A stretch of DNA of 64,000 nucleotides, from IMG/VR virus record IMGVR_UViG_2061766007_000327; one strand, written 5' to 3'. Shown one piece after another: positions 1-64,000 of this stretch. The notes below the pieces were generated by a model. That model worked only from the letters and a program-made list of their open reading frames with translations. It searched no databases and was not told the DNA's origin. The DNA is from an uncultured virus (IMG/VR IMGVR_UViG_2061766007_000327). Lineage: Duplodnaviria > Heunggongvirae > Uroviricota > Caudoviricetes. The position numbers and the translations under genes were made by a program. The number at the start of each line of letters is the position of its first letter. The stretch's first letter is position 1.

Positions 1-5
1 GGCGA

Positions 6-407
6 ATGATCATAGAGACCCCCGAGCCGCAGAGGAGGAGAACGCACCATTCAAACGAGGGTAGGATCCAGGCAGAGTGTTTTGCTTGGTTTTGGAATGA
101 ATTTCCCCAATACAGGAAGCTATTGTTCCACGTTCCAAATGAAAACGACAGAGCCGACAGTAATCCCATCCAGGGTGCAATCAGAAAGAGTCTTGGGGTC
201 GTCCCGGGTGTTTCCGACCTTATTTTGCTTGTTCCTCGCGGTTCCCACGGCGCGCTTCTTATCGAAATGAAGGACGAAAAGGGGACTCAGAAGCCTGCGC
301 AAAAGGAATGGCAAACCATAGTGGAGGCCCAGGGATACAAGTACTGCTTGTGCCGTAGTTTGGCACAATTTAAAAATGTGATCTCTGACTATTTGAATCT
401 CAAATAA
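6..407 (+). CDS. VRR-NUC domain nuclease (PD-(D/E)xK)
   Basis: Motifs LFHVPNE, GVVPGVSDLIL, IEMK and Q..WQ typical of phage VRR-NUC proteins. Confidence 0.85.
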   Translation: MIIETPEPQRRRTHHSNEGRIQAECFAWFWNEFPQYRKLLFHVPNENDRADSNPIQGAIRKSLGVVPGVSDLILLVPRGSHGALLIEMKDEKGTQKPAQKEWQTIVEAQGYKYCLCRSLAQFKNVISDYLNLK

Positions 408-422
408 TTATCGCCATCTTTG
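392..422 (+). promoter_or_regulatory. Bacteroidetes-type promoter (near consensus)
   Basis: TTTG 392-395, 19-nt spacer, CATCTTTG 415-422 (consensus TAnnTTTG), upstream of ATG 448. Confidence 0.5.
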
Positions 423-447
423 CCTCATAAATTAGAATGACCGCATT

Positions 448-1458
448 ATGAGATATGTTCTTGATGAGCAAGGGCGTCGTTTCCCGAGCCTTTGGAAAGC
501 CACGAAAGCCAATGGCGCAACATGTGGCGGAGCGTTACTAAAGAGGTTGAACAAAAAGGGTATTGTCAGGTCTGGAGGGCACACCTTCTATCTATATGAA
601 GATGACCAGCCCATAACTCCTACGACGACAAATGTGGTCGTGCAGAAGGACCCTACCATGGAGCGTTTGAGAAAACGTTATTCCGATTCTGAGATAGAGG
701 CCATCGCTAGGGGAGAGGGGATCGAACGTAGGATTATCGTTTTTCCGGAAATTCGGCTTACTGGTAAGCACCATAAGTTTGTAGTGATAAGCGACACCCA
801 CGTCGGCAGCGTCTATTCCCCGTATGAGTGGCATAATGTCGTTTCTGATTATGTTAATAATAATGGTATCGAAGCCGTCCTGCATTGCGGAGACCTTGTG
901 GAGGGGATGAAAATCCAGAGGATAGGCACACAGATATACGAATTGTCGGATATAGGATACGAGGCACAGAAAGCGAGAGCTGCGGAATTGTTATCAAAAT
1001 ACAAAGTTCCTATATATATGATCAGCGGAAACCACGATTTTTACTATCAAGAATATGCCGGGGCTAATATAATAAAGGCGCTATCCGACAGTTTGGATAA
1101 TCTGACATATATCGGGCACGATTCCGCAGATATAGATGTTGATGGTGCCACAATACGCCTTTTCCACGGAGGAGATGGCTCGAATTCCTACGCGGTTTCG
1201 TACCGGCTCCAGAAGTTATGCGAGGCGATTACTGGCGGAGAAAAACCGAATATCCTTATTGCCGGGCACGTCCATAAGTTCTGCTATATATTCGAACGCA
1301 ACATTCACGCGATCTCGGCTCCTTGTATGCAGATGCAGACCAACTTTATGAGAGGGAAGAAGTTGGCAGCGCATACGGGCTTCCTTGAATTAGAGTTCGA
1401 TGTGAACGACAAGAATATCTGTAACCTCGGTGTTAAATTCTTCCCTTTTTACGCTTAG
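448..1458 (+). CDS. calcineurin-like metallophosphoesterase
   Basis: DTH, GDLVEG, GNHD, H and GHVH metal-binding motifs. Confidence 0.85.
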   Translation: MRYVLDEQGRRFPSLWKATKANGATCGGALLKRLNKKGIVRSGGHTFYLYEDDQPITPTTTNVVVQKDPTMERLRKRYSDSEIEAIARGEGIERRIIVFPEIRLTGKHHKFVVISDTHVGSVYSPYEWHNVVSDYVNNNGIEAVLHCGDLVEGMKIQRIGTQIYELSDIGYEAQKARAAELLSKYKVPIYMISGNHDFYYQEYAGANIIKALSDSLDNLTYIGHDSADIDVDGATIRLFHGGDGSNSYAVSYRLQKLCEAITGGEKPNILIAGHVHKFCYIFERNIHAISAPCMQMQTNFMRGKKLAAHTGFLELEFDVNDKNICNLGVKFFPFYA

Positions 1459-1461
1459 AAA

Positions 1462-2013
1462 ATGGCAACACCACTGATTCCATTACGACCACAGGGCTAT
1501 GTGTCTGACCTTAAGCCCGAGCAGCAGCTCGCGCTATCTTGGTTCGTATTGTCGAAATGCACGAGGAAGGAGGCTTTTATCCGCTTTGCCAGACCAGACC
1601 TAGCACTATCTAGCTCTGCACCTGCATTAGATAACCACGTCAAGGAGTTTTTTGCGTCCAAAAGTGCGAAGGAGTATATTGAAGCGTACACGAAAACAAT
1701 AGAAAATTTTCTACACCCCGCTCCTGCCGCGGAGTCAAAGGCGAAGGGCAGTATGGAAGAGCGGAAGGCGAGGGCAAAGACAAAACTGGTAGAGTTCGCT
1801 ATGAGCCTTGCCGATAATATCGAAAACGCTGGCGATCCCGAATTCGTCCTCAAAATAGCCGACAAGGCAGGGCTTCTCGATATGGAGGATAAGGTCGAGG
1901 AGCAGCCGAGGCGATATCTCCCCGAGACATGCGATGGCTGTGCATATCGAAAATTTGTCGAGGAGAACTGCGAAATAGTTGAGGACGGCACAGAAATTGA
2001 AGGGAAAGAGTAA
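1462..2013 (+). CDS. hypothetical protein, possible terminase small subunit
   Basis: Helical 183-aa ORF near terL with a C-terminal CxxC; assignment is positional only. Confidence 0.45.
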   Translation: MATPLIPLRPQGYVSDLKPEQQLALSWFVLSKCTRKEAFIRFARPDLALSSSAPALDNHVKEFFASKSAKEYIEAYTKTIENFLHPAPAAESKAKGSMEERKARAKTKLVEFAMSLADNIENAGDPEFVLKIADKAGLLDMEDKVEEQPRRYLPETCDGCAYRKFVEENCEIVEDGTEIEGKE

Positions 2014-2027
2014 TATTTGTGTAGTAT

Positions 2028-2336
2028 ATGGAAATTATTGGAAAAATCATTGCAGTCCCTCCTGTTGAGAGGGGTATGTCACAGAGGGGACCCTGGGCAA
2101 GGGCGACTGTGGTTGTAGAATATGAGTCCGGGCAGTTCCCGAAAAGTATCGCTTTGCAGAACTCGAAAGATGCTGAAAACTTCGCGAAACTTTCGATAGG
2201 CCAGACTGGAAAATTTTATTTCGACACAAAGACCCGCGAGTATAACGGGAAATACTATACGGACATTAATTGTTGGAAATGGGAGGTGCAGGGGGCACAG
2301 AATACCGCCCCGTCAGTGCCTGGAGCACCTTTCTAA
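2028..2336 (+). CDS. DUF3127 family OB-fold protein (SSB-like)
   Basis: MEIIGKII...W, REYNGKYYTDINCWK and a C-terminal PF tail; family typical of Bacteroidetes. Confidence 0.8.
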   Translation: MEIIGKIIAVPPVERGMSQRGPWARATVVVEYESGQFPKSIALQNSKDAENFAKLSIGQTGKFYFDTKTREYNGKYYTDINCWKWEVQGAQNTAPSVPGAPF

Positions 2337-2378
2337 CAGAAACATACCTCGTACTTAGTTCTGAGTTTGCCATGACCC

Positions 2379-2405
2379 GCCCCGGACGAAAGTTCGGGGC
2401 TTACT
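2379..2405 (+). terminator. GAAA-tetraloop hairpin, probable terminator
   Basis: GCCCCGGAC-GAAA-GTTCGGGGC after the DUF3127 gene; weak U tract. Confidence 0.5.
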
Positions 2406-2406
2406 A

Positions 2407-2437
2407 TTTGCAAACATTGTAATTCTTCCTACATTTG
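2407..2437 (+). promoter_or_regulatory. Bacteroidetes consensus promoter for terL
   Basis: TTTG 2407-2410, 19-nt spacer, TACATTTG 2430-2437; ATG at 2444. Confidence 0.75.
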
Positions 2438-2443
2438 CATTGT

Positions 2444-4189
2444 ATGTTCCGACTCAAGAATAAAGATGCTGTTTTCCCACCTCTTTACGACCACGTAGAG
2501 AGGCAGTTAGCATCTGTTTCCGATAAGGGTTGGGACAAGGTTGGCGATTTTACACTGAGGGAGGGTATCGATTTGATCCCCCAGGTCGGGTTGCAGGAAG
2601 ACGTCTGCAGATGCACGTCCAATTTGATCTTCGCGTGCGGAATGGCGACTTCCGGGAAGAGTTTTAGTATCTTTCTTAAGGCTTTGCAGGGAATCGGTAA
2701 GCCGGGATACACCGGTCGTCTTATTAATGTCCGTAAATTGGACTCTGCAAAGGGTACATCAATGTTTAGGGACGCAACTGCCGTATGGGGAGATTTCTCC
2801 GGATGTCAAGTGACATATGGCGAGCTCCCTACCTTCGCATGGCCACAGTGGAACAACGCAATCCAGATGATCCACGCCAACTTCAATGCGGACAATCCCG
2901 GAGAATGGGCGGAATTCATTGAGTATATAAAGAAACAGCAGGCGTCCTTTATCGCAATAGACGAGGCGACCGCTATCCGCCAGTTTAAGATGTTTACATA
3001 CATCTTCTCGAGAAATAGGGATTCCTCCGGTGTCACTCCTCAGATGCTCCTTACCTTCAACCCGGAATACGAGCATTGGACAACGAGGATGCTGTTGTGC
3101 GCCGGCTATCTGGATGAAAATACTTGGACGATTAAGCCCGAAATGGATGGCGTGGAACGCTATTTCTACATCCAGGGCAACGAGCCGGAAGAAATGGTAT
3201 GGGGAGATTCAAGAGAAGAAGTGGTGCACGCGGCCCATATCAAACTAAACAAGGACGATATCGCAGCGGGACTTAAGGCGGAAGATATGGTTAAGTCCTT
3301 CTCTTGCTTCACTGGGACTGCCGCAGGTAACAGGAAACTGGTATCCGCCACGAAAGGCCAGTCTGTCGCTAACCTGCATAATGTCGGAGGAAAGCAAAGA
3401 GCCGTCCTTGCCGAGGCTTACTTCGGTCCGATCGAGAATGAAGAAATAAGCGTAACCAAGCAGATGGTGCGCTCACTGCCTTCCAATCCGATCAATGACG
3501 ATGAGAATCTGTACGCGACAATGGATATCTCGGGTGGTAATACAGACAGCGATAACTGCCCGATGATTATCTGGAAGGGCCTCCGTATAATCGGGATAGA
3601 GATGTTCCGTGGGGATCCAAAGCAACTCGTTGAATGGATCGATGCTATGTTGGTCAAATATGGCGTGCCCGTCCAAAATTTTGCCTTTGATGCGACTGGC
3701 ATTGGTAACTACTTAAAAGCATATACGAGCGGTTGGCCGATAACGGCAAACAAGACTGCGATGCAAGAATATGACGAGCAGGGCAACCAGGTGGTCTTTG
3801 AACAATACTTCAACCTTCGCTCACAACTTCTCGGCAAGATGAAGGTGCTTTTTGAGACTGGTAAGATCTCCTCGGCTCTTCCGCTTGAAACGCGGATTCC
3901 ATACGGGAAGAAGGGCGAGACGCGCCGACTTGAGGATATCCTATATGACGAGATCGACCTTTTTGCAGTCACCACCCGTAATAAACGTATATATTATAGG
4001 AGTAAGGATGAATACAAGTCCAAACACCATCATTCTCCGGACTTGATGGATGCCATTACACTCCGCTCTGTCTGGGAGTTGGATGCAAGACCGAAAAAGC
4101 AGCCGATGCCCGAGATAGAGGACGATGCATATGATGATATTTTTGTTGACTACGCTGGCGGACGCGCTGGAAGTGTAGTCTGGGTTTAA
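2444..4189 (+). CDS. terL: terminase large subunit
   Basis: Walker A-like GMATSGKS, Walker B IAIDEA, LTFNP motif, nuclease-domain aspartates (MDISGG, FDATGIG, SPDLMDA); lies before the portal gene. Confidence 0.85.
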   Translation: MFRLKNKDAVFPPLYDHVERQLASVSDKGWDKVGDFTLREGIDLIPQVGLQEDVCRCTSNLIFACGMATSGKSFSIFLKALQGIGKPGYTGRLINVRKLDSAKGTSMFRDATAVWGDFSGCQVTYGELPTFAWPQWNNAIQMIHANFNADNPGEWAEFIEYIKKQQASFIAIDEATAIRQFKMFTYIFSRNRDSSGVTPQMLLTFNPEYEHWTTRMLLCAGYLDENTWTIKPEMDGVERYFYIQGNEPEEMVWGDSREEVVHAAHIKLNKDDIAAGLKAEDMVKSFSCFTGTAAGNRKLVSATKGQSVANLHNVGGKQRAVLAEAYFGPIENEEISVTKQMVRSLPSNPINDDENLYATMDISGGNTDSDNCPMIIWKGLRIIGIEMFRGDPKQLVEWIDAMLVKYGVPVQNFAFDATGIGNYLKAYTSGWPITANKTAMQEYDEQGNQVVFEQYFNLRSQLLGKMKVLFETGKISSALPLETRIPYGKKGETRRLEDILYDEIDLFAVTTRNKRIYYRSKDEYKSKHHHSPDLMDAITLRSVWELDARPKKQPMPEIEDDAYDDIFVDYAGGRAGSVVWV

Positions 4190-4209
4190 CATAGAATCGC
4201 GATTTACCT

Positions 4210-5766
4210 ATGAATGTTAGTGATTACATCAATCCCGCTAAAAAGAAGCCTTGGTTGAGGAGGGTAGCCGACGAATCTCCTGCCAGTGCGGGGATTGGCT
4301 TCAGAATGCAGATAATGACGCAGGATGATTTCTTGAACGAGGTCTATTCTGCCGCCCACAAGATCAACTCCCCGATGATGTCGCGGAGACCGATTTACGG
4401 TCCCTCTGGTGTCAAGGACGCAAAGGGGAAGGAGAAGTGGACGATCGTCGGATACGACGATGTCGAAACTGTTCCAATCAGCAAGCAGGAATCCATTATC
4501 AGCAAGAAGATATCACATTTTGCGGCTAATGGTTTCTGGACGGCTTCGGAATCCCCGGACGAAGATAGGTTCAACACCCTTATGTCCTGGGCGGATACCG
4601 TTGGACTGAAAACCGCCTTCCTAGAGGTAACCAAATCTGCGATGAGGACCGGAGATGGCGCGATTTACCTCTACCAGACAGAGGATGAAGCAGACCCTAT
4701 CCAGTATGAGGTCTATGGATACGAAGAGGGCTCGACATTGTTCCCTCACACAACATTCGATGGTAAGAAATCCCTCGCAAGAAAGTATAAATATGAGGGG
4801 CACGATGCGGTCGATATCTTTACGACCCAAAGCATAGAAACCTGGATGATGCTTGACGACAACGGCGACGAAGACATCATCGGTCTTACCGGGCGGGTGA
4901 AAAGCGAAGATGGCTATACCCTTGTAAGGGCTAAAGCAGCGCAGGCGGGTAGCGACCTCTGTCAGTGCATCTATTTCCGTTTCGACGATATCCCCACCGG
5001 ACCAGCCCAGGCACAGATTGAAAAACTGGAAGATGCCAAGACCTATGTCGGGGAACATCTGAAGGGCACGGCTATGCCTATTCTGTTTATGAAGGCAGAG
5101 AAAACAACCAGCCTTCCTCCTTCTAGCCTAGCGAATAAGGCTATCGGCGTCAAGGGTACTGCGGACAGCATTGCTCACGCCGACGCAAAGTGGCTTGCTC
5201 CGCCGGATGCTAGTAATATCGCCGATATGCATATTGACGGGCTTGAAGATGATATCCGCGAAGCCTGCCTCTCCGTAAAGATTGATCCGGAGATTATCAA
5301 GCAGGGGAGCGATTCTTCCGCCACCATGAAAATCCTGTATGCTCCCGAAGTGCAGTGGGCACAGATCCACTGGCCGGAAGTATTCAAATCAGTCAAGCAG
5401 CTTATGCTCGTGTTCAAAACCCTTGTCGGCAAGGTCGAGGGGGATACCGTCGGTTACAATAAGATGAGGATATCTGTTGGACAGAATATTTTTATTCCTC
5501 AAAACGAGTCCGAAGCGCTTAAGATGGAACTGGATCAGGTCTATGCCCGAGTCAAGTCTAGAAGGTCTGCTATGCAGGATATCGAAAATGCACATAAGGG
5601 CGATTATGAGCAGATCCAGAAAGAGTGGGAGGAAGAGTTGCGTATTAAAGCGGAAATTCCGGCAGAAGCGAAGGCTAAGTACGGGGTTGATGCTACTGAC
5701 ACCACCCCAAAAAGCAACCCGGCCAACGTAGATAATAACGCTCCCGGGAAAAGTATACAGGACTAA
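4210..5766 (+). CDS. portal protein
   Basis: 518 aa immediately after terL; SPP1-like features (GDGAIYLY, SSATMKILY). Confidence 0.75.
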   Translation: MNVSDYINPAKKKPWLRRVADESPASAGIGFRMQIMTQDDFLNEVYSAAHKINSPMMSRRPIYGPSGVKDAKGKEKWTIVGYDDVETVPISKQESIISKKISHFAANGFWTASESPDEDRFNTLMSWADTVGLKTAFLEVTKSAMRTGDGAIYLYQTEDEADPIQYEVYGYEEGSTLFPHTTFDGKKSLARKYKYEGHDAVDIFTTQSIETWMMLDDNGDEDIIGLTGRVKSEDGYTLVRAKAAQAGSDLCQCIYFRFDDIPTGPAQAQIEKLEDAKTYVGEHLKGTAMPILFMKAEKTTSLPPSSLANKAIGVKGTADSIAHADAKWLAPPDASNIADMHIDGLEDDIREACLSVKIDPEIIKQGSDSSATMKILYAPEVQWAQIHWPEVFKSVKQLMLVFKTLVGKVEGDTVGYNKMRISVGQNIFIPQNESEALKMELDQVYARVKSRRSAMQDIENAHKGDYEQIQKEWEEELRIKAEIPAEAKAKYGVDATDTTPKSNPANVDNNAPGKSIQD

Positions 5767-5803
5767 TTTAATGTAGCCACTTTTTTTGTAAGTACTTTTT
5801 TCA

Positions 5804-5811
5804 TATTTTTG
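5804..5811 (+). promoter_or_regulatory. -7 promoter element of the head operon
   Basis: TATTTTTG upstream of the scaffold ATG; repeated at 6351-6358 in the duplicate copy. Confidence 0.5.
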
Positions 5812-5846
5812 TCGCTAGAATCCAATTCTAACTTTAATATATATAT

Positions 5847-6227
5847 ATGAAGAAAAAAATCCAAGACGCGTTGGAACTGGCTTATAAGGATANNNNNNNN
5901 NNCGTCAACTCAACCAAGGCCGCTCTTACAGGAGCCCGTGAATCTTTCTTCGGCGGCGATTACGCCAAGAAGTACAAGGACGAAGCGGACTATGCTTGGG
6001 AAAGGGCTGTTGAGGTAAATGAGTTGACCGGGAATAAGATGACCGCCGAAGAGCTGGCAGAAAAAGCCACCGGCTACTTCAATAAGGCTGTCTCGAAGAA
6101 GGGCGTGGATACCTCGAAGCCGTTTAAGGCAGATCCGCCGGAGAACGACGAGGAGGGCACGACCGATTGGAGTGCTGAAAAGAAGCGCCTGCAGGACGCT
6201 GGTCGTCTTCCCAAAGACCAACAATAA
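5847..6227 (+). CDS. capsid scaffolding protein, partial copy (gapped)
   Basis: Same N- and C-terminal sequence as 6391-7134, with SNPs; collapsed by an N gap. Confidence 0.5.
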   Translation: MKKKIQDALELAYKDXXXXVNSTKAALTGARESFFGGDYAKKYKDEADYAWERAVEVNELTGNKMTAEELAEKATGYFNKAVSKKGVDTSKPFKADPPENDEEGTTDWSAEKKRLQDAGRLPKDQQ

Positions 6228-6390
6228 GTTTAACCCAAAATCTATTCAGAAATGAGTAATTACGGAAACGCATTTTTCTCTCCTGAATCGANNNNNNNNN
6301 NATACAGGACTAATTGATGGTTGCTACTTTTTTTGTATCAAGTTTTTTCATATTTTTGTCGCTAGAATCCAATTCTAACTATAATCATAT

Positions 6391-7134
6391 ATGAAGAAAA
6401 AAATCCAAGACGCGTTGGAACTGGCTTATAAAGATAAGCTAGGGCTGACCGACAAAAAAGCCTACGCGAGGGTTGCCGCATTGGGTGAAACTTACGTAGC
6501 AAACGAAGAGGACATCCCTGCATTCGTCGAGAAGGCAGAAGATCTCCTCAAAGGACTTCAGGGCACCGCTGACCAGGGTCGCACTCTTGAAACGGCCAAT
6601 GCAAAGATTGCGGAACTNNNNNNNNNNGGAGAAAGCGGAAGATCTCCTCAAAGGACTTCAGGGTACTGCTGACCAGGGTCGCACTCTTGAAACGGCCAAT
6701 GCAAAGATTGCGGAACTGGAAGGGAAACTCAAGAAGTTCGAAAATCAGGGAGAAGACGAGGACGACAAAGGAGGTTCGGATGACAAGGGCGATATCGCAA
6801 AGACTATCGCCGACGCCATAGCCGCAGCCGTAAAGCCTTTGACGGAGAAAATCGAATCTCTGGAAAATGTCAACTCAACCAAGGCTGCACTTACCGGCGC
6901 CCGCGAGTCTTTCTTTGGAGGCGACTACGCCAAGAAGTATAAGGATGAAGCGGACTATGCTTGGGAAAGGGCTGTTGAGGTGAATGAGTTGACCGGGAAC
7001 AAGATGACCGCCGAACAACTGGCCGAAAAAGCCACCGGTTACTTCAACAAGGCTGTCTCAAAGAAGGGCGTGGATACCTCGAAACCGTTTAAGGCAGATC
7101 CGCCGGAGAACGACGAGGAGGGCACGACCGATTG
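6391..7134 (+). CDS. capsid scaffolding protein (gapped, internally duplicated by the assembly)
   Basis: Acidic coiled-coil protein between the portal and capsid genes. Confidence 0.6.
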
Positions 7135-7323
7135 NNNNNNNNNNNNNNNNNNNNNNNNNNNNNNNNNNNNNNNNNNNNNNNNNNNNNNNNNNNNNNNNNN
7201 NNNNNNNNNNNNNNNNNNNNNNNNNNNNNNNNNNNNNNNNNNNNNNNNNNNNNNNNNNNNNNNNNNNNNNNNNNNNNNNNNNNNNNNNNNNNNNNNNNNN
7301 NNNNNNNNNNNNNNNNNNNNNNN

Positions 7324-7911
7324 AGCGTAATGCCTGTATGGCTCGAGGTTAAGGAGCGCAAGATCGCGGGTGGTACCTTCAGCCTTAGCGGCGTAGCGAA
7401 GGGCACCATCTTCGCTGCCGGAATGCCCGTGCGTCTTGACAAAATGGGTGGTACGGTAACCATCCTCCCGACCTTCACCGTGGTCGGCGCCGTTTCATCC
7501 TCTGCTACCACTCTGGTGCTTCGCCCTCAGTCTGGCGTTGCCCCTGCAGAAGGAATGATCGTCGGCAAAATGACCTCCGCTGGTGTTGCCGCCAAGGCTG
7601 TTGCTCTCGGCGCACCTACCGCGCTGACTGGCACCGACGCTGGCAAGTATCAGTTCACAATCACCGCCAATGACCTTGGCACCCTCGCAGATGGCGACAC
7701 CCTCGTCATCGTCAGCGCTGCCGGTGCGAATAAGGCTGCTACCCTGCCTAACGGTCTGTCTTGGCGCCAGGTCGTCGTCGATTCCGACAACGCTACCTAC
7801 GGCACCATCGCAGTTGTCACCAAGGGACAGGTTCTCGGCGACCGTATCCCGGCTATGCCAGAGGAGTATAAGGCTGCAATGCCTGGCATCACTTTCGAGT
7901 ATGAACTTTAA
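7324..7911 (+). CDS. head decoration/cement protein (5' end in gap; probable start seen at 6252, MSNYGNAF)
   Basis: A/G/T-rich beta protein directly before the major capsid gene. Confidence 0.6.
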   Translation, partial: SVMPVWLEVKERKIAGGTFSLSGVAKGTIFAAGMPVRLDKMGGTVTILPTFTVVGAVSSSATTLVLRPQSGVAPAEGMIVGKMTSAGVAAKAVALGAPTALTGTDAGKYQFTITANDLGTLADGDTLVIVSAAGANKAATLPNGLSWRQVVVDSDNATYGTIAVVTKGQVLGDRIPAMPEEYKAAMPGITFEYEL

Positions 7912-7928
7912 TATAGGAGGAAAGAATT

Positions 7929-9146
7929 ATGGCAAATAAATACAGCGAAGGTTTTTACACCCTCATGGAAGAAGCTGGAATCCTTTCCGCCAAGAGTTTC
8001 AGCACTTATATCAGGGACGTCATCGGATTCGGCAATCTGCAGGATCTGAATCTTGACGGTTTCTCCTGGGACCCCGTTTCATCCCTTACCTTTGACTACG
8101 AGCAGCTGATCGTCAGCAACCGCCTCAAGGTAATGGCAACCTATACTGACAAGGATTCCGAGGCTATTCCTTTCGGAACTGAGGGCTTCGAGGCCGCACG
8201 TGGCGTCGTTCCCCGTCAGAAGGCTCGCTTCATCTGGGATGAGGATGACTATCGTAAGTATCTTGACGCCGTCCGCAAGCTGGACTTCCAGAACACCACT
8301 GCAAAGCAGTATGCTCTTGACCTCCTCTTCAACGGTCTCAGCGACATCAAGAACGCTCACGAGCTGTCAATGACCTATCAGCGTGACCAGATGGTTTCCA
8401 ACCGCGCCCTTACACTGTCGACTGACAATAACCCTCGCGGAATCACTGGACTGACCTTCTCAGCACAGGTCCCCGCCGGCAATGTTACCACCCTTTCTGG
8501 CGACTATCGCTGGTACACCAGCGCTACCGAGAAGGACAGCACTCACGAAGGCTCAAGCGCCGACCCTGTGAAGGATATCCGCACTATTGTCCGCAATATG
8601 CGTCGCAAGGGATACACCGACATCATCCTCGAGGTTGATGAGCAGTCTTGGTATGACGATATGGATCACAGCGCATGGCGTACCGCCATCGGCTATCAGC
8701 TCCGTCCCGACCTTGTGCTTGCCGCCAGCAATGACGCTAACGCACTTGCAGTTGGTAGGGCTGCCGGCGACGACGCTGTCCGTCAGGCCTTCTCCCGTAT
8801 CATCGGCATTCCTCTCGCGAACATCAAGTTCCGCCAGGGTCTCGCCGCTGTCGAGAAGCTCCAGGGCAAGGGTCCGGATGCCAAGCTGGTTCGCACCTCG
8901 ATGCGTACCTTCAACGCGAACACCTATGTGTTCTATCCGGCTGGACCTCTTGGAACCATCAAGTCCGTCCTTCCTCTCGTTCCCGACTCAAAGGCTATGT
9001 ATGCTACCTTCTTCGGCGGCAAGGGCCTCATCCAGTACGAGTACGATGCGAAGTCCAAGACCCAGGATTGGTGGTCTGAGCTGACTGCTCTTTGCGTGCC
9101 TAACCGCCCGCAGGAGATGTTCTACCTTATCACCTATTCCGCCTAA
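7929..9146 (+). CDS. major capsid protein
   Basis: 405 aa, strongly biased codon usage, position after scaffold and decoration genes. Confidence 0.8.
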   Translation: MANKYSEGFYTLMEEAGILSAKSFSTYIRDVIGFGNLQDLNLDGFSWDPVSSLTFDYEQLIVSNRLKVMATYTDKDSEAIPFGTEGFEAARGVVPRQKARFIWDEDDYRKYLDAVRKLDFQNTTAKQYALDLLFNGLSDIKNAHELSMTYQRDQMVSNRALTLSTDNNPRGITGLTFSAQVPAGNVTTLSGDYRWYTSATEKDSTHEGSSADPVKDIRTIVRNMRRKGYTDIILEVDEQSWYDDMDHSAWRTAIGYQLRPDLVLAASNDANALAVGRAAGDDAVRQAFSRIIGIPLANIKFRQGLAAVEKLQGKGPDAKLVRTSMRTFNANTYVFYPAGPLGTIKSVLPLVPDSKAMYATFFGGKGLIQYEYDAKSKTQDWWSELTALCVPNRPQEMFYLITYSA

Positions 9147-9157
9147 TCTGAAGAAGT

Positions 9158-9553
9158 ATGACTGTCGAAGAATATCTGCGTAGTTTAGTTCCCGGGCTGG
9201 ATTTGCAGGACAATGTCATTGCCCGTGCAGCCCGTAGCCCCATCGAGGTTGATTTGGAGCGCCTCGAGATTGACGATGACATCGATGATTACGATGGCGA
9301 CTCGGATTTCCAGATGAGGCTGGACTACGCCTCTTCGACAATCTACTATTCGGTGCTGGGAGTTTTTGCGGGTGGCGGTTATTCCGAGCAGGTCGGAGAT
9401 GTCCGAGCCTCTCGCGGAGGATACACGATCACTATGGCCGACCGTGCAAGGTTCAAGGCTATGGGAGACGCCCTTCGTGCCAAGTGGGGCTGGGAAATCG
9501 AAGACGACGAGTCCTCGAGTGAAATGTACGATGCTACTTATTTGAGACGATAG
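9158..9553 (+). CDS. head-tail adaptor protein
   Basis: Size and position after the capsid gene. Confidence 0.55.
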   Translation: MTVEEYLRSLVPGLDLQDNVIARAARSPIEVDLERLEIDDDIDDYDGDSDFQMRLDYASSTIYYSVLGVFAGGGYSEQVGDVRASRGGYTITMADRARFKAMGDALRAKWGWEIEDDESSSEMYDATYLRR

Positions 9554-9555
9554 TT

Positions 9556-9891
9556 ATGCAGTTCATAGGATTCCGTGATACCTGTACTATCAGCCGGGAG
9601 ACCGGCGAGAAGGACGAGTGGGACAATCCGATAAGGACCACGATATACAGCGGCCCCTGCCTCTATGAGGAAGGCGGTACTGGATACTCAAGGTCGATTA
9701 TCACGAGAGCCCCGACCGTCTACCTTCCGGAAAACGATGTTCTGATCTATATCAACGATGCCGTGACTGTGGTTACAGAGATGGGACGCGAGATTAAGGC
9801 AATCGCTAGGATAGTTAGGGATGTCAATATGCCCTGGAGGGTAAATGTCAGAATCACGAGAATCGAACTGAAACAAGCGCAAGGAGAATAG
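9556..9891 (+). CDS. head closure/stopper protein
   Basis: DTCTISR...DEWDNP...IYSGPC pattern of head-tail joining proteins. Confidence 0.55.
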   Translation: MQFIGFRDTCTISRETGEKDEWDNPIRTTIYSGPCLYEEGGTGYSRSIITRAPTVYLPENDVLIYINDAVTVVTEMGREIKAIARIVRDVNMPWRVNVRITRIELKQAQGE

Positions 9892-9892
9892 T

Positions 9893-10450
9893 ATGGCTAA
9901 TAAGGCGATGGCAGATTGGCGCAATGCAAGCAAGTCTTTTCAAAAAGAGTTGCGATTGCACGGAGAAGTGGCTTCTAAAGTCGCTGTGCCAATCGCTCTT
10001 AAGGCTGCCGAGGATTTCCTAAAATCTGCTGAATCTCGGCCAAAATCATTGGTCCCCTTCTATACTGGCAACTTGATGGATAGCATCGGCGTGAGAGTGC
10101 TTAATGGCAATCACCTTGCCGGCTATCGAACAATGGTCGACACGACGACACAACACGCAATGAAGCCACAGCGAATGCAAGGATATAAGGGAGATATCTG
10201 GGGAGAAGTTGAGTTAATGAGTCGCATCTTGAGGGGATCCCGTCGAAGTGGTACTGGGCTCGCCGTCCAACTAATGATAGGCGTACCGTACGCTACGAAT
10301 GTCGGATTTGACAGCTATACTCTTGAAGCGGCCGACGGGCTCGAAATTAATAGAGAATATTCCCAAGAACTTTTTGAGCTATTCCAGTCTAAGATAGAGA
10401 CTTATATGAAGTTGCTCGAAAAGTATCCGGACATTAAAGTTGTAGTATGA
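9893..10450 (+). CDS. neck/tail completion protein (HK97 gp10-like)
   Basis: PFYTGNLMDSI and GVPYA motifs. Confidence 0.55.
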   Translation: MANKAMADWRNASKSFQKELRLHGEVASKVAVPIALKAAEDFLKSAESRPKSLVPFYTGNLMDSIGVRVLNGNHLAGYRTMVDTTTQHAMKPQRMQGYKGDIWGEVELMSRILRGSRRSGTGLAVQLMIGVPYATNVGFDSYTLEAADGLEINREYSQELFELFQSKIETYMKLLEKYPDIKVVV

Positions 10451-10890
10451 TGAAACCATCTACCATAGAACCCGATGTTGAGTTAAAGAACTACCTTTCC
10501 GGTCAGATCTACGCCGGGAACGGAAGTTCGGCCACTGAGGTTACGGTCTATTCCGACTGGGAGCGGCCTACCAACCAGTTGCCGGAAGACTTCATCGTCA
10601 TCTACATCAACGGCGACATCGAGGGCGTGGGTATGGATACCCCGTTCGCAAGGGGGTATCTGATGGTGAGTCTATACTGCAAGCTGAACGATGATGGGTC
10701 TGTCAAGAAGAACCGCGTCAAACGACTTCTCTCGCAATTCGACGAACTTATTGAGAAGGCTATCACCGCACACTATCATTTCGAATATGACGCTTCCCGC
10801 TTTATAACTCCCACTACACCGAATCAAACTTCAGGTTATTCCGTCACAAGCCTCAATTTGAGGTGGACAACAACGAGTAATTTTAACTAA
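10447..10890 (+). CDS. tail terminator protein
   Basis: Size and position before the major tail protein. Confidence 0.5.
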   Translation: MMKPSTIEPDVELKNYLSGQIYAGNGSSATEVTVYSDWERPTNQLPEDFIVIYINGDIEGVGMDTPFARGYLMVSLYCKLNDDGSVKKNRVKRLLSQFDELIEKAITAHYHFEYDASRFITPTTPNQTSGYSVTSLNLRWTTTSNFN

Positions 10891-10907
10891 AAAAACTATT
10901 CATAGAT

Positions 10908-11489
10908 ATGCCTACTACTAACATTTCTAAAATCGACGCCGCAACCGTACCGTTTGTAGGACAGGGTGATCTCATCATCTTTGCTCCTATTACCGACTAC
11001 TCATCCGCGACCCTCGCGAGCTTTACCGGCGCTCAGTCCCTCGGACAGATTGTTCAGGACAGCACTTCTTGGGAAGGTGAGGATGTGTCCACCGACCAGA
11101 TTCTCGATGAGCAGGGTAACCTCATCACCGCAAAGGTGACCGCTGGTACTCTTTCCTTCTCCTTCGATATCGCATCCACCAGCGCTGAAATGATGGAGAC
11201 CTTTATGGGTGCATCTGGCATCACAGTTGGTTCTCCCGCATGGTTGGCTTCTGGCGCTACCGCCGTTGGTTTCGGTGTTGAACTTCCCGTTTTCACCGTT
11301 CCTATCCTCGTCGCTGACCAGGAGAAGAAGCGCGCGTGGGTCTATCCGAAGGCCAAGATCACCTCGAACCTTTCCCTTTCCGACGGTCTGTATCGTATCC
11401 ACGCTGTGGTTCTCGCAGAGCAGGTCGATACCGCCAACCTGAAGACCGGAATCCTCCTCGAGGGTACTCTCGCCTACGAAACCACTTAA
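10908..11489 (+). CDS. major tail tube protein
   Basis: 193 aa, high-expression codon bias, followed by a terminator and the chaperone/tape measure genes. Confidence 0.7.
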   Translation: MPTTNISKIDAATVPFVGQGDLIIFAPITDYSSATLASFTGAQSLGQIVQDSTSWEGEDVSTDQILDEQGNLITAKVTAGTLSFSFDIASTSAEMMETFMGASGITVGSPAWLASGATAVGFGVELPVFTVPILVADQEKKRAWVYPKAKITSNLSLSDGLYRIHAVVLAEQVDTANLKTGILLEGTLAYETT

Positions 11490-11510
11490 TCAAGGTAATC
11501 TCTCTATACG

Positions 11511-11541
11511 AAGGGGCGGGCATTGCGCCCGCCCTTTTTAA
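11511..11541 (+). terminator. rho-independent terminator
   Basis: GGGCGGGC-ATTGC-GCCCGCCC followed by TTTTT. Confidence 0.75.
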
Positions 11542-11553
11542 ATTAAAAACCGC

Positions 11554-12081
11554 ATGAATAAATCCGAACAGTTTCTCAAAGGAGCATACGACACCATAGT
11601 CGGAGCGCCCTGTCTCGTAAGGGTTGGACGGCACAAATATCACGTCCGCCAGGTCGCACAGGCCGTTAAGTTAAAGATAGCCCTTCTTGAACAAGAGGCT
11701 CAAGTTTTGGAGGCTCAAGGGAAGGAAGGCGTCGCACAGAAGGAAGCGACAAGGCTAACTAAGAAGTTATACTCCCTTCACGCGAAGAAAGCCGCCTATT
11801 ACCTTCTTGGCAACTGGGCGTTGTTCTGCCCCTGGCTTTGGGCTATAAAATGGCGAATCCTTCAGTTAAGGGGGAACGAAACGACATTTAAGATCAACGA
11901 GGCGGGAGTCGTGAGTGCTGATTTGGGTTTTTTCAAGGCCAACTGGGATATCTCAAGGCAGGAACGCGAGCTTTATATGAGACCGGTTGGCGAAGTCGCC
12001 AAGCAGGCGCAAGAGCGGCTGGAGACAGTGATAAATATGTTGGAGACGGACGCTTTGGGGATAAAGGAGGACGACAAGTAG
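11554..12081 (+). CDS. tail assembly chaperone (gpG-like)
   Basis: Between tail tube and tape measure genes; contains in-frame slippery heptamers. Confidence 0.65.
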   Translation: MNKSEQFLKGAYDTIVGAPCLVRVGRHKYHVRQVAQAVKLKIALLEQEAQVLEAQGKEGVAQKEATRLTKKLYSLHAKKAAYYLLGNWALFCPWLWAIKWRILQLRGNETTFKINEAGVVSADLGFFKANWDISRQERELYMRPVGEVAKQAQERLETVINMLETDALGIKEDDK

Positions 12082-12404
12082 GATCTGCCTTCGATTTCTC
12101 CGGGCACAACGAAAAGATCAAATACGTATATGGTAACTACAACTTCTGGTCTTGGTTTCGTTACTGGTATTTGGATTCGTGCAATGTCGTCAATATGATT
12201 CTTGTGGACAAGAGTTATTTTGATTATGACCACGAGAAGGCTGAAAGACCCGCTCCCGTTATTGACTGGGAGAGCACTATCAAGACAGACGAAGAGGTCC
12301 AAGGCATCCTCTCTATGTTTGGTCTAGGCGGCGCGATGAAGACGCCCGAAACTTTGGAAGATATTCAAGAACACATCATAAAGCAAGAAAGTTATGGCAG
12401 TTGA
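11922..12404 (+). CDS. tail assembly chaperone extension (gpT-like), reached by -1 frameshift
   Basis: -1 frame open from 11922 to 12404, with no ATG until 12196. Confidence 0.55.
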   Translation, partial: FGFFQGQLGYLKAGTRALYETGWRSRQAGARAAGDSDKYVGDGRFGDKGGRQVGSAFDFSGHNEKIKYVYGNYNFWSWFRYWYLDSCNVVNMILVDKSYFDYDHEKAERPAPVIDWESTIKTDEEVQGILSMFGLGGAMKTPETLEDIQEHIIKQESYGS

Positions 12405-15400
12405 GATACCTGTAATAATCGATATAGACAAGGCGTTCGAAGATGCCGCGAAAAAAGTGGGGGCTGCGATTCAGCCATTACAGAGAGAAGTGGATGCAAA
12501 CACCTTAAAGCTCGATATTATCGTCGGGCTAGATGACGAGGGTACGCCCATATCGATGAAGTTTAAGGAAATAAAAGATGGTGCGGTAAAGGATATGGCG
12601 ACCCTCCGTAGTGCTATTCGTTCGGTCAATGAGGAATTAATAGAAGTGGCGCAAAGCGGAGACAAGGTTAAGTTCGAGGCCTTATTGGAAGCCAAGCATT
12701 ATATGCAAGATATGGTCACCGCTTCTCAAATCGCAAATCAAGAAATTGATGGACTCGCGCATACTATGCAGGGCTTGTCTGCCCGCGTGGAAGCCGCGAG
12801 GTCGAAGTTGGAAACTTCCCGCATTGGGAGTTCGGAATGGGAGGCCGCTGCCGAAGCCTTAAAAAGGACTTCCCAAGAAGTTGAGAATGTCCAAAGGAAA
12901 TTAGCCGAGATGGGGACTAGAACAGGCAGTCTCGATCAACTTAATCTTAAATTGCAAGAGATAGAGACCAAATGGCGGGCGATGGGCTCTGGAGCGATGT
13001 TTACGTCATCTGGGGGCTTAACCACAGCCGCCCAGCATTTACAGGATGAATACACTAAGATTGCGAATAAAATACAGCAACAGAATAAGTTGCTTTCTGC
13101 TCAGATAGAGAAACAGAGAGAGGCGGAAGCCGCTGNNNNNNNNNNNNNNNNNNNNNNNNNNNNNNNNNTGCCATCAATGACTATATCGCCGCAGAAGAAA
13201 AAAGAGAGGCCGCAGAGCGGAAGCATCGACAGGATCTAGAGATGAATGCTAGGTCTTTGGACGATTTGAATACCAAATTAAGGGCGTGGCAACAAGAGTT
13301 GAACTCATCCGATATCGGTTCGAGTAAATGGAAGGTTGCGGCCGGAGAGGTGGCAGAACTATCCGCGAAAATAAAGGAGGTTACTGACGCATTAAAACAG
13401 ATAGGGGTACACGCGAGAAGCATTGATGGGTTGAATGCAAAAATTCAGTCGCTAAATTCTCAATGGAACCAGATGGGTGTCGCCGCCAAGTATTTGGATA
13501 TCGACTTTAAGGAACTTACCCCAGAGGCTCAAGCCTTATATAACGAGTATAAACAGCATGTATCCGCCCTTAGACAGCACGGACAGACCCTGGACCAAAT
13601 ACTGCAAAAAGAGCAACAGCGAACTCAACTTATACAACGTAATGCGCAAAGGCGTAAGTATGAAAATGCGATTCTTAATGCTTCGGTAAAATCAATTCGC
13701 GTTCTTCAGGAACAGGAAAGAATATTATCTGACCGACTTAATCGTTCCGTGATCGGTTCCGGGAAATATGAGCAACTAAGAAAGCAGTTGGAGGGTGTCC
13801 GTGCAGAACTGAACAAAATAAATGGCAAGTCTATCAGAGATATAGGGGACGAGGCTGGGCGTGCAGAATCAAAACTAGCCTCCTTGGTTAAGAATTCGCT
13901 ACGACTCGTCGCCTTGCATACGGGTACACGGTTTATACGTAACATCCGAGAGGTTACCGCCGAATTTGAACTTCAGCGGATTGCCTTGGGTGCGATTATA
14001 CGCGACACCTCCCGGGCAGAGAGCCTCTTCAGGCAGATTAAGGCCGCCGCAATCGAGTCGCCGTTCCAGATAAAGGACTTAGTTTCATATACTAAACAGT
14101 TGTCTGCATATCAAATCGAGACCGAGAAATTATTCTCCACAACAATGAGGTTGGCCGACATTTCTGCGGGTCTTGGCGTCGATATGGGTCGTCTGATTCT
14201 TGCATTTGGTCAGGTTCGTGCCGCTTCCGTCCTTCGTGGACAGGAATTGCGACAATTTACAGAAGCAGGTATCCCTCTTGTTGATAAATTAGCGGAAAAA
14301 TTCTCAGAATTAAACAACCGAACGGTAACCACGGCAGAAGTATTTGAATTAATCTCAAAACGTGCCGTGCCCTTTAGGATGATTGAGGAAATATTCCGTG
14401 ACATGACCGACGCTGGCGGGATGTTCTATAAAATGCAGGAAAAGCAGGCAGAGACCCTTGCGGGGCAGTGGGCTAATCTTAAGGATTCCGTTAGTATTAT
14501 GTATGACGAGATTGGCCGAACAGACGCAGTCCACGGGGCTATGACCGAACTTATCTCTGACGCACGATGGGTTATGCAAAACTGGCGTTTATGGGCCAAG
14601 GCCATTAAAGTGGTCGGTGCCGCTTTAATAGCCCAGGTAGGTGCTTCCAAACTTGTTGCTGCTTGGACAGCGTTGGTAGCCAAGGCCGAAAAAATGGCCA
14701 GGGCAGAGGAAAGTAAGAGAGAGAGAAATCTCCGTGGTCTAACTGCTTCAGTATTAGGGGAAACTGCAGCAGAAAAAATTTCGACCGTGGCAACTAATTT
14801 ACACACTGCTGCACTAAAGCGTGCTGATGCTGCGGCAACTGTCCTTGGGCGAACTTTTTGGAACTTGGCCGCCGCCTTGGCAAGTAACCCCTTCGGCATC
14901 ATTGCATTAGTGCTTGGCGGGGTAATAGCCGCTTTTGTAAACCTCAAGGGAAAGGTTGTAGACGCCGAAAAGGCAATGACCGACGCCGATTATTCCGTAA
15001 GAAGTCTTCAAAAAAATCGGGAAGAAACAACACGATTAATAGATAGTTATGCGGAATTATCGCAGAAGTCGGAGCTTACTTCCAAAGAGCAAGCGAAACT
15101 GAGAGATACATCTCGCGAATTAGCAAAGGCTTTCCCGAGGGCAACGGAGGGTATTAATCAGCAAACCGGTGCGTTAATCCTCAATGTCGAGAAATTAAAG
15201 GAGTATAATGAGGAATCCAGAAAGACCATAGAAGAGGGTATGCGGGCAGAAATCGCCGAAAACGAAAAGGCGATGAAAAAGAACGAGAAAAAGATAGCCC
15301 GTATTAATAAATTAACTAAACGAGGCTGGGGCTTTGGCCCGGGAGGCTTTTATTATAGTATCAACAATAAGAATGCAAAGGATCTTAAGGATAATCTTAT

Positions 15401-18076
15401 TAAATTGACAGATGAGACGAATTTGTTGTCGGATGCTAATAATAAACTAAACGATGCCTTGAATGGCGTTTTTGAGACCGCAGAAGATGCCGATAGGCTG
15501 ACAATACCTGGAGACGATGGTGGGACTCACGATCGCCTTCAACAGCTAAAACAGGACATCTCGGATATCACAAATGCCTACAAAAAGTACACAGAACTTT
15601 TAGAGTACGAAAGCGCTGAGGCGGCTCGAAAAGATATCGGTGTTTTGTTCCCTTCCCTAAGCGGATGGGAGCCAACATTCGATAATATGATTAAAAAGAT
15701 GGAAGGTATGCTCGCCCAATATAGCGGCGACGCAGACGCTTCGCGGATCATAGAACAAGCCATTGCGAACATCAAGTTCGATAACATAAAAACAACTCTT
15801 ACCAAATCCTTGCAACAATTATCTGAGGATATTAAACGTTCTGAAACCGCAAGGAATTTCTTTAGTGATATTTTGGGGCTTGGGGCGGACGAGTCCCTCG
15901 CGGCTACTCTAACGGCAAACATTTACGGAGATGTAGGGAAGGATTTTGCGGGGAGAGTGCAAGATGAACTTAACGAAGCCCTTAAACACGTGAAATCAAA
16001 ATCCGTGGGCGAGGAGTTGAAAAAGGCTGTCGCTAACCAAGACTTTAAGGAAATATTTAAGTTCTTAGACGAATTTCCGAAAGAGTGGCANNNNNNNNNN
16101 NNNNNNNNNNNNNNNNNNNNNNNNNTCAGGCAGAGGTAGCTAAAGACCTTTTTAAGGCGCTCCAGCGCTCGAAGACTTACTCCGAGCAGCAGGTTGAACT
16201 GGCAAAGCAGACGGCGAAACGCACCGCAGACATCCAGGCGATGAAGATTTCTGATAGTGTCAAGAGCCAACTTCTGAAACAGAATATGCAGAAAGAGGCC
16301 GAAGAGTCTGCTAAGATCGCATACGAGGCGTTTAAGGATACTCCGATGTATGTCGAATTGTTTTCCGACCTGGATCAGGCGTCCGTCCGTATGCTGACCA
16401 ATATGCGGGAGAACCTTGAGAAGATGAAGGAGAATTGGAAAGATCTCCATCCCCGGGAACTCAAGGAATTGCAGTCAAGGCTAAATGAACTGGACGAACA
16501 GATTGCTCAACGAAACCCGTTCAAGGCTCTCGCGAACTCTATTAAGGAGTATTACGATATGCGAAAGGACCGCTCCCGGGTAGAGGTTGAAGAGGCTGCT
16601 ATCGCCNNNNNNNNNNNNNNNNNNNNNNNNNNNNNNNNNNNAATACAGACAGGAATATATGGCGGTCGCCTCGCTCGAAACCGTCGACAAAGCCCTGGTC
16701 GAGATCCTGAAACAAAGGATGGACGAGCAGGCAAAGATTGTCGCCAAAGCAAAAGAAGAGGCCGACGAAGCCCAGGATGCCGCCAATAGCTGGAAAAAGG
16801 TCGCTAAAGAAATAAATGATGCAGCCAACAAGATGCAGGAGTGGGCTGGATATGTGACCGGCTCTCTGGACGGCATACAGGAGATTGTCGGCACGTTCGC
16901 CAGCGACGATTTCGCCGAAACCTTCGGAATTATCGCAGAAGGTCTTGGAAAGACGGTGAGCGGTACTGCCCAGTTGGGTAAGGGTATCGCAGAACTGATG
17001 ACTGGCAATCCGCAAGGTCTGGTCGATACCTTCCAGGGTTTGGGTAATGTGCTTTCGGGTACTTTCGGTTCTGCCAAGCAGTTAAGCATCAAGAAACTCA
17101 ACAAGAAGATCGACGAGCAGCAAGACCTCCTCGACGGCTTGACTTACTCCTACGACCGCCTCGAGAAGGCGATGGCGAAGGCTTTCGGTTCGGACTACAT
17201 CTACAACTACAACGAGCAGTTAAAGAACCTCCAAGCCCAGCAGGCTGCGTACGAGGAGCAGCTCCGCCTCGAGCAGAACAAGGGCAAGAAAAAGGACAAG
17301 GAAAAGATTAAGGATTATCAAGATTCTATTCAGGAGGTTGAAGACCAGATTATGGATATGAGTGGTGGTTTGTCCGAGTTCTTCACGGGCACTGATGTCA
17401 AGTCCGCTGCCGAGGAATTCGCCAACTCTTGGATTGAGGCTTACAAGTCCTTCAGTTCCACGACTGGAGCGATGCGCGAAAAATTCCAGGATATGATAGG
17501 TAATATGGTTACCCAGTCTTTGGCCGGGCAAATGATGCAGAGATTGCTCCAGCCTATTTTCGACGAGATTGACAGGCTTTCGGAGGACGGCGAACTTACA
17601 GCTGCGGAGATCGGCTCAATCAGCGATATGGCCATTGCGGCGATTCCTCAGATCGACAATGCAATGACTGGCTTGGTCAACAATCTCGCTGGGGCTGGCA
17701 TCAATCTCCGCCAGCAAGCCGGGCAGTTCACGGGCATCTCCCGCGACATCGCCGGGGCGTCCGAGGAGTCAATCCTCGGCCTGGCGGCTGCAGTCAACAC
17801 GGCGAACTACTATATCTCCCATGTCCNNNNNNNNNNNNNNNNNNNNNNNNNNNNNNNNCCATCCGCGAGTACCTGACCGGGGAATCCGCTGGCGGCAGAA
17901 GGAATTCCGCTGCGACGAGGGGTGAGGCCGAAGGGCCGACCTACGAGGACCAGATGCTGATATACGCCAGTGCTATCCCGACGATGCGCGACGATATGGC
18001 CGTGATGCGCTCTCTGCTCGAGAGGGTTATCAAGCCCGTCGGCGTATCTGCGACACATTATGTTGCAGTTCGATAA
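12394..18076 (+). CDS. tail tape measure protein (one gene split by four N gaps)
   Basis: Long helical protein with tape-measure domain (ESPFQIKDL...LADISAGLGVDMGRLILAFGQV...LRQFTEAGIP); frames change only at gaps; final stop TAA at 18074-18076. Confidence 0.85.
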
Positions 18077-18091
18077 TCTGTTGTCTTGCTA

Positions 18092-18122
18092 TTTGAACGC
18101 CATCGAAGAATGAGTAATTTTG
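18092..18122 (+). promoter_or_regulatory. consensus Bacteroidetes promoter not followed by a credible ORF
   Basis: TTTG 18092-18095, 19-nt spacer, TAATTTTG 18115-18122. Confidence 0.7.
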
Positions 18123-18125
18123 TAT

Positions 18126-18182
18126 GGTTGTTCATGGCTAAAAACTTTAACGTCGCCGGTTGTGAAATCCGCGGCGTTTCTC
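18126..18182 (+). ncRNA. candidate ~55-nt small RNA
   Basis: Own promoter, then a single-stranded 5' part, then hairpin AACGTCGC..GTGA..GCGGCGTT (18149-18178). Confidence 0.45.
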
Positions 18183-18190
18183 TATCTTTG
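18183..18190 (+). promoter_or_regulatory. -7 element for the fibre operon
   Basis: TATCTTTG upstream of ATG 18208. Confidence 0.55.
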
Positions 18191-18207
18191 TAGCAAATGA
18201 TTTAGAT

Positions 18208-18516
18208 ATGGAAAACCAAATCCCTCTAGGATCTGACATTAAGGTGCTTATAGAGATGACTGCACCGGGATTCAGCATGGCGAACGATGACTGGGAGGTC
18301 ATCTTCAAGTGCGGTGGCAAGGCCGTCGCAACGCGGTCGAAATCCGAGTGCATCCAGGACTACCAGGGTAACTGGTACGCCCTTCTCCGCGGAGCTGATA
18401 TGAAGAACGGGGAACTGAGCATCGTCTTCCACGCCTTCGTGCCTGATTACGACTGGGATGACGGCATAAGGAATGAATACGACAAACAGGTCATAGGACC
18501 GGTGGTGAAGATATGA
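18208..18516 (+). CDS. hypothetical virion protein (beta-sandwich-like)
   Basis: ORF heading the fibre cluster. Confidence 0.55.
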   Translation: MENQIPLGSDIKVLIEMTAPGFSMANDDWEVIFKCGGKAVATRSKSECIQDYQGNWYALLRGADMKNGELSIVFHAFVPDYDWDDGIRNEYDKQVIGPVVKI

Positions 18517-18794
18517 ACTGTCTATCTGCAAGATTCGAAAGGATCGGAGGGGGTACTCTCCGGGCTTCCGTATCGCGCCAGTTCGACGGGAATGCTTCTC
18601 TCCTCGGCGGTCTGGTCGGAGTGGCGAGAAGGATCAAGGAATTTGTCACCCGAGCCAGTTATACGCGAGAGTTTACTTGCCGTGTGGGGATTGTCTGCGA
18701 AACATCTTTCGGCAACGAGGATGTCCTCTGGGCAAGCGACGGCATCGTGTTCAATGTCTACGGTGACAAGATATACATAACATTAAAGTCATAA
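18513..18794 (+). CDS. hypothetical protein
   Basis: ATGA overlap with the previous gene. Confidence 0.5.
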   Translation: MNCLSARFERIGGGTLRASVSRQFDGNASLLGGLVGVARRIKEFVTRASYTREFTCRVGIVCETSFGNEDVLWASDGIVFNVYGDKIYITLKS

Positions 18795-18798
18795 GAGA

Positions 18799-19572
18799 AT
18801 GGCTGACGAAAGATATACATTGCGACAGACGGGAAGCGTAATCCAGCAGTTGCTGGATTCGATCCAGTCGCAGGCTACTGACATCAGCGCCAAGGCCGAC
18901 CGCACTTACGTCGACTCCGCCCTCGCGAATAAGGTCGACAAGGTAACCGGCAAGGGACTGTCCCAGAACGACTATACGACCAGCGATAGGCAGAAACTGG
19001 CAGGAATTGCTGCCGGTGCCCAGGTCAATGTGCCTTCCGATTGGAATGCGACGGTCGGGGACGCCAGAATCCTCAATAAGCCGGATTTGAGTGTTTACCC
19101 GACAAGGACGGAGATGAACCAGGCGATCGCCGGAGTTACGGTTGATTTGTCCGCATACTCCACCACGACCCAGATGAATGCCGCGATTGCGTCCGCCTCC
19201 GCCACCAAGGTCGACAAGATCACCGGGAAGGGGTTGTCGACTAACGATTTTACGACAGCGGAGAAAAATAAGCTCGCCGGGATAGACCTTTCGCAGTACC
19301 CTACCACTGAGCAGGTCCAGGCTATGATAGCCGCCGGTGGCGGAGGGGGGGTCGAATATGTCGTCGTTGACACTCTTCCCACCGCATCCGCAGAAACGAT
19401 GGGGAAGATTTATCTCGTCCCGATAAGCGGCAGTTCTGCAAGGTCTGAATGGGTAACTGTAAAGGACGGTAACACATACACTTGGACGCAGATAGGGACT
19501 ACCGAGGTAGACCTTTCTGATTATGTAAAGCTCGGACCGATAGTAGAATCTAATGTTCCTCTGAATGCCTAA
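18799..19572 (+). CDS. fibre-like protein with KVDKxxGKGLSxNDxT repeats
   Basis: Two copies of this phage fibre repeat; C-terminal LPTAS...GKIYLVP...WTQIG module. Confidence 0.7.
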   Translation: MADERYTLRQTGSVIQQLLDSIQSQATDISAKADRTYVDSALANKVDKVTGKGLSQNDYTTSDRQKLAGIAAGAQVNVPSDWNATVGDARILNKPDLSVYPTRTEMNQAIAGVTVDLSAYSTTTQMNAAIASASATKVDKITGKGLSTNDFTTAEKNKLAGIDLSQYPTTEQVQAMIAAGGGGGVEYVVVDTLPTASAETMGKIYLVPISGSSARSEWVTVKDGNTYTWTQIGTTEVDLSDYVKLGPIVESNVPLNA

Positions 19573-19963
19573 GAGATTAACATACGATACCGACGAGGTA
19601 CAGGCCATCCTTGACCGTGTAGTTGCGGGTGGCGCTGTAGCCAAGGCCAAGACCACGGCGGAATGGAACGCCACTTCGGGATTTGTCCCCGAGGCGGGCG
19701 AGATAATAATATACACGGACTACCAGACCGTCACGGAAGGTGGCGAGACGAGGTACATCCCCGGCGTCAAGATAGGGAGCGGGAACGGCTATGTCCAAGA
19801 CCTCGCTTTCGTGGGTGAGAGGGATTCCGAAATCCTACTTGCTCATATCCACGATGCGGTGCTGCATACCTCCGTTGCGGAGAAAGCCTTCTGGGACAAT
19901 AAGCTGAACGTGACGGATGCCCGGGAAGTAGTTGGAGAGACATTGATATTTAACAGAAATTAG
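19565..19963 (+). CDS. fibre-associated protein (phage hyaluronidase N-terminal-like motif)
   Basis: TTAEWN...P..GEIIIYTD...KIGSG motif. Confidence 0.55.
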   Translation: MPKRLTYDTDEVQAILDRVVAGGAVAKAKTTAEWNATSGFVPEAGEIIIYTDYQTVTEGGETRYIPGVKIGSGNGYVQDLAFVGERDSEILLAHIHDAVLHTSVAEKAFWDNKLNVTDAREVVGETLIFNRN

Positions 19964-19965
19964 AT

Positions 19966-20983
19966 ATGGCAGACATTAGTAAAATCACCTTGCCTTCGGG
20001 CAATTCTTACGACATCAAGGATGCGGTGGCAAGGCAGGCCATCGCGGGAGGTGTCTCGTTTATCGTAGCATGGAACGGCTCTTCCACGCCTGTGGTAGCT
20101 GACATCCCCGCAGGGGTCGTCGTGACCTACAACGAAACANNNNNNNNNNNNNNNNNNNNNNNNNNNCGATTCAGCGCAGGCGGGGGCTTTCTATCTCGTT
20201 CATAGCTCCTCTACGAGCAACGATGTCTATGATGAGTATGTAGCCGTCGGCACTGCGGGAAGCAAGACTTGGGAAAGGCTCGGCAGTTCGACCATCGACC
20301 TGTCAGACCTCGGCGCTTTGGCGTACAAGGACACGGTTACGGCAAGCTCTTCCGCAGTTACTTTCTCTGGTGGGACTACTGACAAGGTCCTCGGCTCTGA
20401 TGCGACCTTCACCACGACAGTAACCCCTACCACGACCAATATAAAGGCTACGGCAAGCGGAACTGCGGTAAGCGCAAGCTCGACTGACAAGTGCCTCGGT
20501 TCGGATGCGACCTTCACCACTACAGTCACTCCTTCAACAAGCAAGTTGGTTACGGCCACAGTCCCCAATGTGACGGCTGCGGGTTCGGCTTCCACTTGGA
20601 GCTTTGCGATGGGTACGGGCGATGATGCGGAGACACTGATTATCTCTGGTGCGAACTCTACCGCTCCTACTCTTGGAACGGCTATCACGGTTGCTACAGG
20701 TTCGCTTAATGCCAATGGCGGTGGGGCATCCGTAGCTACAGGGATTACAAGCGCTTCTACATCTGCCAATAGCAAGGACGAGGTAACGGCTATCACGGGC
20801 ATATCTGTTTCAACCCAGCCGACCATTGCCCTCGCAACGGGAGCGACTGCGGGCACGGGAGTCATCTCGGTTGCCACGGGCATCACCTCGGCCACTACCA
20901 CGACCAATAACAAGGATGAGGTTACTGCCGTTACGAACATAGGAACGGGTACGGCAGCAGCACAGACTCTGACAATCTCCTAA
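19966..20983 (+). CDS. Thr/Ala/Ser-rich fibre protein (one gene across a gap)
   Basis: Internal repeats TDKxLGSDATFTTTVTP x2 and SVATGITSA...KDEVTA x2. Confidence 0.65.
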
Positions 20984-20994
20984 AAAGATAGACT

Positions 20995-21453
20995 ATGGCC
21001 GTCAAGAAAGTAAAGTTACCGAATAACACCACCTTGGATATTAACGATGCCAGGGTGGTGTCGGACGGCATAACCTATATCGGAGAGGATATTGATTCCG
21101 CAACCTATGAAGCACCATCCACAGGCTCGGTGGTGACATGGGGAACGGAGTCGTCCAACCATACCGTGCCTCTCATTGTTGACGGGGTATCAAAGACCGT
21201 TGCACTGAATGGTTACTCCTCTGGAGGAGGCGGTGGTGGCACAGGCGAAGAGAATGTCATCGAGGTCGTCAAGATCAATGGTACTGCTCTTACTCCTGAT
21301 GCAAACAAGGCTGTTGATATTACCGTGCCTACGATAAGCACGAACATAACTACAGATGCCACTTCCGATACCAAGACGGCTTCCCCGAAAGCAGTAAAGA
21401 CCTATGTGGATGGTATAGTCGGAGATATAGAAACCCTTTTAGCAGCTATATAG
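20995..21453 (+). CDS. fibre-associated protein
   Basis: ENVIEVVKING..L.PD..KAVDITVP and SPKAVKTYVD fibre motifs. Confidence 0.6.
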   Translation: MAVKKVKLPNNTTLDINDARVVSDGITYIGEDIDSATYEAPSTGSVVTWGTESSNHTVPLIVDGVSKTVALNGYSSGGGGGGTGEENVIEVVKINGTALTPDANKAVDITVPTISTNITTDATSDTKTASPKAVKTYVDGIVGDIETLLAAI

Positions 21454-21454
21454 A

Positions 21455-22273
21455 ATGTCCGTTTCAAGTGAAATAACCAGGCTTACCAATGCCAAGGCAG
21501 CAATCAAGACTGCGATAGAGGGGAAAGGCGTTACCGTTTCTTCCTCTACGAAGTTGGACGGCTATGCGGATTTGATTGATGACATACAGACAACGCCTTC
21601 GCTCCAAAACAAGACGGTCAATCCTACCACAAGCCAGCAATCAGTCACGGCAGATAGCGGCTATGATGGCTTGGGTACGGTAACTGTTTCCGCCATCCAG
21701 ACGGAGACAAAGACCGCAACGCCTACGACAAGTTCGCAGGATGTCACGCCGACGAGCGGCAAGTATCTCACAAAGGTTACGGTCTCGGCAGTTACATCGG
21801 CCATTGATTCCAACATAGCCGCAGGCAACATCAAGAGCGGAGTGACTATTCTCGGTGTTACTGGCTCATATTCGGGAGGTGGCGGTGGTGCGACCCTTAC
21901 ACCGACTGCCGGGGACTATCCCGTGGTTGCCAACGGAGGACTCGGAGGTGGAGGGAGCGCACTCACCTCCACGGGAGTCTCCGTCACCATCCCCGTATCT
22001 GGAACATATAGGCTCAAGTGGTGCGCTTTCCGAAGGAACAACTCGACCTCCTACACTTGGGGTTCGCAGCTCTACCGAAAGAGGGGTAACACCACCTCCG
22101 CCATCGGTACGGAAAACCAGACATGGACTTCCACTTATATCCAATCCAACTCGCTGGACATTGCTTGTGAGGCAGGGGACATCATATATGTCTATGTCCG
22201 AGGCCGTAGCAGCACATATAGCTGGGGAGGATACCTTATGGCCTGTGTAGCGCAGAAAATGTGGACTAACTGA
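21455..22273 (+). CDS. fibre protein
   Basis: LQNKTVNPTTSQQSVTADSGYDGL repeats and NIKSGVTILGVTG motif. Confidence 0.65.
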   Translation: MSVSSEITRLTNAKAAIKTAIEGKGVTVSSSTKLDGYADLIDDIQTTPSLQNKTVNPTTSQQSVTADSGYDGLGTVTVSAIQTETKTATPTTSSQDVTPTSGKYLTKVTVSAVTSAIDSNIAAGNIKSGVTILGVTGSYSGGGGGATLTPTAGDYPVVANGGLGGGGSALTSTGVSVTIPVSGTYRLKWCAFRRNNSTSYTWGSQLYRKRGNTTSAIGTENQTWTSTYIQSNSLDIACEAGDIIYVYVRGRSSTYSWGGYLMACVAQKMWTN

Positions 22274-22294
22274 TAATAACTAACAATAAACGAT

Positions 22295-23668
22295 ATGTCA
22301 CAATCAACAGCATCAATTAGATACCTCAAGGACAAGGACGAGGAAGTGTTCTTCCCCGTAGCCCATGAAAAGGGCGTCGTGGATAGTAACGGAACGACCT
22401 TGGAGACGAAGCTCGGGCAGAAGCAGGACACTCTCGTTTCGGGTACTAATATCAAGACGGTGAACAACCAATCTATTGTCGGTTCGGGCAATATAACGAT
22501 TGATAGTGGCTCGGACATCGACACCGTTTCTGTATCCGTAGATAACAATACAGGCACTCCCTCGGCAACAGGGAGTGTGTCGGGTAGCACCTTGACGCTC
22601 TCCTTCACCAACCTCAAGGGAGCGACAGGAGCGGCTGGNNNNNNNNNNNNNNNNNNNNNNNNNNNNNNGGGGCCGCAAGGTGAACAAGGGAATACGGGTT
22701 CATCGGTCGCTTATCCCTATGAACTTGTAAATAACCTTTTAACGGACGATGCGACAAAAGGATTGACCGCAGCGCAAGGTTTTTTAATCGGGTTAAAGCT
22801 CAATAACGCTATTAATGTGGCAGAAAACGGCTTTTTTGTCGTTGACGAAGATAACAATATTGGTTTTGCTGTCACTCCAAATGGAACTACCGCCAAATTT
22901 GGCGATATATCCAGGCGTTCTTGCCTTATGGAAAAAAGATTTTACGAAAAATCAGATTTTTCTCCCACAATCTCGCAAATCGGAACCCTAACGAGCGCAA
23001 GTTCAAATTCTCTGCAGGGAGGAGTGAATGTGAAAAATATATTTTTCCAATTTCATAACACCAATGATTTAATCGGAGTTTATGATTTAACTGACCTTTC
23101 GCTAATCACAACAATAGCAACTGGAGATAGTTCTGCAAACTACCATTGTAACGATGTGACACTTGGAGAATATCTCAACGAGGGAGACCGTTTCCCCTTG
23201 TTTTATGTTTCTATGCAAAATTTGCGACAAATAAATGTATATCATATCTCCAACGATTATGTATGCACAAAGGTGCAGACGATTACCATTTCCGGTGAAA
23301 ACGCCGTCAATGGGTGGATAGACAGAGAGGCTGGGTACATCTATTGGGCCGAGGACGCAGCAACTATTTCCAAAGGGCCAATCCCGCCTTTATCCTCTGC
23401 AACTCCAACAATTAGCTCTATTGACGATTATTCTATCGCTGGTGCCTTATTCACCTATGGTTTCCAGGATATTATGACTCATTTCGGTTTCCAGTTGGTG
23501 GCCTTTGGTTTTGCTAATTCAAACCAGCTCCAATTAATTGATATGCTTACCAAGCAAATTATATTTACAATCACAACAAATATTTCTCAAGAGCCGGAAG
23601 CAATCGCTTACTATAAAGATGCGTTATACATTATTGGAATTTATGGTGGAGTATTTAAAATAGTTTAA
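22295..23668 (+). CDS. fibre/receptor-binding protein with a collagen-like segment
   Basis: KQDTLVSGTNIKTVN motif, G-X-Y repeats at the gap, AT-rich C-terminal domain. Confidence 0.65.
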   Translation: MSQSTASIRYLKDKDEEVFFPVAHEKGVVDSNGTTLETKLGQKQDTLVSGTNIKTVNNQSIVGSGNITIDSGSDIDTVSVSVDNNTGTPSATGSVSGSTLTLSFTNLKGATGAAXXXXXXXXXXXGPQGEQGNTGSSVAYPYELVNNLLTDDATKGLTAAQGFLIGLKLNNAINVAENGFFVVDEDNNIGFAVTPNGTTAKFGDISRRSCLMEKRFYEKSDFSPTISQIGTLTSASSNSLQGGVNVKNIFFQFHNTNDLIGVYDLTDLSLITTIATGDSSANYHCNDVTLGEYLNEGDRFPLFYVSMQNLRQINVYHISNDYVCTKVQTITISGENAVNGWIDREAGYIYWAEDAATISKGPIPPLSSATPTISSIDDYSIAGALFTYGFQDIMTHFGFQLVAFGFANSNQLQLIDMLTKQIIFTITTNISQEPEAIAYYKDALYIIGIYGGVFKIV

Positions 23669-23671
23669 AAA

Positions 23672-24568
23672 ATGGGACTTGCGTATAAAATAACCGGAAA
23701 TGTTTTCGCAACATATAATTTCGGGAAAGTGACGCCAATCATAAGGGTGCCTCTTACGGACTTTACGACGACGACGACATCAATTTATAATTCCGGAATA
23801 ATGAATATAATAATCACTCCGGAATATGCCAACCATTATAGTTTTACATTTGTTTCGTCGGACACAACGATTGCGACAATAGATGCTTCTACGGGATTTA
23901 TAGAAGGTAAAGCAAATGGCAATGTCAATATTACCGTTACGGACATAGTGTCGGGCATTACAAAAATCTTCCCTATTGCCGTCGCTATTCCAACGCCTAT
24001 TGCAGACCTAACCGCCCGAATCAATTTTACAGTGAACGAGGGAATATTCCTAACGGATATAATTCCAGAACAGGGTGATTGGTTTAGAGCAAAAGTCGCT
24101 GCTTTTGTCGCTCGTGGTACGGCATTTTTTGGTAGCAGGCAGTTAAGTAATGCTGATGATGACTCCATAATTTTCGAGAGGGACAATACAGGGTTGAATT
24201 ACTATTCCATGCGTGGAAAGATGTATGGTACAAGATACACATCAAGCCAAGCAATGGCGATTAATACCCGTTATGTTGTAGATATTAAACCTACGGGAAT
24301 AACATCCGACCCTTCGGTGGGGACATTCTCAAGCTCAACTTACAATTATAACCAAGCCTATGCGTTGGCCATAGGTGGACTCCAACTCGCAAATGGGACT
24401 TATACTTATAGGCAAGGAGGAATGGATGTGTTTGGCATAGAGATATACAGTTCCAGCAATATTCTTAAACACCGACTTATACCACAGTCCGATAATACAT
24501 TTTTGGACGAAATAACCAATAAGTCATATTCTGCGACAGGTGGCTATGTTACTTATGCCGATGATTAG
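23672..24568 (+). CDS. Ig-like (Big_2) domain protein, possible adhesin
   Basis: TPEYA...FVSSDTTIATID..G.I..KANGNVNITVT matches the Big_2 pattern. Confidence 0.65.
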   Translation: MGLAYKITGNVFATYNFGKVTPIIRVPLTDFTTTTTSIYNSGIMNIIITPEYANHYSFTFVSSDTTIATIDASTGFIEGKANGNVNITVTDIVSGITKIFPIAVAIPTPIADLTARINFTVNEGIFLTDIIPEQGDWFRAKVAAFVARGTAFFGSRQLSNADDDSIIFERDNTGLNYYSMRGKMYGTRYTSSQAMAINTRYVVDIKPTGITSDPSVGTFSSSTYNYNQAYALAIGGLQLANGTYTYRQGGMDVFGIEIYSSSNILKHRLIPQSDNTFLDEITNKSYSATGGYVTYADD

Positions 24569-24618
24569 TAATGGACGGCTCGGCCTAACTCAATCGAAAA
24601 GACCCCTAACTAACTGAC

Positions 24619-24843
24619 ATGGATAAGCTCCTCCATTTCCTTTGCTGCTTCGGCATCGCCCTGGTACTCTTCCCCATAATCGGATGGTGGAGCATCGGGA
24701 CTGCCGTGGCAACGGGTGTGGGGAAGGAACTCTACGACCTCCACGATTACGGTCTGTTCTCCTGGTGGGACATAGTGGCTGACATTGCGGGAACGGCAGT
24801 GTCAATCCCCGTGATACTACTCATAAAAACCATTATATTATGA
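24619..24843 (+). CDS. small membrane protein (DKLLHF...KELYD...DIVAD)
   Basis: Hydrophobic protein with a motif seen in small phage and bacterial membrane proteins. Confidence 0.6.
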   Translation: MDKLLHFLCCFGIALVLFPIIGWWSIGTAVATGVGKELYDLHDYGLFSWWDIVADIAGTAVSIPVILLIKTIIL

Positions 24844-25103
24844 AAGATTTTTTTAAGAGAGCCAGCATTTTCGCTGGGATCAATGCTATCCTTATTGGGC
24901 TTACATCGCTCATCTCGCCGCTTGTATTTGACACTTGCGTCATCGTCTGCTCTTTGTTCTGCATTGTTGTCGGTTTCGGGTATGAACTTTACGACTCGAT
25001 CAAAAACGACCACAAGCCGAGTATGGCGGAGATGTTCGGTGCATCTATCTTTGGCACTCTCGTAGCAGCATTCATCATCTACGGAATTTACCTTCTAATC
25101 TAA
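24840..25103 (+). CDS. small multi-TM membrane protein (holin candidate)
   Basis: Three hydrophobic segments. Confidence 0.55.
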   Translation: MKDFFKRASIFAGINAILIGLTSLISPLVFDTCVIVCSLFCIVVGFGYELYDSIKNDHKPSMAEMFGASIFGTLVAAFIIYGIYLLI

Positions 25104-25109
25104 ATCATC

Positions 25110-25295
25110 ATGAACAAGCACACAAAGTACAACCTTCTGGCGGTATTTCTCGCGTTCGTGGGGATGATAACCCTTGGCGGACTGGGTAATGCCGCGGTCA
25201 AGTCAGCCTCGTTCTACTGGCTCCCATTCGTCCTCAATCTCGGAGTTTACGGCTGGGGCGTATACAAACTTTTTAAGAAGGGAAACGAGGAATAA
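25110..25295 (+). CDS. small two-TM membrane protein
   Basis: Two hydrophobic segments and a charged tail. Confidence 0.55.
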   Translation: MNKHTKYNLLAVFLAFVGMITLGGLGNAAVKSASFYWLPFVLNLGVYGWGVYKLFKKGNEE

Positions 25296-25333
25296 TTTGG
25301 CAAGACCATATTGTGGCTTGTCGCCATTTTCGT

Positions 25334-25341
25334 TATCTTTG
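25334..25341 (+). promoter_or_regulatory. -7 promoter element
   Basis: TATCTTTG ending 7 nt before ATG 25349. Confidence 0.6.
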
Positions 25342-25348
25342 TCGTATC

Positions 25349-25828
25349 ATGGAGAACGAGTGGAAGAAACTATTACGGCGCAAAGCGACAGCGAGCCACA
25401 TGTGTGAGGAAAATCGCACTGCCCTCGGTCAGGTTGAGACCAAGGCGGATGCGATTGCCTTATATATCCAGACTATCGACTGGGCGCTGGAGGAGGATTA
25501 TCCCGGGCTGAATGTCATCCGTCGATATTTCCAGGACTGTGAGCAGTATGGAATATTCGTGGACAAGACATTCTCCGGGGAGACCCTCATAGACCTTCCC
25601 GTTTATGTTTTCCATAACTGTAAGGGATCCATCCGCGTGGGGCTGAATACATCCAAGCGGATCATCCCGATGCTTTATTTTGCTAACGGGTGCGATATGA
25701 CTATCACCTCGTCGAACGATCTCGGTTTGAGGAGCAGGGTGCCGCTGTATGTTTTTGGCGACAACACTGTCATAGCCGAGAGTTCCGAAGACATCATCTG
25801 TCGCACATATAACTTTGATGTGAAGTGA
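25349..25828 (+). CDS. hypothetical protein
   Basis: Start re-assigned to MENEWK, just after the promoter. Confidence 0.65.
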   Translation: MENEWKKLLRRKATASHMCEENRTALGQVETKADAIALYIQTIDWALEEDYPGLNVIRRYFQDCEQYGIFVDKTFSGETLIDLPVYVFHNCKGSIRVGLNTSKRIIPMLYFANGCDMTITSSNDLGLRSRVPLYVFGDNTVIAESSEDIICRTYNFDVK

Positions 25829-26211
25829 TGGAAGGTTCTTTTATTATCGAGATCGCCGAAAAGATTGGGCTGCCCGCCTTGACACTATTCATGGGCTGGT
25901 TCGGCAATGCGTGGAGAACGAAACAGAAGAAGGAACAGGATGTTCTTACCAATGTGACGCAGATCCTCGAGATGCAGAAATCCTACATACAGGAGCAGGA
26001 CGAAGACAAGAAGCGAACCCGCGACATTTGTAAGCGTCTCGAGGCGAAACTTGATAAGAAGAACAAGTCTATCCGTCAGGCATTCAAATGCCAGTATTCG
26101 AACGAGGGCGACGGCTGCCCGGTACTCAACGAGGACGAGAACAGCGACCCTTGCCAGGACAAATGTGCGACCTGCACCATAAAACAAGAGCACGAACATG
26201 TTAACAGCTAG
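25828..26211 (+). CDS. single-TM plus coiled-coil protein (holin-like candidate)
   Basis: N-terminal TM, coiled coil, Cys-rich C-terminus. Confidence 0.5.
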   Translation: MEGSFIIEIAEKIGLPALTLFMGWFGNAWRTKQKKEQDVLTNVTQILEMQKSYIQEQDEDKKRTRDICKRLEAKLDKKNKSIRQAFKCQYSNEGDGCPVLNEDENSDPCQDKCATCTIKQEHEHVNS

Positions 26212-26665
26212 GCTACAGATCGCTGACGGGGCGGTCACAGACACCCAGCAATACGGCTTCATCTATATAGACTCCGACAAACGGGTCGGGGCGGAATCGA
26301 AGGGATTCGAGAGCACATCGTACCCCGAGGAGGAGGGCGAGCATATCATCCCCAAGACCGTGGACAACGCCTTTGATTACAAGGTCAAGTTCTTCATCCA
26401 GGCAGATTCTGTCAACAACGCGAACGACAAGATAGACGCGTTCAACGAACTACTGTACACGAAGGATGCGAACACCGGAGTCAAGACCTACAAGCAGGTC
26501 ACATTCTACAATGATTATAAACGCCACAAGATTGTAGGATATCCCAGCGAGATCTCCGAAGCCACCGAATTCTGGAGGGATAGGACGAACCAACTGCAGG
26601 ACATCGTCATCGTCGAGTGGACGATCCGTGTAACCAAGCCCAGCCTTTGTGATTTCAGCATATGA
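26198..26665 (+). CDS. distal tail (Dit-like) protein
   Basis: Size and position before the large tail tip gene. Confidence 0.55.
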   Translation: MLTARLQIADGAVTDTQQYGFIYIDSDKRVGAESKGFESTSYPEEEGEHIIPKTVDNAFDYKVKFFIQADSVNNANDKIDAFNELLYTKDANTGVKTYKQVTFYNDYKRHKIVGYPSEISEATEFWRDRTNQLQDIVIVEWTIRVTKPSLCDFSI

Positions 26666-29600
26666 TACGGCAGATACAAGAAATCAACTTCCCCGAATAT
26701 GCCACCCTGCACCAGGCTACTGTCACCCTTACGGCGATGGGCGAGCGTACCATAACCACGCAAGTGCGGATTGACGGGGACATCATCCCGGAATTCGGAG
26801 TAACCGAGAACGGCGTGTTCAAGCCTATGGAGCTGGTCTTCAAGGGCGAGAGGTTCGTCCTTCCTATCCGCGAACCGCAGGCGATGAAGGACAACACGAC
26901 CCGCAATTCACTGATTGACCTGACATTCTATTCCTGGCCGATATACCAACTGAAGAGGTATTTCTTCGTGGAGATGACCTCCATAGATTCCAGTACGGCG
27001 ATCGCTGACAAGTATGTCGCATCGCTCGCGCTGAATCTGGAGAATTTCGTAGTAGCCTTCAACAAGGTTCTCAAATACTATTTCAACGAGCAGATAGAGA
27101 TTGACCTCTTCGGCTCTGGGCAGGGATATTACAACGCCGAGCCGGTATTCTTCGAGATCAATTACTCCTATCTCTGGGATGTTCTTTCAAAGATATACGA
27201 GTTGTACGACGCCCGCTGGTGGATAGAGTACGACTCTTCCCGCAATAAGTATATCATTAAGATCGGCTACGAATCTGACGGCATTGAAGACCACGATTTC
27301 TCTTACGGATACGAGGGCGGACTGATCAAGTTCGAAAGGCAGGTCCAGGACGATGATATCGCTAACATCCTTCTGGGGCGTGGCGGGGAGAAGAACCTGC
27401 CNNNNNNNNNNNNNNNNNNNNNNNNNGGCGGCAGATCCCGACGCTATCCCGGAACTCCAGAACATCTATTTCGACAGACTCCACGATATCAATTTCCGCT
27501 GGTATGTCAGGGGATGGATGACGAACCCGAACCACGACCCTTCCTGGGAGCGCTCGGGATACAGATATCCGACCTATACCGAGAACGACTGCCCGCAAGA
27601 GTATCTTTTCGCGTATTTGAGGGGTAAGAACGATGACAACTTCAATCCCGTCGAATATGTCAAGGACGATGAATCTATCCAGAAGTACGGAGAGCGGTGG
27701 GGTGCGCTGGACAACAATGATGACATCTATCCGACGATCCAGGGCGTAGTGCGTCAGCCATATGGAAGGATGGATGAGACGGTGGATATCTCAACGATCG
27801 TAACGGATGATATCGCCGAGTATGCAGCGAATGCGGCTATTGAGATGAGCCTTCCTGATGCGGTCATCCACTTGAGTTCTCAAAATGATCCCTCTTACAT
27901 AATACAATCGAAAGAATTCACCATCGAGGAGGGTAGCGTAGGTAATATAACCTATCGCCCAGTTTCAAAGGAGGAGGTAAATCCCGGGCTGGTTGAGTTT
28001 GATACATCCCGATCATATGTTCAGGCGGAGTTGAGTGGTGCAGGTTCGGTAATCCCCACGACTTATGATTCCGAAACCGGAATGTTTGCAATCGCGGGTC
28101 TTCCAGCTGGCACATACCGGCTGAAACTCACCATGTGCTTAAGGATAGCCCGCCCGGCGACGACTGCCACGGGAACCTTCGGTATCGAGAATATCGTCCT
28201 TTCCACCTCGGCTGTGGACACCAACGCATGGAAGCCTACTTTTGACATCTGGATCAAGAATGTCTGGGAAACGGCACAGGGGGTCGGAGAAAGCGATGCG
28301 GATTATTCTACGAGAGTCTGGACGCCCATACTTGGCGACCGCGTCGGAAATGAGGCGAAAATAGTTTTCTCAACCGGAGCGATGTCTATATCGCAGGACT
28401 ACGAGTTCGTCATCGCGTCCTATCCCATAGTCGACCGCACGAAGACAATAAACGGCGTTCCCTCGGAGTGGAAGGTCACTGTCTATAAGAGCGACGCGGA
28501 ATACCAGGCGACTGGGCTGTACATACCGAACGCGCAGTCTACCCAGCCAGTTGCCGGGGATAAGTTCTTCTTCACTGGCATTGATATGCCATTCATCTAT
28601 GTAAAGTGGGCGGAGGAACGGCTTAATGCGTTCAAGACCACGGAACTGGAGAAGATGGATGATCTTAACCCGACCTGGCTGATTACGCTGGACAAGGTTA
28701 GGGTACATACGATGGAGGATAGCGATTACGAGCAGACTCTCGCAGACCGCCTCAACGCCGGTATCAAGATAAGGACTACCGACCCGCGATTCACTCCCGG
28801 GCGCGTGCTGACATTATATGTGCAGACTATCACATACACTTGGAACGAGCCCTCGGATAAGAGCCCATATCTCGTCCCGGATATAGAGATAGTCCTATCC
28901 GACAAGATCGTAGCGAGTGAGGGCGTACTTTCCCAACTCCAGAACGATATCGATGTCATTTCACAATCATATGTCCAGACCTCGGATGTTGAGGCTACCG
29001 TCCGCAAGATAGCCGGGTCTCTCTATCTGAAGAAGACCGGCGAGCGTGATACATCGGCATCCCCTACCGCCTTCTCCAGCAAGGTGACCAGTACGAACTT
29101 CCGCAAGGGAGGTATAGGCGGGCGTGGCTGGGGAATATATCAGGACAACACTCAGGCATTTGCCGTTCCGGAGACGACGCAGTCTCCTCAGAGAATGCTC
29201 ACGAGAGCGGCTACGTCTGCACCACTCACGCGGGCGGGGGAGACCACACCACAGATCGACACGAAATCCGTGATGGAGGTGGACAAGCTCATCGTCCGTG
29301 ACGAGATGCAGGTCAACAGCCTCGTCGTCAACCAGATCGAGTATCGGGGTGGGAAAGAGATCATCTCCGCGGCACATATAGAGGTTACCCAGGTCATTGA
29401 GAACAACGACTCCTATGTCTGCTTCTTCGATCAAAAACAGGGTAGTGTCGCCAATCTCTTCGAGGTCAACGACATCGCCTACGGTCAGATCTGGACTGCC
29501 GAAAACACCGAACTCCGATACTACAAGATGCTGGTTATTGACAAAGATATTAACAGCATCACATTGTCGAAGACCGTCAAGGACGGCTGGGGCACTCCGA

Positions 29601-32562
29601 AAGTCGGGGATATTATCGTGCAGTACGGCAACATCGCCGATCTCAGCCGCCAGTATGTCATCGTCCGCGATGTCATCGGAGGCGGTTATGAGCGGATGCT
29701 CTCCGGGCTGAATTCGGTGACCGCCAGTGGAGAGGAATACTATTTTGCCGGTACGCAGGTCTCCGAGAATACGGAATTCATCTCTCTGTTCGAAGGCGAG
29801 GATCTTGCATTGTACGAGGGTGCTGACAAGCAACTCGGATACCTTCGCCAGAAGCACTCGCCAAGGTGGTTTGTCGGTGACGCGGAAGGACAGTATGCCG
29901 AGTGGAAGGACGGCGTCCTGAATATCAACGGTGTTCTGGCCGTCACCACCCAGATGGCAAAATCCGACGGTACTTACTATTCGCTTTCTACCTACCTCAG
30001 TAGTATCGAAGAGATGTTGGGGGGAGATTTCGTAGTATGGTATGAAGAAGGCACGCCGACACTCGAGAATTATCCGGCTAACACCTGGGATACCGTCGAG
30101 GTGCTGAATTCGCATATCGACGACCTTTACTTCGACGAACTGACCGGGAATTGCTACATATTCACATTGACTCCCGGGCAGGAAGGCGAGCCTGATGTCT
30201 ATTCGTGGGAACAGATTACCCGGGCAGAGTTCGAGGAGTTGATCGCTAACGACTTGCGAGCTTCCGTCGACGGGCTGAAATATCTTCGCGAGGCTACCAA
30301 CCGGGGCACTCTGGTGCAGGGCGGTTTGGTCTTGACCTCTTTGATCCAGTTAGGCAAGACCGAGAACGACCAGTTCAATGTCTGGGCGGGAATCAACGGT
30401 CTAAGGGATGATGAAGAACCTGGTGGAGGAATTGCGGCGTGGTATGGCGGTCCCATGGTAGACCACGAGAACGACACATCCGCACTGTCATACGCCCAGT
30501 CCTTGTTTAGGATGGATGGATCAGGCTATCTCGCGGGTGGTATGCTCAACTGGGGCATCAATAACGGGCAGGCCTACCTGACTCTTAACGGGGAGTCGGT
30601 TATCGGCGGTATGGGTAATGTTTCCTTGAATGATATCGCCAACCTGATGTTCGAGGTCGTGCAATACTCAAGCGGGCATTACGCAGTCCACCTTAAAGAC
30701 CGGGCATATTATAACGGTTCGCAGGTCAGTATCGACGGCCTATATGCGACTGGCTTCGTGAGCGCTGGAGGTACTGGCGAGGCCGGAGGCGGCGGAGGTG
30801 GCGGTGGAGCCAGTTACCTGGGCGAGCTAAGCGATGTCTCCATCAGTGCATCCCTCTCTTCTGGGCAGGGACTCGTATGGAACGGCTCGGTCTGGACGAA
30901 CGGCACAGTGACTCCTGACTTGTCGGGTTATGTGCCGACATCCCGCACGATCAACGGGCACGCACTGACGAGCAACATCAGTATAACCAAGGCGGATCTT
31001 TCCCTCTCCAATGTCGAAGACACTGCTCTGTCTACCTGGGCGGGAACGACCAATGTAACCACCCTCGGCACGATAGCCACTGGCGTCTGGCAAGGCACTC
31101 CGGTAGCGAATGACTACCTCGCCAACTCATCGATGACGCTCTGGGGGCAGACCGCTGCTTTGGGTGGGTCGGTTACCGGCGACCTGTCCACAGTCGGAAA
31201 GATCGCCTTCGATGTGCAGGATACCATAGCCTCTTCTGGGAATGTGCTGGAGGTCGTGAACATCGGCACGGAGCAGAATCCCATCTACGCGTTGCATTCT
31301 ACGCTCCCTCTCTATTCCGACAGCTGGATAAGTGCCAGCGGTGCGGGCGGATCTGGAGGTAGCATCGCAATGTCTTTGGGCGACCTGGAGGATGTTGACC
31401 TAACCGATATCGGCAACGGCAAGGTGCTGTCTTATGATGCGACATCGCAATTGTGGAAGCCTATTACGATATCTGCGACTGGAGGCGGCCCGGAGAAGTT
31501 GTTCTTTGGAACGAGCTCCACGGCCGCGGGAACAGCGGTAAAGGTTGTCACATGCCCCGAATTCACCAGCGCGGATTTGGTCGAAGGGACGACGATTCAC
31601 GTCCTGATGACGGCGGCAAACGACACGGACTCGGGAAGGAAACTTAATGTTAATGACACTGGTGCTGTTGACATCTATTATTCCTCCCAGAAAAAATGGT
31701 ATGCCTATGAGGTCGTCACATTCGTCTATTATAACGGCGGGNNNNNNNNNNNNNNNNNNNNNNNNNNNNNNNNNNNNNNNNNNNNNNNNNNNNNNNNNNN
31801 NNNNNNGCGGCATCGACATCGGCCCTCGGAGGCGTAATGGTAAGTTCGGTCAGTTCTGCGACAATTGCGACCTTATTGAGCACCCGCGAATCTTCCGGTG
31901 GTGCATCCGGGCAGTACCGCAACTATCCGGTCAATCTGTCGAGCGACAATAAACTTTATGTTAATGTCCCTTGGTATGCCGGCAGTGGTGGCGGTGGAGG
32001 ATCTTCCGTTGCTTGGGGCACGGCCTATTCAAACAATACCGTAGACCTCACTGTTGACGGAACGACGAAACGGGTCTGCCTGAACGGCTACGCTGCCGGA
32101 GGCGGGGGCGGTGGAGACTACCTCCCTCTTTCGGGCGGTACGATGACCGGGACGATAACCGCACAGAACATAATTCCGACATCCTCGACATATACCCTGG
32201 GTACTACGACATCTCCATGGAGCAAAATCTATCTCGGTGCTGATGTCTATCTGGACTATGATGCCGAACATGGATGCGTTTATGTCCACAACGCGGGTCT
32301 GGCCGCTGATGATTTCGTGTCTGCCGGCGGAGCGAGCGACTCCACAATCACGCTATCCCAGATGGAGGATGTCGATGTAGAGACAGTGCTCCCGTCTGAC
32401 GGGCAGTTACTGGGCTATGACAGTGCCACGCAGAAGTGGGTGCCGCTGATCTCCACAGCCCCGCAGAACGGCTATGTCCTGGTCTATAACGCCACGACGA
32501 AGAAATGGGTGCCGACAGATCCGACAACATTATATCCGCCAGTTGAGCCTAATCAAAATTAA
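26662..32562 (+). CDS. large tail tip/central fibre protein (one gene, ~1950 aa, split by two N gaps)
   Basis: Frames change only at gaps 27402-27426 and 31742-31806; hub-like N-terminus; C-terminal fibre motifs (L.EL.DV, YLPLSGGTMTG, poly-G linkers). Confidence 0.7.
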
Positions 32563-32568
32563 CATACT

Positions 32569-32850
32569 ATGGTCGTATTAAGTATAATAGCAATCCTAGT
32601 GGCGTTGGCTGCAGCGGCCTACGCATTCACTACTGCCAAGAAATTGCCATCAATCAAGGAAGATGTGGCAAGACTTTCAACCGATGTCCAACTGATGGAC
32701 AAGGCTGTCAAGGAACTGAAGGAGGAGAAGCAAGACGTGGCGGAACTCCCTAAGGTCTTGACCTACAACGCCCGTAAGAAGACGATAAACATCAAGGGCA
32801 GTCTGACCGTCTCCGGTGGCATTGCTTCCGGAGCAATAGAGGAGGAATAA
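32569..32850 (+). CDS. small protein with N-terminal TM and coiled coil
   Basis: C-terminal GSLTVSGGIASG resembles a motif in the tail tip protein. Confidence 0.55.
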   Translation: MVVLSIIAILVALAAAAYAFTTAKKLPSIKEDVARLSTDVQLMDKAVKELKEEKQDVAELPKVLTYNARKKTINIKGSLTVSGGIASGAIEEE

Positions 32851-32852
32851 TT

Positions 32853-34097
32853 ATGAGCCAGAGTAACGGTAATGTCTACATCGATACCTCGGTGAACCCG
32901 CCGAAAGGTATCTCCATTTATGATGTGCAGACAGCCCTTAAAGACAACCATAGGGACATAGGTGGTCTCTGTACATCGAATAAAATAAACCCCTGGTCTA
33001 AGAGCAAGCCAGTCCGTCAGGGCACGCCCAATCAGGAGGCGAATTGGCAGGCTGCCTGGTCGGGTAATTACGGCATAGTCCCGTATAGGATCGGCACGGG
33101 ATCCAGCGCCTTGAGCACGCTGTACAATTTCTCGTTCGACGGTGCTATGAACGGCTGGACATACGAAAAACCGCGCGGGCTCGCAACCTATAACGAGTGG
33201 TATCGCCTTATGGATTTCAACGGCTACCAGCACAATGCCCCGAATCCTTGGAGCGGTTGGACAGGTGCGTCCAGCGTAGTCCGCGGAAGTTCCGCCTGGT
33301 TCGGGCTTGATGATGTGGTCGAAGACTGGAACGGCACTCCCAGTTCCATCTACTACGGGAACATCCTCCTGCAACTGGGGCAGACGACAACGGCTTACCT
33401 AAGTTCGTGCTATTTCGGCGTCGCTATATTTAATTCTTCCAGGGCTTGCGTAGCTGTCGCGACCTGCCAGAATCAAATTGGGGCATCTCCCTCTGCATCA
33501 TTTATTGATGCAAACTGGAGCTGCGGATTCGATGATGTTTCTTGGAGTGCTGGCAATTACCGAGCAATCCCGTTCTTCTGGATTACCGACACAAACCAGC
33601 CGATGCCCTCGGGATGGACTTCAATCCAGTACGGAGAAATCTATACCATCCCGTACACCCAGCCGAAGACCTTAAGCGTCACAGCGTCTGATGACCCGTC
33701 GGTGGCTACCATCTATCTGACTGGAGGCTGTGGCATCGATGACGAAACAAGTTCTTCGCTCGTAATCGGTCTCTCGCCCATCATCGGCATGAACGGGACA
33801 AATACATACACCTTGCAGAGGGTTCAGATCCGCCTATATCCCGAAAGCGGGTCTGGAGACTCGTATCTCTACGACACCTCCAGCGATTCCGATTATACGC
33901 CCGCGACCCTGTCTGGCGACGGTAATACCTGGTATTTGGTAGACCAGCCGGGCGAGGGGGACGGACTGACCAATTGCCCTTCGCAGGTCACTGTTCGCAA
34001 GATCTCCGGCGGAAGCTATACAGTTAATGTCTTAGCAATAGTCATATCGAATGGCGGCGCCCAGATAACGGTAACAAAGAATTATCCTATTAGTTAA
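32853..34097 (+). CDS. tail-associated protein
   Basis: DIGGLCTS.KINPWSKSKPV and YRLMDFNGY motifs, which I recall from Bacteroidetes phage tail modules. Confidence 0.6.
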   Translation: MSQSNGNVYIDTSVNPPKGISIYDVQTALKDNHRDIGGLCTSNKINPWSKSKPVRQGTPNQEANWQAAWSGNYGIVPYRIGTGSSALSTLYNFSFDGAMNGWTYEKPRGLATYNEWYRLMDFNGYQHNAPNPWSGWTGASSVVRGSSAWFGLDDVVEDWNGTPSSIYYGNILLQLGQTTTAYLSSCYFGVAIFNSSRACVAVATCQNQIGASPSASFIDANWSCGFDDVSWSAGNYRAIPFFWITDTNQPMPSGWTSIQYGEIYTIPYTQPKTLSVTASDDPSVATIYLTGGCGIDDETSSSLVIGLSPIIGMNGTNTYTLQRVQIRLYPESGSGDSYLYDTSSDSDYTPATLSGDGNTWYLVDQPGEGDGLTNCPSQVTVRKISGGSYTVNVLAIVISNGGAQITVTKNYPIS

Positions 34098-34107
34098 TTT
34101 ATATTTT

Positions 34108-34446
34108 ATGGAACGCTTTCAAATTATTAACATTTTCAGAACATTAGGAAGGATCAAGTTGAACAAGATTACGGACAAGCCCACGCGCAATGCCCTTATC
34201 TCCGATCACCTTAAGATGTTCAAGATTGTGAAGGAGAATGACGATTATATCGCCTCCCTCCGCCAGCAGTTTGACCAGGACGCGGTAAAGGAACTCAACG
34301 AGGCATACCAGCGCTACGCCGAAGAGGAAGTCGAGCTGGATCTCGAAAAGATTGACAAGATGACTTTGGCGGATGCAATCGCCGCCGGCGGAGTCGATTT
34401 CTCACTGGATGAGTTTGCCGCCCTCGAACCTCTTTACGCAGAATGA
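34108..34446 (+). CDS. hypothetical protein (possible fibre chaperone)
   Basis: Helical protein after the tail genes. Confidence 0.55.
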   Translation: MERFQIINIFRTLGRIKLNKITDKPTRNALISDHLKMFKIVKENDDYIASLRQQFDQDAVKELNEAYQRYAEEEVELDLEKIDKMTLADAIAAGGVDFSLDEFAALEPLYAE

Positions 34447-34889
34447 CAAGGCAGGAAATACTAACGGCCATACGCCCCTTCTTCGACATAGACGAACTGG
34501 TCTGCGACCACACCTATGCGAAGTGGGGCGAAAAGGCCTGGCAGTTTCTGGACACCGACTACCTTCACGCCCTGCTGATAGTCCGACGCGACATCATTAA
34601 GCGCCCTATGTGGTGCAACGGGTCGCAGAAGAAGCAGCGGGGGCTGAGGTGCAACCGATGCCAGATGGTGCGGGAGAAATCCAGCGTCTATCTTTCAGCC
34701 CACTGCCTTGGGAAGGCCGGGGATTTCTCGATCTCGGGTATGACGGCGGAACAAGCGCGTCAGGCAATCAAGGCGAACGCCCACCTACTGCCCTGCAATG
34801 TCAGACTGGAGAAGGGCGTCTCCTGGCTTCATTTGGATACACTGCCTATGTATGGCGTAACACAGAAAGTATATGAATTCACGGCTTAG
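34443..34889 (+). CDS. endolysin, peptidase M15 family
   Basis: RC...SAHCLGKAGDF...WLHLD zinc peptidase motifs. Confidence 0.8.
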   Translation: MTRQEILTAIRPFFDIDELVCDHTYAKWGEKAWQFLDTDYLHALLIVRRDIIKRPMWCNGSQKKQRGLRCNRCQMVREKSSVYLSAHCLGKAGDFSISGMTAEQARQAIKANAHLLPCNVRLEKGVSWLHLDTLPMYGVTQKVYEFTA

Positions 34890-35319
34890 TTTATTGTTCG
34901 CGGTATGCCTATTGGCGTCCTGCAGTCCGCGCATCATTAAGGAGGTGCATACGGAGATTGAGTATCGCGACAGAGAGGTTCACGACACGGCGACCGTGGA
35001 GATCCCGGTCATCATTGAAAAGAACATCACCCGCGACACGGTCTCACATCTTGAGAATACTTATGCCAAGTCCGACGCAATGGTCAGCCAGGGCTTGCTT
35101 TTCCACTCGCTCGAATCGAAGCCCCAGGTCATAAAGGTCCCGGTCACAGTCCACGTTACCGATACGCTCTATAAAGAGGCTCAGATTGAAGAAAAAATCG
35201 TCGAGGTAGAGAAACCCTTGTCTTGGTGGCAAAAGTTCCGTATGGAGGCTTTTTGGTGGCTTTCCGGGGCTGTCTTGCTTCTTCTCGCCTGGACATTCCG
35301 TAAATTCCTAAGATTTTAA
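34873..35319 (+). CDS. spanin-like lipoprotein
   Basis: Lipobox LLASC and C-terminal TM, directly after the endolysin. Confidence 0.6.
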   Translation: MNSRLSLLFAVCLLASCSPRIIKEVHTEIEYRDREVHDTATVEIPVIIEKNITRDTVSHLENTYAKSDAMVSQGLLFHSLESKPQVIKVPVTVHVTDTLYKEAQIEEKIVEVEKPLSWWQKFRMEAFWWLSGAVLLLLAWTFRKFLRF

Positions 35320-35323
35320 GTAG

Positions 35324-35521
35324 ATGTCAAAGGCCCGCGTAAAGGTAACTGTCAAGAAAGGCGCTCGCAGCGGAAGCAATCTCGTTGCGAGTATGCCTAT
35401 CGCTATAACCAAGAATGCCAGCCCGAGCGGGCAGCGACTCTACCAGACGAAGGCACAACTGCATATGCATCTGTACCGTGGACAAAGACCCCAGACGCCT
35501 CGACTTAGAAGGGCTAATTAA
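35324..35521 (+). CDS. small basic protein
   Basis: K/R-rich 65-aa ORF. Confidence 0.4.
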   Translation: MSKARVKVTVKKGARSGSNLVASMPIAITKNASPSGQRLYQTKAQLHMHLYRGQRPQTPRLRRAN

Positions 35522-35876
35522 GAAACTCCGGCACATAACCCTAGCAACCCAACTGATGCCGTTTATCTATGGCGGTTTTTATATTCTGTCTCTATTCCTT
35601 TATACGGTCGGCACGGAGGAGACGGCGAGACTCTGTGATACCCTCTTCTATGTATCGCCGATAGTCGTGGCAGAATTTCTTGTCCTGTCAAGGCTCTTGA
35701 GATTATGCAAGTGGCATCGCATAGCCTGTTGCGTCCCGCTGATCCCGCAAGTGATGTCTTTGATAGATTATTATATCATAGAATTCAGTGAGATTATCGT
35801 GCAGGTCGATATCTTCATCTATATGTCCTCCATTATCCTTCTCCTAATAGCCGCCTACAAAGTCTTCCTATGCTAA
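35415..35876 (+). CDS. multi-TM membrane protein (start uncertain)
   Basis: Four hydrophobic segments. Confidence 0.55.
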   Translation: MPARAGSDSTRRRHNCICICTVDKDPRRLDLEGLIKKLRHITLATQLMPFIYGGFYILSLFLYTVGTEETARLCDTLFYVSPIVVAEFLVLSRLLRLCKWHRIACCVPLIPQVMSLIDYYIIEFSEIIVQVDIFIYMSSIILLLIAAYKVFLC

Positions 35877-36149
35877 ACCCTAAAACCTACCTTGCCGAGA
35901 TCCTCGACTATTACAAGTACAAACTGGACAACAATCTCTGCACAATGGAAGAGATGAACTCGTTAGCCAAGACAATCCAAGAAAATATGGAAATTCAAGG
36001 AACGATTTCCGATTTTGCACAATTTTACAATCAATCGGAATCATCCATAAGGGCGACCATCTCGAGGAAGTTNNNNNNNNNNNNNNNNCTTCTACCCCTT
36101 CCATACCTTCGCCAGAATAGTGCCAGACAAGTGGCACAAAAAGAAATAG
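35870..36149 (+). CDS. putative HTH DNA-binding protein (gapped)
   Basis: ISDFAQFYNQSESSIRATISR is HTH-like; after the gap it reads FYPFHTFARIVPDKWHKKK* to 36149. Confidence 0.5.
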
Positions 36150-36259
36150 TTAGCATTAATATGTAGCAAACTACCGTCCGCTATTGCTTCTGCCGAACTT
36201 TGTATTGACGATAAGGCCTATCGCGATACAAAGTTTAACTTTTTAATGCTAACTAAATT

Positions 36260-37188
36260 ATGGCGGAAGATTCTAAAACGATAATTTTACCCGATAACCA
36301 GAATAATGGTTGGGGCAATGTGCCGTTCGCTATGACCCTACCCCTGTACGGTGGCTATGGATACGGGAACGGCTTTGGCAACGGACTGTTCGGCGGTGGC
36401 GGCTTTGGCGCCGGCATCCTCGGCGGGATCCTCGGAGGACTGATCCCCGGATTCTTCGGAGGCTGGGGCAACGGCTTCGGCTGGGGCGGAAATGGCAATG
36501 GAGGGGCAGNNNNNNNNNNNNNNNNNNNNNNNNNNNNNNNNNNNNNNNNNNNNCGGACGCCGATGTCAGGCTTCTGGCTACTACCCTTAACAGCGACATC
36601 GACAGCGTAAGGCTGGCCATCAACACTGTTCAAGGTGCAGTCCAGCAGGTTGGCTCTACCGTCGGTCTTACCGGACAGCAGGTCATCAACGCCATCCAGC
36701 AGGGTGATGCTGCCCTTGCCTCCCAGTTGTGTCAGTGCTGCTGCCAGACGCAACAGCAGATTATGGCGCAGGGATACGAGAACCAGATCCGCACCGTCGA
36801 GCAGACCAACACTCTCGGCAACGCTATCAACTTCAACGGACAGCGCAACGTCGACGCGATCGCAGACCTAAAGACCACGATGGTTAAGGAATTCTGCGAC
36901 CTCAAGGAGCGTGATATGCAGGAGAAGATCAATAGCCTGACGGCTAATAACACTCTCCTCAGAAGTCAGATCGATAATGCAGCACAGACCGCCACAATTG
37001 CTGGCCTTATTGCACCCGTAGCAAAAGAGGTCGATGACATCAAGTGCAAGATGCCTCAGACAGTTCCCGTCCAGTGGCCTCAGTTGACCGCCGTGAATAC
37101 AACTCCTTATGTGAGCGGAGGCTTCTATGGCAACAACTGGAACAATTTCGGCTGGGGCGGCTTCGGCGGTAACGGAATCGTTTTCTAA
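36260..37188 (+). CDS. Gly-rich membrane-segment plus coiled-coil protein with CQCCC motif (one gene across a gap)
   Basis: N-terminal G/F/W-rich hydrophobic region, then Q/N-rich heptads and LCQCCCQTQ. Confidence 0.7.
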
Positions 37189-37201
37189 AATAAGGTAGGC
37201 T

Positions 37202-37534
37202 ATGTTCGGATGCGTTAATGTAACAACTAACGTGAACGGCACGCCGTACCTTCGCACCACTGGTGTTACGGTCGGGACCGACTCGGTGGATTTCACTCTG
37301 GGCTTCCGGAGGATTCCGCCGGTTGGTTACCTGACCATCAACATCGCTGACGCGATCCCCGAGGGGACAACAGGTACTCTTCCGGTGCGATTCACGCTGA
37401 ATGGGCAGACCCGCGCCCTTACTTCCTTCGGCGGGGTGGCAGTCACTGCCGCCGACCTCACAGGAACCGGCATAATCCAGGTCTTCTACGACTGGTACAA
37501 CGGAATCCTTCAGACTACATCACCAATTATCTAA
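37202..37534 (+). CDS. hypothetical beta-rich protein
   Basis: Co-oriented member of the cassette. Confidence 0.65.
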   Translation: MFGCVNVTTNVNGTPYLRTTGVTVGTDSVDFTLGFRRIPPVGYLTINIADAIPEGTTGTLPVRFTLNGQTRALTSFGGVAVTAADLTGTGIIQVFYDWYNGILQTTSPII

Positions 37535-37546
37535 ACAATAAAAACA

Positions 37547-38062
37547 ATGCTCAGTAATTTACGTCCTGGAACGCCGGTCTACATTCTTTATAAGAACGGA
37601 CCACGCGTCGCAACCGCAAAGGTCGCGCAACTTAGCAGCCAGTACCCTCCTCAGTTTAACTTCCAGATGCCCCCGAACGGGATGAACCCCGGGCCGATGT
37701 CCGACCTCACGATAGAGGTCGACGGGAAGACGGAACTATATCCCAAGATCCCGACATCGTCGTCCATAGCGGAATTCCCAGACAAGGGCGTCGTCATAAG
37801 CGAAACGAGGGATGGGATAATCAATGAAGTGAACGCAATCAGAAGCGCCAGCGTCACCGCGCTTGAACAGGTAGATGCTCACAAGGGGATAATCGCTTCG
37901 TGCGACCAGCTGTTGCTGGATCTGAACCCGCAATTGAAGAAGGAGCAGGAACAGGCGAACGAGATTGCGACTCTGAAACAACAACTGGCGGGGATGAGCG
38001 AACAGATTGCGGCGATGACCGGACTCTTGTCTAAGTCGCTGGGCAAGAAAAAGGAGGAATAA
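37547..38062 (+). CDS. hypothetical protein with C-terminal coiled coil
   Basis: Co-oriented member of the cassette. Confidence 0.65.
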   Translation: MLSNLRPGTPVYILYKNGPRVATAKVAQLSSQYPPQFNFQMPPNGMNPGPMSDLTIEVDGKTELYPKIPTSSSIAEFPDKGVVISETRDGIINEVNAIRSASVTALEQVDAHKGIIASCDQLLLDLNPQLKKEQEQANEIATLKQQLAGMSEQIAAMTGLLSKSLGKKKEE

Positions 38063-38065
38063 AAA

Positions 38066-38341
38066 ATGTCATACAGAGTAATAAGTATGAGGGGTGACCG
38101 CTACGGGCGGAAGTCCGAAGCCGATGAATTCTTCCACGCTGCAGAGAAGGCTCGTGCTGCCGTCGAGGAGATGCATGACCTAGCCTGCGAAATGGAAGAC
38201 AAATACGGTGAGCGCTATTTCGGCGAACGAGGCCGCTATGGCATGCGTGACGATTACTATGGGCGTCGTGACCACGAAATGTGGGACGATGATATGTACG
38301 GAGAACGTCGGCGCAGAGACAGCCGTGGAAGATATATGTAA
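38066..38341 (+). CDS. R/G/Y/D-rich protein ending RRRRDSRGRYM
   Basis: Low-complexity charged protein. Confidence 0.65.
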   Translation: MSYRVISMRGDRYGRKSEADEFFHAAEKARAAVEEMHDLACEMEDKYGERYFGERGRYGMRDDYYGRRDHEMWDDDMYGERRRRDSRGRYM

Positions 38342-38347
38342 TCATTT

Positions 38348-38371
38348 TGGGGCGGGTTAACGCTCGCCCCT
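38348..38371. terminator. intergenic hairpin
   Basis: TGGGGCGGG-TTAACG-CTCGCCCC. Confidence 0.5.
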
Positions 38372-38385
38372 AAATTTCAAAAGCA

Positions 38386-38787
38386 ATGGCAAGATTAGAT
38401 TCTTACGACAGATTACCCGGCGGAATGCGGGAATACTTGTCTTTCAATGATTATCACTTCTCTAAGCCCATGTATATGTGGGCTGTAAGCATGATGAGGG
38501 ATAAAAACGGAAGCAAGGTCGAGCCGATGACAAAGGAGTCTGTGATGGAAATCCTAAAGCGGAACAATGTCGAAATCGAAAAAGACATGGGCTACGACGT
38601 GCCCTTCGTCTTTATGCGCAAAAAGACGGATTCTCTTGGCGGTTCCATCCCTGATGAGGCTCACCTAGCCATGGCGGTCAAGGAGTTCTTCACGGATAAG
38701 GACGGGTACGACACAATGGCATTTGATGAGTTTCTTACAAAACTCAATGCCCTTGGGATTCCCGTAGACTGGTCAAGTATGCTTTAG
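38386..38787 (+). CDS. hypothetical protein
   Basis: YHFSKPM...DKDGY...IPVDWSSML; member of the cassette. Confidence 0.65.
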   Translation: MARLDSYDRLPGGMREYLSFNDYHFSKPMYMWAVSMMRDKNGSKVEPMTKESVMEILKRNNVEIEKDMGYDVPFVFMRKKTDSLGGSIPDEAHLAMAVKEFFTDKDGYDTMAFDEFLTKLNALGIPVDWSSML

Positions 38788-39362
38788 TCGGCATAGCGGA
38801 AGGTGCAACCATGATGTATTTTTTGAGTCCCCTTTGCGCAACGGACAATAGCATACCGATAAAATCCGTCCGCCTCGGCACAATGAAGTGATTTGTAGTA
38901 GGTTTCATTTCCCGAACTATCGGTACAGATAACCGGACGGCTATACCTGCGATACAGTTCTTTCTTTATGGCCACTGCGTGTGGGTTTCTGGCATTCTCG
39001 CTTCTGCATACCCATCTCAAGTTTTCGGCTCTATTATCGTGCCTGACGGCGTTTATGTGGTCAACCTCTTTCCCGGGTTCCGGGAGGCCGTGAAAGGCGG
39101 AACAAACCAGAATGTGTGCGGTAATGCCTTTCACGAACTTATCTTTAGATAAGTGCAAAGATGGATATCCGCTCTGAGACAGGGACTGCCTCATAATATG
39201 CTCCTTGATTGTCCTGGTTGCGCCATAAACTGTCGGTACCATACGAGAAATAGCCTTTATCCTTCCAGTGTTAGAAGCTTGGTAATAACCTTCCCACCCA
39301 GGGATATCCTTCCAAACCTCGCCTGGCATGTCTTCAAGGGACAGATTTTGATACGGTAACAT
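38784..39362 (-). CDS. NUMOD4-HNH homing endonuclease
   Basis: EVWKDIPGWEGYYQASNTGRIK (NUMOD4), VDHINAVRHDNRAENLRW (HNH), C-terminal NUMOD1-like HTH. Confidence 0.9.
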   Translation of the reverse strand: MLPYQNLSLEDMPGEVWKDIPGWEGYYQASNTGRIKAISRMVPTVYGATRTIKEHIMRQSLSQSGYPSLHLSKDKFVKGITAHILVCSAFHGLPEPGKEVDHINAVRHDNRAENLRWVCRSENARNPHAVAIKKELYRRYSRPVICTDSSGNETYYKSLHCAEADGFYRYAIVRCAKGTQKIHHGCTFRYAD

Positions 39363-39467
39363 ATCGCTGATGATTTATAGTTAGCTGATGAAAATAAAGA
39401 GCGGAAGGCGCATCAGCTTCGCTTTTCGGAAGGTAGCTACTCCATTCCTATCCGCTCTACAAATATA
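39363..39467 (-). promoter_or_regulatory. promoter plus structured 5' leader of HNH gene 1
   Basis: TATATTTG (39467-39460), then stem AGAGCGGA/TCCGCTCT, two inner hairpins and two CATCAGC boxes. Confidence 0.7.
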
Positions 39468-39476
39468 TAAAAAATT

Positions 39477-39881
39477 GTGATAGTACGCAAGATTCATATC
39501 CGGGACTGGAATGTAATGTTTTACTTCTCTTTCGACACATTCGACAAGGGACGCATCTTGGATGCCCTGTTCTGGGCGAACGCGCCCGCATCTGTCACTT
39601 CCCAAGTGTCAGAGAACATCAGTTCCGGAGCCCTTGACGAGGGATTCTGTTTCAGCAATCCAGTTGACCGCCGAAGCATCGTTGCGGTCGGCAAAACCAG
39701 CACCGGGCCAGAATTCCTCAATACGACAATTCACGAGATAGCGCATGTCGCTATGCATATTGCAGAAGAGGACGGTCTTGATCCATACTCTGAAGACCTT
39801 GCCTATCTCATCGGCGATATATCCCACGAAGTCTCAGACATAGTGTGTGAGATGTCCTGCCCACATTGCAGAGGCGACTGA
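39477..39881 (+). CDS. HExxH putative zinc metallopeptidase
   Basis: NTTIHEIAH followed by SEDLAYL (candidate third ligand). Confidence 0.65.
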   Translation: MIVRKIHIRDWNVMFYFSFDTFDKGRILDALFWANAPASVTSQVSENISSGALDEGFCFSNPVDRRSIVAVGKTSTGPEFLNTTIHEIAHVAMHIAEEDGLDPYSEDLAYLIGDISHEVSDIVCEMSCPHCRGD

Positions 39882-39903
39882 GGCAAGTTTCGGTCTCTGC
39901 GTA

Positions 39904-39937
39904 AAAGCCCGTCAGTTTTGCGGTTCTGGCGGGCTTT
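39904..39937. terminator. bidirectional terminator at the convergence point
   Basis: AAAGCCCGTCAG...CTGGCGGGCTTT between convergent gene blocks. Confidence 0.7.
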
Positions 39938-39940
39938 CTG

Positions 39941-40156
39941 TTAGTAGTCGGTCGGTTCGATAGACTCGATGTAGATTCTGGCGATGGGCATATGCGACTC
40001 TTGGCTGAATGCCCTGATCGTCTTTTGCGTCGGCCAACTGCTACCGTTCTCAATCTTCCATAGCGCAGAAGGCGTAAGGCCGAGCCTTGACGACATAATC
40101 TTTAAGGTAACCCCCTCTTTCTGGCGGGTTTGCTTGAATACTTTTCCTATGTTCAT
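39941..40156 (-). CDS. XRE-family HTH regulator
   Basis: TRQKEGVTL..MSSRLGLTPSALWKIENG. Confidence 0.85.
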   Translation of the reverse strand: MNIGKVFKQTRQKEGVTLKIMSSRLGLTPSALWKIENGSSWPTQKTIRAFSQESHMPIARIYIESIEPTDY

Positions 40157-40276
40157 ATCGCAGTGTTTTGGTTATGATGATTCCTTTCCTCCGTAGTCTT
40201 GTGCAACGAGCATGACTGTAATGGGCGTTGCAGTGTGATTCGGCAGAGTTCGCGTCCTCTCCGGTAATGGACGCAT

Positions 40277-40696
40277 TCATCGCATCCTGAATTTGTCGAT
40301 CTCTTCTTTGGTAACATTGACTTCCGGCATTGAGTTAAGCAAATCGAACAACTGCTGTTCCTGCTCCTTCGTGCGACAGCGGTCCATAATGAGGAGGAAT
40401 ATGATCGCCATCTCGCTGGCGGTCGCGAGGAAATTGTCGTATTTCGATCCGTTCTCGTATAGACCGCCCTCGATGGGGAAATCCCCATACAAGAATGTGT
40501 CCTCGAAAAGCCGGCGCACTTCCTCGGTGTCGCGAAGGATCCGGCTGAGTTTGTATTTCTTGTTGTGGACGAAATCAAAACCGAGCTTCTTCATCCTTAC
40601 CTCGGCTTCTTTCCGCATCCGATCCATCACTTCCGCTGCCTGGACGAACGAGTTGACGAATACGGCACAATTTAGCGTTTCTTTATTGATTTCCAT
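40277..40696 (-). CDS. hypothetical protein
   Basis: Start re-assigned to MEINKE. Confidence 0.6.
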   Translation of the reverse strand: MEINKETLNCAVFVNSFVQAAEVMDRMRKEAEVRMKKLGFDFVHNKKYKLSRILRDTEEVRRLFEDTFLYGDFPIEGGLYENGSKYDNFLATASEMAIIFLLIMDRCRTKEQEQQLFDLLNSMPEVNVTKEEIDKFRMR

Positions 40697-40898
40697 AGTC
40701 TTGTAGTAAACTCCTTTTCCACGCCTCGTATATGTGCTTCGGACAGTCAGGGTGGCGTTCGATATTGGCCACCGGAAATAGGTCTCCGTTTGCCTTTTCG
40801 ATGTAGATAGTCTCCATGCCGTCTGTGGCAAGTAACTCCATCAGCTTCTCCTTATTCTCCGTGCTGATGTCAAATGAAAATGAAAGGTCTTGTGTCAT
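40683..40898 (-). CDS. hypothetical protein
   Basis: Tightly packed ORF. Confidence 0.55.
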   Translation of the reverse strand: MTQDLSFSFDISTENKEKLMELLATDGMETIYIEKANGDLFPVANIERHPDCPKHIYEAWKRSLLQDYGNQ

Positions 40899-41128
40899 TT
40901 CTTCAATCTGTTATATTCCTGTAATATCTTCTCCGGGTCATCGTTCCAGAAGGCGATGTCTAAAATGGTCTTGATGTCCTCCACGGTGAGGGATTTTCCG
41001 AGTTCATAGAACTTGTGTGCTATATTCTTTCCCCACTGAAGAATTGGCTCATAGTGTTTTATCATTGGGGATGTTTCAGGACAATCAAGGTGTTCTTCTA
41101 CCCACTTGTCAATCTCTTCGTTTGTCAT
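40895..41128 (-). CDS. hypothetical protein
   Basis: ATGA overlap; FYELG motif. Confidence 0.6.
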   Translation of the reverse strand: MTNEEIDKWVEEHLDCPETSPMIKHYEPILQWGKNIAHKFYELGKSLTVEDIKTILDIAFWNDDPEKILQEYNRLKK

Positions 41129-41622
41129 TGCTTTACGATTATTATCTTCACCTTTATATCCTCATCGTACCCAAGTTTCTCGAGGGACTGGTCAAGTCTT
41201 ATGGATAAGCCTCTCTGATTCCAGTATCCTATCTCTCCTTCCACCGCATCCTTCGTCATCTGCTCCTCCATCGCTTTCTTGCCTTCGTTCACACCGTCCC
41301 AGAAGCATCCGTCACGGTCTTTTAACCATTCGTCCATCATCTGAACCTTCTGCCACTCTGCCCCGGCAAGAAAACCTTCCTTTGATGCCTTTACATCTAC
41401 ATCATCGTAGTAGTTGTTGGAGCCATCATAAGGAACTCTGAACCCGTGCTTATCAGCATATTCTTCCGCTGCTTCCTCCAAGTCCTCGGAAGGCTTTTCT
41501 GGCAGGGAGTCAATGAAATTCAATAATTGTTGCATTGCTGTTGGAACGAAGGTGTAACCTCTATACAAGTAATCAACTTTCAGCCTCTCAATCTCTGCTT
41601 TTATCTTCTCAATGTTGCTCAT
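41125..41622 (-). CDS. hypothetical protein (SEDLEEAAEEYA / FLAGAEWQ type)
   Basis: Start re-assigned to MSNIEK; modular phage accessory ORF. Confidence 0.65.
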   Translation of the reverse strand: MSNIEKIKAEIERLKVDYLYRGYTFVPTAMQQLLNFIDSLPEKPSEDLEEAAEEYADKHGFRVPYDGSNNYYDDVDVKASKEGFLAGAEWQKVQMMDEWLKDRDGCFWDGVNEGKKAMEEQMTKDAVEGEIGYWNQRGLSIRLDQSLEKLGYDEDIKVKIIIVKQ

Positions 41623-41936
41623 TTTGTCATTATTTTTCTGGTAATTCTGGACAAGGCATCCAATAACTTTACTTGCGGGATATTCCACCCATCATAGTCA
41701 ACAATCATTGTCTTGTCAGAGACTATATGAGCGAAACATAGATGACAGGCTATTGGGAGTGTATGACCGTTAGCCTCATTAGTTAATACAATGACTTCTT
41801 CGTTCTCTGGAGGAAGTTTTTCTTTGACACTTATCCACCTTGGAGGCTCTATTATATTTAGTAATTCTACCATTGCAGGATAATATGATTTACCTTTCTT
41901 CTTGTCAATTTCTCTCTGTAACTCTGCTTTTGTCAT
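41619..41936 (-). pseudogene. DUF551-like gene with a frameshift near the 3' end
   Basis: WISVKEKLP is present; YWMPCPELPEK* lies in the adjacent frame after ~41665. Confidence 0.55.
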
Positions 41937-42097
41937 GGCCACATTATCATTTCAATTCGCTGTCCACCCTCATCATCTATAAATTCAAAAGTGACATCAT
42001 CCAATAGGGAGTTTCTATAATTCACAAGTGGTACATCTCCACTTGAAAGTTGCATAGCTAAGGCTTGTGCTTTTCTAATAAGGTCATTGAGTGTCAT
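41933..42097 (-). CDS. hypothetical protein
   Basis: Start MTLNDL. Confidence 0.5.
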   Translation of the reverse strand: MTLNDLIRKAQALAMQLSSGDVPLVNYRNSLLDDVTFEFIDDEGGQRIEMIMWP

Positions 42098-42110
42098 TTC
42101 TTTCCCTCCT

Positions 42111-42821
42111 TTAATCAGTAAATGATGGGTTATGCTCCTTGCCATCAGTAGCAGAAGTATTGCCATGCAAGGTTGCTGTTGATGTTCCAGAAGCCGTATT
42201 GGGTGTTGTGATTGTTCCTCCAGTTGTGAATCTTTGGGGGCAGTTAATGCAATCACCATGAGGATTAGTACAATGTGTACCATCACATCCCCATCCAGAA
42301 GGCGGTGTTGGCATAATAGGGAAATGATATGCTACTGACTCATTATACTGCTTCTCGGCATCCTTGTAGCCCTTGTTATAGCCCTTGGTATGTGCGTTCA
42401 ACTCCTTCTTTGCAATGTCATCCTTGAGCCATTTTGGGAGCTTATCTGGATTGCAGAAATAAGTCCTTTCAAGGTCAGCCATTGCCTCTATTGCTGGGTT
42501 GCTTTCGTCAGCATAGGATAGGAGCTCCCTTCTAGCAAGAGAAAGAAGAGTATTGGCGTGTCTTTTAGCATAGTCAAAAGCTACATTTTCTCCATGTTCT
42601 TTACAATATTCAACAATATCAGACACCTCTTGTTCAAACTCCGTCAGCCTTGAGAGTTTCTTCTTAATGAGTTTCTCAACAACATCATAAGTGCCTCCCT
42701 CAAATGCCTTCTCTATCTTCTCACACTCATAACTTGAGCAGCACATAGTCTCTTCTGGTCTTTCCCTGTCAATGAACTGCACAAGGGCAGTTGTAAGTGT
42801 CTTTGCTAATTCGTGGTTCAT
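42111..42821 (-). CDS. hypothetical protein with C-terminal Cys cluster
   Basis: CDGTHCTNPHGDCINCP. Confidence 0.65.
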   Translation of the reverse strand: MNHELAKTLTTALVQFIDRERPEETMCCSSYECEKIEKAFEGGTYDVVEKLIKKKLSRLTEFEQEVSDIVEYCKEHGENVAFDYAKRHANTLLSLARRELLSYADESNPAIEAMADLERTYFCNPDKLPKWLKDDIAKKELNAHTKGYNKGYKDAEKQYNESVAYHFPIMPTPPSGWGCDGTHCTNPHGDCINCPQRFTTGGTITTPNTASGTSTATLHGNTSATDGKEHNPSFTD

Positions 42822-42822
42822 A

Positions 42823-43065
42823 TTACATTGAGTTTAATTTGTTTACAACTTCTTGAAATGCTAAGTCTCTTACTATCGCATTTTCGTGCGGAATAGCTCT
42901 TGCTTCTTGAATCCATTCCAAGAGAGCATCCTTGCAGATGTATTCTTTCCATCCTTCTACATATTGGTCAATATCCTTACTATCAAACCAATCATCCCCA
43001 AGATGTGTATCAATCCCATCATCATTTGGATAAAATGGTATGTAAATTTTATCTGGTGCTTTCAT
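42823..43065 (-). CDS. hypothetical protein
   Basis: MKAPDKIY...EYICKDALLEW. Confidence 0.6.
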   Translation of the reverse strand: MKAPDKIYIPFYPNDDGIDTHLGDDWFDSKDIDQYVEGWKEYICKDALLEWIQEARAIPHENAIVRDLAFQEVVNKLNSM

Positions 43066-43412
43066 TACCTTTCCTCCTTTGCATTAAGGCCAAGTTCGTA
43101 GAAGTAGTTGGCAATATCTACAAAAGAGAACCAATTCAGCCATACAACTACTTCTGCCCCTTCACTATATTTAGCAATGTGTTTGTTAAATGAATCCCAC
43201 TCCATTTTAATATCAGCATCCAAATCAGCTTCCTTTTGCTCCTGCTGGAGAGAGTCAATGAGAACAATAGTTTCTTCAAGTGAGGCTATCCTTGCTCCAA
43301 GACTTAACTTATCTGTCTTGCTTAAACCTTCTCTTTCTTTTTCTGTGGAGAATAAAGATTTTTGTCTTTCTATCTCGGCAATCAGTTTTTCTGCGTCAAT
43401 ATATTTAGTCAT
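43065..43412 (-). CDS. hypothetical protein
   Basis: MTKYIDAEKLIAEIER...FYELGLNAK. Confidence 0.65.
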   Translation of the reverse strand: MTKYIDAEKLIAEIERQKSLFSTEKEREGLSKTDKLSLGARIASLEETIVLIDSLQQEQKEADLDADIKMEWDSFNKHIAKYSEGAEVVVWLNWFSFVDIANYFYELGLNAKEER

Positions 43413-43432
43413 ATCTAAATCAAATTAAAAAG

Positions 43433-43514
43433 AGGGTGCGTACTCGGCGAAGTAAATTAATGTCCTATATCATGAGAAATATTCGCATCACTGCGATGTG
43501 CCTTTCCGCACCCT
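43433..43514 (-). ncRNA. structured intergenic RNA candidate A
   Basis: Outer stem AGGGTGCG/CGCACCCT, GAA/AGTA loop-E-like juxtaposition, inner CGCA-GTGA-TGCG hairpin, 34-nt unpaired segment. Confidence 0.5.
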
Positions 43515-43519
43515 ATTGG

Positions 43520-44236
43520 TTAACAATCAGGGTCAAAATGTTGATAATACTCTGGCTCTTCTTTCACTCCCAATTTCTTAAGGTCAGCGTAAAGATTGGC
43601 AAGAAAGTCTGCCATATCATCACAATAATCTTTTCTCAATGCCGCAACAATAGAGAAGAGTCTATCTATCTGCTCCTCGCTGGGTTTCCAATGAGGTTTG
43701 AGGGATTTGAGCCAAGCAATATCAGATTTTACGGCCTCTATCTTATCATAGTCGGATTTGCATCCCTTTACATATTCCAACGCTTCTAAAACATTAGCAT
43801 AATGTAATCTATCTTCCTCGCTCCACTCTGGCTTCTGCTCTTTCTGCTTCATAGCATCATCCCACCCACGCCAATATGCAGGAGTATCACGGATGTCCGT
43901 ACCATCAGAATCGCTATGTTTTGGGCTTCTATCCTCGCATTTTGCATCTGCCGTGCAATCTGACGAAATAGAATCAGCGGATTTGGGATTTTCTTTCTGC
44001 TTTTCAAGCCAAGCAATATATCTACTTGCTGCTTCTTCGGTAAATGAAATACCACTATTGGAACGACCAATTTTAATGGCATCAATAAGTTGTTTCCTTA
44101 TCCTCTCATCCTCGCTCTCTGCGAGTTCGGGGAAGATTTGTTCTATCTCGTCTACAGATATGTGCATAAGGTTATAACTATCGTGGAGTTCCTTGGCTCG
44201 TTCAAGAGCCTCTTTGTACTTTTCTTCGTAGTTCAT
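43520..44236 (-). CDS. hypothetical protein (YKEALERAK / ESEDERIRK / WKPSEEQ type)
   Basis: Modular phage accessory ORF. Confidence 0.7.
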   Translation of the reverse strand: MNYEEKYKEALERAKELHDSYNLMHISVDEIEQIFPELAESEDERIRKQLIDAIKIGRSNSGISFTEEAASRYIAWLEKQKENPKSADSISSDCTADAKCEDRSPKHSDSDGTDIRDTPAYWRGWDDAMKQKEQKPEWSEEDRLHYANVLEALEYVKGCKSDYDKIEAVKSDIAWLKSLKPHWKPSEEQIDRLFSIVAALRKDYCDDMADFLANLYADLKKLGVKEEPEYYQHFDPDC

Positions 44237-44345
44237 TTCTTTTCCTCCTTTTGTTGTTTGCCACCCATCCTGCGATCCAGAAGCCGACGCTCCAGAGTCC
44301 GAGAGTGATAAATAATACTTCGTTGGTTGTCATACTTATTTCAAG

Positions 44346-44412
44346 AATAAGGGCGCATGGCTGTAAATAAAAGTTAATTCATAATGTCAAACGGTTGCCA
44401 CGCACCCCTATT
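44346..44412 (-). ncRNA. structured intergenic RNA candidate B
   Basis: 16-bp stem with 3 G-U pairs closing a 35-nt loop; shares TAACCAATAGGG(G)TGCG with candidate A. Confidence 0.5.
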
Positions 44413-44414
44413 GG

Positions 44415-44621
44415 TTATAACTGTGGGGAATCTTCGTCACCGTAGAATCTTGAGTGTCGGGCATAGTACCCTTGCAAGGCAATCGCTATGTCCTTATTTA
44501 GTCTTTCATCGGCATACAAAGGTTCAATCTCATCGTGTGCATCATTGTCAAGGATGATCGCTATCTTGCCCTTGTGTCTGCGGATGTTCTCAACTACATT
44601 CCTATCTAATCTGTCTAGCAT
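44415..44621 (-). CDS. hypothetical protein
   Basis: Packed ORF. Confidence 0.5.
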   Translation of the reverse strand: MLDRLDRNVVENIRRHKGKIAIILDNDAHDEIEPLYADERLNKDIAIALQGYYARHSRFYGDEDSPQL

Positions 44622-44875
44622 ATTTCCTTGTTTAAACGATAGACGAGTCCGTCCTTAACGATAACGCATTTATCATTTTCGGACAGTTGAACATTATCAG
44701 GTCTTGCGATCTGCTCTACTTTCGGTCCACCGAAGAGACCTACTCTATGGACTGCGAAAGATATGTCCTTATTCAAGGCTGTCACTCTCGCACAATGATG
44801 GACAGTGCCCTCAAAGAATCTCTGGGCATCTGCTCTGATAAGGCGTAAACGCCATAACGCTTTTATTCTTCTCAT
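44615..44875 (-). CDS. hypothetical protein
   Basis: Packed ORF with A-rich leader. Confidence 0.55.
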   Translation of the reverse strand: MRRIKALWRLRLIRADAQRFFEGTVHHCARVTALNKDISFAVHRVGLFGGPKVEQIARPDNVQLSENDKCVIVKDGLVYRLNKEIC

Positions 44876-44897
44876 ATTTTATTGTGTTAATTCCTTG

Positions 44898-44995
44898 TTC
44901 CCTCCCGGGGAGTCGAACCCCTATTGATTGGCAAGTTAAGGGTGTTTGATATAGCGTGAAAAAGACTTACAGCCACCCGTGTGGCACAGGAGGGA
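44898..44995 (-). ncRNA. tRNA-like RNA with an expanded 28-nt anticodon loop
   Basis: Acceptor TCCCTCC/GGAGGGA, D-like GCCAC-ACGG-GTGGC, stem GTAAGT/ACTTGC, T arm GGGG-TTCGACT-CCCC. Confidence 0.6.
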
Positions 44996-45013
44996 AGCGA
45001 CGCATCACTGCGG

Positions 45014-45388
45014 TTAATCGTCTATTATATCATCCATATCGTATTTATCCGAATCTACCTCCTCGGCATACGCCTCCAGCACCGCCTTCAGAGCAGCCTT
45101 CCAGGCATCGCTGATATTGGCGGCATCGATAGTCGCGATCACATCATCTGAAACAGTCCCGACATCTTGCATATCGCAATACGGAGCAAGACCGACACTA
45201 GTATCTTCACCGGCCTCGAACGAAGCCTGCACCTTGAATTCCTTGGGGACACAATCCGACACCTCGGCCAGCCTATCGAGGACATCCTCCATATAGACTA
45301 ATGCTTCTGCGGTGAAATCACGCGCCCACCAATAACCACCAACCATTCCGTTGCCATCGTAACTTACTCTTCCACTTCTGTAACTCAT
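45014..45388 (-). CDS. acidic hypothetical protein
   Basis: Start MSYRSG; D/E-rich. Confidence 0.6.
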   Translation of the reverse strand: MSYRSGRVSYDGNGMVGGYWWARDFTAEALVYMEDVLDRLAEVSDCVPKEFKVQASFEAGEDTSVGLAPYCDMQDVGTVSDDVIATIDAANISDAWKAALKAVLEAYAEEVDSDKYDMDDIIDD

Positions 45389-45389
45389 A

Positions 45390-46160
45390 TTAATTTTGCC
45401 TCCTGATTTCTTGAATCCACTTCGACAGCGTGCAAGCATTCATCTTGCAACCCTCACGGGTTGAAAATCCCGTCAGTCCCATCTCGTGGAATTCGTTAAA
45501 CTCTCGTAATATATCTTTTTGTAACCGGCCTTTCTGGACCTGCTTCTTGATCCAGCGGTAGCCGTCATTAGATTCACGCCAGGCACGGGCATCGTCAGCC
45601 TTTATCCTCGCCTGGACTGCTGTAGCGGCAGAGACATCGACGCCCTTATCATTACCGAGATGCTTGCGCCAATGCCCGGACTTGGACATAAAGCCGCCGT
45701 CCTTGGCAATCGCTTTCTTTCGCTCTTCAAGAGCCAGTTTCGTATTAATTCTGCCCATAATAGCCTGGCGTTCTGCAACCGCAAAGAGGACCGTAAGAAC
45801 GAACCTATCGGATGCAGGCACATCGCATATAACAATATTCCTTTCCCCGACAGCATCGAGGATTTCAAGAGCCTCTTGTACATTTCTCAAGCGATCAAAC
45901 TTAGAGATGCACAGAACATAGTTATTTTGCTTACACAATTCAATCGCCTCCCAAAGACCCTTACACTGTTTGAGCTTCGTCCCCGAAAACACATCCGTGA
46001 ACATCGCCACGGGGTCACGCCCCATAAACATCTTCGCAATCGCCTCCTGGGCAGACAATCCCAATCCGCTCCGACCCTGGCGGCCGGTAGATACACGCCT
46101 CCAAAGGACATATGGTCTTTGGTCGTGGAACGGAACTATTTCAACATTCTTCTTCGCCAT
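45390..46160 (-). CDS. serine recombinase (resolvase/invertase family)
   Basis: RVSTGRQ..SGLGL.AQ catalytic motif, SKFDRLR, AERQ...RINTKLAL. Confidence 0.85.
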   Translation of the reverse strand: MAKKNVEIVPFHDQRPYVLWRRVSTGRQGRSGLGLSAQEAIAKMFMGRDPVAMFTDVFSGTKLKQCKGLWEAIELCKQNNYVLCISKFDRLRNVQEALEILDAVGERNIVICDVPASDRFVLTVLFAVAERQAIMGRINTKLALEERKKAIAKDGGFMSKSGHWRKHLGNDKGVDVSAATAVQARIKADDARAWRESNDGYRWIKKQVQKGRLQKDILREFNEFHEMGLTGFSTREGCKMNACTLSKWIQEIRRQN

Positions 46161-46680
46161 AGTCTGATAAATATTGCCATTTGTATCCGTGGTGGGTCTT
46201 AAGTTTCCCCTTACAAACCTTGGAGATTTGATTCTTATTAAAGCCCCCCTCTCGCTTCGCCTCAGCTATGGACGACCAAATTTGTATCAACTGATTATCT
46301 TTGGTCAACTGTACCACCCGGAAAGATTTTGCAGCACCGTATCGCTTGCGTGAGATAGGATTCTTTTGGTTCTCACTTTGGTTACACCAGCGGAGATTAT
46401 CCGCTCGATTATTTCTACGATTAGTGTCGATGTGGTCGACAAATGGCTTATTATCGGGATTAGGGATGAAAGCTATCGCAACCAACCGCGCGACCCTACA
46501 ACTTTGAACAGTAGTCCCTTTACATAGGTGAATATAATCATAATCTTTCAAACTAACCCAGGGCGTCATAATCCTTGTCGCCTTTGTATGGTTGTAGTTA
46601 AGACTCCGAACTCTCCCGAGATTACTCACCTCGTATAAGCCTTCATAGCCCACAACTGGTTTCCAAATTTCTTTTTCCAT
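46141..46680 (-). CDS. NUMOD4-HNH homing endonuclease
   Basis: EIWKPVVGYEGLYEVSNLGRVRS, VDHIDTNRRNNRADNLRW, NUMOD1 tail; start MEKEIW. Confidence 0.9.
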   Translation of the reverse strand: MEKEIWKPVVGYEGLYEVSNLGRVRSLNYNHTKATRIMTPWVSLKDYDYIHLCKGTTVQSCRVARLVAIAFIPNPDNKPFVDHIDTNRRNNRADNLRWCNQSENQKNPISRKRYGAAKSFRVVQLTKDNQLIQIWSSIAEAKREGGFNKNQISKVCKGKLKTHHGYKWQYLSDYGEEEC

Positions 46681-46811
46681 TGAACTGATGTTATCAATTA
46701 TACTGATGAAAAAGAAAGCAGGAAGGGCCATCAGTTTACCTTTGTCGCGAGGGGATCAAGTCTCGCTATCCTGCTTCTGTAAATATAGTCAGAAACATTT
46801 GAATATGCAAA
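46681..46811 (-). promoter_or_regulatory. promoter plus structured 5' leader of HNH gene 2
   Basis: TTTG-N20-TATATTTA, stem AAGCAGGA/TCCTGCTT, two inner hairpins, two CATCAGT boxes. Confidence 0.7.
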
Positions 46812-46935
46812 TTTTCTCAGCGTCTCGCCAACATGTCGTCGGCATATGCTATCAACATTATAAGGAAAAACATAGTCTATCGCTTTTCGTTAAACGCCTC
46901 GGGGATGAATGAAAGCGCACATAGGATGTAGATTA

Positions 46936-47217
46936 TTACAAACATGATACGAACGCTTTAAGATTATAGAATGTCCTGAACCAGTCCGCTTCAGACTGGC
47001 TCTCGTAGAAGTCGGCGCGATGATAATCCGGCTCGATATCGTCCCCTCTGAGGAAGACCGTCACATCGATACTGAATTCATCCGGCTCGTCACCGAGTGA
47101 CGGGTCTGCCTTGTCATAGCAAGACCGAATGATGAATGAATGAACGCCCTTGAGTGTCGCTTCCGTCTGCAACTGTTGCAGATCTTGAAGCATTTTTACA
47201 AACCTTTCCTTTTCCAT
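46936..47217 (-). CDS. hypothetical protein
   Basis: Start MEKERF. Confidence 0.55.
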   Translation of the reverse strand: MEKERFVKMLQDLQQLQTEATLKGVHSFIIRSCYDKADPSLGDEPDEFSIDVTVFLRGDDIEPDYHRADFYESQSEADWFRTFYNLKAFVSCL

Positions 47218-47252
47218 AATATCAGATTTACTTACAAGAAATATGCCATAAC

Positions 47253-47678
47253 TTAAAATGATAGGTCGTAATAATCTGACCTGTAACCAAGGGAAAGAAG
47301 CGTACTCCAATCCCTGCTCGTAGAACCTTCCTCTACCCAGTGGCCATTGCGCCGGAAGGTGAAGATTTTTGTGCAACTGTAAAGACTGTCGCACTTGACT
47401 TGGATCCTTTTGGGAGAAAGAATCTTTTCGACGTGTGCGCCACTGCGGTCGGAATACCAATGTACCGTACAAGGCATGCCGACTTCGGGAATAACCTGCT
47501 TACGCATCTTGTCGCGTGTTTCCGACAGTTCATGGTACTCATCCCACAGGGCATTATACTCCTCGCGATAGTCATCCCATTTGCGCCCTGTCGCACGAAC
47601 CGCCTCCCTCTTCTGTTCATTTTGGGCCATACGGTCCTGGACCGCCTTGAGCTCCGACCACTTATAAATCAAATCCAT
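47253..47678 (-). CDS. hypothetical protein
   Basis: Start MDLIYK; PEVGMPCT..W.SDR and FRRNGHW...YYDLSF motifs. Confidence 0.65.
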   Translation of the reverse strand: MDLIYKWSELKAVQDRMAQNEQKREAVRATGRKWDDYREEYNALWDEYHELSETRDKMRKQVIPEVGMPCTVHWYSDRSGAHVEKILSPKRIQVKCDSLYSCTKIFTFRRNGHWVEEGSTSRDWSTLLSLGYRSDYYDLSF

Positions 47679-47679
47679 A

Positions 47680-47880
47680 TTACTCCCTCCCAGTTTCTTC
47701 AAGCCAAATGTCAACGTCAGTCTCTTCGTCCTGCTCGTAGCGCTTCCCGCACCATTCAATGTATTCGATAATGTCTTCTGCGGTATAATTCTGCAAGAGC
47801 ATGCAAGCAACGGCGTCTGCTTCGTGAAGGCTAAGGAAATACGCCATCACTTTGTACAACTTTTCATAACCGAGTTCCAT
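47680..47880 (-). CDS. small acidic protein
   Basis: Packed ORF. Confidence 0.55.
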   Translation of the reverse strand: MELGYEKLYKVMAYFLSLHEADAVACMLLQNYTAEDIIEYIEWCGKRYEQDEETDVDIWLEETGRE

Positions 47881-47886
47881 AATATT

Positions 47887-48144
47887 CTATTTTAAGTTTT
47901 GAATGTATTCTTTTGCTTTTCTCTCCGTAAACAACTCTATCTCGAGCAAATAGTCCGTTTCCTCCCGCCAATCTTCATCGTGAGACTGCCACCACTGCTC
48001 AAACTCCTCTGCCCAATCGCGGAAGGTCTGAAACAAATCGCGGGAATCCTGGTCATACTGATTATCCTCGCCATAGATTATCGGCCACGCATCAAGCGTG
48101 ATGTACTGCGCATTCTCGCAGAGTAATGATGTCTGTGTGTCCAT
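47887..48144 (-). CDS. small acidic protein
   Basis: Packed ORF. Confidence 0.55.
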   Translation of the reverse strand: MDTQTSLLCENAQYITLDAWPIIYGEDNQYDQDSRDLFQTFRDWAEEFEQWWQSHDEDWREETDYLLEIELFTERKAKEYIQNLK

Positions 48145-48316
48145 GTTAGTTCTTAATATTACTGGTAATCTTGTTTATTCATTTCCCGCCAGATCGATAA
48201 GACCTGCTTGTAAAACTTTGTTTTGGTTCCATTACAGAACGCCTCTTCAAGAAGCGCATCCCTCAGAAGGCCCTTGATGCGGAACAACTCCGCGCGAAGC
48301 ATAGCCTTTGTCATAA

Positions 48317-48577
48317 CTACCTCCCTCTATAATTAACTGTCTCTGCAGGGAATAGTATTCCAATCCCGTCCCACCCTTCGGTATTTAACGGTCTTGCAAT
48401 GCATCCAATGCTCTCCGAGCCGGTTACCTTGTAAAGTACTCCATCGGATTCGAAGATATCTCCCTCTGTAAGGTCCATAGAGTTTGCCTTTCCACCAGGC
48501 TTCGGCGCATCGAGCGTGTGATACGTTGTCTTCCCCGTGCGCATATCTGTCATCGAAATTGTGCGAGTGCGTGCCAT
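48317..48577 (-). CDS. hypothetical protein
   Basis: Packed ORF. Confidence 0.55.
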   Translation of the reverse strand: MARTRTISMTDMRTGKTTYHTLDAPKPGGKANSMDLTEGDIFESDGVLYKVTGSESIGCIARPLNTEGWDGIGILFPAETVNYRGR

Positions 48578-48578
48578 A

Positions 48579-48962
48579 TTATTTCCAAGTTACTATACCA
48601 TTGACTACTGTCCCCTTATCTACCCCCCAGTCGGGATAAATCTTTATCATAGAACCATTCTCCAAGTATGGAGCAATTCTCTCAAAGGCATCCATCATTA
48701 CGCCTTCCCATCCATAGGAAGCATCGAAATCGGAGTCCATCGAGCCGTCTCCCCTTGTCTTAAGATTCCCGCTCCATCCTCCGAAAAAGATTTTAAGCAA
48801 GTCCTCGATTGTATCAGAACCAATACCCAGCTCTTGGTAGTGGCCAAGATTGTAGTTTGTATGTTCTTCTGCAGCCCAGGATATCTTATCATTAAGAGCA
48901 TCCGCTGCTTTTTGCTTATCAGTGAAGTTGACCTTCAAAATTACACTGTAACACTGTCCCAT
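48579..48962 (-). CDS. hypothetical protein
   Basis: Start MGQCYS; FDASYGWE motif. Confidence 0.6.
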   Translation of the reverse strand: MGQCYSVILKVNFTDKQKAADALNDKISWAAEEHTNYNLGHYQELGIGSDTIEDLLKIFFGGWSGNLKTRGDGSMDSDFDASYGWEGVMMDAFERIAPYLENGSMIKIYPDWGVDKGTVVNGIVTWK

Positions 48963-48964
48963 AG

Positions 48965-49210
48965 CTAGAAAATTTTGATCCAGTAATCTTTTGAGTCGAT
49001 GAAATGTGTGAGGCACTGATTGAATGTGTCCTCAAACTCTTGTTCGTCGTAGACACCAATAAAATCGTCCTCGTAACCCGTGTTTCGAAGGAGATAATCC
49101 TGTTGGAACTTAGTCTCCCTTTCTATTTCTTTTTCAGACGCATCGCTGAGTCCATTGTATCCCTCCCAACTTTCTGGAAGCAGATTCCATCTTCCTACGT
49201 AGATTTTCAT
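48965..49210 (-). CDS. hypothetical protein
   Basis: Start MKIYVG. Confidence 0.55.
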   Translation of the reverse strand: MKIYVGRWNLLPESWEGYNGLSDASEKEIERETKFQQDYLLRNTGYEDDFIGVYDEQEFEDTFNQCLTHFIDSKDYWIKIF

Positions 49211-49593
49211 TTCTGTTTCTTTTGTGATTTGACTATCGTAACCTTTTTGCCGGCATCGGCAAGAATTTTGACCGCCTTCCAAATGTCTGCATCCATCTGG
49301 TCTGCGAAGAAGTGGAAGTCATCGGCGCCGTGGTAGCAGTCATCCTTCATCGCACGTTTGAGGTGACCCGTGTCGCACCAGAATCCGATGAGCTGTACTC
49401 TTTTATCCCCTTTCTTTATTTTTGTGCCGAACTCTTCATAGTCCTCCTTGACCTTGTAGAAGTACATGTCCGCCCACAGGTCAACATTGGCGTGACACAT
49501 CCAGTTCTTAAATTTCCTTTCTGGCTCATCCGGCCATTTCTCGGTCTTCGTGTAGTAACCGATACGATTTTTGTAACTTACTCTGAGTGCCAT
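49207..49593 (-). CDS. hypothetical protein
   Basis: Start MALRVS. Confidence 0.6.
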   Translation of the reverse strand: MALRVSYKNRIGYYTKTEKWPDEPERKFKNWMCHANVDLWADMYFYKVKEDYEEFGTKIKKGDKRVQLIGFWCDTGHLKRAMKDDCYHGADDFHFFADQMDADIWKAVKILADAGKKVTIVKSQKKQK

Positions 49594-49942
49594 AATGTTT
49601 TTTTTATTCCGTAGCTTCAAGGTTATCCATAATGTCATCCGGTCCGTAAGCGCCACCTCTGAACGCACCGGCTTCGTCCAGATCGGTTAAGAACTCATAG
49701 AGCCTGTTCTTAAATATCTGATAAGGCAGATCAGGCTCCGCATAGTCTTCGTAGATGTCTTTAAGAGTTTTCATATCTCTTCTGTTTTAAGCATTTGGAT
49801 ATTAATCATTGTGTCTGTAGTTGTCTCGGTCATATCATCATACGCCCCGAGCATCTCCCTGACGGCATCCCATGCGTCTCGCTCTTTCTTGATGTCCTCG
49901 CCCTCAATATAGAGCTCTGCAACAATTCTGAACTTTGCCATA

Positions 49943-50131
49943 TCAATAGTCCCACGCCTCCTTAGCGCCACTTGTGAGTTGAAAATAGATGTTTACATAG
50001 CGGTCGCGTTCCGCGCCTTCCGAATGCATAATGCAATCGAGATATTTTTGAATCGCAAGACCGCGCTCCATCACTTCCTGCTGATTGTAACAGGTCACGA
50101 CCACAAGGTCAACCTTTCTTCTGCGTGCCAT
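49943..50131 (-). CDS. hypothetical protein
   Basis: SEGAERDRY..IY motif. Confidence 0.55.
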   Translation of the reverse strand: MARRRKVDLVVVTCYNQQEVMERGLAIQKYLDCIMHSEGAERDRYVNIYFQLTSGAKEAWDY

Positions 50132-50133
50132 TG

Positions 50134-50439
50134 CTATCCCTCCACGATTCCGATGAACTGTGTCAGCACAAAGCTACGCCACATCTTTTTGTCGAGGTCC
50201 CAGTAGCCCAGCGTGGTCGGGCACTCCGGCTTCCCACTGGTCTTGAACTCGTACTGCGAGCCGTCCTCCTGGACCATCAGCTCGAACTTGCGAGTACCAT
50301 TCGCGTCACGGATCGTACCGTCTTTCTTTTTGAAGCAGAACCTTACCGCTTCATCTACCATCTTTTCCTGCAGATACATAATCTCATCTGCCTTGAAGCC
50401 CTTGATGCCGAGCTCCACCAACTGTTCCTTTGTCTTCAT
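50134..50439 (-). CDS. DUF2693 / WYL-like SH3 beta-barrel protein
   Basis: VRFCFKKKDGTIRDANGT...YWDLDKKMWRSF. Confidence 0.75.
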   Translation of the reverse strand: MKTKEQLVELGIKGFKADEIMYLQEKMVDEAVRFCFKKKDGTIRDANGTRKFELMVQEDGSQYEFKTSGKPECPTTLGYWDLDKKMWRSFVLTQFIGIVEG

Positions 50440-50440
50440 A

Positions 50441-50677
50441 TTACTTTACTTCTTTAATTGTGAAACTTGCGACCGCCATCGGGTCCCTTTTAACTTGTGT
50501 GAACATCTTATCGTGCCAGTAGAGTGCCTCATCCAGCATTGATATTGCTCCGGTTATGCCTTTCTTGATTCTCACTTCAGTGCTACTTGGCGCCGGACTT
50601 GCAAACGGCCAGTAACCACTCTGCGTTATCTCCTCAAGAGTGCTTAAGCACTCAGCTAATTTGTCGTGAATATCCAT
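50441..50677 (-). CDS. hypothetical protein
   Basis: Packed ORF. Confidence 0.5.
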   Translation of the reverse strand: MDIHDKLAECLSTLEEITQSGYWPFASPAPSSTEVRIKKGITGAISMLDEALYWHDKMFTQVKRDPMAVASFTIKEVK

Positions 50678-50679
50678 GA

Positions 50680-50904
50680 TTATCCCTCCAAAAATTTGAT
50701 TTGTTCCTCAAGTTCTGCGATTCTCTCCAAGATTTTCTCCGGAGTGTCGAACACTTTCCAGCCCCTCACTTCCGAGCCCCATCTCTTCGCTTGCTGGACC
50801 GCTGCTACGGTGACTCCCAGTAGCTTAGCTGCTGCATACTCCGATGCTACGGTCTTCCTTTGCCCTTCCTTAATAAGGATAGTTTCTCTTTGTGCTCTTG
50901 CCAT
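50680..50904 (-). CDS. small HTH-like protein
   Basis: SEYAAAKLLGVTVAAVQQA. Confidence 0.55.
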   Translation of the reverse strand: MARAQRETILIKEGQRKTVASEYAAAKLLGVTVAAVQQAKRWGSEVRGWKVFDTPEKILERIAELEEQIKFLEG

Positions 50905-51036
50905 TTTTGATTCTATCTATATAACGTTTCCACTGGGCAGCCGTATCAAAGGTCAGCACTTCCGTGCCAATGACGGAGCGGTAGCCACCCTGCGACCGCT
51001 CCATCAGATTATATCCCTCGTAAGTCAATAGGTACG

Positions 51037-51270
51037 TCATGACTCAGACACCTCCGTGATGTAATCATTGGCATCCTCCATGCTTGACTGCGCATCCTCC
51101 ATTGTAGAGATAAACTCTTCCATCTGCTCGCCCCTCTCACTGTCTTGGATGCCCTCGGGCAGATTGTCATAAGCATCCTGCTCCTCGTCGATAACCTCCT
51201 GCAGTCGATCCATCAGACCGACCAATTCATCGCTGATTTTCTCAAGCTCTTTCCTTCTTTGTTTGTTCAT
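51037..51270 (-). CDS. highly acidic helical protein
   Basis: MNKQRRK...EEQDAYDNLPEGIQDSERGEQMEE. Confidence 0.7.
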   Translation of the reverse strand: MNKQRRKELEKISDELVGLMDRLQEVIDEEQDAYDNLPEGIQDSERGEQMEEFISTMEDAQSSMEDANDYITEVSES

Positions 51271-51617
51271 GATTAAAAGTATTTAAGATTAAACCTCCGG
51301 CAAGACAGAACATCAGAAAGTTCGTAGGCTCGCCCCAATATAGTCCAAGCGCCACTGCCGTGGCTGCTAGGATAAGTTTCACTTTAGCCATCGCTCTTTG
51401 ATTGTTATAACATTCCACTTGAACTCCACCTCCGCAATCTGCTCGCGGATGCATCGNNNNNNNNNNTCCGACCTCACTAAGCCACTCTCCTGAGTATATT
51501 TTGTAGCCTTTCTCGAAGCGGTCTACCTCGGCATACTTGCGCCCGGTCTGCTTATCCCTAAACAGCCAGAACTTGCCGTACGGGTTCTGGCATTCCGTGA
51601 TGATGATTGTTGTCATA

Positions 51618-52337
51618 TCAATGTGCTTCAAATAAGATTGTTTCACCATTCTTTGCGCCCCAACAACCAGTCCATGCCTCGGCGCACTCTTCGCATGAGC
51701 CAGGACACATAAACTGCTTATCGGTGCAGTGCGGTCCTTTAGTCCCGTCCGCCCATAGAGGACTGCTCACAGGCAGGTTGTACGGATTCTCGAATTCCGC
51801 TCCGCGCCAATCCGAAAAGATGATGTGCAGGTTCTTAGGCAACGGTCCTACATTGGTTATGTACTCATTAACAAGATCGTACATCTTCGTGAATGCCAGA
51901 AACTCGCATGTCGGTGTTTGCTCGGCAATGGTTACCATCGCTTCAAGATACGGATGACTGATAATGTCCGCACCGACATGCCATCTAAAGAATCGCAGAT
52001 ACTTGACTGCCTTGAAAATCTCACCGAAATACTTCTGCGGGTCTTGGTGGAATATCGCGCTGTTGTTAGCCCTGCTCTTCTGCACTGTCTTCTGGAAGCA
52101 AACGTTCCTTACATCATAACAACCCCTCGCACAAACCTTGCAGTTCCCGCAGTCGGCCACCGGAATCATACTCACTGAAGGTACAAGCGCACCGGTCTTG
52201 CGGTTGCCATAACTCAACTTGACGTGAGCGTTCTCCACGTCAACTTCGTTTCTAAATTCCAACATCTGCTGAACTCTTCGCTTGATCGCATCAGCGCTGA
52301 ACTCTTTGTAATTGTGCTTAAACTCTGTCTTTGCCAT
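51618..52337 (-). CDS. GP88-like phage protein (Cys-rich)
   Basis: GNRKTG, C..C..C..GCY, FRWHVGADI, AFTK, C-terminal CPGSCEEC. Confidence 0.7.
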   Translation of the reverse strand: MAKTEFKHNYKEFSADAIKRRVQQMLEFRNEVDVENAHVKLSYGNRKTGALVPSVSMIPVADCGNCKVCARGCYDVRNVCFQKTVQKSRANNSAIFHQDPQKYFGEIFKAVKYLRFFRWHVGADIISHPYLEAMVTIAEQTPTCEFLAFTKMYDLVNEYITNVGPLPKNLHIIFSDWRGAEFENPYNLPVSSPLWADGTKGPHCTDKQFMCPGSCEECAEAWTGCWGAKNGETILFEAH

Positions 52338-52339
52338 GA

Positions 52340-52579
52340 TTATTCCTCTATTGTCCTTGTTTGTACCCAGAATCTTTTAACAAGCCTCCCACATTCGAGG
52401 ACCTGGAAATTATCCAAGTCCCCCTCAACCGTGTAGCCTTTCTCTATCGCGTAGTCACGCTCGGCCTTCATAGCATAGAAGGCTCCGTCAAACGTGGCGT
52501 GGAGCGAAAGAAGCGTGTCCTTCCCGCTCAACACTTCACGTCTCATCATGATGTAAACTGTATAGCCTATCATACCCAT
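52340..52579 (-). CDS. hypothetical protein
   Basis: Packed ORF. Confidence 0.5.
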   Translation of the reverse strand: MGMIGYTVYIMMRREVLSGKDTLLSLHATFDGAFYAMKAERDYAIEKGYTVEGDLDNFQVLECGRLVKRFWVQTRTIEE

Positions 52580-52726
52580 TCAATTATTGTTGGTTTACCA
52601 TAAGGCGTGCATATCATATGACGCCCATAATAACAGTCGTCGAAGTACATCATATCTTTCCAGTATACCTCAACTAGATTTCGGCACGCCCGCTCTTTAT
52701 ACACTCCGATGTACTTGCCGACATCC

Positions 52727-52912
52727 TTAGCGTAATACCGTTGCCCTTTCATATGTGTTCACTCTATTTACGCCAGCCATCCAGCTGATATCGCCCAAGC
52801 GATACCCTCCGGCATCTTCAAGCCAGTTCTCAATCTCTTCACTCAGCTCCATCTCCGGAGCCTCAATGATGTCGACCTCGCCGACACTATAATCTAATAC
52901 TGCTATTTTCAT
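52727..52912 (-). CDS. small acidic protein
   Basis: MKIAVLDYS...ISWM. Confidence 0.55.
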   Translation of the reverse strand: MKIAVLDYSVGEVDIIEAPEMELSEEIENWLEDAGGYRLGDISWMAGVNRVNTYERATVLR

Positions 52913-52914
52913 GA

Positions 52915-53352
52915 TTACCTCCTTGTTGTTTCCTCACTTGCAAAACTGAAATACTCGTTGTCCGCGATGATAACGTGGTCGATAAGTTCGATATCCAAAC
53001 ACTTCAGACCGTCCCTCACATCCTTCGTCTGATTGATGTCCGCCGTACTTGGCTTAGCATTACCGCTCGGATGGTTATGCACCAGGATGACTCCGTCTGC
53101 CAGCATATCAACCGCGACCTTCGCGATAACCTTCTTATCAAAGACCGTCGAGTTCGTCCCACCGATACTCAGCAGGAAATGGCCCTTGATGTTCATTCCC
53201 TTGTCCAAAGTCAGCACCCACGCCATTTCTCGCCACTGCTCATCCGTAGGCATGCAGTACAGTTCAACATACTTGACAACATCGCTAGCCGTCAAAACCT
53301 TAAACGGAGCATCCTCCTTGAGAACACTCCGCACCAACTTCAATTCGTACAT
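52915..53352 (-). CDS. radC: RadC-like JAB/MPN domain protein
   Basis: E...LD, GG, VILVHNHPSG..KPS.AD, IELIDHVII...YFSFA; start MYELKL. Confidence 0.85.
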   Translation of the reverse strand: MYELKLVRSVLKEDAPFKVLTASDVVKYVELYCMPTDEQWREMAWVLTLDKGMNIKGHFLLSIGGTNSTVFDKKVIAKVAVDMLADGVILVHNHPSGNAKPSTADINQTKDVRDGLKCLDIELIDHVIIADNEYFSFASEETTRR

Positions 53353-53642
53353 TATACGATTTCGTTTAATTTTGTGTAAACTTTTATTACTAGTTCCCTT
53401 AGTTGTTTCTTGGTCATCCCGTCCAAGCCGTCCTTGCCTACGACACTCTCCATGTGCAGGATGATACCCCAAATTTCCTTTTCCATGTTACATGAAACTT
53501 TGTTCTCCCAAATAATCCTTTTGTTCGTCACTCAGACTGCTGAACTCTTCCCAACTCATATCGATCCAGCCCCAATCGCCCATGCAGTCATCAAGACCAA
53601 CGACCATGATGCCGTCGCCCTTGTCATAGTATTGATACCGTG

Positions 53643-53891
53643 TCATGACTCTTCCCAGATGATTCCGTTCTCGTCTCCCTCAATAACCTCGTCCCAATCT
53701 ACCTCAGAACAGTCGACCTCATTGTTCCAGCACCACTCTTCAATGGCCTCAACAATTTCGTTGTATAAGCTACAGTCCGCCATTCTTAATGGACAACGGT
53801 CGAGCCCCATCCAGCCGAGCGCCACACTCAAACGCTCTTCGTAGAAAACAACATGATTCCGTACATAGACGGCTACTTTACTCTTGTTCAT
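53643..53891 (-). CDS. small acidic protein
   Basis: Packed ORF. Confidence 0.5.
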   Translation of the reverse strand: MNKSKVAVYVRNHVVFYEERLSVALGWMGLDRCPLRMADCSLYNEIVEAIEEWCWNNEVDCSEVDWDEVIEGDENGIIWEES

Positions 53892-54056
53892 AACTCAATG
53901 TCTGTGAAGTCCCAATCGTACTTATCTGGTTCATACAAGCCGTCCATCTTATCTATGCGCTCGTAGTTGTGTATGGCTATCAAAGCCCTTTCGACCGTTG
54001 CATGGTAGCTTACCTGCTCGCCCGATTCCTTGTGAATTACTGCTATCGCTTTCATC

Positions 54057-54755
54057 TTAGCACTCACTTATTATGTCATCACTGTTTAGAAAATACCGCT
54101 CCAAGAACATTTCCTTGTAGTCGGTCTTGAACTTCCCATTCACCCAGGCAAGCACGCTTGCGTAGGTAAACAACTCCTTCGATTCGACACGCTCGTACTT
54201 CGTCATCGGTAGTGCCGGCCTCTCGTTGGTCGGAGCCTTCCACCAACTGCCGTACTTCTCCATCAGCGCATCATAGCGGTCAACATACTCTTTCATCGCT
54301 TGGTCGTTCCAACTCACATCGTAAACCTCGCCATAGAATCCGAGCCGGTCATCTCCGTTGTGGCTCTTGTTGTACCTCGGATGAATCTCGATGAACCACA
54401 CATGGCCCGTCTTGTCCTTGAATGTCGTCCGGATCCGGTAATTACCGATACCATCGTTCACGGTCGGAGGATAGTCACCTCCCATCCGATGCCAAGTCAA
54501 GATCCCCCGCTGCGAGCAATACTCCATTGTTTCGGCCTTGCGTTCCCCGAACCTCTGCATCGCAAACTCGATCTGCCCGTCGCTGATTTCCCATTTCCTA
54601 CGATAATCCGGCCAGTTTACATAGTGACCGTCCGTCACGCTCTCGCCATTGAGCCATCGACCATAGCCGGTCGCGTACCTTGCTTCCCTGATGCCAGCAT
54701 CACTCGACATCATGTCATTGAACAGCTCGTCCGTCAAAATCGGATACTTTGCCAT
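54057..54755 (-). CDS. hypothetical protein
   Basis: GNYRIRTTF.D..G..WFIE motif. Confidence 0.65.
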   Translation of the reverse strand: MAKYPILTDELFNDMMSSDAGIREARYATGYGRWLNGESVTDGHYVNWPDYRRKWEISDGQIEFAMQRFGERKAETMEYCSQRGILTWHRMGGDYPPTVNDGIGNYRIRTTFKDKTGHVWFIEIHPRYNKSHNGDDRLGFYGEVYDVSWNDQAMKEYVDRYDALMEKYGSWWKAPTNERPALPMTKYERVESKELFTYASVLAWVNGKFKTDYKEMFLERYFLNSDDIISEC

Positions 54756-54758
54756 AAC

Positions 54759-55046
54759 CTAAATATTATACAGTCCTTCGATATACCCTTTCCTCGCCTC
54801 GGTCTGCCCTCTGAGGCACGCACCCAGATACACCCAGCCGTTCTCCGACCGCTTAAAGGTGTCGTAAATCGCCCAGGCTGGATGCTCCGCGTCCTGGTCC
54901 TTCGGTTCGCCCACTTGAAACAATCCACCACCCAACCAAGTCGGTGGCACGCAGTTCTTCAACTCATTTACTACCGCATCAGACACTTCCTGCCCGACCG
55001 CGATGTTCAGAGAGCCGTCACGCTCCCAATCAGTCATTGTGTACAT
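54759..55046 (-). CDS. hypothetical protein
   Basis: NCVPP...FQVGEP motif. Confidence 0.6.
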   Translation of the reverse strand: MYTMTDWERDGSLNIAVGQEVSDAVVNELKNCVPPTWLGGGLFQVGEPKDQDAEHPAWAIYDTFKRSENGWVYLGACLRGQTEARKGYIEGLYNI

Positions 55047-55085
55047 ACTGTTGCTTTGTGTTTATTCGTTGTCCTTACGCCTCAA

Positions 55086-55499
55086 TCACAGGCTAGTCGC
55101 CCTTTCATTATATTCCTTTCTGGCATAGTCCATTGACTCTTTGTCAGAGTTGAGTACAATCAGCCCATGAGCGTAGTCGTAGTCGTCGCCGTACATTAGT
55201 GCTTCATGGTTGTACCACAGAAACGCAGTACATTCATATTTCCCGTCCACTATACAAGGGAATACACCATCTAAGAATAAGTATTTGTAAGTTTTTGGCC
55301 CGGCATTCGCGAAGTTGTGCGTTATTTCATGCACATTGTCTTCGAACTCATCCGCGTTATCCGGTGCGCAAATGTCATAACCGACAAGTTGCTCAATTTC
55401 CCCATGTAAATAAACTCCGCAATGCAGAAACCCGACCGCTCCGTCATGATGGTCGCGGTAGTTCTCTGAATAATAAGAGTTGATTTTTAAGGTTTTCAT
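55086..55499 (-). CDS. hypothetical protein
   Basis: ORF with AT-rich leader. Confidence 0.6.
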   Translation of the reverse strand: MKTLKINSYYSENYRDHHDGAVGFLHCGVYLHGEIEQLVGYDICAPDNADEFEDNVHEITHNFANAGPKTYKYLFLDGVFPCIVDGKYECTAFLWYNHEALMYGDDYDYAHGLIVLNSDKESMDYARKEYNERATSL

Positions 55500-55664
55500 A
55501 ATGCTAATTTATCGGTTCAACCTTTTCAAAGCCAAAGAATATCTGATAGACCCCTTCGACTCCGTTAAACTTGGCCTGCACGACCGTTCCTCGTTTGCAG
55601 GTCACAATCATTTCCTTGCCGTCATACATAAAACGGCTGCCTACCGGCATTTCTGATACTGATT

Positions 55665-55895
55665 TCATTTGCACATCTCTTTTAGTTCCTTCTTAATTCT
55701 CCTAGCAGTTTCGCCACGCCAGGTGCTGGCGTTGCATAAGAAGTACAGGACAACACTCTTCGCGCTGTCACAGTAATAGTTGTCGTTGATGCTCTCGATC
55801 GACATCATCGCATCCAAATAGTCCTTCGCATACGGACTCACCTTTGCGCCCCAATCCTTGCGGATTTCGCGGGCAATTTCACAAATCGCTCTCAT
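55665..55895 (-). CDS. conserved small phage protein
   Basis: IAREIRKDW...YLDAM...VLYFL.NA.TWRGE.ARRIKKEL. Confidence 0.7.
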   Translation of the reverse strand: MRAICEIAREIRKDWGAKVSPYAKDYLDAMMSIESINDNYYCDSAKSVVLYFLCNASTWRGETARRIKKELKEMCK

Positions 55896-56101
55896 CTTAC
55901 TTTACTTTTTCAATGAAACAATACTTCCCATAGCGAGCCTTCAAGGCTATCATTTTCCTCGCTCGCTTCTCGCTCTCGTACGTGCCTACTTCGATCCGCA
56001 CGCCACGATACATCCTGTAAACTCTAAACATTGCCGTTCACTTTTTCGTCGCTCGGGAACATTCCCACGACAACCAACATTATTACTAAGACCCACATAT
56101 C

Positions 56102-56284
56102 CTATGCGTTTATCATTGCTTTGTACATCTCAATACTTTCGCGTCCCTCCGCGATTTGATACCATCCGCTTATCCGCGTCCAGAACTCCCCCGCCCTCAT
56201 CGCTCGCTCCGCGGTCGGTCGCTCTTCAACCCGAATAATTACATTGAATCGGTCGTAAATCACTGCTGCGTATTCGTTATGCAT
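56102..56284 (-). CDS. hypothetical protein
   Basis: Packed ORF. Confidence 0.45.
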   Translation of the reverse strand: MHNEYAAVIYDRFNVIIRVEERPTAERAMRAGEFWTRISGWYQIAEGRESIEMYKAMINA

Positions 56285-56406
56285 AATTCCTGTGGTTTTT
56301 CTTGTTCAACTTCGTCCGCTTCGCAATCTTACGACTACGGCGGTCGTCCATCTCGTACATCTCATCCCAAGACATACGATTCCATTCATGCTTTGTCTTC
56401 ATCGCT

Positions 56407-56568
56407 CTACCCTCCAATCGTGTAAGACACTTCCGCCACAGAATAGATATACTCATCTTGGTGGCTCATAATTCGGGCATAATCTTCAGCATCGCTCTTG
56501 TTATCGCAAGTAAACAAAACTGACGGGTTCAAACTTTTGAACCAACGCAATACAACATACTTTTTCAT
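56407..56568 (-). CDS. 53-aa hypothetical protein (not in the ORF track)
   Basis: Read manually as MKKYVVLRWFKS...YTIGG*. Confidence 0.45.
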   Translation of the reverse strand: MKKYVVLRWFKSLNPSVLFTCDNKSDAEDYARIMSHQDEYIYSVAEVSYTIGG

Positions 56569-56595
56569 CGCTAACTAATTTTATAAGGTTATTCG

Positions 56596-57170
56596 TAGCG
56601 AGCGCCCGATTCGATCGGACAGCATCGCGCCTTTCGCTCGCCCATTACTCAGTAGCCAATTTTCTCTGCTTCGTGCCAGATTCTGAAACACGACATAGTA
56701 AACTCATTACTTTCGACTACCTACGGCTGTTCAACTTATATCTATTCGTTCGGTTTGCCATTCCATTGTCGCTCTTCGTCCATTTTATCTCTAGGTATGG
56801 ATACCTGTCAGAACGCTCGTGTCGTGTGTCACTCACTACTGGACATAGTTTCCTCCGAACCTTCTATGTCGTTCCGCTCGTTCCCGCTGGTTCTATACGC
56901 TCCGGTTCCAGCACCGTATTTTATACTCCTTATGAGACCGTCCACAGCAAACTCGTTGCTCGGCTTACATCGTTCGGAGTCCCGTCTACTAAACCCGTTC
57001 GTTCGGGTCGTTCGCTCGGTATTCTCAGTATGTCCTGTCATTCGGCCCGTTCACGTCAATTTGGCGTTTCAAGGTCAAAATTTGAGGGTACAAAGTGCCC
57101 CCATCGGCTACATTCAAAAAGCCGATTGCATGGCAAGCTAAGGGACGCATTCAAGTCCCTTAGCCCGTAT
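56596..57170 (-). ncRNA. candidate large structured ncRNA ending in a tRNA-like minihelix
   Basis: ~570 nt with no credible sense ORF inside a densely coding operon; many hairpins; 3' acceptor plus T-arm mimic. Confidence 0.5.
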
Positions 57171-57188
57171 TGATATGTAACTATTTAG

Positions 57189-57623
57189 TTACTTTGTGGT
57201 TGTCGGTGTTACAATAGTTTGGCTGAATCGGTTGCCCTGCCTATTACTTTCAATGCAATTGATAGCGCATTTTTTCAGCAACCCGCGGGCCGTTACACCG
57301 GACAACCTTGCAACCTTGAAAACAACCTTCCCGTCTTCGGTTCTTACCTTATTGCAGGGCTTTCCGTCTTCGGTTGCATATCTTGAAAAATTCTTGATAA
57401 GCCATATTTCAGGCTTTTCTCCCTTACTGCCTGCAATCCCTGCAATAACGGAATTCAATGCCTTATAAGCAGTGTTTTCCGCTTTCAGTCCATCCCATTG
57501 TAGTTTCAACTGCTTTTCAAAAGAGTCGAAAAACGCTTTCACGCTTTCCTTTGCTTTTCTGCTTTCGTCATTGCTGAATTCATTTATAGTCCTTTCAGCG
57601 AAGACATTTTTTACATCTGCCAT
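57189..57623 (-). CDS. first gene of the leftward early operon, hypothetical
   Basis: 144-aa ORF with A-rich leader. Confidence 0.7.
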   Translation of the reverse strand: MADVKNVFAERTINEFSNDESRKAKESVKAFFDSFEKQLKLQWDGLKAENTAYKALNSVIAGIAGSKGEKPEIWLIKNFSRYATEDGKPCNKVRTEDGKVVFKVARLSGVTARGLLKKCAINCIESNRQGNRFSQTIVTPTTTK

Positions 57624-57864
57624 AACTTTTGTTTTTAAGTGTTAAACTTTGCTTTTCAGTGTTGGTAACGCTTGCAGTGTCTTATCTATTAATAGGTATT
57701 TTCCCGCTTGCGTTATACCTATATAATTACAGATATTATGCCAAATATGCTATAATATATAAATTTATACCTTTTGACAACTTAATTATCGTAAAACGAT
57801 ATGAAAATATATTAAATTTATACCTTTTGAATAATTTTAAGTTTGGCACACCTAAAATAGTACA

Positions 57865-57907
57865 TGACAAAATGTCATGACAAAGTGTCAGGCCTGACAA
57901 AATGTCA
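57865..57907. promoter_or_regulatory. three palindromic TGACA-N3-TGTCA boxes
   Basis: 57865-57877, 57878-57890 and 57895-57907. Confidence 0.7.
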
Positions 57908-58136
57908 TGTTTTATGTCTTATCGAAAAACATTAAAAAATTTACGTTTTACGCTGCTTGTAACCAACATCACAAAGGGACTAAATGCTTGATTGTCAACA
58001 ACTTAAAACGTTTTAAAGGGTGGCGGGGTATGCCATGTAGGCCGAGGGACAGACCCCAGGTGCGTTCCTGAAATTTTTTTTCGAGTGTAATTCGATGTAG
58101 CTGAAACTGTGTAAAACCTACCTAATATCATAAGAC

Positions 58137-58354
58137 CTACACTCTATAAATAATTAATTTTCAACTTATTAATCTTTAAAATGTAGAAGTGTAGTTAAGT
58201 AATAAGATATAAAAGGTAATATGCTCTCTTTATACGTATATAAAAAGAATGGCATTTCAGACTACACTCCTACACTGGATCTTCGTAACTGCGATGATTA
58301 TCAATGTGTTGCACCGATGTACCCCTGAATGTAGGGTGTACACTGCCCTACACT
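58137..58354. repeat. CTACACT/AGTGTAG iteron-like repeats around an AT-rich tract (putative origin)
   Basis: CTACACT at 58137, 58262, 58270 and 58348; inverted copies near 58182-58194 and 58330-58341. Confidence 0.5.
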
Positions 58355-58402
58355 GGCATTACATTTGCAGCGGACGACCTTCCGAGAAATCATTCAAATG
58401 TT

Positions 58403-58558
58403 ATGGACAAGCGAGAATTGAGATTGGGCGACGAGGTGCTCTGGAATGGGCAGGTCGCAGTGGTCGACACCCTGACGCAGACATGCGTCGCACTGGTATG
58501 CGTGGATAACAATGACTACGTGATCGTGAGCTATGCCGACATTCAGCGGAAGAATTAA
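58403..58558 (+). CDS. small hypothetical protein
   Basis: MDKRELRLGDEVLW; TACATTTG promoter element at 58360-58367. Confidence 0.5.
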   Translation: MDKRELRLGDEVLWNGQVAVVDTLTQTCVALVCVDNNDYVIVSYADIQRKN

Positions 58559-58929
58559 GGAGGAGCGGAAGGCGCTCTTCGGAAAGTACGAGGTCAGCGA
58601 CCGCGGGATCGTCTACAGCGACGGGATGCNNNNNNNNNNNNNNNNNNNNNNTCGGGGTCAACCTGCGAGGGAAGCGGGTGAAGATCTGCGAGCTGGTGGC
58701 GAAGGCGTTCTTGGATGGGGGCGGAGAAGGTCGCTGGGTCCGGCATAAGAACGGCGATGTAAAGGATAACCGGGTGGAGAACCTGGAGTGGTCGGAAAAG
58801 AAGGAAGAGAGAAGGGGCCGGAAGAGCGCGGAGAGGATCGTAAGGGNNNNNNNNNNGGTGAGCGAGGAGGGGATTAGGTCTTGCCTGCGGGGTGTGCAGA
58901 AAAGTGCCGGGGGACTCTTGTGGTTTTGA
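58533..58929 (+). CDS. HNH endonuclease-like gene (gapped, possibly degenerate)
   Basis: KYEVSDRG, LVAKAF, VRHKNGDVKDNRVENLEW. Confidence 0.6.
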
Positions 58930-58953
58930 CGGAAGTTTCGTAGCTTTGCGTTC

Positions 58954-59133
58954 ATGGGAAATGCAGAGATCTTAAGAGGAATGAGCAGGGAGGAGCTGGA
59001 AAGGCTCTTCGCGGAGCGGCGGATGCTGCTCCTGGAGGTGCGTGACGAGATTGACCGGCGTGACCGCGAATGGGGAAAGCCGGGTGTCGATGTGGACTTC
59101 ACGAAGTATGTAGGTGACGGCATCGAGGGCTAG
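58954..59133 (+). CDS. 59-aa hypothetical protein (not in the ORF track)
   Basis: MGNAEILRG...GIEG*, starting 5 nt after TAGCTTTG (58941-58948). Confidence 0.5.
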   Translation: MGNAEILRGMSREELERLFAERRMLLLEVRDEIDRRDREWGKPGVDVDFTKYVGDGIEG

Positions 59134-59178
59134 GCACGCGATTTGTAGCGAGGGACAACTTTTAGAAATCGAGATATT

Positions 59179-59424
59179 ATGTTTGCTATTTGTGACAAGG
59201 TAGTGTACTTGAACACTGCGACGCGGAAGTTCGACACCGCGGTTATCAAGGGAATCCAGATCGTGCCGACCGGGATCAGCAAGAATGAGGAGGGCGAGGA
59301 TGTCCTGGACGGTAGCGTTGTTTTGTACCAGACGAAGGAGGGGCCGGTGCTTGCGGAGGCTGAGGTCTTCGCGAGCGAGGAGGAGGCTAAGAAGGTCTGG
59401 ACCGATGTGATTGCAAGTCTTTAG
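59179..59424 (+). CDS. hypothetical protein
   Basis: 81-aa ORF; VFASEEEA motif. Confidence 0.6.
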   Translation: MFAICDKVVYLNTATRKFDTAVIKGIQIVPTGISKNEEGEDVLDGSVVLYQTKEGPVLAEAEVFASEEEAKKVWTDVIASL

Positions 59425-59509
59425 GTTTATGAGAATATCCCGCAGTGATGCGCGTACCGTGTTAGTTTTTCATTGTGATTGTTTTACTGGCAGCCGGGAA
59501 AGACCGGCA

Positions 59510-59565
59510 GGCGGGGAAGCGGCGGTTTAGGGCCGCGGTCGGAGGTTCGAATCCTTCCCCCGTTT
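59510..59565 (+). ncRNA. D-armless tRNA-like element
   Basis: GGCGGGG/CCCCGTT acceptor, GCGGC-GGTTTAGG-GCCGC arm, GGAGG-TTCGAAT-CCTTC T arm. Confidence 0.6.
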
Positions 59566-59611
59566 CAAAATTGGAAATGCGTTAATGGGTACGGCGCATG
59601 AGTGGAATAGT

Positions 59612-59678
59612 AGGCGAGTCCTCGTCGGGTGTACCCACCCTCCCCTGGCGGAGGTGCCCGATGGGGGCTTGCCTTTTT
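59612..59678 (+). terminator. long G-U-rich hairpin plus U tract upstream of the helicase gene
   Basis: AGGCGAGTCCTCGTCGGGT pairs with GCCCGATGGGGGCTTGCCT, followed by TTTT. Confidence 0.6.
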
Positions 59679-59698
59679 AGCTGAAAAACCGCAGTTCA

Positions 59699-61177
59699 GT
59701 GAGATACGACAACATAGTAGAATATCTGTGCGAGACAGTTGGTCCGGCGATTCAAGGCGCGGGAGCGACTGATGAGAGGGTAAATAAGCGCACGGAGGCA
59801 GGTATGGCGATCGCGTTCCGGCGTTACGTCTGTGGGATAGACGGCGATAGCGGATGCGATTTCTTCAAGGTTGATGACGACGATCAGCTGTTCCTCTTCA
59901 ACGGCATGCATTACGAGGTCGTGAAGGAGGAGATCTTGCAGGAGATCATCATCGAGGTGATGGAGGAGATGGAGGTCGGGATCGTCTATCTGGCGAATTC
60001 GGCCAAGGGTATCAAGGATTTGTGCATGAATAAGCTGAAGACGGACGAGAGATGCCGCTTCGTGGCCGACCGGAGGTACGTCTGTTTCCGTAACGGGGTG
60101 TTCGACTGTGAGACCGGGAAGCTCCTGGCTCACGATGTGAGGTATAAGACTGACATCATCTTGGATTTCGACTACCGGGCCGATGCGGTGAGTGCGTTGT
60201 GGGACAAGGTTCTCGCGCAGACCGTGCCGGATATCAGCATGCGGGAGACTTTCCACCAGTTCTGCGGGTGCTTTTTAGCGAAGAGGGAGCAGTACAAGAT
60301 CGAGTATATCTGTTTCATAGTGGGCGAGGGTCAGAACGGCAAGAGCATCATCTGCAAAGCGGTTATCAATACGCTGGGCAGGGGTGTCGCCAGTGCCTAC
60401 TCGCCGGAGCAGTTGTTTAAGAGCAGCCAGGCGGAGTATCATCTGGCGGATGTGAACGGCAAGATCGTGAATTACTGCGATGATGTGAGCAAGAAGGACT
60501 TCTCCGGGGGCGATTTCAAGCAGTTCGTGAGCGGTGGGGAGTTCACGGGGAGGCATCCTTATAGCAAGAGGCCGACAAAGGTCAACAAGATCCCGCTGAT
60601 GCTGTGCTGCGCCAACAATATCCCGCCGACTACTGATGACACTGAGGGGTATTTCAGGCGCTTTTTGATTATATTGGCCCCGAATCATATAGATGAGAGG
60701 GACAAGGATGTCACTCTGGAGGCGAAACTGCAGGCGGACGATGTAAAAGCGGCTATTTTCAACTGGATTTATGAGGGGTATAAGGCTTTTGTGGCGAATG
60801 GCGGCAAGATCGACATCGCGTCGACCGTCAAGGATGTGATAGAGGAGATGCGAGCGACCAGCAACTCGCTGCGGAGGTGGATTTCCGAGTTCAATTATGG
60901 GAAAGTCGAGCCGGAGGGGTCGAGCGATCCGAGATGGAAGCCTTTGAAGGCCTGGTGCAAGGAGTATATCGAGTACTGCCAGGATTTTGGGGAGCAGCCG
61001 AAGAACAAGAATGCCGTCACGGAGATGTTCAAGAAGATGGGATTGGCGAAGACGCGCCGGAGTGACGGAATGTGGTACTGCATGGGTACTGTTGAGGAAA
61101 AGAAGGAGCGGAAGAAAGCCGAGAAGGAGGAGGATATGCCTAATTTTGTTGAACCTTTGAATTTTTTGCCGTTCTGA
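59699..61177 (+). CDS. D5/P4-family SF3 helicase (primase-associated ATPase)
   Basis: FRNGVFD (D5_N), Walker A GEGQNGKS, Walker B YCDD, CANNIP, GYFRRFLI. Confidence 0.85.
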   Translation: MRYDNIVEYLCETVGPAIQGAGATDERVNKRTEAGMAIAFRRYVCGIDGDSGCDFFKVDDDDQLFLFNGMHYEVVKEEILQEIIIEVMEEMEVGIVYLANSAKGIKDLCMNKLKTDERCRFVADRRYVCFRNGVFDCETGKLLAHDVRYKTDIILDFDYRADAVSALWDKVLAQTVPDISMRETFHQFCGCFLAKREQYKIEYICFIVGEGQNGKSIICKAVINTLGRGVASAYSPEQLFKSSQAEYHLADVNGKIVNYCDDVSKKDFSGGDFKQFVSGGEFTGRHPYSKRPTKVNKIPLMLCCANNIPPTTDDTEGYFRRFLIILAPNHIDERDKDVTLEAKLQADDVKAAIFNWIYEGYKAFVANGGKIDIASTVKDVIEEMRATSNSLRRWISEFNYGKVEPEGSSDPRWKPLKAWCKEYIEYCQDFGEQPKNKNAVTEMFKKMGLAKTRRSDGMWYCMGTVEEKKERKKAEKEEDMPNFVEPLNFLPF

Positions 61178-62106
61178 TGGGTAAGGAGGATAAGTTTAGA
61201 GCCATGTACGACCCGGTTGCCGCTCTGCGGAACGCCCCGCGGTTGATGGGGATGGAGTTGACTGAGCACGGAGCCGGCTTGCAGGGCGGATATTACCTCA
61301 ACGGAGACCGCCACGCATATAGGCGGGACAAGTTGAAGGTCTTCATTGGTCGCGGAAGTGTCTGGGTAAGCGAGGAAGGTGGAAGATGTGTCAGTTTACC
61401 TCAGTGGTTGGTTGAATTCGGGGGCGCCGAGAGTTATAGGGATGCCTTGAGGATGATAAAGGGCGAGAGGCAGGCTATCGACTGGAATCGTGAGGTCAGG
61501 CAGAGGTCGCAGATGGAGTTGCGGTATGTGAGCCCGGATGTACTTGAGGGAGCGAAAGGATATGACTTGAAGAGATGCGCCCTTTTTAGGTGGATGTGTG
61601 GGTTGTTTCCCGAGGAGAAAGTCCGCGAGGCGTGGGATCTGTACAATGTGACGACGGACGCGAACGGGAACGCGGTTTTCTGGTATGTGGATCAAAACGG
61701 AAAGATATTATATGACAAAAGAATTTTATACAAGGCCGACGGCCACCGAGACAAGTCCTTCTTCCCTGCTCGACGCTATCGTGTCGCGGATGGGTATTCC
61801 GGCAAGTGTTATTTTGGCGCATGCCTGGCTGGTGACGGCAAAAGAGCTTTCATCGTTGAAAGTGAAAAGTCAGCCCTGCTCGGATGGCTCTACTACGGAA
61901 GGCGATTCCTTGCGTGCGGGGGCAAAGGCAATCTTCGGGAAATTGAGCAAGGGATGATGCTTGTGCCTGATATGGATGCGAGGGACGAGTGGGCTCAGAA
62001 GGGCGAGGTCTTCCGTTGGTGGGAGAAGTGGGGTTTGCCGGAGAGCGAGATCGGCGACCACGCTGACATCGGGGATATGATTGTTTATAAAAAGGGTGCG
62101 AAATGA
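61177..62106 (+). CDS. Toprim-like primase (Bacteroidetes DUF6371-like)
   Basis: VFWYVDQNG, CYFGA, IVESEKSA, LACGG, PDMD, DIGD. Confidence 0.7.
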   Translation: MGKEDKFRAMYDPVAALRNAPRLMGMELTEHGAGLQGGYYLNGDRHAYRRDKLKVFIGRGSVWVSEEGGRCVSLPQWLVEFGGAESYRDALRMIKGERQAIDWNREVRQRSQMELRYVSPDVLEGAKGYDLKRCALFRWMCGLFPEEKVREAWDLYNVTTDANGNAVFWYVDQNGKILYDKRILYKADGHRDKSFFPARRYRVADGYSGKCYFGACLAGDGKRAFIVESEKSALLGWLYYGRRFLACGGKGNLREIEQGMMLVPDMDARDEWAQKGEVFRWWEKWGLPESEIGDHADIGDMIVYKKGAK

Positions 62107-62759
62107 TGAGGGACGCTTGGGAAGGGATCTGCAACGCCTATCTGAAGGAGTTTTGCGACAAGCATCTGCTGGATTTGAGTGAGGCGTACTGGGGGCACGA
62201 CGATCCCGGGACGATTGCGTGCATAGAGGGCAATTTCATCTCGATGGATGTCATCCGTTATGACATCGACCACGATATCCCGCCGGAGATGTTCTGGGAC
62301 TGGTACGAGTACGACCTGGATATCTGCGAGATCGAGGCGGATTACCGCTATTATAATGATTTGAGGAAATTCACCCATATCAACTACCCGAGTTTCTGTA
62401 AGGGTGTTCCGCTCCCGTATTCCTCGGAAGAAATAGCCCTATTAAGGAAGGAACTGAGTGATATTGAGGGTCCGGCGGACAACAGCGACAGGTATATAGC
62501 GGTGATGTCGGAGCTGACGGGACTTGACATAATGGAGAATTCCCGCCGGGTGTCCGTGGCCTGGCCCAGGTATATGGTTATGTACCAGATGCGGAAGGAC
62601 GGGCTTACCTTCAAGCGGATCGGTGACCGTTTCGGGAAGGACCACACGACAGTGATGTATGCGGTCAAGGTGATGAAGGACATGCTGGATATGCCGAAGA
62701 TGTATCCGGATGAAATCAAGTTGTGGCAACAATTCCAAAAAATAATCAAAGATGAGTAA
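62103..62759 (+). CDS. protein with a C-terminal DnaA domain IV-like HTH
   Basis: RYMVMY...TFKRIGDRFGKDHTTVMYAVK. Confidence 0.7.
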   Translation: MMRDAWEGICNAYLKEFCDKHLLDLSEAYWGHDDPGTIACIEGNFISMDVIRYDIDHDIPPEMFWDWYEYDLDICEIEADYRYYNDLRKFTHINYPSFCKGVPLPYSSEEIALLRKELSDIEGPADNSDRYIAVMSELTGLDIMENSRRVSVAWPRYMVMYQMRKDGLTFKRIGDRFGKDHTTVMYAVKVMKDMLDMPKMYPDEIKLWQQFQKIIKDE

Positions 62760-63234
62760 GTTTTCAGACAAGGTGAGGGCATTCTGGATGTTCAATTTCC
62801 GGAATCCCGTTGTTCGCAAGGGCGAGCAAGGCGCATTCAAGTGGGTCTTCAAGAGGTTTTGGCTGTCGATAGAGACGGTCAGTGGCAATTTCAAGGCCAG
62901 GTTCACTGCGGCGGAGCATCCGTACGCGTATTTGCTGGCGGGGAAGGACGACAGTAACATCGTCGGGTTCTGCCAGATGCTGTACCAGACCGGTATGCTG
63001 CTGACTACCGACCAGAAGTTGGTGGACGACATCAACAAAGCGTTTACCAGCTACGATAAGAGGCTTGTCTCGGAGGTCGAGGAGGACAAGGGTGAGGAGA
63101 TCGCGGCGATCAAGGAAGTACAGGCCGTCCAGGAGCATATTGAGCTGCCTAAGAAGGAGCGTAAGCAGAGGGAGAGGGACATCAACGGCAGATTTAAGAA
63201 GGCGGTGAAGGAAGCGGAGAAGTATGAAGGGTAG
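62752..63234 (+). CDS. hypothetical protein
   Basis: Overlapping packed ORF. Confidence 0.6.
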   Translation: MSKFSDKVRAFWMFNFRNPVVRKGEQGAFKWVFKRFWLSIETVSGNFKARFTAAEHPYAYLLAGKDDSNIVGFCQMLYQTGMLLTTDQKLVDDINKAFTSYDKRLVSEVEEDKGEEIAAIKEVQAVQEHIELPKKERKQRERDINGRFKKAVKEAEKYEG

Positions 63235-63433
63235 CGGTAGCCTGATCGGAGAGATCTGCAAGCTCCAGCGCCACATCGATATGATGGAGAGGCTGATGGG
63301 GGATTGCATAATCATCCTGTCGAAGAGGGATCCTGGACATTTTACTGTCGATTATGACGAGGAGGATGTCGGTATCGGGAAGAATCTGATAGAGTTGTGT
63401 TATAAGACTGTCGAGGATTCGGCGTCGATTTAA
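63224..63433 (+). CDS. hypothetical protein
   Basis: Packed ORF. Confidence 0.5.
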   Translation: MKGSGSLIGEICKLQRHIDMMERLMGDCIIILSKRDPGHFTVDYDEEDVGIGKNLIELCYKTVEDSASI

Positions 63434-63445
63434 ATTAATAGTTTT

Positions 63446-63994
63446 ATGGAAGATCAAAGAAACATTCATTACCGCGTGGGTGGGAAGCTCACTCACTGTG
63501 GTGTCGAGGTCCTTCCCGGCGGGAAGGACATCGAGAGAATTATCATTGCTCGTATTGAATACAAGGAGAGCGAAATGATCAATGGTAGGACGGAAAATGG
63601 CGTGTGGGTGGCGCATTTTGCACAGAACCCTTACACCTCGCTTCCGTTGATTCTGAATGCGACCAACCGGAAGAGGCTGGTTAAGTTATTCCCGGACTGT
63701 GACGGCTACATCGCGAGGCTGGAGAATGTACCCGTGAGGCTTACGAAGGAGCGCACTAGGGACGTACAGGATGGCGGGGAGACCTGGGGGCTGCGAATCA
63801 GTAAAATTCCGGCTTCGCCGGAGACTGCTGCGCCCCAGAAGAAGGTGATTACCGCCGACAAGGTCGATATTATCATAGAATGGGCTAAAAATCAAGGCTA
63901 TACTATTGACAATGTCGCAAAAATGTACGATTTTGCGGATGATTCCGTTAGACAGAAGATTAATGACGCTTTAATTGATGACTTACCCGAATAG
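63446..63994 (+). CDS. conserved phage protein (PLILNATN motif), possibly recombination-related
   Basis: PLILNATNRK...GLRI motif in the replication module. Confidence 0.55.
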   Translation: MEDQRNIHYRVGGKLTHCGVEVLPGGKDIERIIIARIEYKESEMINGRTENGVWVAHFAQNPYTSLPLILNATNRKRLVKLFPDCDGYIARLENVPVRLTKERTRDVQDGGETWGLRISKIPASPETAAPQKKVITADKVDIIIEWAKNQGYTIDNVAKMYDFADDSVRQKINDALIDDLPE

Positions 63995-64000
63995 TTATGG

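What the first reader, a model, noticed from the sequence alone, without database searches (positions are those of the whole stretch)
39360..39467. Conserved covarying leader RNA (three-way junction plus switchable pseudoknot) upstream of HNH endonuclease 1
Seen (minus strand): TATATTTG promoter, then P1 AGAGCGGA/UCCGCUCU enclosing P2 (GGAAUGG..CCUUCC) and P3 (GCG-AAGCUGAUG-CGC). A U tract follows, then two CAUCAGC boxes, the second ending 3 nt before AUG. The P3 loop GCUGAUG is exactly complementary to both boxes. The same architecture precedes the divergent HNH gene at 46680, with compensatory changes. Established: phage homing endonucleases such as T4 I-TevI are kept low by RNA structures at their start sites. 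Inference: a portable cis-regulatory RNA that travels with NUMOD4-HNH genes and toggles between the distal box and the start-proximal box. I cannot match it to a named family.
Basis: partly seen in the sequence, partly recalled or inferred. Interest (0 to 1): 0.8.

Follow-up and report, generated by a model that had tools for sequence, protein, structure and literature searches.

The report
int-alpA-type leader with self-pairing loop
Two selfish nuclease genes of this phage each start with a small three-armed RNA, a variant of a catalogued but unexplained family, in which one loop matches two sites next to the start codon and another loop matches itself, suggesting that the RNA pairs with a second copy of itself to turn down protein synthesis.

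Summary
Both window copies (39360-39467 and 46678-46787, minus strand) precede NUMOD4-HNH genes. The leader is common in tailed phages whose promoters are of the Bacteroidota type. Helices covary. The P3 loop varies (65 distinct 7-nt seeds), and two downstream boxes follow it: 38 of 43 seeds, then 18 of 26 in an automatic second set, against 3-5% for mismatched pairs. It is not a new family. Copy 1 scores 30.7 bits on Rfam int-alpA (RF02996, cut-off 35.8), and true int-alpA members share the junction, loops and boxes; there box 2 is the Shine-Dalgarno region. It is not HNH-specific either. Best model (inferred, about 0.5): box 1 parks the RNA's own loop, so translation is on. A second leader docks by a P2-P2 kiss and puts its loop on box 2, so translation is off. 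That would be RNA-only feedback on leader concentration. No expression data were obtained. Earlier unchecked notes of this scan report int-alpA-type leaders in other genomes.

The parts
39460..39467 (-). Bacteroidota -7 promoter box (TAnnTTTG type), copy 1
   Evidence: consensus from PMC7366714 passage; start site not mapped
39398..39458 (-). three-way-junction leader, copy 1: P1 39451-39458/39398-39405, UA junction 39449-39450, P2, GAAAA junction 39423-39427, P3
   Evidence: int-alpA 30.7 bits, E 1.2e-4
39434..39441 (-). P2 loop AG + UAGCUA, self-complementary hexamer; inferred kissing (dimer) loop
39411..39419 (-). P3 loop AA + seed GCUGAUG
39391..39397 (-). U-rich linker between P1 and box 1
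39384..39390 (-). box 1, CAUCAGC; inferred cis parking site for the P3 loop
39366..39372 (-). box 2, CAUCAGC, ends 3 nt before the AUG; on the initiation region
38784..39362 (-). NUMOD4-HNH_3-I-HmuI-like endonuclease 1, 192 aa
46780..46787 (-). promoter box of copy 2 (TATATTTA, one mismatch to the consensus)
46715..46777 (-). three-way-junction leader, copy 2; P2 loop 46752-46761 with a GAUC core, P3 loop 46729-46737 with seed ACUGAUG
   Evidence: no int-alpA match
46702..46708 (-). box 1 of copy 2, CAUCAGU
46684..46690 (-). box 2 of copy 2, CAUCAGU, 3 nt before the AUG at 46680
46141..46680 (-). NUMOD4-HNH_3-I-HmuI-like endonuclease 2 (about 35% identical to endonuclease 1; start at 46680 inferred from the leader, the ORF caller starts at 46731)

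Best explanation
It is the 5' leader of the nuclease mRNA, a long-P2 branch of the int-alpA RNA family, and it limits translation by RNA-RNA pairing. Shown by comparison: the three-way junction, the P3-loop seed that covaries with two boxes, and a palindrome in the P2 loop that covaries within itself. Inferred: transcription starts at the base of P1. The RNA's own P3 loop first meets box 1 and forms a pseudoknot there, which ends about 21 nt before the AUG and leaves the initiation region free, so a lone transcript is translated. As leaders accumulate (other mRNAs, or short leader pieces lacking box 1), two of them kiss through their self-complementary P2 loops. This places a second P3 loop beside box 2, 0-9 nt before the AUG in most members, and blocks ribosome loading. 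The result is a protein-free negative feedback that allows an early burst of a potentially toxic protein and then caps it. Palindrome and seed form a two-part address that keeps several copies in one genome apart. In Shine-Dalgarno-using hosts the seed must be an anti-SD; in Bacteroidota, which lack SD sequences, it is free to diverge.
For: Helices: 86% of 713 cells paired, 150 double changes against 51 in shuffles, slid controls 45-56%. Seed-box pairing: 38 of 43 seeds have two boxes against 83 of 1806 crossed pairs; automatic second set 18 of 26 against 22 of 650. G-U outnumbers A-C 18 to 2 at seed positions 1-6, p 4e-4, as expected for pairing on the mRNA strand. Box 1 starts 15.3 +/- 1.4 nt after the junction (15.2 +/- 1.5), and is as strong as or stronger than box 2 in 36 of 43. 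Median distance to AUG: 4 nt from box 2, 21 nt from box 1. P2 loop: two scans that only required a difference from AGUAGCUA at loop position 4 or 5 gave 60 matches, 57 genuine; 56 of 57 have a 4-nt palindrome at positions 4-7 (CAUG 26, GGCC 24, GAUC 5, AAUU 1), 41 a full Watson-Crick hexamer. 28 of 28 model hits in multi-copy phage contigs have a central palindrome. In true int-alpA hits 34 of 47 P2 loops hold a palindrome and 9 more are GACG tetraloops (counted by me from its table), a loop known to make loop-loop contacts in murine leukaemia virus RNA (PMC5874298 passages). 18 of 23 int-alpA loop cores have two complementary sites before the start codon, and 22 of 23 cores are anti-SD-like. 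The conserved core stays while the downstream protein family changes, which argues against the gene product as ligand. Precedent for a leader acting in trans on its own read-through mRNA: IsrK and P4 CI (PMC4825925 abstract and passages).
Against: Nothing here shows transcription, dimer formation or the sign of regulation; the RNA runs laid were contigs at depth 2-15 and decide nothing. The 57 palindromic loops are related sequences: they reduce to five distinct cores, four palindromic. The G-U excess did not repeat in the second set (7 against 4, p 0.55). Some palindromes are weak (UAAUUA -0.4, UGAUCC -3.4 kcal/mol as free duplexes), including window copy 2. A full-length partner would have its own loop parked on its own box 1, so the model needs either short leaders or a loop swap; the tail after P1 holds 6 or more U in 8 nt in only 12 of 43 members, so no clear terminator makes short leaders. 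5 of 43 and 8 of 26 seeds failed the two-box test (some by mis-parsing). No co-resident pair shared a seed (pairs read by eye), but with 65 seeds that is expected by chance.
Confidence: 0.5

Rival explanations
1. Purely cis toggle: one P3 loop alternates between box 1 and box 2 on the same molecule, and the ratio sets a low fixed translation rate, perhaps shifted by a host protein or ribosome. The P2 loop has some other role.
For: Fixed distance of box 1 and near-equal strength of the boxes (19 of 43 equal); T4 endonucleases are held down by cis hairpins over the RBS (PMC2988022 passages).
Against: Does not explain a P2 loop that changes sequence yet stays self-complementary; no signal that would drive the toggle is apparent.
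Confidence: 0.25
2. Same parts, opposite sign: the monomer is off (own loop on box 2), and dimerisation or a short trans leader frees box 2, as IsrK activates its own mRNA.
For: IsrK precedent; box 2 is stronger than box 1 in 7 of 43 members.
Against: Box 1 is made first, is nearer, and is as strong or stronger in 36 of 43; positive feedback on a nuclease seems costly (inference).
Confidence: 0.1
3. The junction binds a metabolite, ion or host protein (riboswitch-like) that moves the P3 loop between boxes.
For: Junction bases UA and GAHA are nearly invariant, across phyla (record titles).
Against: Downstream genes share no metabolic theme; conserved junction bases are equally expected for a tertiary fold.
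Confidence: 0.08
4. DNA-level sites: the boxes are direct-repeat operators and the palindrome a methylation or dimeric-protein site; the nuclease represses its own promoter as I-TevI does.
For: I-TevI autorepression; the 4-nt cores are typical restriction or methylation sites (recalled).
Against: Three covarying helices; G-U bias in the first set; near-identical seeds before unrelated proteins in the same genomic slot (window copy 1 and L312); box 2 is the SD region in proteobacterial members.
Confidence: 0.05
5. A self-cleaving ribozyme.
For: Three-way junction plus pseudoknot is a ribozyme-like shape (recalled).
Against: No Rfam ribozyme matched at gathering or E-value level; the CUGAUG text is a variable seed, not a conserved core.
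Confidence: 0.02

Closest known systems
int-alpA RNA motif, Rfam RF02996 (typed Gene; sRNA); by my recollection one of the 224 candidates of Weinberg et al. 2017 (PMC5737381), whose main text does not name it and whose supplement could not be read
   Same: P1-UA-P2-GAAA-P3 junction, P2 loops with AGCU, GAUC or GGCC cores, two unpaired bases plus a seed in the P3 loop, a complementary box about 6-10 nt after P1 (inside the Rfam model) and a second site near the start codon; mobile-element setting.
   Different: Longer P2 (about 6 bp against 2-4), seed free of the anti-SD constraint with 65 variants, 7-bp boxes, Bacteroidota promoter, mostly nuclease and antirepressor genes instead of the ORF between int and alpA. 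Scores below the Rfam cut-off: copy 1 30.7 against 35.8; copy 2 none; none of 20 homologous loci matched; only the control int-alpA locus did, of 20.
IsrK of Gifsy-1 and P4 CI / P1 C4 antisense RNAs (RF01394, RF01695)
   Same: An RNA from the leader pairs with targets in its own transcript, also in trans (PMC4825925 passages).
   Different: C4 hits have a long closing stem and another junction and did not match the model; IsrK activates; no palindromic loop is described in the passages I read.
Retroviral dimerisation loops (HIV-1 DIS, ALV L3, MuLV GACG loops)
   Same: Hairpin loop with a palindromic hexamer flanked by unpaired bases; GACG tetraloops in some int-alpA members (PMC5874298 passages).
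   Different: Analogy only, no homology; those pair viral genomes for packaging, this one sits in a bacterial-type mRNA leader.
RBS-sequestering hairpins of T4 homing endonucleases (I-TevI, segB, mobE)
   Same: RNA structure at the start of a phage endonuclease gene that limits translation (PMC2988022 passages).
   Different: Those are single hairpins released by a late promoter; here a junction with a variable loop, two boxes and its own promoter.

Membership tests
int-alpA RF02996 | Score at or above the Rfam gathering cut-off (35.8 bits) | tested here: not met
   copy 1 30.7 bits, E 1.2e-4; copy 2 no match; none at gathering in the window
int-alpA RF02996 | Three-way junction with UAG, CGAAAA and CU-type junction strands | tested here: met
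   alignment
int-alpA RF02996 | Short P2 (about 4 bp, 5-nt loop) | tested here: not met
   P2 is about 6 bp with an 8-10 nt loop; short-P2 forms before NUMOD4-HNH genes exist (L185, L192) but also stay below the cut-off
int-alpA RF02996 | 3' tail complementary to the P3 loop | tested here: met
   seen in true members and in this branch; whether the original authors drew this pairing I could not see
int-alpA RF02996 | Position between an integrase and an alpA gene | tested here: not met
   true for L543 and L550; the window copies precede HNH genes among phage accessory genes
C4 antisense RNA RF01695 / isrK RF01394 | Match to the model; long closing stem | tested here: not met
Self-cleaving ribozymes in Rfam | Conserved catalytic core, model match | tested here: not met
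Kissing-loop dimerisation signals | Self-complementary loop that keeps its symmetry when the sequence changes | tested here: met
   56 of 57, 28 of 28, 34 of 47 plus 9 GACG loops in int-alpA
Kissing-loop dimerisation signals | Dimer formation shown in vitro or in cells | not testable with these tools
   no tool folds RNA dimers with loop-loop pairs or gives probing data

The most novel reading that the evidence does not exclude
int-alpA and this Bacteroidota-phage branch form a cross-phylum class of mRNA leaders that measure their own concentration: two leaders dimerise through palindromic kissing loops, and the dimer delivers a second guide loop onto the ribosome loading site. It would be protein-free translational autoregulation with a programmable two-part address (at least six palindromes, at least 65 seeds), used by selfish nucleases, antirepressors and satellite genes.
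Probability: 0.4. Interest if true: 0.85.

Novelty: new variant of a known kind. Interest (0 to 1): 0.6.

Why it matters
It gives an orphan Rfam family a concrete, cheaply testable mechanism and extends it to a large branch that the Rfam model misses. If the dimer model holds, it is a form of gene control (concentration sensing by mRNA-leader homodimerisation) for which I found no bacterial precedent in the papers I opened; I ran no search aimed at that question. It would explain how phages carry several nuclease genes without harm and would supply naturally orthogonal translational regulators for Bacteroides, where SD-based parts do not work. If only the cis toggle holds, it is a tidy but more ordinary throttle. 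This window is one more example of a family that the scan has met in at least eight other findings.

Tried and rejected
Rfam at gathering level: nothing in the window. Loose loop-box-box pattern in viral contigs: 121 stretches, none of the eight printed looked like a homologue; the seed is too variable for that approach. A pattern for the ACUU-type P2 loop found 0 because my gap was too short. Hammerhead reading of CUGAUGA on the plus strand: rejected by eye, the text is the variable seed. C4/IsrK membership: rejected. FopS sRNAs of Bacteroides: seen only in a search listing, not compared. Model search of cell genomes: 3 of 151 in the order of G003 (two weak, AT-rich, not followed up) and 2 of 151 in the class of G001; only 25 candidates were scored per genome, so this is not absence. 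int-alpA was not found in five genomes holding long-P2 copies nor in E. coli Sakai. RNA runs: four metatranscriptome contig sets covered scattered pieces of L355 at depth 2-15, one beginning upstream of the promoter; no start, end or level can be read. Intrinsic terminator after P1: not conserved. Insulation of co-resident copies: compatible, not significant. Literature: 'int-alpA' gave 2 papers, one listing it in a table, one using the words for gene order; 'RF02996' gave 0; two further searches on NUMOD4/HNH and structured RNA listed no description of this motif (listings only). Fremin 2023 (PMC10690425) lists four candidates within 25 bp of NUMOD4 genes; the two I looked up are aquatic, and the alignments (zip and pdf files) were unreadable, so the motif may be among its or Fremin 2021's (PMC8040213) unnamed candidates. 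Rows dropped before counts: 6 unparsed and 9 mis-parsed before (83 rows, 43 seeds kept; 11 seeds set by hand), 3 chance matches, 1 unparsed, 1. No protein fold or complex job was run.

Full report
Observation. The loop-box-box pattern occurs twice against 0.01 expected. Both downstream ORFs are NUMOD4 + HNH_3 + I-HmuI-like proteins, 35% identical. A covariance model later found exactly these two copies in the window (both were in its training set). Energy alone does not give the junction for copy 1, so the fold had to be tested by comparison. No whole genome is held for the window. I read it as part of a tailed phage of a Bacteroidota host from the promoter boxes and the relatives; I annotated only eight of its ORFs.

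Homologues. The closest nuclease relatives carry the same leader with other loop seeds and matching boxes (L123, L124, L128). A promoter-free pattern gave 15 stretches in the species-representative genomes, titled Bacteroidota, Gammaproteobacteria, Planctomycetota and others; some bins may be contaminated and one or two matches look like chance. A cultured phage, Parabacteroides phage PD491P1, has it before a gene annotated as I-HmuI-like. On an alignment of 42 sequences, 86% of 713 cells pair and 150 show double changes against 51 in shuffles; slid controls pair at 45-56%. The model matched upstream of 24 of 87 viral and 7 of 80 metagenomic NUMOD4-HNH loci, so most such genes lack it or lie on short contigs. 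It is not tied to one protein family: of 28 copies in 11 multi-copy phage contigs, 10 precede HNH_3 proteins (8 with NUMOD4), and others GIY-YIG, T5orf172, DUF723, two antirepressors, two HTH proteins and a terminase; 9 had no Pfam match. Elsewhere it precedes an integrase and a DUF6291 protein. In L312 the slot between the same two neighbours as in the window holds an unrelated protein behind a leader with a near-identical seed, and in L348 these neighbours are adjacent with no cassette between them (neighbours only 26-37% identical). This fits a portable promoter-leader-gene cassette.

P3 loop and boxes. The P3 loop is mostly 9 nt: two unpaired bases, usually AA, and a 7-nt seed (31 of 43). 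38 of 43 distinct seeds have two complementary boxes, against 83 of 1806 crossed pairs (11 seeds set by hand, 15 rows dropped as unparsed or mis-parsed). A fully automatic run on a second set gave 18 of 26 against 22 of 650, and 65 seeds in all. Departures from Watson-Crick favour G-U over A-C, 18 to 2 at seed positions 1-6, but only 7 to 4 in the second set. Box 1 begins 15.3 +/- 1.4 nt after the junction; the boxes are about 17 nt apart; box 1 ends a median 21 nt and box 2 a median 4 nt before the AUG. The tail after P1 is pyrimidine-rich but not a steady U run. Bacteroidetes lack SD sequences and use adenines at -3, -6 and -11 to -15 (PMC7366714 passage; PMC6847099 and PMC7797042 abstract starts); box 2 lies in that zone.

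P2 loop. The common loop AG-UAGCUA ends in a palindrome, and the few variants I first saw did too. To test this without bias I scanned for members whose loop differs at position 4 or 5 and left the rest free. Of 60 matches 57 were genuine by P1 and P2 pairing, and 56 of these have a 4-nt palindrome at positions 4-7: CAUG 26, GGCC 24, GAUC 5, AAUU 1. These are related sequences and reduce to five cores, four palindromic, where chance is 1 in 16 each; going from AGCU to GAUC needs four changes. All 28 model hits in multi-copy contigs have a central palindrome, adding UGCA (partly the same loci, and five registers were allowed). A loop that changes sequence yet keeps pairing with itself is the mark of a kissing homodimer, as in retroviral dimer signals (PMC5874298 passages).

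Family. Copy 1 scores 30.7 bits on int-alpA, under the 35.8 cut-off. I fetched true int-alpA hits and found the same junction, a short P2 and the same loop cores: 34 of 47 palindromic, 9 GACG tetraloops, 4 neither. 18 of 23 distinct P3 cores have two complementary sites before the start codon, the second usually 4-13 nt from it, and 22 of 23 are anti-SD-like (sites as short as 4 bp were counted and no null was run). Two inspected members sit after an integrase-like ORF, before an ORF (no Pfam family for the one scanned) that is followed by alpA. The finding is therefore a long-P2, SD-independent branch of int-alpA that fails the Rfam score, not a new family. C4 and IsrK are functional analogues only. 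I could not read the Weinberg 2017 supplement, nor the alignment files of Fremin 2021 and 2023, so what was already drawn for int-alpA, and whether this branch is among unnamed candidates, stays open.

Mechanism. One loop and two equal boxes is odd for a cis switch but natural for a dimer with two loops. I infer that the transcript's own loop parks on box 1, outside the ribosome's landing zone, and that a second leader, held by the P2 kiss, covers box 2. Output would then fall as leader RNA builds up. In the window the two copies have seeds that could cross-pair (-7.7 and -6.8 kcal/mol) but different palindromes that cannot kiss; G756 shows the same pattern. Two cases are an anecdote. Weak points: no expression data, weak palindromes in some members, no clear source of short leaders, and an unknown sign. 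I give 0.85 to control of translation initiation by loop-box pairing, and 0.5 to the dimer version.

Earlier notes. After reaching these readings I found eight unchecked notes of this scan on int-alpA-type leaders in other genomes; one mentions a loop that matches itself. They agree but are not independent evidence, and they show the family is met often. Searches by sequence and by a first set of words showed nothing.

Verdict. Real, well supported as a structure, a new variant of a catalogued family of untested function, with a specific and testable mechanism. Interest 0.6.

Noticed in passing
L185:1406-1504, L192:1415-1516: Short-P2 leaders (int-alpA-like P2 with an AGCU core) before NUMOD4-HNH genes, apparently with one box; a bridge between the Rfam form and the long-P2 form, yet below the Rfam cut-off.
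   Followed up: partly
L426:308-396 and 529-611 (minus): A Gallibacterium prophage-like locus holds C4 and isrK RNAs above cut-off about 2 kb from a long-P2 leader: three RNA control elements in one element.
   Followed up: no
L429:819-2222 and 2132-2216: The leader precedes a tyrosine integrase whose 3' end overlaps a tRNA on the other strand, probably the integration site.
   Followed up: no
L599, L601, L596 (G765, G767, G766): The leader also precedes phage antirepressors (Bro-N/ANT, AntA/ANT) and a terminase-like gene, so it may touch the lysis-lysogeny decision, as C4 does by my recollection.
   Followed up: partly
window 38386-38787 (+) and 38784-39362 (-): The DUF7841 gene and endonuclease 1 converge with overlapping stop codons; the DUF7841 protein is 99% identical to that of L123 while the two endonucleases are 47% identical, pointing to recent exchange of the nuclease ORF.
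   Followed up: partly
window 45390-46160 (-): A resolvase gene overlaps the end of endonuclease 2; L240 and L260 also have a resolvase right after a NUMOD4-HNH gene.
   Followed up: no
window 35870-36753 and 51242-51649: ORFs here translate with runs of X, so the window has masked or unknown bases.
   Followed up: no
L355:1550-1607: One RNA-run contig (X9, 81 nt, depth 2) folds back at 1607, just past the start codon; probably a cDNA artefact.
   Followed up: no

Follow-up and report, generated by a model that had tools for sequence, protein, structure and literature searches.

Elements A and B, two intergenic cassettes in the accessory-gene region of a tailed phage, belong to a structured-RNA family that is new to Rfam and consists of a constant frame around a variable core. 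Members of the family share a folded scaffold with compensatory changes in the inner helices, exchange their interiors, and are mobile. As the best explanation, we propose that A and B are stable small RNAs cut from the accessory-gene transcript and that their loops pair with host mRNAs; judged from sequence, this proposal has a little less than an even chance of being right. A preliminary description of this DNA had read A and B either as processed sRNAs or as recombination-prone cassette boundaries. Processed sRNAs are the better supported reading, with processing and expression putative. The same description missed the constant scaffold with exchangeable interiors and a neighbouring tRNA-like element of like build.

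Genomic setting and anatomy of elements A and B

The window, by which we mean the whole stretch of DNA analysed (64,000 nt), comprises most of a tailed phage genome, with genes for a major capsid protein, a tape measure protein, a primase-like protein and a resolvase (31 ORFs scanned). Its sequence is present in bovine gut runs, and parts of the A/B region, B included, recur with variants in contigs of other bovine samples (four runs), where the region is mosaic. Relatives of the capsid protein lie on contigs of up to about 65-79 kb, one of them labelled as coming from a Bacteroidales bin. A protein atlas gave no usable match. A and B lie inside a minus-strand block of short accessory genes, mostly without a Pfam family. 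Their parts and flanking ORFs are as follows.

43520..44236, minus strand: 238-aa modular accessory ORF upstream of A, with relatives in front of many family members; no Pfam family
43413..43522, minus strand: element A, whole cassette, from the stop codon to the base before the next ATG (sequence and fold)
43507..43514, minus strand: 5' arm of the closing stem of A, 8 bp (fold)
43500..43506, minus strand: loop-E-like GAAA strand of A and inner helix GGC, pairing with 43448-43441 (covaries in six members)
43484..43495, minus strand: GCA-GUGA-UGC GNRA hairpin in A (missing from the related locus L085, which has the rest of the loop)
43449..43478, minus strand: single-stranded cargo of A, common to L085 (three transitions); its reverse complement scores as a Bacteroidales start region
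43433..43440, minus strand: 3' arm of the closing stem of A, followed by the U-run and leader of the next gene (fold)
43065..43412, minus strand: 115-aa ORF downstream of A, with relatives in the prophage remnant of G936; no Pfam family
44415..44621, minus strand: 68-aa ORF upstream of B; homologues in L016, L017 and L076 have no element behind them
44334..44417, minus strand: element B, whole cassette (sequence and fold)
44346..44412, minus strand: 16-bp closing stem of B with three G-U pairs, around the 35-nt loop 44396-44362 (fold)
44362..44382, minus strand: segment of the B loop, complementary at 21/21 positions to the leader (-46 to -26) of a TonB-dependent-receptor-like gene in the genome G913 (sequence match)
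44202..44333, minus strand: 43-aa ORF downstream of B; no Pfam family

A check of ORFs and sequence confirmed that both elements lie on the minus strand where the preliminary description had placed them, and that each opens with the stop codon of its upstream ORF (43520..44236 for A and 44415..44621 for B). The window holds exactly two copies of TAACCAATAGGG, at 43511-43522 and 44406-44417. The 16-bp stem with three G-U pairs around a long loop, described earlier for B, was seen in its fold (arms 44412-44397/44361-44346). This fold has a minimum free energy of -25.4 kcal/mol (z -3.9) and 0 of 200 shuffled sequences were as stable, whereas the opposite strand reached -16.5 (z -0.8). The loop-E-like motif and GUGA hairpin reported for A were likewise found; A consists of an 8-bp stem (43514-43507/43440-43433), a GAAA/GAGUA internal loop, a 3-bp inner helix and the GCA-GUGA-UGC hairpin. 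Its fold is moderately stable (z -2.3, 6/200 shuffles as stable; opposite strand z -1.5). Searched against Rfam, neither A nor B gave a match, whether at the gathering score over the whole window or with E relaxed to 10 / 2 for 43300-45100 and 11 related loci. The GUGA hairpin was rejected as a host marker (0/5 genomes). The same cap occurs in terminator-like hairpins of G702, and therefore it is probably just a stable tetraloop.

At many gene ends in 41100-44340 (minus strand), AGGAGG stands directly before the next start codon, which may reflect translational coupling. Bacteroidia ribosomes reportedly do not use Shine-Dalgarno pairing.

A family with a constant frame

Occurrence of the motif elsewhere had been named as a test of the preliminary description, and the motif was found elsewhere, as a real family with covarying helices. 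Its 17 copies are spread over this phage, 12 related contigs and one prophage remnant (G936); the family is intergenic and not in Rfam. The plan is constant: an upstream TAA, a fixed closing stem AGGGUGCG...CGCACCCU, and a U-rich tail running into the next start codon. The interiors, of about 13 types and 42-88 nt, do not align across the family. Of 19 viral loci matched by a pattern requiring both closing-stem arms, 2 were true members; of 60 metagenome loci, 12 were, including two that repeat the viral ones. Matches with an A/T-rich stretch of 20 bases behind the stem and a phage gene-junction context were kept, and chance, coding and REP-like matches were dropped. Two further copies came from gaps in those loci and one more from the G936 prophage remnant.

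The pattern requires the core pairs, and their conservation is therefore partly by construction. The inner 3-bp helix, which adjoins the GAAA/AGUA loop, lies outside the demands of the pattern and occurs in four paired forms in the six loop-E members (GGC/GCC, GAC/GUC, GUC/GAC and GGC/GUC). The G936 copy, which was found without the pattern, has C-G in place of a U-A pair of the closing stem, changed on both sides. Hairpin-rich interiors were seen in this copy and in L025/L071a.

TAA lies directly upstream of the stem in all 16 tabulated copies, a U-run follows in 14 of them, and in every one the next ATG lies 15-29 nt behind the stem and the element is oriented with its flanking genes. A start at the stop codon of the upstream gene holds for A and B but is not a rule, as the TAA belongs to the conserved motif itself; in L059, L067, L074a and L085 the upstream gene ends a few bases earlier, and the TAA is that of a relic gene tail. 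RNA-level selection on the minus strand had been argued from strand asymmetry. The asymmetry holds for B but not in general, the coding strand folding better in 7 of 16 members and the other strand in 9. Because the energy asymmetry is not general, the strand assignment rests on B, on co-orientation with genes and on the loop-E and GNRA motifs.

The constant co-orientation, the U-run behind the stem in 14/16 copies and the position of all of them 15-29 nt before an ATG would also suit cis-acting mRNA elements. As partial terminators, or as signals for processing or stability, these would adjust the accessory genes behind them, and the interior would matter little. However, the loops of 35-88 nt are long for intrinsic terminators, one interior stands before unrelated genes, one gene is found with different interiors or none, and related phages do without the elements. 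We regard a purely cis-acting role as unlikely.

The Bacteroidetes -7 promoter motif TAnnTTTG occurs in 0/16 members; a phage-specific promoter may be present. The bare 5' motif gave 15 matches in viral contigs, none with a closing stem in phage context, and two loop-E patterns gave no match there. A genome collection yielded 54 matches, and among those listed none was of phage type after filtering (topoisomerase III coding sequence, REP-like palindromes and chance). GenBank phages and plasmids gave no match or chance matches only, and order-level prophage searches of 401 genomes found none. No description of the family was found in the open-access papers searched; supplementary lists of predicted phage RNA motifs could hold it.

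Pattern matches in cyanobacterial and proteobacterial genomes (L135, L145, L148) share TAGGGTGCG...CGCACCCTA, and we take them to be REP/REPIN-like. They were rejected as family members, since their pairing is nearly full length and they end in CCTAC. The phage copies, in contrast, have open interiors, U-rich tails and a fixed gene-junction context, and the likeness is treated as pattern convergence. Long-range stems with open interiors and U-rich tails were also seen at gene junctions at L280:9416-9565, in the L025 gap at 4658-4809 and in the L061 gap at 2079-2173 (all minus strand); they differ in arm sequences and are possibly more scaffold types.

Mobility and exchange of interiors

The cassettes are accessory and mobile, being present or absent at the same gene junctions. 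In L016, L017 and L076 no element follows the homologues of the gene upstream of B, and in L017 homologues of the genes that flank A directly abut each other. The interiors of L070 and L076 are identical over 53/53 positions at different gene junctions, those of A and L085 agree at 35/38 between different genes, those of L025 and L071a at 50/58, and those of L064 and L071b share 19 nt. The relic tail of the modular upstream gene accompanies the element in 10/16 copies. Overall, the same gene is found with different interiors or none, and the same interior before unrelated genes. Because interiors are conserved while their neighbours change, the data argue that the interior itself is selected and may act in trans.

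Recombination-prone cassette boundaries, as proposed earlier, describe well how the elements move, with presence or absence at junctions and travelling relic tails, but leave the conservation of interiors between phages unexplained. The same must be said of DNA-level recombination landmarks (PeSL- or attC-like) that would shuffle accessory genes, with interiors as neutral captured fragments. Presence and absence at identical junctions, the relic gene tail that moves with the element in 10/16 copies and the mosaic region in other samples are what such landmarks would produce. On the other hand, G-U pairs, loop-E and GNRA motifs are RNA-level features, the TAnnTTTG promoter motif is missing from 16/16 copies, most genes in the region have no element, and no integron integrase was found among the 31 ORFs scanned. 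We consider landmarks of this kind distinctly unlikely.

A second, tRNA-like frame

The neighbouring element that had been overlooked lies in the same gene block.

44890..45016, minus strand: element C, a GNRA hairpin behind a stop codon, then a tRNA-like scaffold around a variable middle (sequence comparison)

The scaffold of C is made of an acceptor-like stem, a D-like hairpin and a T arm. The phage G703 carries the C frame before a homologous gene; there, 28 bases at the 3' end are identical to C, the D-like hairpin covaries and the middle differs. ARAGORN and Rfam made no call for C, and no cloverleaf with a 7-nt anticodon loop was found; C was rejected as a tRNA, only the three parts named being present. 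Two unrelated frames, A/B and C, with exchanged cores in one gene block lead us to favour a putative 'stable carrier plus cargo' design.

Other tRNA-like sequences were noted. At 59441-59560 (plus strand) the same GCA-GUGA-UGC hairpin precedes a tRNA-like element that is degenerate but has a clear T arm, and that neither ARAGORN nor Rfam called; a 21-bp stem comes next, at 59612-59674. tRNA-like RNAs with an inserted or degenerate anticodon arm occur at L175:14163-14297 (plus strand) in G703 and at L173 (minus strand), about 1570-1670 from its end, in G702. A tRNA-like T-arm element at L156:1400-1545 (plus strand), in the prophage immunity region of G452, has a 3' flank in common with C and a C4-like position beside a repressor gene.

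Probable host and candidate targets of the loops

Because G936 has related genes and a family member, its genus of small-genome Bacteroidales, which also includes G913, is the likely host genus; our guess, based on genome size and GC, is that it corresponds to Cryptobacteroides/UBA932. Neither A nor C has a partner in G913, and G913 is therefore at best a relative of the true host.

Target prediction for the loops, suggested earlier, gave one candidate host mRNA, which is for B; A and C gave none. In G913, the leader of a receptor-like gene is complementary at 21/21 positions to the 3' 21 nt of the B loop, in the right orientation and on the mRNA strand. The match site lies between a -7-like promoter motif and the ATG, near the predicted 5' end, and the duplex has an energy of -24.9 kcal/mol. 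The gene, found in 65 of the 71 genomes searched, encodes an 1100-aa outer-membrane protein with carboxypeptidase-regulatory and beta-barrel domains, which we take to be an Oar-like TonB-dependent receptor. When B was scored against 743 G913 leaders (from 1.6 of the 2.5 Mb of G913), the receptor leader was best, although as a selected match, at 42.5 vs a shuffle mean of 30.9 (sd 2.6). In a 30-nt profile of 25 other orthologous leaders, independent of G913, the B complement scored 4.2 bits (p 0.023), first of 19 cargoes and above the 99th percentile of other leaders (2.3); the profile places it directly upstream of the start codon, and the result is significant only at width 30 and not at widths 10, 12 and 20. 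A terminal motif like the end of the B complement, defined after seeing the data, stands at the end of 7/29 orthologous leaders vs 0/213 others.

The G913 match comes from one genome picked from 101 of the genus, and four other perfect 21-mers lie elsewhere in the same 2.5-kb query; by a rough estimate, the probability of a chance origin is a few percent. The site is not conserved: in a set of 23 genomes from the genus, G913 alone gave a good match, and 3-mismatch matches numbered two, fewer than in the reversed control. Local-alignment scores of B against 29 orthologous leaders were not raised (p 0.12), and 401 order-level genomes gave 11 matches vs 4 in the control, none of which extends.

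For A, no target was found in G913 or in a pattern search of 301 + 131 + 61 + 13 + 13 + 5 genomes, and for C none among the 743 scored G913 leaders or in other G913 searches. OmpA was rejected as a target of C; it was the best of 213 leaders (p about 0.1), but p was 0.44 on 743 leaders, and 23 other OmpA-family leaders showed no enrichment, which leaves it unsupported. On the 743 G913 leaders, 17/19 cargoes were at chance level, and for a second G936 scaffold a search of the host genome that carries it gave no near-perfect partner. When the interiors were compared with 248 kb of DNA from this phage and its relatives (part of the genome may be missing from the window), no antisense match exceeded shuffled controls. 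The L074a cargo matches upstream of a glycosyltransferase gene in G913 with a score of 44.5 vs a null maximum of 40, as one of 18 unselected tests. This site, at about 8020-8060 (minus strand) of L340 (G913:C2), lies inside the end of the preceding ORF in a polysaccharide locus.

Reverse complements of five of the 17 scored cargoes resemble Bacteroidales start regions, in which adenine at -3 is a known determinant according to the cited text (PMC6847099). Scores were 7.1 bits for A (p 0.005), 4.1 for L085 (p 0.012), 5.8 for L074b (p 0.057), 3.5 for B (p 0.07) and 3.9 for L070 (p 0.115), A and L085 not being independent; all five fall among the values of 240 real starts (mean 5.4, sd 5.2). Seven of the 17 had no scorable anti-AUG.

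The missing complement for most loops could instead mean that these trans-acting structured RNAs do not base-pair but are decoys for proteins or ribonucleases, the stem serving only to stabilise and display the decoy. Mimics of this kind might, for example, sequester host defence proteins, Cas complexes or RNA-binding toxins. Hairpins abound in several interiors (L025/L071a and the G936 copy), which differ in a covariation-like manner, and loop-E and GNRA motifs, which are typical protein or tertiary contacts, are present in the elements. However, loops of the A, B and L070 type are largely unstructured, Rfam shows no match to a repeat, antitoxin or other family, and B has its complement in G913. 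A decoy function is, in our judgement, rather unlikely.

Comparison with known systems

The A/B family works most like C4 antisense RNA, yet it is not a member, differing in three of four C4 criteria. According to the cited text, C4 RNA of P1/P7, and C4-like RNA of Acinetobacter baumannii, is cut out of a longer transcript as an RNA of about 80 nt; its stem scaffold is conserved, and its variable loops set the target and cover ribosome-binding sites (PMC5320573). Both are phage RNAs with a conserved stem scaffold and variable loops, whereas the RNase P cut at the 5' end that marks C4 RNA is putative in our family. As far as the source goes, C4 has three stem-loops (P1-P3) with a'/b' loops, whereas B has one stem and one loop, and A a stem, a loop E, one hairpin and an open strand. 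C4 loops pair with phage mRNAs, whereas no complement was found for our family within the 248 kb of phage DNA searched, and unlike C4 it occurs in several copies per genome with swapped cargo. The C4 covariance model of Rfam gave no match in the searches described above for A and B, neither at the gathering score nor at the relaxed E limits.

Like the family, the PeSL (promoter-terminator) elements of T4-like phages are repeated structured intergenic elements of hyperplastic accessory regions with gene gain and loss (PMC4122927). In terms of that description, the family differs in having no promoter motif inside, no short terminator hairpin and a long exchanged interior. With respect to the terminator, it has a U-run in 14/16 copies, but 35-88-nt loops. 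The position at indel boundaries, present or absent at the same junctions, is the sole shared criterion.

The phage trans-acting sRNAs VpdS, 24B_1 and STnc6030 are reported as single loci, mostly Hfq-linked, in Proteobacteria, and the account cited gives them no shared scaffold with exchangeable guides, unlike our family (PMC12197685). Phage sRNAs, including that of a lambda sRNA preprint (10.1101/2024.10.31.621285, as far as cited), act on mRNAs of the host or of rival phages, and the family would do likewise in our proposed reading.

Integron attC sites were also compared. They have pairing RYYYAAC / GTTRRRY terminal boxes, one site per cassette gene and an integrase nearby. The elements were rejected as attC sites, as their ends have no such boxes, most genes have no element, and the scan of 31 ORFs gave no integron integrase.

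Proposed function and implications

From the anatomy of the cassettes in the accessory-gene region of rumen Bacteroidales phages, we suggest that one transcript covers them and their flanking genes. An RNA of 60-110 nt would be released by cleavage in the A/U-rich flanks, by partial termination at the U-run, or by both, and its paired ends would resist nucleases. The one candidate target and the compositional signal suggest that the loop might then base-pair close to the 5' end or start codon of a host mRNA and reduce its translation. In the case of B, the outer-membrane TonB-dependent-receptor-like gene might be the target, and its down-regulation could lead to superinfection exclusion or to less re-adsorption of progeny. 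Pairing over 21 nt in a closed loop would need threading of the nearby mRNA 5' end, or a nick. Hairpin-rich interiors (L025/L071a and the G936 copy) may act otherwise.

A wider extension of this proposal is possible but doubtful. Such phages might keep a reprogrammable RNA-silencing toolkit with at least two natural scaffolds (loop-E/closing-stem and tRNA-like) and recombination-swapped guides taken from host gene leaders, so that each strain would silence chosen host genes (for outer-membrane receptors or defence, for instance) and need no dedicated phage protein to do so.

If the loops are guides, exchangeable antisense RNAs would serve as accessory 'genes' in phages of a dominant rumen bacterial group, forming a layer of phage-host conflict that is invisible to protein-based annotation. 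The loops would then point to host genes relevant to infection (receptors, defence) and help to match uncultured phages with their hosts and receptors, and the scaffold could be used as a native tool for knock-downs in Bacteroidales. If they are not guides, the elements still form an undescribed structured-RNA family with an unusual design of constant frame and variable core.

Other features of the window

A cluster of glycine-rich and low-complexity ORFs, one with DUF7841, lies at 36260-38787 (plus strand), before a strand switch. At 58180-58276, near a switch of GC skew and gene direction, a 16-bp stem encloses a 65-nt A/T-rich loop, and short repeats nearby, at about 57860-57910, suggest an operator, origin or genome-end region.

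What the first reader, a model, noticed from the sequence alone, without database searches (positions are those of the whole stretch)
44898..44995. tRNA-shaped RNA whose anticodon loop is expanded to 28 nt
Seen (minus strand): 7-bp acceptor stem with discriminator A, compact D-like hairpin, 6-bp stem GUAAGU/ACUUGC around CUUUUUCACGCUAUAUCAAACACCCUUA, and a T loop UUCGACU. The loop starts C-U-UUU, like tRNA-Lys(UUU). It cannot decode normally. Inference: a natural tRNA scaffold presenting an antisense guide, or a decoy for anticodon nucleases (established: PrrC cleaves tRNA-Lys UUU).
Basis: partly seen in the sequence, partly recalled or inferred. Interest (0 to 1): 0.75.

Follow-up and report, generated by a model that had tools for sequence, protein, structure and literature searches.

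The report
Phage tRNA mimic without working anticodon
A rumen phage carries a small RNA gene that keeps the outer shape of a tRNA but has a scrambled middle, so it cannot read codons and most likely serves as a cutting signal or stable scaffold rather than as a tRNA.

Summary
On the minus strand at 44995-44898 there is a 7-bp acceptor stem, a compact D-like hairpin, a 6-bp stem around a 28-nt loop, a T arm (UUCGACU) and discriminator A. ARAGORN and Rfam call nothing here.

The window is a siphovirus-like phage contig. Its nearest cultured relatives are Parabacteroides phages.

I found 16 distinct relatives in viral and metagenome contigs. They conserve the following, with compensatory changes:
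- the acceptor stem;
- the T stem;
- the D-like hairpin, whose loop always contains GG;

The middle is not conserved. The 6-bp stem and 28-nt loop are specific to the window lineage. The interior folds no better than shuffled sequence. The "UUU anticodon" run has 5 or 6 U in near-identical copies.

So this is a non-decoding, tRNA-derived mimic, not a tRNA-Lys look-alike and not a simple decaying pseudogene. It sits in line between genes, and the hairpin starts 1-2 nt after a stop codon. My best guess, which is inferred, is that host RNase P and 3' tRNA-processing enzymes cut it out of the polycistronic mRNA. The guide and decoy readings are neither supported nor excluded. It is a new variant of a known kind, of moderate interest.

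The parts
45001..45012 (-). Leader hairpin CGCA-GUGA-UGCG: a 4-bp stem with a GNRA tetraloop. It starts 1 nt after the stop codon of ORF 45014-45439.
   Evidence: Sequence read. In relatives the loop is GUGA, GAGA, GCGA or GGGA. L038 has the compensatory form CGCG..CGCG. It is present in 12 of the 13 family loci that were found through the 3' 21-mer alone.
44996..45000 (-). Spacer UCGCU between the hairpin and the acceptor stem. The predicted RNase P cut lies between 44996 and 44995; this is inferred.
   Evidence: Spacer length is 3-7 nt in relatives. The cleavage itself was not tested.
44989..44995 (-). Acceptor stem, 5' strand UCCCUCC.
   Evidence: Pairs 7 of 7 with 44899-44905. Relatives L061, L079 and L080 have other, fully paired acceptor sequences. 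6 of the 7 pairs show changes on both sides.
44972..44985 (-). Compact D-like hairpin GCCAC-ACGG-GUGGC.
   Evidence: There are 8 different stem sequences among 14 relatives, all paired, with 3-6 nt loops that always contain GG. 5 of 5 pairs show changes on both sides.
44922..44971 (-). Variable central region of 50 nt. In this lineage it holds the stem GUAAGU/ACUUGC (44970-44965 with 44936-44931), the 28-nt loop (44964-44937) and the linker CAAUCAAUA (44930-44922).
   Evidence: Length is 36-66 nt in relatives. It folds no better than shuffles, z from -0.28 to +1.89. The closing stem is not conserved. The U run 44959-44963 varies in length.
44907..44921 (-). T arm GGGG-UUCGACU-CCCC.
   Evidence: The loop is UUCGA(C/U/G)U in all relatives. 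Other T stems, GUGG/CCAC and CCGG/CCGG, occur in L079 and L080.
44898..44906 (-). Unpaired G (44906), acceptor 3' strand GGAGGGA (44905-44899) and discriminator A (44898). No CCA is encoded.
   Evidence: The discriminator is A in the window-type relatives and G in the other subfamily.
44615..44875 (-). Downstream 86-aa ORF of a small phage protein family that usually lies downstream of the element.
   Evidence: tblastn finds homologues downstream in 8 of the 16 relative loci searched; several of those loci are too short downstream to tell. The model has pLDDT 95.6 and no PDB fold match at E<=0.001. There is no Pfam or PHROG family.
45014..45439 (-). Upstream 141-aa ORF whose stop codon abuts the hairpin.
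   Evidence: Homologues lie upstream of the element in L006, L038 and L042. There is no Pfam or PHROG family.

Best explanation
This is a phage-encoded tRNA mimic derived from a tRNA gene, and it does not decode.

**What selection keeps.** Selection preserves only what tRNA-processing enzymes read: a 7-bp acceptor stem stacked on a T arm, and a GG-containing D-like loop that can form the tRNA elbow with the T loop. A short GNRA hairpin lies just upstream. The former anticodon arm has decayed into a variable, unstructured stretch of 36-66 nt.

**Proposed mechanism (inferred).** The element lies in line between two genes on the same strand, and I saw no promoter or terminator of its own. I therefore infer that it is transcribed as part of the polycistronic mRNA and then cut out:
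- host RNase P would cut between 44996 and 44995;
- a 3' tRNA-processing nuclease would cut after 44898.

The upstream mRNA would then end in the GNRA hairpin that sits directly behind its stop codon. The downstream gene would get a new 5' end. A stable tRNA-shaped small RNA would be released.

**Shown:** the anatomy, the conservation and covariation of the scaffold, the decay of the middle, and the position relative to the genes.

**Inferred:** co-transcription, cleavage by RNase P and a 3' nuclease, any stabilising role of the hairpin, and any further role of the released RNA.
For: **Anatomy and fold:**

**Phage context**
- Terminase, portal, head and tape-measure genes are present.
- The closest terminases are those of Parabacteroides phages, 40% identity.

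**Relatives**
- 13 of 17 metagenome loci and 4 of 4 viral loci found with the 3' 21-mer belong to the family.
- Three more relatives with different acceptor stems came from a hairpin-plus-T-arm pattern.

**Covariation of the four scaffold helices**
- 95.9% of cells pair.
- 15 of 20 pairs change on both sides.
- 0 of 500 shuffles reach the score.
- Slid controls stay at or below 0.107, against 0.374 observed.

**D-like hairpin:** 8 stem variants, always with GG in the loop.

**The middle is free to vary:**

**Placement**
- The hairpin begins 1-2 nt after the stop codon of an open frame of at least 87 codons in 9 of 16 loci.
- It begins right after another tRNA-like element in 4 of 16.

**The hairpin goes with tRNA-type genes in phages generally**
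- 34 viral loci match hairpin + 62-92 nt + T arm, against 1 for the same pattern with the hairpin read backwards.
- In 7 of the 21 loci checked it precedes a canonical tRNA gene: Arg, Glu twice, Thr, Pro, Leu and one of unassigned type. In an eighth locus it is the variable arm of a tRNA-Leu.

**Second copy in the window:** a smaller tRNA-like element at 59510-59565 follows the same hairpin.

**Established knowledge (recalled, not tested here)**
- RNase P recognises the acceptor/T-arm stack and the elbow, not the anticodon arm.
- tRNA-like 't-elements' shape mRNA ends in plant mitochondria (PMC1920247; search listing and abstract start only).
Against: **No direct evidence of transcription ends or cleavage**
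- The only RNA data were assembled contigs. Two runs of a single study cover just the downstream ORF (44578-44878) at depth 2-3.3 and do not cover the element.
- That is compatible with the model but proves nothing.

**A pure cutting signal would not need the middle**
- It would not need 36-66 nt of interior.
- The interior also keeps subfamily-specific motifs: UUUCA..CGC and ACUU(U)GCC in one subfamily, AAAGCUGA, AUGUCA and UUGCAA in the other.
- The whole element is about 98% identical between the window and L035, although the neighbouring proteins share only 48% identity.
- This points either to a sequence-dependent role for the middle or to recent exchange of the element between phages.

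**Other weak points**
- A 4-bp hairpin is a weak barrier to exonucleases.
- The promoter scan covers sigma-70-type sites only, not Bacteroidota-type promoters.
- Most relatives were found through a fixed 3' 21-mer, so the invariance of their acceptor and T arm is built in. Acceptor covariation rests on L061, L079, L080 and the weakly scoring L052.
- The alignment used for counting was fitted to the model, which leans towards the structure.
Confidence: 0.5

Rival explanations
1. It is a trans-acting RNA on a tRNA scaffold. The tRNA-like frame gives processing and stability. The unstructured interior is the working part: a pairing guide, a protein-binding site, or a sponge or decoy for a host factor. 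This is.
For: - The interior folds no better, and mostly worse, than shuffles: z is above 0 in 13 of 14. That suits a single-stranded presented segment.
- Interiors come in discrete, internally conserved types.
- The window and L035 elements are about 98% identical next to proteins of only 48% identity.
- Other phages of the group carry tRNA-shaped RNAs whose anticodon arm is replaced by a long stem with a conserved loop motif.
Against: - No complement of 10 nt or more to the interior occurs elsewhere in the window, beyond single chance words.
- Host targets could not be searched.
- An anticodon-nuclease decoy needs a conserved anticodon stem-loop, which is absent.
- Smaller relatives work with a 4-nt or 12-20-nt linker in place of the interior.
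- High identity with L035 can also come from recent recombination.
Confidence: 0.2
2. It is a working tRNA: either a decoder with an expanded loop, or a pre-tRNA whose extra 21 nt are removed as an intron. The 'enigmatic introns' reported in tRNAs of Prevotella megaphages would be the precedent.
For: - The scaffold is tRNA-like.
- ARAGORN calls two relatives, L030 and L038, as 93-95-nt tRNA-Ile(GAU) with a 7-nt loop.
- Oversized phage tRNAs with inserts are described for Lak megaphages of Prevotella (bioRxiv 10.1101/356790; passages read).
Against: - ARAGORN gives 0 and Rfam tRNA gives no hit for the window copy.
- Rfam also finds no group I intron, and 28 nt is far too short for one.
- No excision of 21 nt leaves a purine at position 37 (reasoned from the sequence).
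- The U run varies between 5 and 6 U in near-identical copies.
- The stem closing the loop is not conserved.
- The D arm is a 3-5-bp hairpin with a 3-6-nt loop.
- The called anticodon loops in L030 and L038 have U at position 37.
Confidence: 0.04
3. It is a decaying tRNA pseudogene with no function of its own. It persists because it lies in a recombination-prone junction.
For: - The anticodon arm has decayed.
- Phage genomes are mosaic around the element.
- One relative, L031, is a fusion of two tRNA-like genes at the T loop.
Against: - Compensatory changes keep four helices paired across relatives whose neighbouring proteins share 42-56% identity.
- The leader hairpin is conserved with the element.
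- A hairpin 1-2 nt after a stop codon recurs behind three different upstream genes.
Confidence: 0.1
4. It works as DNA: a phage attachment site copying the 3' end of a host tRNA gene, or a target or boundary sequence for recombination or homing endonucleases.
For: - A small serine recombinase gene (45390-46160) and an HNH homing-endonuclease gene (46141-46731) lie just upstream.
- Homology between the window and L035 is limited to about 130 nt at the element.
Against: - The 3' 21-mer occurs in only 3 of 185,579 species genomes. All 3 are unrelated MAGs, and none is called a tRNA by ARAGORN.
- An attachment site needs only the 3' part of a tRNA, yet the 5' strand and the D-like hairpin covary.
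- The recombinase has 256 aa, the size of a resolvase or invertase.
- The recombinase is not a constant neighbour: L001 and L002 have a methyltransferase-like gene and a small protein upstream instead, by my reading of the translations.
Confidence: 0.08

Closest known systems
Canonical tRNA (Rfam RF00005), most like tRNA-Glu(UUC)
   Same: - 7-bp acceptor stem, discriminator base and T arm with UUCRANY loop.
- GG in the D-like loop.
- U at position 8.
- The UUUCAC motif in the interior resembles the tRNA-Glu anticodon loop seen in phage tRNA-Glu genes that follow the same hairpin.
   Different: - No 5-bp stem with 7-nt loop anticodon arm.
- The D arm is a tight hairpin.
- A 9-nt linker precedes the T stem.
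- ARAGORN does not call it, and it has no Rfam tRNA hit.
tRNA-like processing signals in longer transcripts: plant mitochondrial t-elements; mascRNA at the end of MALAT1
   Same: A tRNA-shaped element inside a longer transcript. Its removal by RNase P and RNase Z would create the mRNA ends, and a protective structure lies just upstream of the cut. This is a functional analogy. It is recalled, except that the t-element paper PMC1920247 appeared in a search listing.
   Different: - Those examples are eukaryotic or organellar.
- Here the host is bacterial and the element is phage-borne.
- Processing was not tested.
Bacterial and phage Y-RNA-like YrlA tRNA mimics
   Same: - A non-decoding RNA with T-arm, D-arm and acceptor-like features.
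- One YrlA with a 7-bp acceptor-like stem is cut by RNase P and receives CCA (PMC4201824; passages read).
   Different: - In YrlA the RNA ends form the Ro60-binding stem, and the genes lie next to Ro60.
- Here the ends form the acceptor stem.
- No Rfam Y-RNA hit.
- No Ro60-type family among the window ORFs scanned: 45 against Pfam and 20 against PHROGs.
Oversized tRNAs with 'enigmatic introns' in Lak megaphages of Prevotella
   Same: - Phages of gut Bacteroidales.
- tRNA-shaped genes with extra sequence in the anticodon-loop region that bacterial tRNA finders miss (bioRxiv 10.1101/356790; passages read).
   Different: - Those genes regain a normal anticodon loop when the insert is removed, and insert-free alleles exist.
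- Here no excision restores a normal loop, and the stem is not conserved.
- The supplementary tables of that preprint could not be seen.
tRNA-like domain of tmRNA
   Same: Acceptor stem plus T arm plus a reduced D region, with a long non-tRNA insert between them.
   Different: - The third acceptor pair is C-G, not G-U.
- No conserved tag reading frame: the frame that ends at UAA in the window is shifted by the extra U in L035.
- No pseudoknots.
- ARAGORN calls no tmRNA.
Engineered 'tRNA scaffold' for recombinant RNA expression
   Same: A foreign RNA replaces the anticodon arm of a tRNA, so that cellular tRNA enzymes process and stabilise it (recalled; a methods paper, PMC3753655, appeared in the listing).
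   Different: That scaffold is a laboratory design. Whether the natural interior here is a payload is unknown.

Membership tests
Canonical tRNA | 7-bp acceptor stem with a discriminator base. | tested here: met
   UCCCUCC pairs with GGAGGGA and is followed by A. The stem covaries in relatives.
Canonical tRNA | T arm with a UUCRANY loop. | tested here: met
   GGGG-UUCGACU-CCCC. A 5th pair would be an A.G mismatch.
Canonical tRNA | D arm with a 3-4-bp stem, a 7-11-nt loop and G18 G19. | tested here: inconclusive
   The loop always contains GG, but the arm is a 3-5-bp hairpin with a 3-6-nt loop.
Canonical tRNA | Anticodon arm: 5-bp stem, 7-nt loop, U33, purine 37. | tested here: not met
   The window has a 28-nt loop. 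The stem is not conserved. The interior is unstructured.
Canonical tRNA | Detected by tRNA models. | tested here: not met
   ARAGORN finds 0 in the window. Rfam tRNA gives no hit at E<=10. ARAGORN called 2 of the 12 family loci given to it.
tmRNA | G3:U70 pair, a tag reading frame and pseudoknots. | tested here: not met
   The third pair is C3-G70. ARAGORN calls no tmRNA. There is no Rfam hit. The frame is not conserved because of the extra U in L035.
tRNA with a group I or bulge-helix-bulge intron | An intron whose removal restores a 7-nt anticodon loop, with a catalytic core or a bulge-helix-bulge motif. | tested here: not met
   No Rfam intron hit. 28 nt is too short for a group I intron. 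All possible excisions leave U at position 37 (reasoned). No conserved helix at the boundaries.
YrlA / bacterial Y RNA | A Ro60-binding stem formed by the RNA ends, and a neighbouring Ro60 gene. | tested here: not met
   No Rfam hit. No such protein family among the window ORFs scanned. Not every small ORF was scanned.
Phage attachment site within a tRNA gene | Identity with the 3' part of a host tRNA gene, and a nearby integrase. | tested here: not met
   The 21-mer occurs in 3 of 185,579 species genomes, and none of the 3 is a called tRNA. Only a 256-aa resolvase-type recombinase is nearby.
tRNA-like processing element (t-element / mascRNA type) | Lies inside a longer transcript and is cut by RNase P and RNase Z. 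| not testable with these tools
   The in-line position between same-strand genes is shown. Only assembled RNA contigs were available, and they cannot show RNA ends.

The most novel reading that the evidence does not exclude
Phages of gut Bacteroidales, and other phages, use a two-part module. It consists of a GNRA leader hairpin and a stripped-down tRNA frame into which exchangeable single-stranded cassettes are inserted. This would be a natural counterpart of the laboratory tRNA scaffold. Host tRNA enzymes would mature and stabilise the RNA. The cassette would then act in trans on a host or rival-phage target, as a guide, sponge or decoy. The discrete interior types would be different specificities that are swapped between phages by recombination at the conserved frame.
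Probability: 0.15. Interest if true: 0.8.

Novelty: new variant of a known kind. Interest (0 to 1): 0.5.

Why it matters
If the element is a processing signal, this phage group uses tRNA mimicry to punctuate its mRNAs, a strategy known mainly from organelles and a few eukaryotic long RNAs.

If the interior is a payload, it would be a natural tRNA-scaffolded small RNA.

Either way there are practical consequences:
- The family and its leader hairpin are missed by ARAGORN and Rfam, so such genes are currently left blank or mis-annotated in phage genomes.
- The hairpin's link to tRNA-type genes (34 loci against 1 in the control) is a concrete, testable new motif.

Tried and rejected
**Searches of the window's own genome**
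- These were not possible: no genome is held.

**Similarity and prior-findings searches that found nothing**
- blastn of 44500-45500 against 50,697 phage records: no match.
- Earlier findings of this scan, searched by sequence: nothing.
- The cultured relative Parabacteroides phage PF672P1 has neither the element (model R1, E<=10) nor the hairpin. No cultured model was found.

**Targets of the interior**
- A search for a complement or repeat of the interior within the window returned only single 10-mers.

**Expression**
- Two metatranscriptome runs from a single study hold contigs only over the downstream ORF, 44578-44878.
- One run labelled RNA but probably DNA has a contig over 44959-45190.
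- None of these shows RNA ends, and the element's lack of RNA cover proves nothing.
- In that probably-DNA run, two contigs join 44922/44924 to 44992/44988. I read these as relatives that share only the conserved ends.

**The downstream protein family**
- 36 representatives.
- Confident model, pLDDT 95.6.
- No PDB fold match at E<=0.001.
- No usable protein-atlas hit.
- It gives no clue to the RNA's role.

**Promoters and terminators**
- The sigma-70 promoter and terminator scan shows nothing at the element. It does not cover Bacteroidota-type promoters.

**A pattern that was too loose**
- Hairpin plus TCCCTCC without a T arm gave 15 loci.
- I estimated about a dozen chance hits, so the loci without a T arm were not counted as family.
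- L008, L011, L018 and L019 have a short CCCUCC/GGGAGG hairpin, and two of them score weakly with the model. Their relation to the family is open.

**Alignment**
- MAFFT alignments A2 and A3 misaligned the helices. I replaced them with alignments made against a covariance model.

**Literature**
- Searches found no description of this family or of the hairpin. This covers only the held open-access library.
Full report
**The observation**

It holds:
- UCCCUCC pairing with GGAGGGA, followed by discriminator A;
- the hairpin GCCAC-ACGG-GUGGC;
- the stem GUAAGU/ACUUGC around a 28-nt loop;
- the T arm GGGG-UUCGACU-CCCC.

RNAfold gives the same fold at -30.8 kcal/mol. This is not exceptional on its own: z = -1.83, and 8 of 200 shuffles fold as well. 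ARAGORN finds no tRNA or tmRNA in the 64-kb window. Rfam finds nothing at gathering score in the window. It gives only three weak, unrelated hits at E<=10 in 44700-45200. One feature was missed: five bases upstream lies the hairpin CGCA-GUGA-UGCG (45012-45001), a 4-bp stem with a GNRA tetraloop.

**Context**

The window is a tailed-phage contig.
- It carries terminase, portal, major head and tape-measure genes on the plus strand. A long block of small minus-strand genes follows.
- No host genome is held.
- The closest terminases in the phage collection belong to Parabacteroides phages PF672P1 and PF672P2, at 40% identity, followed by Bacteroides and Phocaeicola phages.
- Public runs that hold the region are labelled bovine gut or bovine metagenome. 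Only four were laid.
- The element fills the gap between ORF 45014-45439 and ORF 44615-44875, both on the minus strand.
- Just upstream lie a 256-aa resolvase-type recombinase gene and an I-HmuI-like HNH endonuclease gene.
- No RNA-repair or tRNA-enzyme gene appeared among the 45 ORFs scanned against Pfam.

**Relatives**

- Exact-pattern scans with the 3' 21-mer (T loop to acceptor) found 4 viral loci and 17 metagenome loci. Of the 17, 13 belong to the family. The other 4 are a genuine tRNA-Glu(UUC) in a tRNA array (L034) and three unrelated sequences.
- This gave 14 distinct family sequences including the window, plus L031, a fusion of an upstream tRNA-like gene with the element's 3' end at the T loop.
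- These relatives share the 3' strand by construction, so I also searched for the leader hairpin followed 62-92 nt later by a T-arm motif. That gave 34 viral loci. The same pattern with the hairpin read backwards gave 1.
- Among the 34 are three more long elements with the same layout but different acceptor stems:
  - L061: GCGCGGG/CCCGCGC;
  - L079: UCCACGG/CCGUGGA, with T stem GUGG/CCAC;
  - L080: UCCCUCA/UGAGGGA, with T stem CCGG/CCGG.
- In 7 of the 21 loci checked, the hairpin also lies upstream of a canonical phage tRNA gene: Arg, Glu twice, Thr, Pro, Leu and one of unassigned type. In one further locus it is simply the variable arm of a tRNA-Leu.

**What is conserved**

I built a covariance model from the window, L035 and L041, with only the four scaffold helices marked. 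It aligned 18 sequences.
- 95.9% of cells form standard pairs, against 80.4% in shuffles.
- 15 of 20 pairs show changes on both sides.
- The covariation score is 0.374 against 0.103. No shuffle of 500 reaches it, and slid partners give at most 0.107.
- Pairs with changes on both sides, by helix: leader hairpin 2 of 4, acceptor 6 of 7, D-like hairpin 5 of 5, T stem 2 of 4.

Two caveats apply. The alignment was fitted to the model. For 14 rows the acceptor and T arm are fixed by how they were found.

Independent of the model, a simple hairpin finder shows 8 different D-like stems among the 14 sequences. All are paired, with 3-6-nt loops that always contain GG: ACGG, CGG, GCAGG, ACGGA, UGGU and GUGG. 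That fits a D-loop/T-loop elbow. This tertiary contact is an inference from tRNA knowledge and was not tested.

**What is not conserved**

The segment between the D-like hairpin and the T stem is 36-66 nt long.
- The whole interior between the acceptor 5' strand and the T stem (D-like hairpin plus this segment) folds no better than dinucleotide shuffles. z runs from -0.28 to +1.89 and is above 0 in 13 of 14.
- The window's 6-bp closing stem is matched or beaten by 4% of shuffles of its own sequence. It is kept only in the near-identical L035.
- In the other 15 relatives the best stem in that position is at chance level. This includes L041, the closest diverged copy, with only 3 bp.
- The U run read as a UUU anticodon has 5 U in the window and 6 U in L035. 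A 17.8-kb DNA contig of run X3 also has 6 U.
- Relatives share UUUCA(C/U) followed by CGC or GCU, and ACUU(U)GCC, in one subfamily. The other subfamily shares AAAGCUGA, AUGUCA and UUGCAA.
- UUUCAC resembles the anticodon loop of the two phage tRNA-Glu(UUC) genes found behind the same hairpin. Descent from a tRNA-Glu-like gene is therefore plausible but unproven.
- Two relatives, L030 and L038, still have a 5-bp stem with a 7-nt loop. ARAGORN calls them tRNA-Ile(GAU) of 93-95 nt, but with U at position 37 and a long unstructured segment of 23-24 nt after the stem.

**Placement and mosaicism**

- In 9 of 16 loci the hairpin begins 1-2 nt after the stop codon of an open frame of at least 87 codons.
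- In 4 of 16 it follows another tRNA-like element. The remaining 3 loci are too short to judge.
- The upstream genes belong to at least three unrelated families, while the downstream 86-aa family recurs in 8 loci.
- The window and L035 elements differ at 2 positions, yet local alignment stops at the element's edges (45026-44897). The downstream proteins share only 48% identity.
- In L041 the downstream protein is 100% identical, but the 5' half of the element is only 77-82% identical.
- The element therefore behaves as a separate module that recombines independently of its neighbours.

**Other tRNA-shaped RNAs in the group**

- The window has a second, 56-nt element at 59510-59565 on the plus strand. 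It has an acceptor stem, one GG-loop hairpin, a 4-nt linker and a T arm. Rfam tRNA scores it 23.6 bits, below the 29-bit cut-off.
- It lies 57 nt after a second exact copy of the hairpin. A homologous arrangement occurs in L039.
- Related phages also carry a tRNA-like gene that passes the Rfam tRNA cut-off at 31-37 bits. Its anticodon loop is replaced by 29-47 nt that form a long covarying stem with a conserved loop motif.
- The anticodon-less tRNA shape is thus a recurring theme in these phages, not a one-off.

**How it most likely works**

Selection keeps the acceptor/T-arm stack, the elbow and a leader hairpin, and lets the anticodon arm decay. From established tRNA biochemistry (recalled), those are the parts that RNase P, 3' tRNA nucleases and the CCA-adding enzyme recognise.

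The element is in line with its neighbours, and no promoter or terminator was detected. The scan was limited to sigma-70-type sites.

I therefore favour a tRNA-like punctuation element:
- it is cut out of the polycistronic transcript;
- the upstream mRNA is left ending in the hairpin directly behind its stop codon;
- a stable small RNA is released.

The only expression data, assembled RNA contigs from one study, cover the downstream ORF up to 44871-44878 and not the element. This is compatible with the model but carries little weight.

The main tension is the interior. It is longer than a cutting signal needs and keeps type-specific motifs. A trans-acting scaffolded RNA remains a serious rival.

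**Rejected or weakened readings**

- A decoding tRNA or intron-bearing tRNA fails on the loop, on position 37, on the indel in the U run and on stem conservation.
- An anticodon-nuclease decoy fails because the anticodon stem-loop is the least conserved part.
- A host-tRNA attachment site is not supported. The 21-mer occurs in only 3 of 185,579 species genomes, all unrelated MAGs and none a called tRNA. The 5' strand also covaries.
- A plain pseudogene is hard to square with the compensatory changes.

**Novelty**

tRNA mimics are known. Examples are tmRNA, YrlA, plant-virus tRNA-like ends, t-elements and mascRNA. Oversized tRNAs with unexplained inserts have been reported in Prevotella megaphages.

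I found no description of this family or of the CGCAGNGAUGCG leader hairpin in six literature searches of the held library. Rfam has no model that matches.

I rate it a new variant of a known kind, of moderate interest. The interest would be higher if the interior proves to be a functional payload.

Noticed in passing
window 59441-59565 (+): A second tRNA-like element. It is 56 nt long, at 59510-59565: acceptor GGCGGGG/CCCCGUU, one hairpin with a GG loop, and T arm GGAGG-UUCGAAU-CCUUC. Rfam tRNA scores it 23.6 bits, below the 29-bit cut-off. It is preceded by an exact copy of the leader hairpin (59441-59452) and by a hairpin GCCGG-GAAAGA-CCGGC (59493-59508). A homologous arrangement is seen in L039. 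The whole 59425-59698 intergenic region looks structured.
   Followed up: partly
window 43420-43520 (-): A third exact copy of CGCAGTGATGCG (43495-43484). It lies inside a long-range 7-bp stem, GGGUGCG...CGCACCC, that is followed by UCUUUUU, 24 nt after the stop codon of ORF 43520-44236. There is no T arm here. The scan flags the small hairpin as terminator-like.
   Followed up: partly
viral loci L051-L084, control L086: The hairpin CGCAGNGAUGCG lies 62-92 nt upstream of a T-arm motif in 34 viral loci, against 1 for the reversed-hairpin control. In 7 of the 21 loci checked it precedes a canonical tRNA gene (Arg, Glu, Thr, Pro, Leu and one unassigned). It also precedes several tRNA-like elements that ARAGORN does not call. 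In L078 it flanks both sides of a minihelix-like element that ends in ACCA.
   Followed up: partly
L002:1310-1406, L039:1127-1223, L001:930-1037, L030:817-906: Another tRNA-shaped gene in related phages. It passes the Rfam tRNA cut-off in three of the four loci, at 31-37 bits. Its anticodon loop is replaced by 29-47 nt that form a long covarying stem with a conserved loop motif, AAUCCGGAU(U)GCAAGCG. ARAGORN either misses it or reports a 4-base anticodon.
   Followed up: partly
L031 (metagenome contig, 701-721 region): A fusion of the upstream tRNA-like gene with the 3' end of the element, joined in the shared T-loop sequence. It looks like a deletion by recombination between tandem tRNA-like genes.
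   Followed up: no
window 38784-39362 (-), 46141-46731 (-), 45390-46160 (-): Two I-HmuI-like HNH homing-endonuclease genes (NUMOD4 + HNH_3) and a 256-aa resolvase-type serine recombinase lie in the block of small minus-strand genes. One endonuclease gene and the recombinase gene lie just upstream of the element.
   Followed up: no
window 44615-44875 (-): The 86-aa protein downstream of the element belongs to a small phage family of 36 representatives. Its model is very confident (pLDDT 95.6): one long helix followed by four short strands. It has no PDB fold match, no Pfam family and no PHROG family.
   Followed up: yes
L008, L011, L018, L019 (viral contigs): The same leader hairpin is followed by TCCCTCC, which pairs directly with GGGAGGG across a 10-nt loop just upstream of an ORF. 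This may be a minimal relative without the tRNA-like interior, or an unrelated element that masks a ribosome-binding site.
   Followed up: no
window 44922-44992, run X18: Two contigs of a run labelled RNA but probably DNA match only the conserved ends of the element and skip 63-69 nt of its interior. I read them as relatives with a different interior.
   Followed up: no

Follow-up and report, generated by a model that had tools for sequence, protein, structure and literature searches.

Two HNH endonuclease genes on the minus strand of the DNA analyzed here, a stretch of 64,000 nt (referred to as the window) whose source is a Bacteroides-type gut phage, are each preceded by a leader of similar layout, which raises the question of what such a leader does for the gene behind it. 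A phage that carries homing endonucleases or other add-on genes needs them to be expressed in a way that does it no harm. Judging from sequence comparisons, we put at roughly 55% the probability that this ~100-nt leader is a built-in translational throttle of the gene that follows.

Layout of the leader upstream of the HNH gene

The leader studied here (copy 2) occupies positions 46678-46811 of the window on the minus strand, with a promoter, then a three-way-junction RNA (P1-P2-P3), and then the HNH gene. It begins with the tetranucleotide TTTG (46808..46811), a candidate −33 promoter element located 20 nt upstream of TATATTTA (46780..46787), a candidate Bacteroidota −7 promoter box of the TAnnTTTG type. 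TTTG at this distance corresponds to the −33 element of Bacteroidota promoters. The −7 box ends 2 to 3 nt before the first P1 pair, and transcription presumably starts a few nucleotides downstream of it. A sigma-70 scan, whose number of sites was no higher than in shuffles, also called 46811..46782 (9/12).

In the RNA, the P1 5′ strand GAAGCAGGA (46769..46777) has as its partner the P1 3′ strand UCCUGCUUU (46715..46723), so that GAAGCAGGA, read from 46777 to 46769, pairs with UCCUGCUU(U), read from 46723 to 46715. Between the two strands lie the P2 hairpin GCGAG/ACUUGAUCCC/CUCGC (46747..46766), whose loop (46752-46761) contains the 4-nt palindrome GAUC; the junction strand J2/3, GACAAA (46741..46746; family consensus GAMAAR); the P3 hairpin GGU/AAACUGAUG/GCC (46726..46740), whose loop (46729-46737) is complementary to both of the boxes described next; and J3/1, CU (46724-46725), immediately before the P1 3′ strand. 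P1 is followed by a U-rich linker, UCUUUUU (46709..46715), possibly the tail of a leaky terminator, then by the upstream box 1, CAUCAGU (46702..46708), which is complementary to the P3 loop and is the proposed decoy, an A/U-rich inter-box spacer of 11 nt (46691..46701), and box 2, again CAUCAGU (46684..46690), which ends 3 nt upstream of the AUG (46680-46678). All elements listed for copy 2 in the preliminary description were present letter for letter at their minus-strand places.

Copy 1 (39360..39467, minus strand) lies upstream of a second HNH gene (38784-39362; AUG at 39360-39362) and has the same order of elements: a −7 box (39460-39467), a junction (39399-39457) with the stems GAGCGGA/UCCGCUC, GGAAUGG/CCUUCC, and GCG/CGC and the loop GCUGAUG, and two CAUCAGC boxes, box 1 at 39384-39390 and box 2 at 39366-39372. 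The sequences of P1, P2, and P3 differ between the copies and yet still pair in both, the G-to-A change in the loop from copy 1 to copy 2 is accompanied by C-to-U changes in both boxes, and the spacing between the boxes is 11 nt in either copy, just as had been proposed. The two leaders are identical in 75% of the aligned columns, and the proteins encoded behind them share merely 33% identity (60/180). The pattern CTGATG..TCC..CATCAG occurred twice in the window, solely at the two copies, and in none of 100 shuffles.

For copy 2 the MFE fold was the proposed junction, albeit with modest z values of −1.0 (100 nt) and −1.7 (70 nt); copy 1 gave a different MFE fold. Single-sequence folding energies were ordinary, with z between −0.5 and −2.2. 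The support for the fold is comparative rather than thermodynamic.

Several other interpretations of the letters were discarded. The word CUGAUG recalls a hammerhead ribozyme; it is situated in a hairpin loop and is free to change in relatives, and there was no Rfam ribozyme match. An upstream start was considered since the AUG in the loop of copy 2 is in frame with the gene (open reading frame 46141-46731), but in copy 1 this frame stops after 10 codons, and the loops of other members have no AUG. For a triple helix of the U-rich linker along the purine-rich P1, the letters fail to match by eye. Plus-strand matches to C/D-box snoRNAs (E values of 0.07 to 3, far under the cut-offs) were attributed to chance.

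Covariation of the junction and of the two loop-box pairings

The comparative set consisted of 46 distinct relatives from phage contigs; some of the family counts given below were taken over 50 members. As judged from the 46 sequences, 95.3% of the junction positions were paired, compared to 70.9% in shuffles and 44 to 56% when the partner strand was slid. Changes on both sides occurred at 11 of the 16 junction pairs, and the number of double-change cells was 178 compared to 45 in shuffles, with none of 500 shuffles as high. Three P1 pairs of the family (GGA/UCC) were invariant and three were changed on both sides, whereas in P2 all five pairs showed both-sided changes. RNAalifold independently recovered the same three helices.

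The pairing of the P3 loop with the boxes behaved in the same manner. For box 1, 87.8% of the positions were paired (62.1% in shuffles), and for box 2, 77.0% (56.9% in shuffles). All seven pairs had changed on both sides in either case, the double-change cells amounting to 54 versus 15.7 for box 1 and to 47 versus 18.3 for box 2, values reached by none of 500 shuffles. Unrelated loop and box words were found among the relatives, such as GCUUACA with UGUAAGC, GCAACGG with CCGUUGC or CCGUUGU, GCUAAC with GUUAGC or GUUAGU, and UUGCGACAUU with AAUGUCGC and UGUCGCAA. In a parse based on structure only, both boxes reached at least 7 bp in 29 of 50 members, compared to 109 of 2440 loop-region pairs drawn from different members. 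The preliminary description had set beforehand the outcome that would count against it, namely, that the covariation would lose its significance in a larger alignment; with 46 sequences the compensatory changes held. In what follows, we treat as observed the fold and its two loop-box pairings, as well as the promoter box and the position directly before the AUG.

Among the junction pairs, 59 G-U combinations stood against 13 A-C combinations, and this excess argues that the RNA is read on the strand of the gene. In the pseudoknot columns, where the counts are partly due to alignment slippage, G-U and A-C numbered 9 and 7 for one box and 12 and 18 for the other; as G-U was not above A-C in the two pseudoknots, the strand argument rests on the junction helices. 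The missing G-U excess would also be compatible with a quite different explanation, according to which the three matching words, one inverted and two direct, are not paired in RNA but serve as DNA operators for a protein of cassette-dependent specificity. A precedent is I-TevI, which represses its own promoter via an operator resembling its homing site (PMC2988022). However, the inverted word invariably coincides with the apical loop of a helix that covariation proves, the same arrangement is present upstream of genes without a DNA-binding nuclease (DUF1376, Bro-N), and the departures of the boxes in the close relatives L025, L026, and L030 are C-to-U changes, which keep a G-U pair. We therefore consider operators extremely improbable.

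Position of the boxes and a putative translational throttle

In 40 of the 46 distinct members, a TAnnTTT[GA] box was present within the 22 nt that precede the RNA, and TTTG was found 12 to 30 nt upstream of the TAnnTTT box in 16 of the 46. The gap between the boxes ranged from 5 to 15 nt with a mode of 10 nt (start-to-start mode, 17 to 19 nt), and the inter-box spacers of the family contained 52% A and 36% U. The energies of the duplexes with the P3 loop averaged −10.9 (box 1) and −10.7 kcal/mol (box 2) over 37 cases, and the stronger duplex was formed by box 1 in 14 cases and by box 2 in 20 cases, the two being equal in the other 3. Box 1 and box 2 are thus isoenergetic. In members without a Shine-Dalgarno sequence, the distance from the end of box 2 to the AUG was 2 to 5 nt, and other members had GGAG-like Shine-Dalgarno letters within box 2. 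The position of box 2, −10 to −4 relative to the AUG, is the site of the Shine-Dalgarno sequence in other bacteria.

Bacteroidota hosts are not known to depend on Shine-Dalgarno pairing, which leaves loop and boxes free to drift, and yet the second box is still located at the AUG. This points to a steric block of the ribosome landing site rather than to masking of a Shine-Dalgarno sequence. In the mechanism that we favor, the cassette would be headed by the Bacteroidota-type promoter, followed by the structured mRNA leader. Its three-way junction is closed by P1, with P3 continuous with the P1 3′ strand and with conserved UA, GAMAAR, and CU strands, and 7 to 8 nt of the P3 loop are able to pair with either of the two equal downstream boxes. 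When positioned on box 2, the loop would hide the landing region of the ribosome and stop initiation; when positioned on box 1, ~18 nt further upstream, it would be held by a decoy and the A/U-rich start region would stay open. Given the near equality of the two pairings in strength, the leader would be a throttle by construction, under which the selfish or accessory gene is translated at a low level but not at zero, and leader and gene would travel as one module. The block of the ribosome by pairing and the decoy role of box 1 are the steps that we infer. Simple occlusion would need box 2 alone and leaves the equal complementarity of box 1 and the palindrome in the P2 loop (see below) unexplained.

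P1 together with the U-rich tail would suit a terminator equally well. In copy 2 the nine P1 pairs are followed by UCUUUUU, and in the family the tail is U-rich but irregular: the 9 nt 3′ of P1 contain 47% U, with at least five U in 25 of 50 members and a run of at least three U in 32 of 50, and the tract is weak or absent in some members, for example, in L002. The terminator scan did not list the U tract of copy 2 at 46709-46715, since its rule needs a loop of 3 to 8 nt and the "loop" here is the whole junction. A leaky terminator of this kind could limit how many transcripts, whether begun at the cassette promoter or in upstream genes, extend into the nuclease gene; pairing of the loop with the boxes would then be secondary and serve, for example, RNA stabilization. 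Such transcription attenuation would agree with the U-rich tail directly after P1 and with T4 mobE, which is described as limited by transcription termination (PMC2988022). We nevertheless regard it as quite unlikely, as the covariation between boxes and loop is as strong as that of the stems, a branched stem is atypical for an intrinsic terminator, and the location of box 2 at the AUG would be left unexplained. Furthermore, both boxes lie downstream of the U tract, too late in the transcript to affect in cis whether termination occurs.

Two pairings that exclude each other and are equal in energy are also what a switch requires, and the junction strands and the three adjacent P1 pairs were invariant in the 46 sequences, whereas everything else was variable. 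The junction core (GGA-UA, GAMAAR, CU-UCC) might accordingly form a pocket for a protein or a small molecule that chooses the box, as in a riboswitch-like or protein-operated switch. On the other hand, the invariant letters may merely set the geometry of the junction, and no Rfam riboswitch or protein-binding leader was matched. The genes served are functionally unrelated, so that no common ligand suggests itself, and we find this explanation distinctly improbable.

Palindromes in the P2 loop

A palindrome of at least 6 nt was present in 18 of 39 unique P2 loops compared to 9.8% of shuffled loops (p of 5e-9, relatedness ignored), with 10 different palindromic hexamers, whereas none of 44 P3 loops contained a palindromic hexamer. 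Copy 1 has UAGCUA, and copy 2 has just the 4-nt word GAUC. That the P2 loop is usually palindromic suggests that the leaders may form kissing-loop dimers. An extension of the throttle, which we consider unlikely, would make the leader a sensor of RNA concentration, that is, a protein-free and programmable negative feedback via P2-loop kissing that selfish phage genes would bring along. In a monomer, the decoy box would hold the P3 loop, leaving the gene to be translated; once transcripts or terminated junction RNAs had accumulated, their palindromic P2 loops would kiss, and the two P3 loops of the dimer would bind both boxes of a single message and clamp them together, turning translation off. 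If true, this would account for the single loop, the two equal and regularly spaced boxes, and the self-complementary second loop.

The same palindromes, together with the U-rich tail, can be read in another way. The junction could be a separate small RNA, terminated at P1 and the U tract or excised, that works as an antisense RNA in trans against the two boxes of read-through messages, with a P2-linked dimer holding both boxes. In agreement with this idea, the two target boxes are equal and fairly regularly spaced, Rfam types int-alpA, the family discussed below, as "Gene; sRNA," and in phage P4 the CI RNA pairs with seqA and seqC, two complementary sites within its operon (PMC4825925). A separate small RNA would, however, have to cope with fewer than five U in the 9 nt after P1 in 25 of 50 members and with a tract that the terminator scan did not list, and a loop tethered to its boxes in cis would normally outcompete a copy acting in trans. 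Overall, this possibility appears unlikely to us, and we retain the throttle in cis as the preferred explanation.

Genes downstream of the leader and distribution of the family

The gene behind copy 2 (46141..46680, minus strand; AUG 46680-46678) encodes a NUMOD4-HNH_3 protein of 179 amino acids resembling the homing endonuclease I-HmuI. Its product matched Pfam NUMOD4 (1.6e-11) and HNH_3 (7.7e-10), PHROG 59 "HNH endonuclease" (1.9e-45), and, over the full length, PDB entry 1u3e "HNH homing endonuclease" (E value of 4e-18). Among 46 proteins encoded downstream of leader relatives, Pfam identified 14 NUMOD4/HNH, 5 GIY-YIG, and 1 EndoVII protein as well as 3 DUF1376, 1 Bro-N, and 1 integrase-like protein, and 17 had no Pfam match. 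Conversely, among 47 loci retrieved for their relationship to the two HNH proteins, just 6 carried the leader, no copy being found at an E value of ≤1 in the other 41, which indicates that homing endonucleases do not need it. The preliminary designation as the second copy of an HNH leader RNA is thus correct in that a second structured leader precedes an HNH gene, but the leader is not HNH specific. It appears that many unrelated genes, in the phages of very different hosts, are kept from harming their carrier by one portable RNA module that brings its own promoter.

Wider searches yielded little. A megablast of positions 46000-47500 against the phage collection gave no match. The core-pattern scan of bacterial genomes returned mostly chance hits; 6 of 120 loci passed the structure filter, and the single motif-like one, L291, gave no host information. 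Model R1 found nothing in the 2 nearest cultured phages, in 3 Bacteroidales genomes, or in 151 genomes of the order Bacteroidales with 26 candidates scored per genome. RF02996 had no match in 1 genome nor in 14 control genomes, a search that was uninformative. The literature searched contained no relevant paper on an RNA motif with a pseudoknot at HNH endonuclease genes of Bacteroidetes phages and none on a structured RNA with a kissing palindromic loop in Bacteroides phages.

Relation to the Rfam family int-alpA

We take the leader to be a divergent branch of int-alpA (RF02996), a catalogued but uncharacterized Rfam family. The int-alpA RNA motif is a comparative-genomics candidate reportedly due to Weinberg et al. 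in 2017. The family name implies a position beside integrase or alpA genes. Copy 1 aligned with RF02996 from end to end with 30.7 bits (E value of 4.9e-5), which is below the gathering cut-off of 35.8 bits; copy 2 had no int-alpA match on the minus strand at an E value of ≤10, and the whole window had no Rfam match at the gathering threshold. The order of elements is shared, with P1, UA, P2, GAAAAG, P3, CU, P1′, a U-rich tail, and a box complementary to the loop. Both copies have the three-way junction of int-alpA, J2/3 being GACAAA in copy 2, and 3′ of P1 come a U-rich tail and then a box able to pair with the P3 loop, as at model positions 57-71. In addition, bona fide int-alpA members were recovered with the core pattern of the window type, and of 20 loci picked by hand, 8 scored at or above the gathering score, whereas the int-alpA model at an E value of ≤1 matched none of 20 loci of the subtype found in the window.

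The branch described here differs from int-alpA in its longer P2 and its J2/3 sequence GACAAG(A), in box 2, which abuts the AUG without Shine-Dalgarno letters, and in the Bacteroidota-type promoter. In contrast to the namesake genes of int-alpA, both copies in the window precede HNH endonuclease genes, and an integrase-like gene was found downstream in 1 of 46 relatives scanned. The literature searched contained no published function of int-alpA, a term that appears there as a table entry or as the wording of a gene order, and the main text of PMC5737381 does not contain it. If the throttle is true, it would give a function to an Rfam family so far without one. A module of ~100 nt whose specificity lies in 7 to 8 freely exchangeable letters and which may dimerize would then be a natural example of a programmable throttle and possibly an expression-control part for Bacteroides.

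Comparison with known systems

Three known types of RNA resemble the leader in individual features. The dimerization initiation site (DIS) of HIV-1 is a kissing-loop hairpin. Like the leader, it has a 6-nt self-complementary word flanked by purines in an apical loop, for which AG-UAGCUA in copy 1 and AAG-UCAUGA-G and AGG-UAAUUA-A in relatives are counterparts, and as in the DIS the word varies in the leader family while self-complementarity stays. In contrast to the DIS, the palindrome of copy 2 has only 4 nt (GAUC), and the biological context is unrelated.

Pairing of one RNA with two sites is known from the C4 antisense RNA of phages P1 and P7 with its a1b1/a2b2 arrangement, a similar two-site system. 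The Rfam C4 model had no match at an E value of ≤10 around either copy. In phage P4, one short segment of the CI RNA can pair with two sites in its transcription unit, and the words covary between phages (PMC4825925). In the leader, too, a single segment of the RNA has two complementary sites within the operon. In P4, the sites flank the RNA, the pairing leads to transcription termination, and CI is processed from the transcript, whereas both boxes of the leader lie downstream and the second one is located at the start codon.

A functional parallel would be the homing endonucleases of T-even phages, whose repression relies on RNA structures in which the ribosome-binding site is sequestered (PMC2988022). 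For I-TevI, I-TevII, I-TevIII, segB, and Aeh1 mobE, an RNA structure at the start hides this site and keeps the enzyme scarce (PMC2988022). These structures are described as simple hairpins that contain the Shine-Dalgarno sequence and are escaped via an internal late promoter, whereas here the promoter is placed upstream of the whole fold, in copy 2 and likewise in 40 of 46 relatives, rather than within the inhibitory structure. There is no Shine-Dalgarno sequence paired in a stable hairpin either; the region before the AUG has none and pairs with a distant loop. The blocker in the leader would therefore be a hairpin loop that forms a pseudoknot and has a second, decoy box at its disposal, and unlike the T-even hairpins it belongs to one conserved fold family common to unrelated genes.

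The leader and its two copies in the window

The copy-2 leader and its start codon occupy 46811-46678 on the minus strand, where every element could be read directly from the sequence. The 5′ part is a candidate promoter region (TTTG, 20 nt, TATATTTA); downstream of it lies a three-way junction consisting of the 5′ strand of P1 (GAAGCAGGA, then UA), P2 (GCGAG-ACUUGAUCCC-CUCGC, then GACAAA), P3 (GGU-AAACUGAUG-GCC, then CU), and the 3′ strand of P1, termed P1′ (UCCUGCUUU, then a U-rich linker). Two CAUCAGU boxes 11 nt apart complete the leader, the second being separated by UCA from the AUG of a 179-aa protein with the Pfam domains NUMOD4 and HNH_3. This protein matched 1u3e, a solved I-HmuI-type "HNH homing endonuclease," over its full length (E 4e-18). 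Copy 1 (39467-39360, minus strand) follows the same plan with different stem letters, a GCUGAUG loop, and two CAUCAGC boxes, likewise spaced by 11 nt. It sits before a second HNH gene, and the two HNH products share just 33% identity. A pattern linking P3 loop, P1′, and box was confined in the window to the two copies and was absent from all 100 shuffles, and the element-by-element account of copy 2 in the preliminary description proved exact. Single-sequence folding yielded z-scores of -0.5 to -2.2 for the copies, and copy 1 has a minimum-energy fold other than the junction; neither copy would stand out by thermodynamics alone.

The P3 loops of the two copies are one letter apart, and the copy-1 loop could pair with the copy-2 boxes via G-U. 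The copy-2 loop also contains an AUG (46731-46729) that shares the reading frame of the HNH gene; a start at this codon would lengthen the gene to a 196-aa open reading frame (46141-46731). This AUG is probably not used as a start, as the corresponding frame in copy 1 hits a stop after 10 codons and the other loops have no AUG.

Covariation supports the junction and both loop-box pairings

A strict pattern retrieved four further leader copies from IMG/VR contigs, and a covariance model (R1) was built on these and the two window copies. When R1 was run against the window, the four IMG/VR loci, and 47 loci (L005-L051) related to the two HNH proteins, it gave 12 matches at E ≤ 1, namely, the 6 seeds and 6 new copies among the HNH-relative loci, each new copy finishing at the HNH start codon; no leader copy was found at this threshold in the other 41 of the 47. 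The new copies have wholly different loop words and matching boxes, and several box variants retain a G-U pair. A junction-core pattern with the loop left free matched at least 121 loci, and R1 gave 36 matches at E ≤ 0.01 across 100 of them. The R1 matches at this threshold in 60 chosen sources (earlier hits plus the remainder) numbered 49 and formed an alignment of 46 distinct rows (A5).

The 16 junction pairs were paired in 95.3% of cases in A5, compared to 70.9% after shuffling and 44 to 56% with slid partners. Eleven pairs had changed on both sides, giving 178 double-change cells versus 45 in shuffles (0 of 500 as high), and RNAalifold returned the same three helices and none further downstream. 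The excess of G-U over A-C in the helices (59 versus 13) fixes the strand. Loop-box pairing reached 87.8% for box 1, the upstream box, and 77.0% for box 2, which adjoins the AUG, compared to 62.1% and 56.9% in shuffled controls; for each box, all seven pairs had changed on both sides, and none of 500 shuffles matched the cells or the score. The loop-box columns showed no G-U excess over A-C (9 versus 7 for box 1, 12 versus 18 for box 2), which is in part due to register slippage, as this region was aligned by sequence. We also parsed the family independently, with membership decided by P1, P2, and P3 only; 49 of 91 unique cores passed, and copy 2 was added by hand (n = 50). Both boxes formed at least 7 contiguous pairs in 29 of the 50 members, compared to 109 of 2,440 when loops were set against the downstream regions of other members. 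The compensatory base changes claimed in the preliminary description are thus upheld in the larger alignment, where covariation supports the junction and both loop-box pairings, and the copy-2 leader is a real feature that had been read correctly.

Two phage contigs carry two leaders each. On one (relatives L004/L119 and L010/L120), the loop/box words are GCUGAUG and GCUUACA, one per leader, and the P2 palindrome UAGCUA is common to both; on the other (L099 and L100), the words GCUGAUG and UUCUGAG likewise differ by leader.

Proposed function of the leader

In 40 of 46 members, the RNA is preceded within 22 nt by a TAnnTTT[GA] box, which we take to be the Bacteroidota -7 promoter element, so transcripts should start at or just inside P1. 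The inter-box spacer is 88% A+U, with a gap of 5 to 15 nt (mode 10). In members lacking a Shine-Dalgarno sequence, box 2 ends 2 to 5 nt before the AUG, and members from other phages have GGAG-like letters within box 2. The mean energy of the loop duplex was -10.9 kcal/mol with box 1 and -10.7 kcal/mol with box 2 (n = 37), and the two boxes are equally strong loop partners.

Judged from these sequence features, the most likely function of the leader is translational throttling by loop-box pairing. Since box 2 occupies positions -10 to -4 relative to the AUG, a P3 loop paired to it should deny access to the 30S subunit; the same outcome is reported for ribosome-binding-site hairpins in T-even phages (PMC2988022). 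Box 1, as complementary as box 2 and transcribed earlier, is best read as a decoy vying for the single loop. The message would then split between open and closed states, resulting in a low, set expression of the gene.

The 9 nt following P1 are 47% U across the family, with an irregular distribution (at least 5 U in 25 of 50 members). A less likely alternative is that P1 and this U-tail release a small RNA acting in trans. It would resemble the P4 CI RNA, for which pairing to two sites of its own operon is described (PMC4825925).

Throttling by occlusion and a decoy leaves the palindromic P2 loop unexplained. Perfect palindromes of at least 6 nt were present in 18 of 39 unique P2 apical loops, compared to 9.8% in shuffled sequences, and in 25 of 46 whole P2 segments, with 10 different hexamers (all counts ignoring relatedness); none of 44 P3 loops had such a palindrome. 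The palindrome is UAGCUA in copy 1 and just GAUC in copy 2. In the boldest reading, which accommodates every feature, the RNA dimerizes through kissing loops and the dimer clamps both boxes with its two P3 loops; if true, repression would depend on RNA concentration.

Genes behind the leader and their exchange

The window is a tailed phage, with terminase, portal, major head protein, and tape measure genes on the plus strand and a block of small genes on the minus strand. Cultured-phage relatives of the major head protein were found in 8 records, of which 6 belong to phages of Bacteroides or Phocaeicola (identity about 28%); the weakest relative is vB_RanS_PJN03 from sewage water. Window DNA is contained in bovine gut metagenome runs. 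A resolvase/invertase-like serine recombinase gene (45390-46160, minus strand; Pfam Resolvase, 2.1e-11; PHROG 125, "DNA invertase") begins 20 nt inside the end of the copy-2 HNH gene, which places the endonuclease gene directly on its neighbor's start.

In a domain scan of the downstream proteins of 46 relatives, NUMOD4 and/or HNH_3 was found in 14, GIY-YIG in 5 (one weak), DUF1376 in 3, and Endonuclease VII, Bro-N, an integrase SAM-like domain, and HTH domains in 1 each; 3 had sub-threshold matches only, and 17 gave no domain match. Homing-type nucleases account for 22 of 48 downstream genes, the window's two included. Both window copies precede HNH genes, but genes of other kinds also stand behind the relatives: the leader is not HNH-specific and serves as a movable head element for genes of a selfish or accessory nature.

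Population data were taken from assembled contigs only. Copy 2 with leader and gene was present in contigs of two runs from separate studies, with 37 differences in 1,293 nt (run X5) and 102 in about 2,000 nt (run X9). Contigs from three runs (X4, X5, X9) carry 510 other letters in place of part of the copy-1 HNH gene (38773-39279) and retain the leader and first codons (39280 onward). The leader seems to be a recombination boundary where gene bodies get swapped.

In one X4 contig of low depth (about 9), 38783 is fused to 39393 through an insert of 27 other letters. This allele lacks the HNH gene and both boxes and has the promoter, the junction, and some of the U-tract. It may be a metagenome chimera; if real, it would mean that the junction RNA is able to stand alone. 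Contigs of X3 and X4 have 7 letters in place of the 79 nt (46862-46940) that lie upstream of the copy-2 promoter, a length polymorphism at the upstream cassette edge. At 43998-44345, within the putative open reading frame 43520-44236 (minus strand), contig depth is elevated 5- to 30-fold in all four runs (in X3, for example, 549 versus about 20 to 90 in adjoining bins), and the segment shows numerous loose ends (at 43998, 44093, 44134, and 44137) as well as recurrent joints skipping 74 to 76 nt (44016/44018 to 44093). This is either a short segment common to many genomes or a variable repeat in the open reading frame.

Relation to the Rfam family int-alpA

The int-alpA gathering score was reached by 8 of 20 pattern loci chosen by eye as the GAAAAGCG type. 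Copy 1 aligned to int-alpA from end to end with 30.7 bits (E 4.9e-5), below the cut-off of 35.8; copy 2 gave no match at E ≤ 10, and none of 20 loci of the window subtype was found at E ≤ 1. In the papers searched, "int-alpA" appears either as a table entry for the family or as wording for a gene order. The printed int-alpA consensus has its elements in the same order as the window leaders, the U-rich tail and first box among them. Given these scores and the shared element order, the window leaders are a divergent, uncatalogued branch of int-alpA, and what is new here is a variant of an RNA family already known but uncharacterized.
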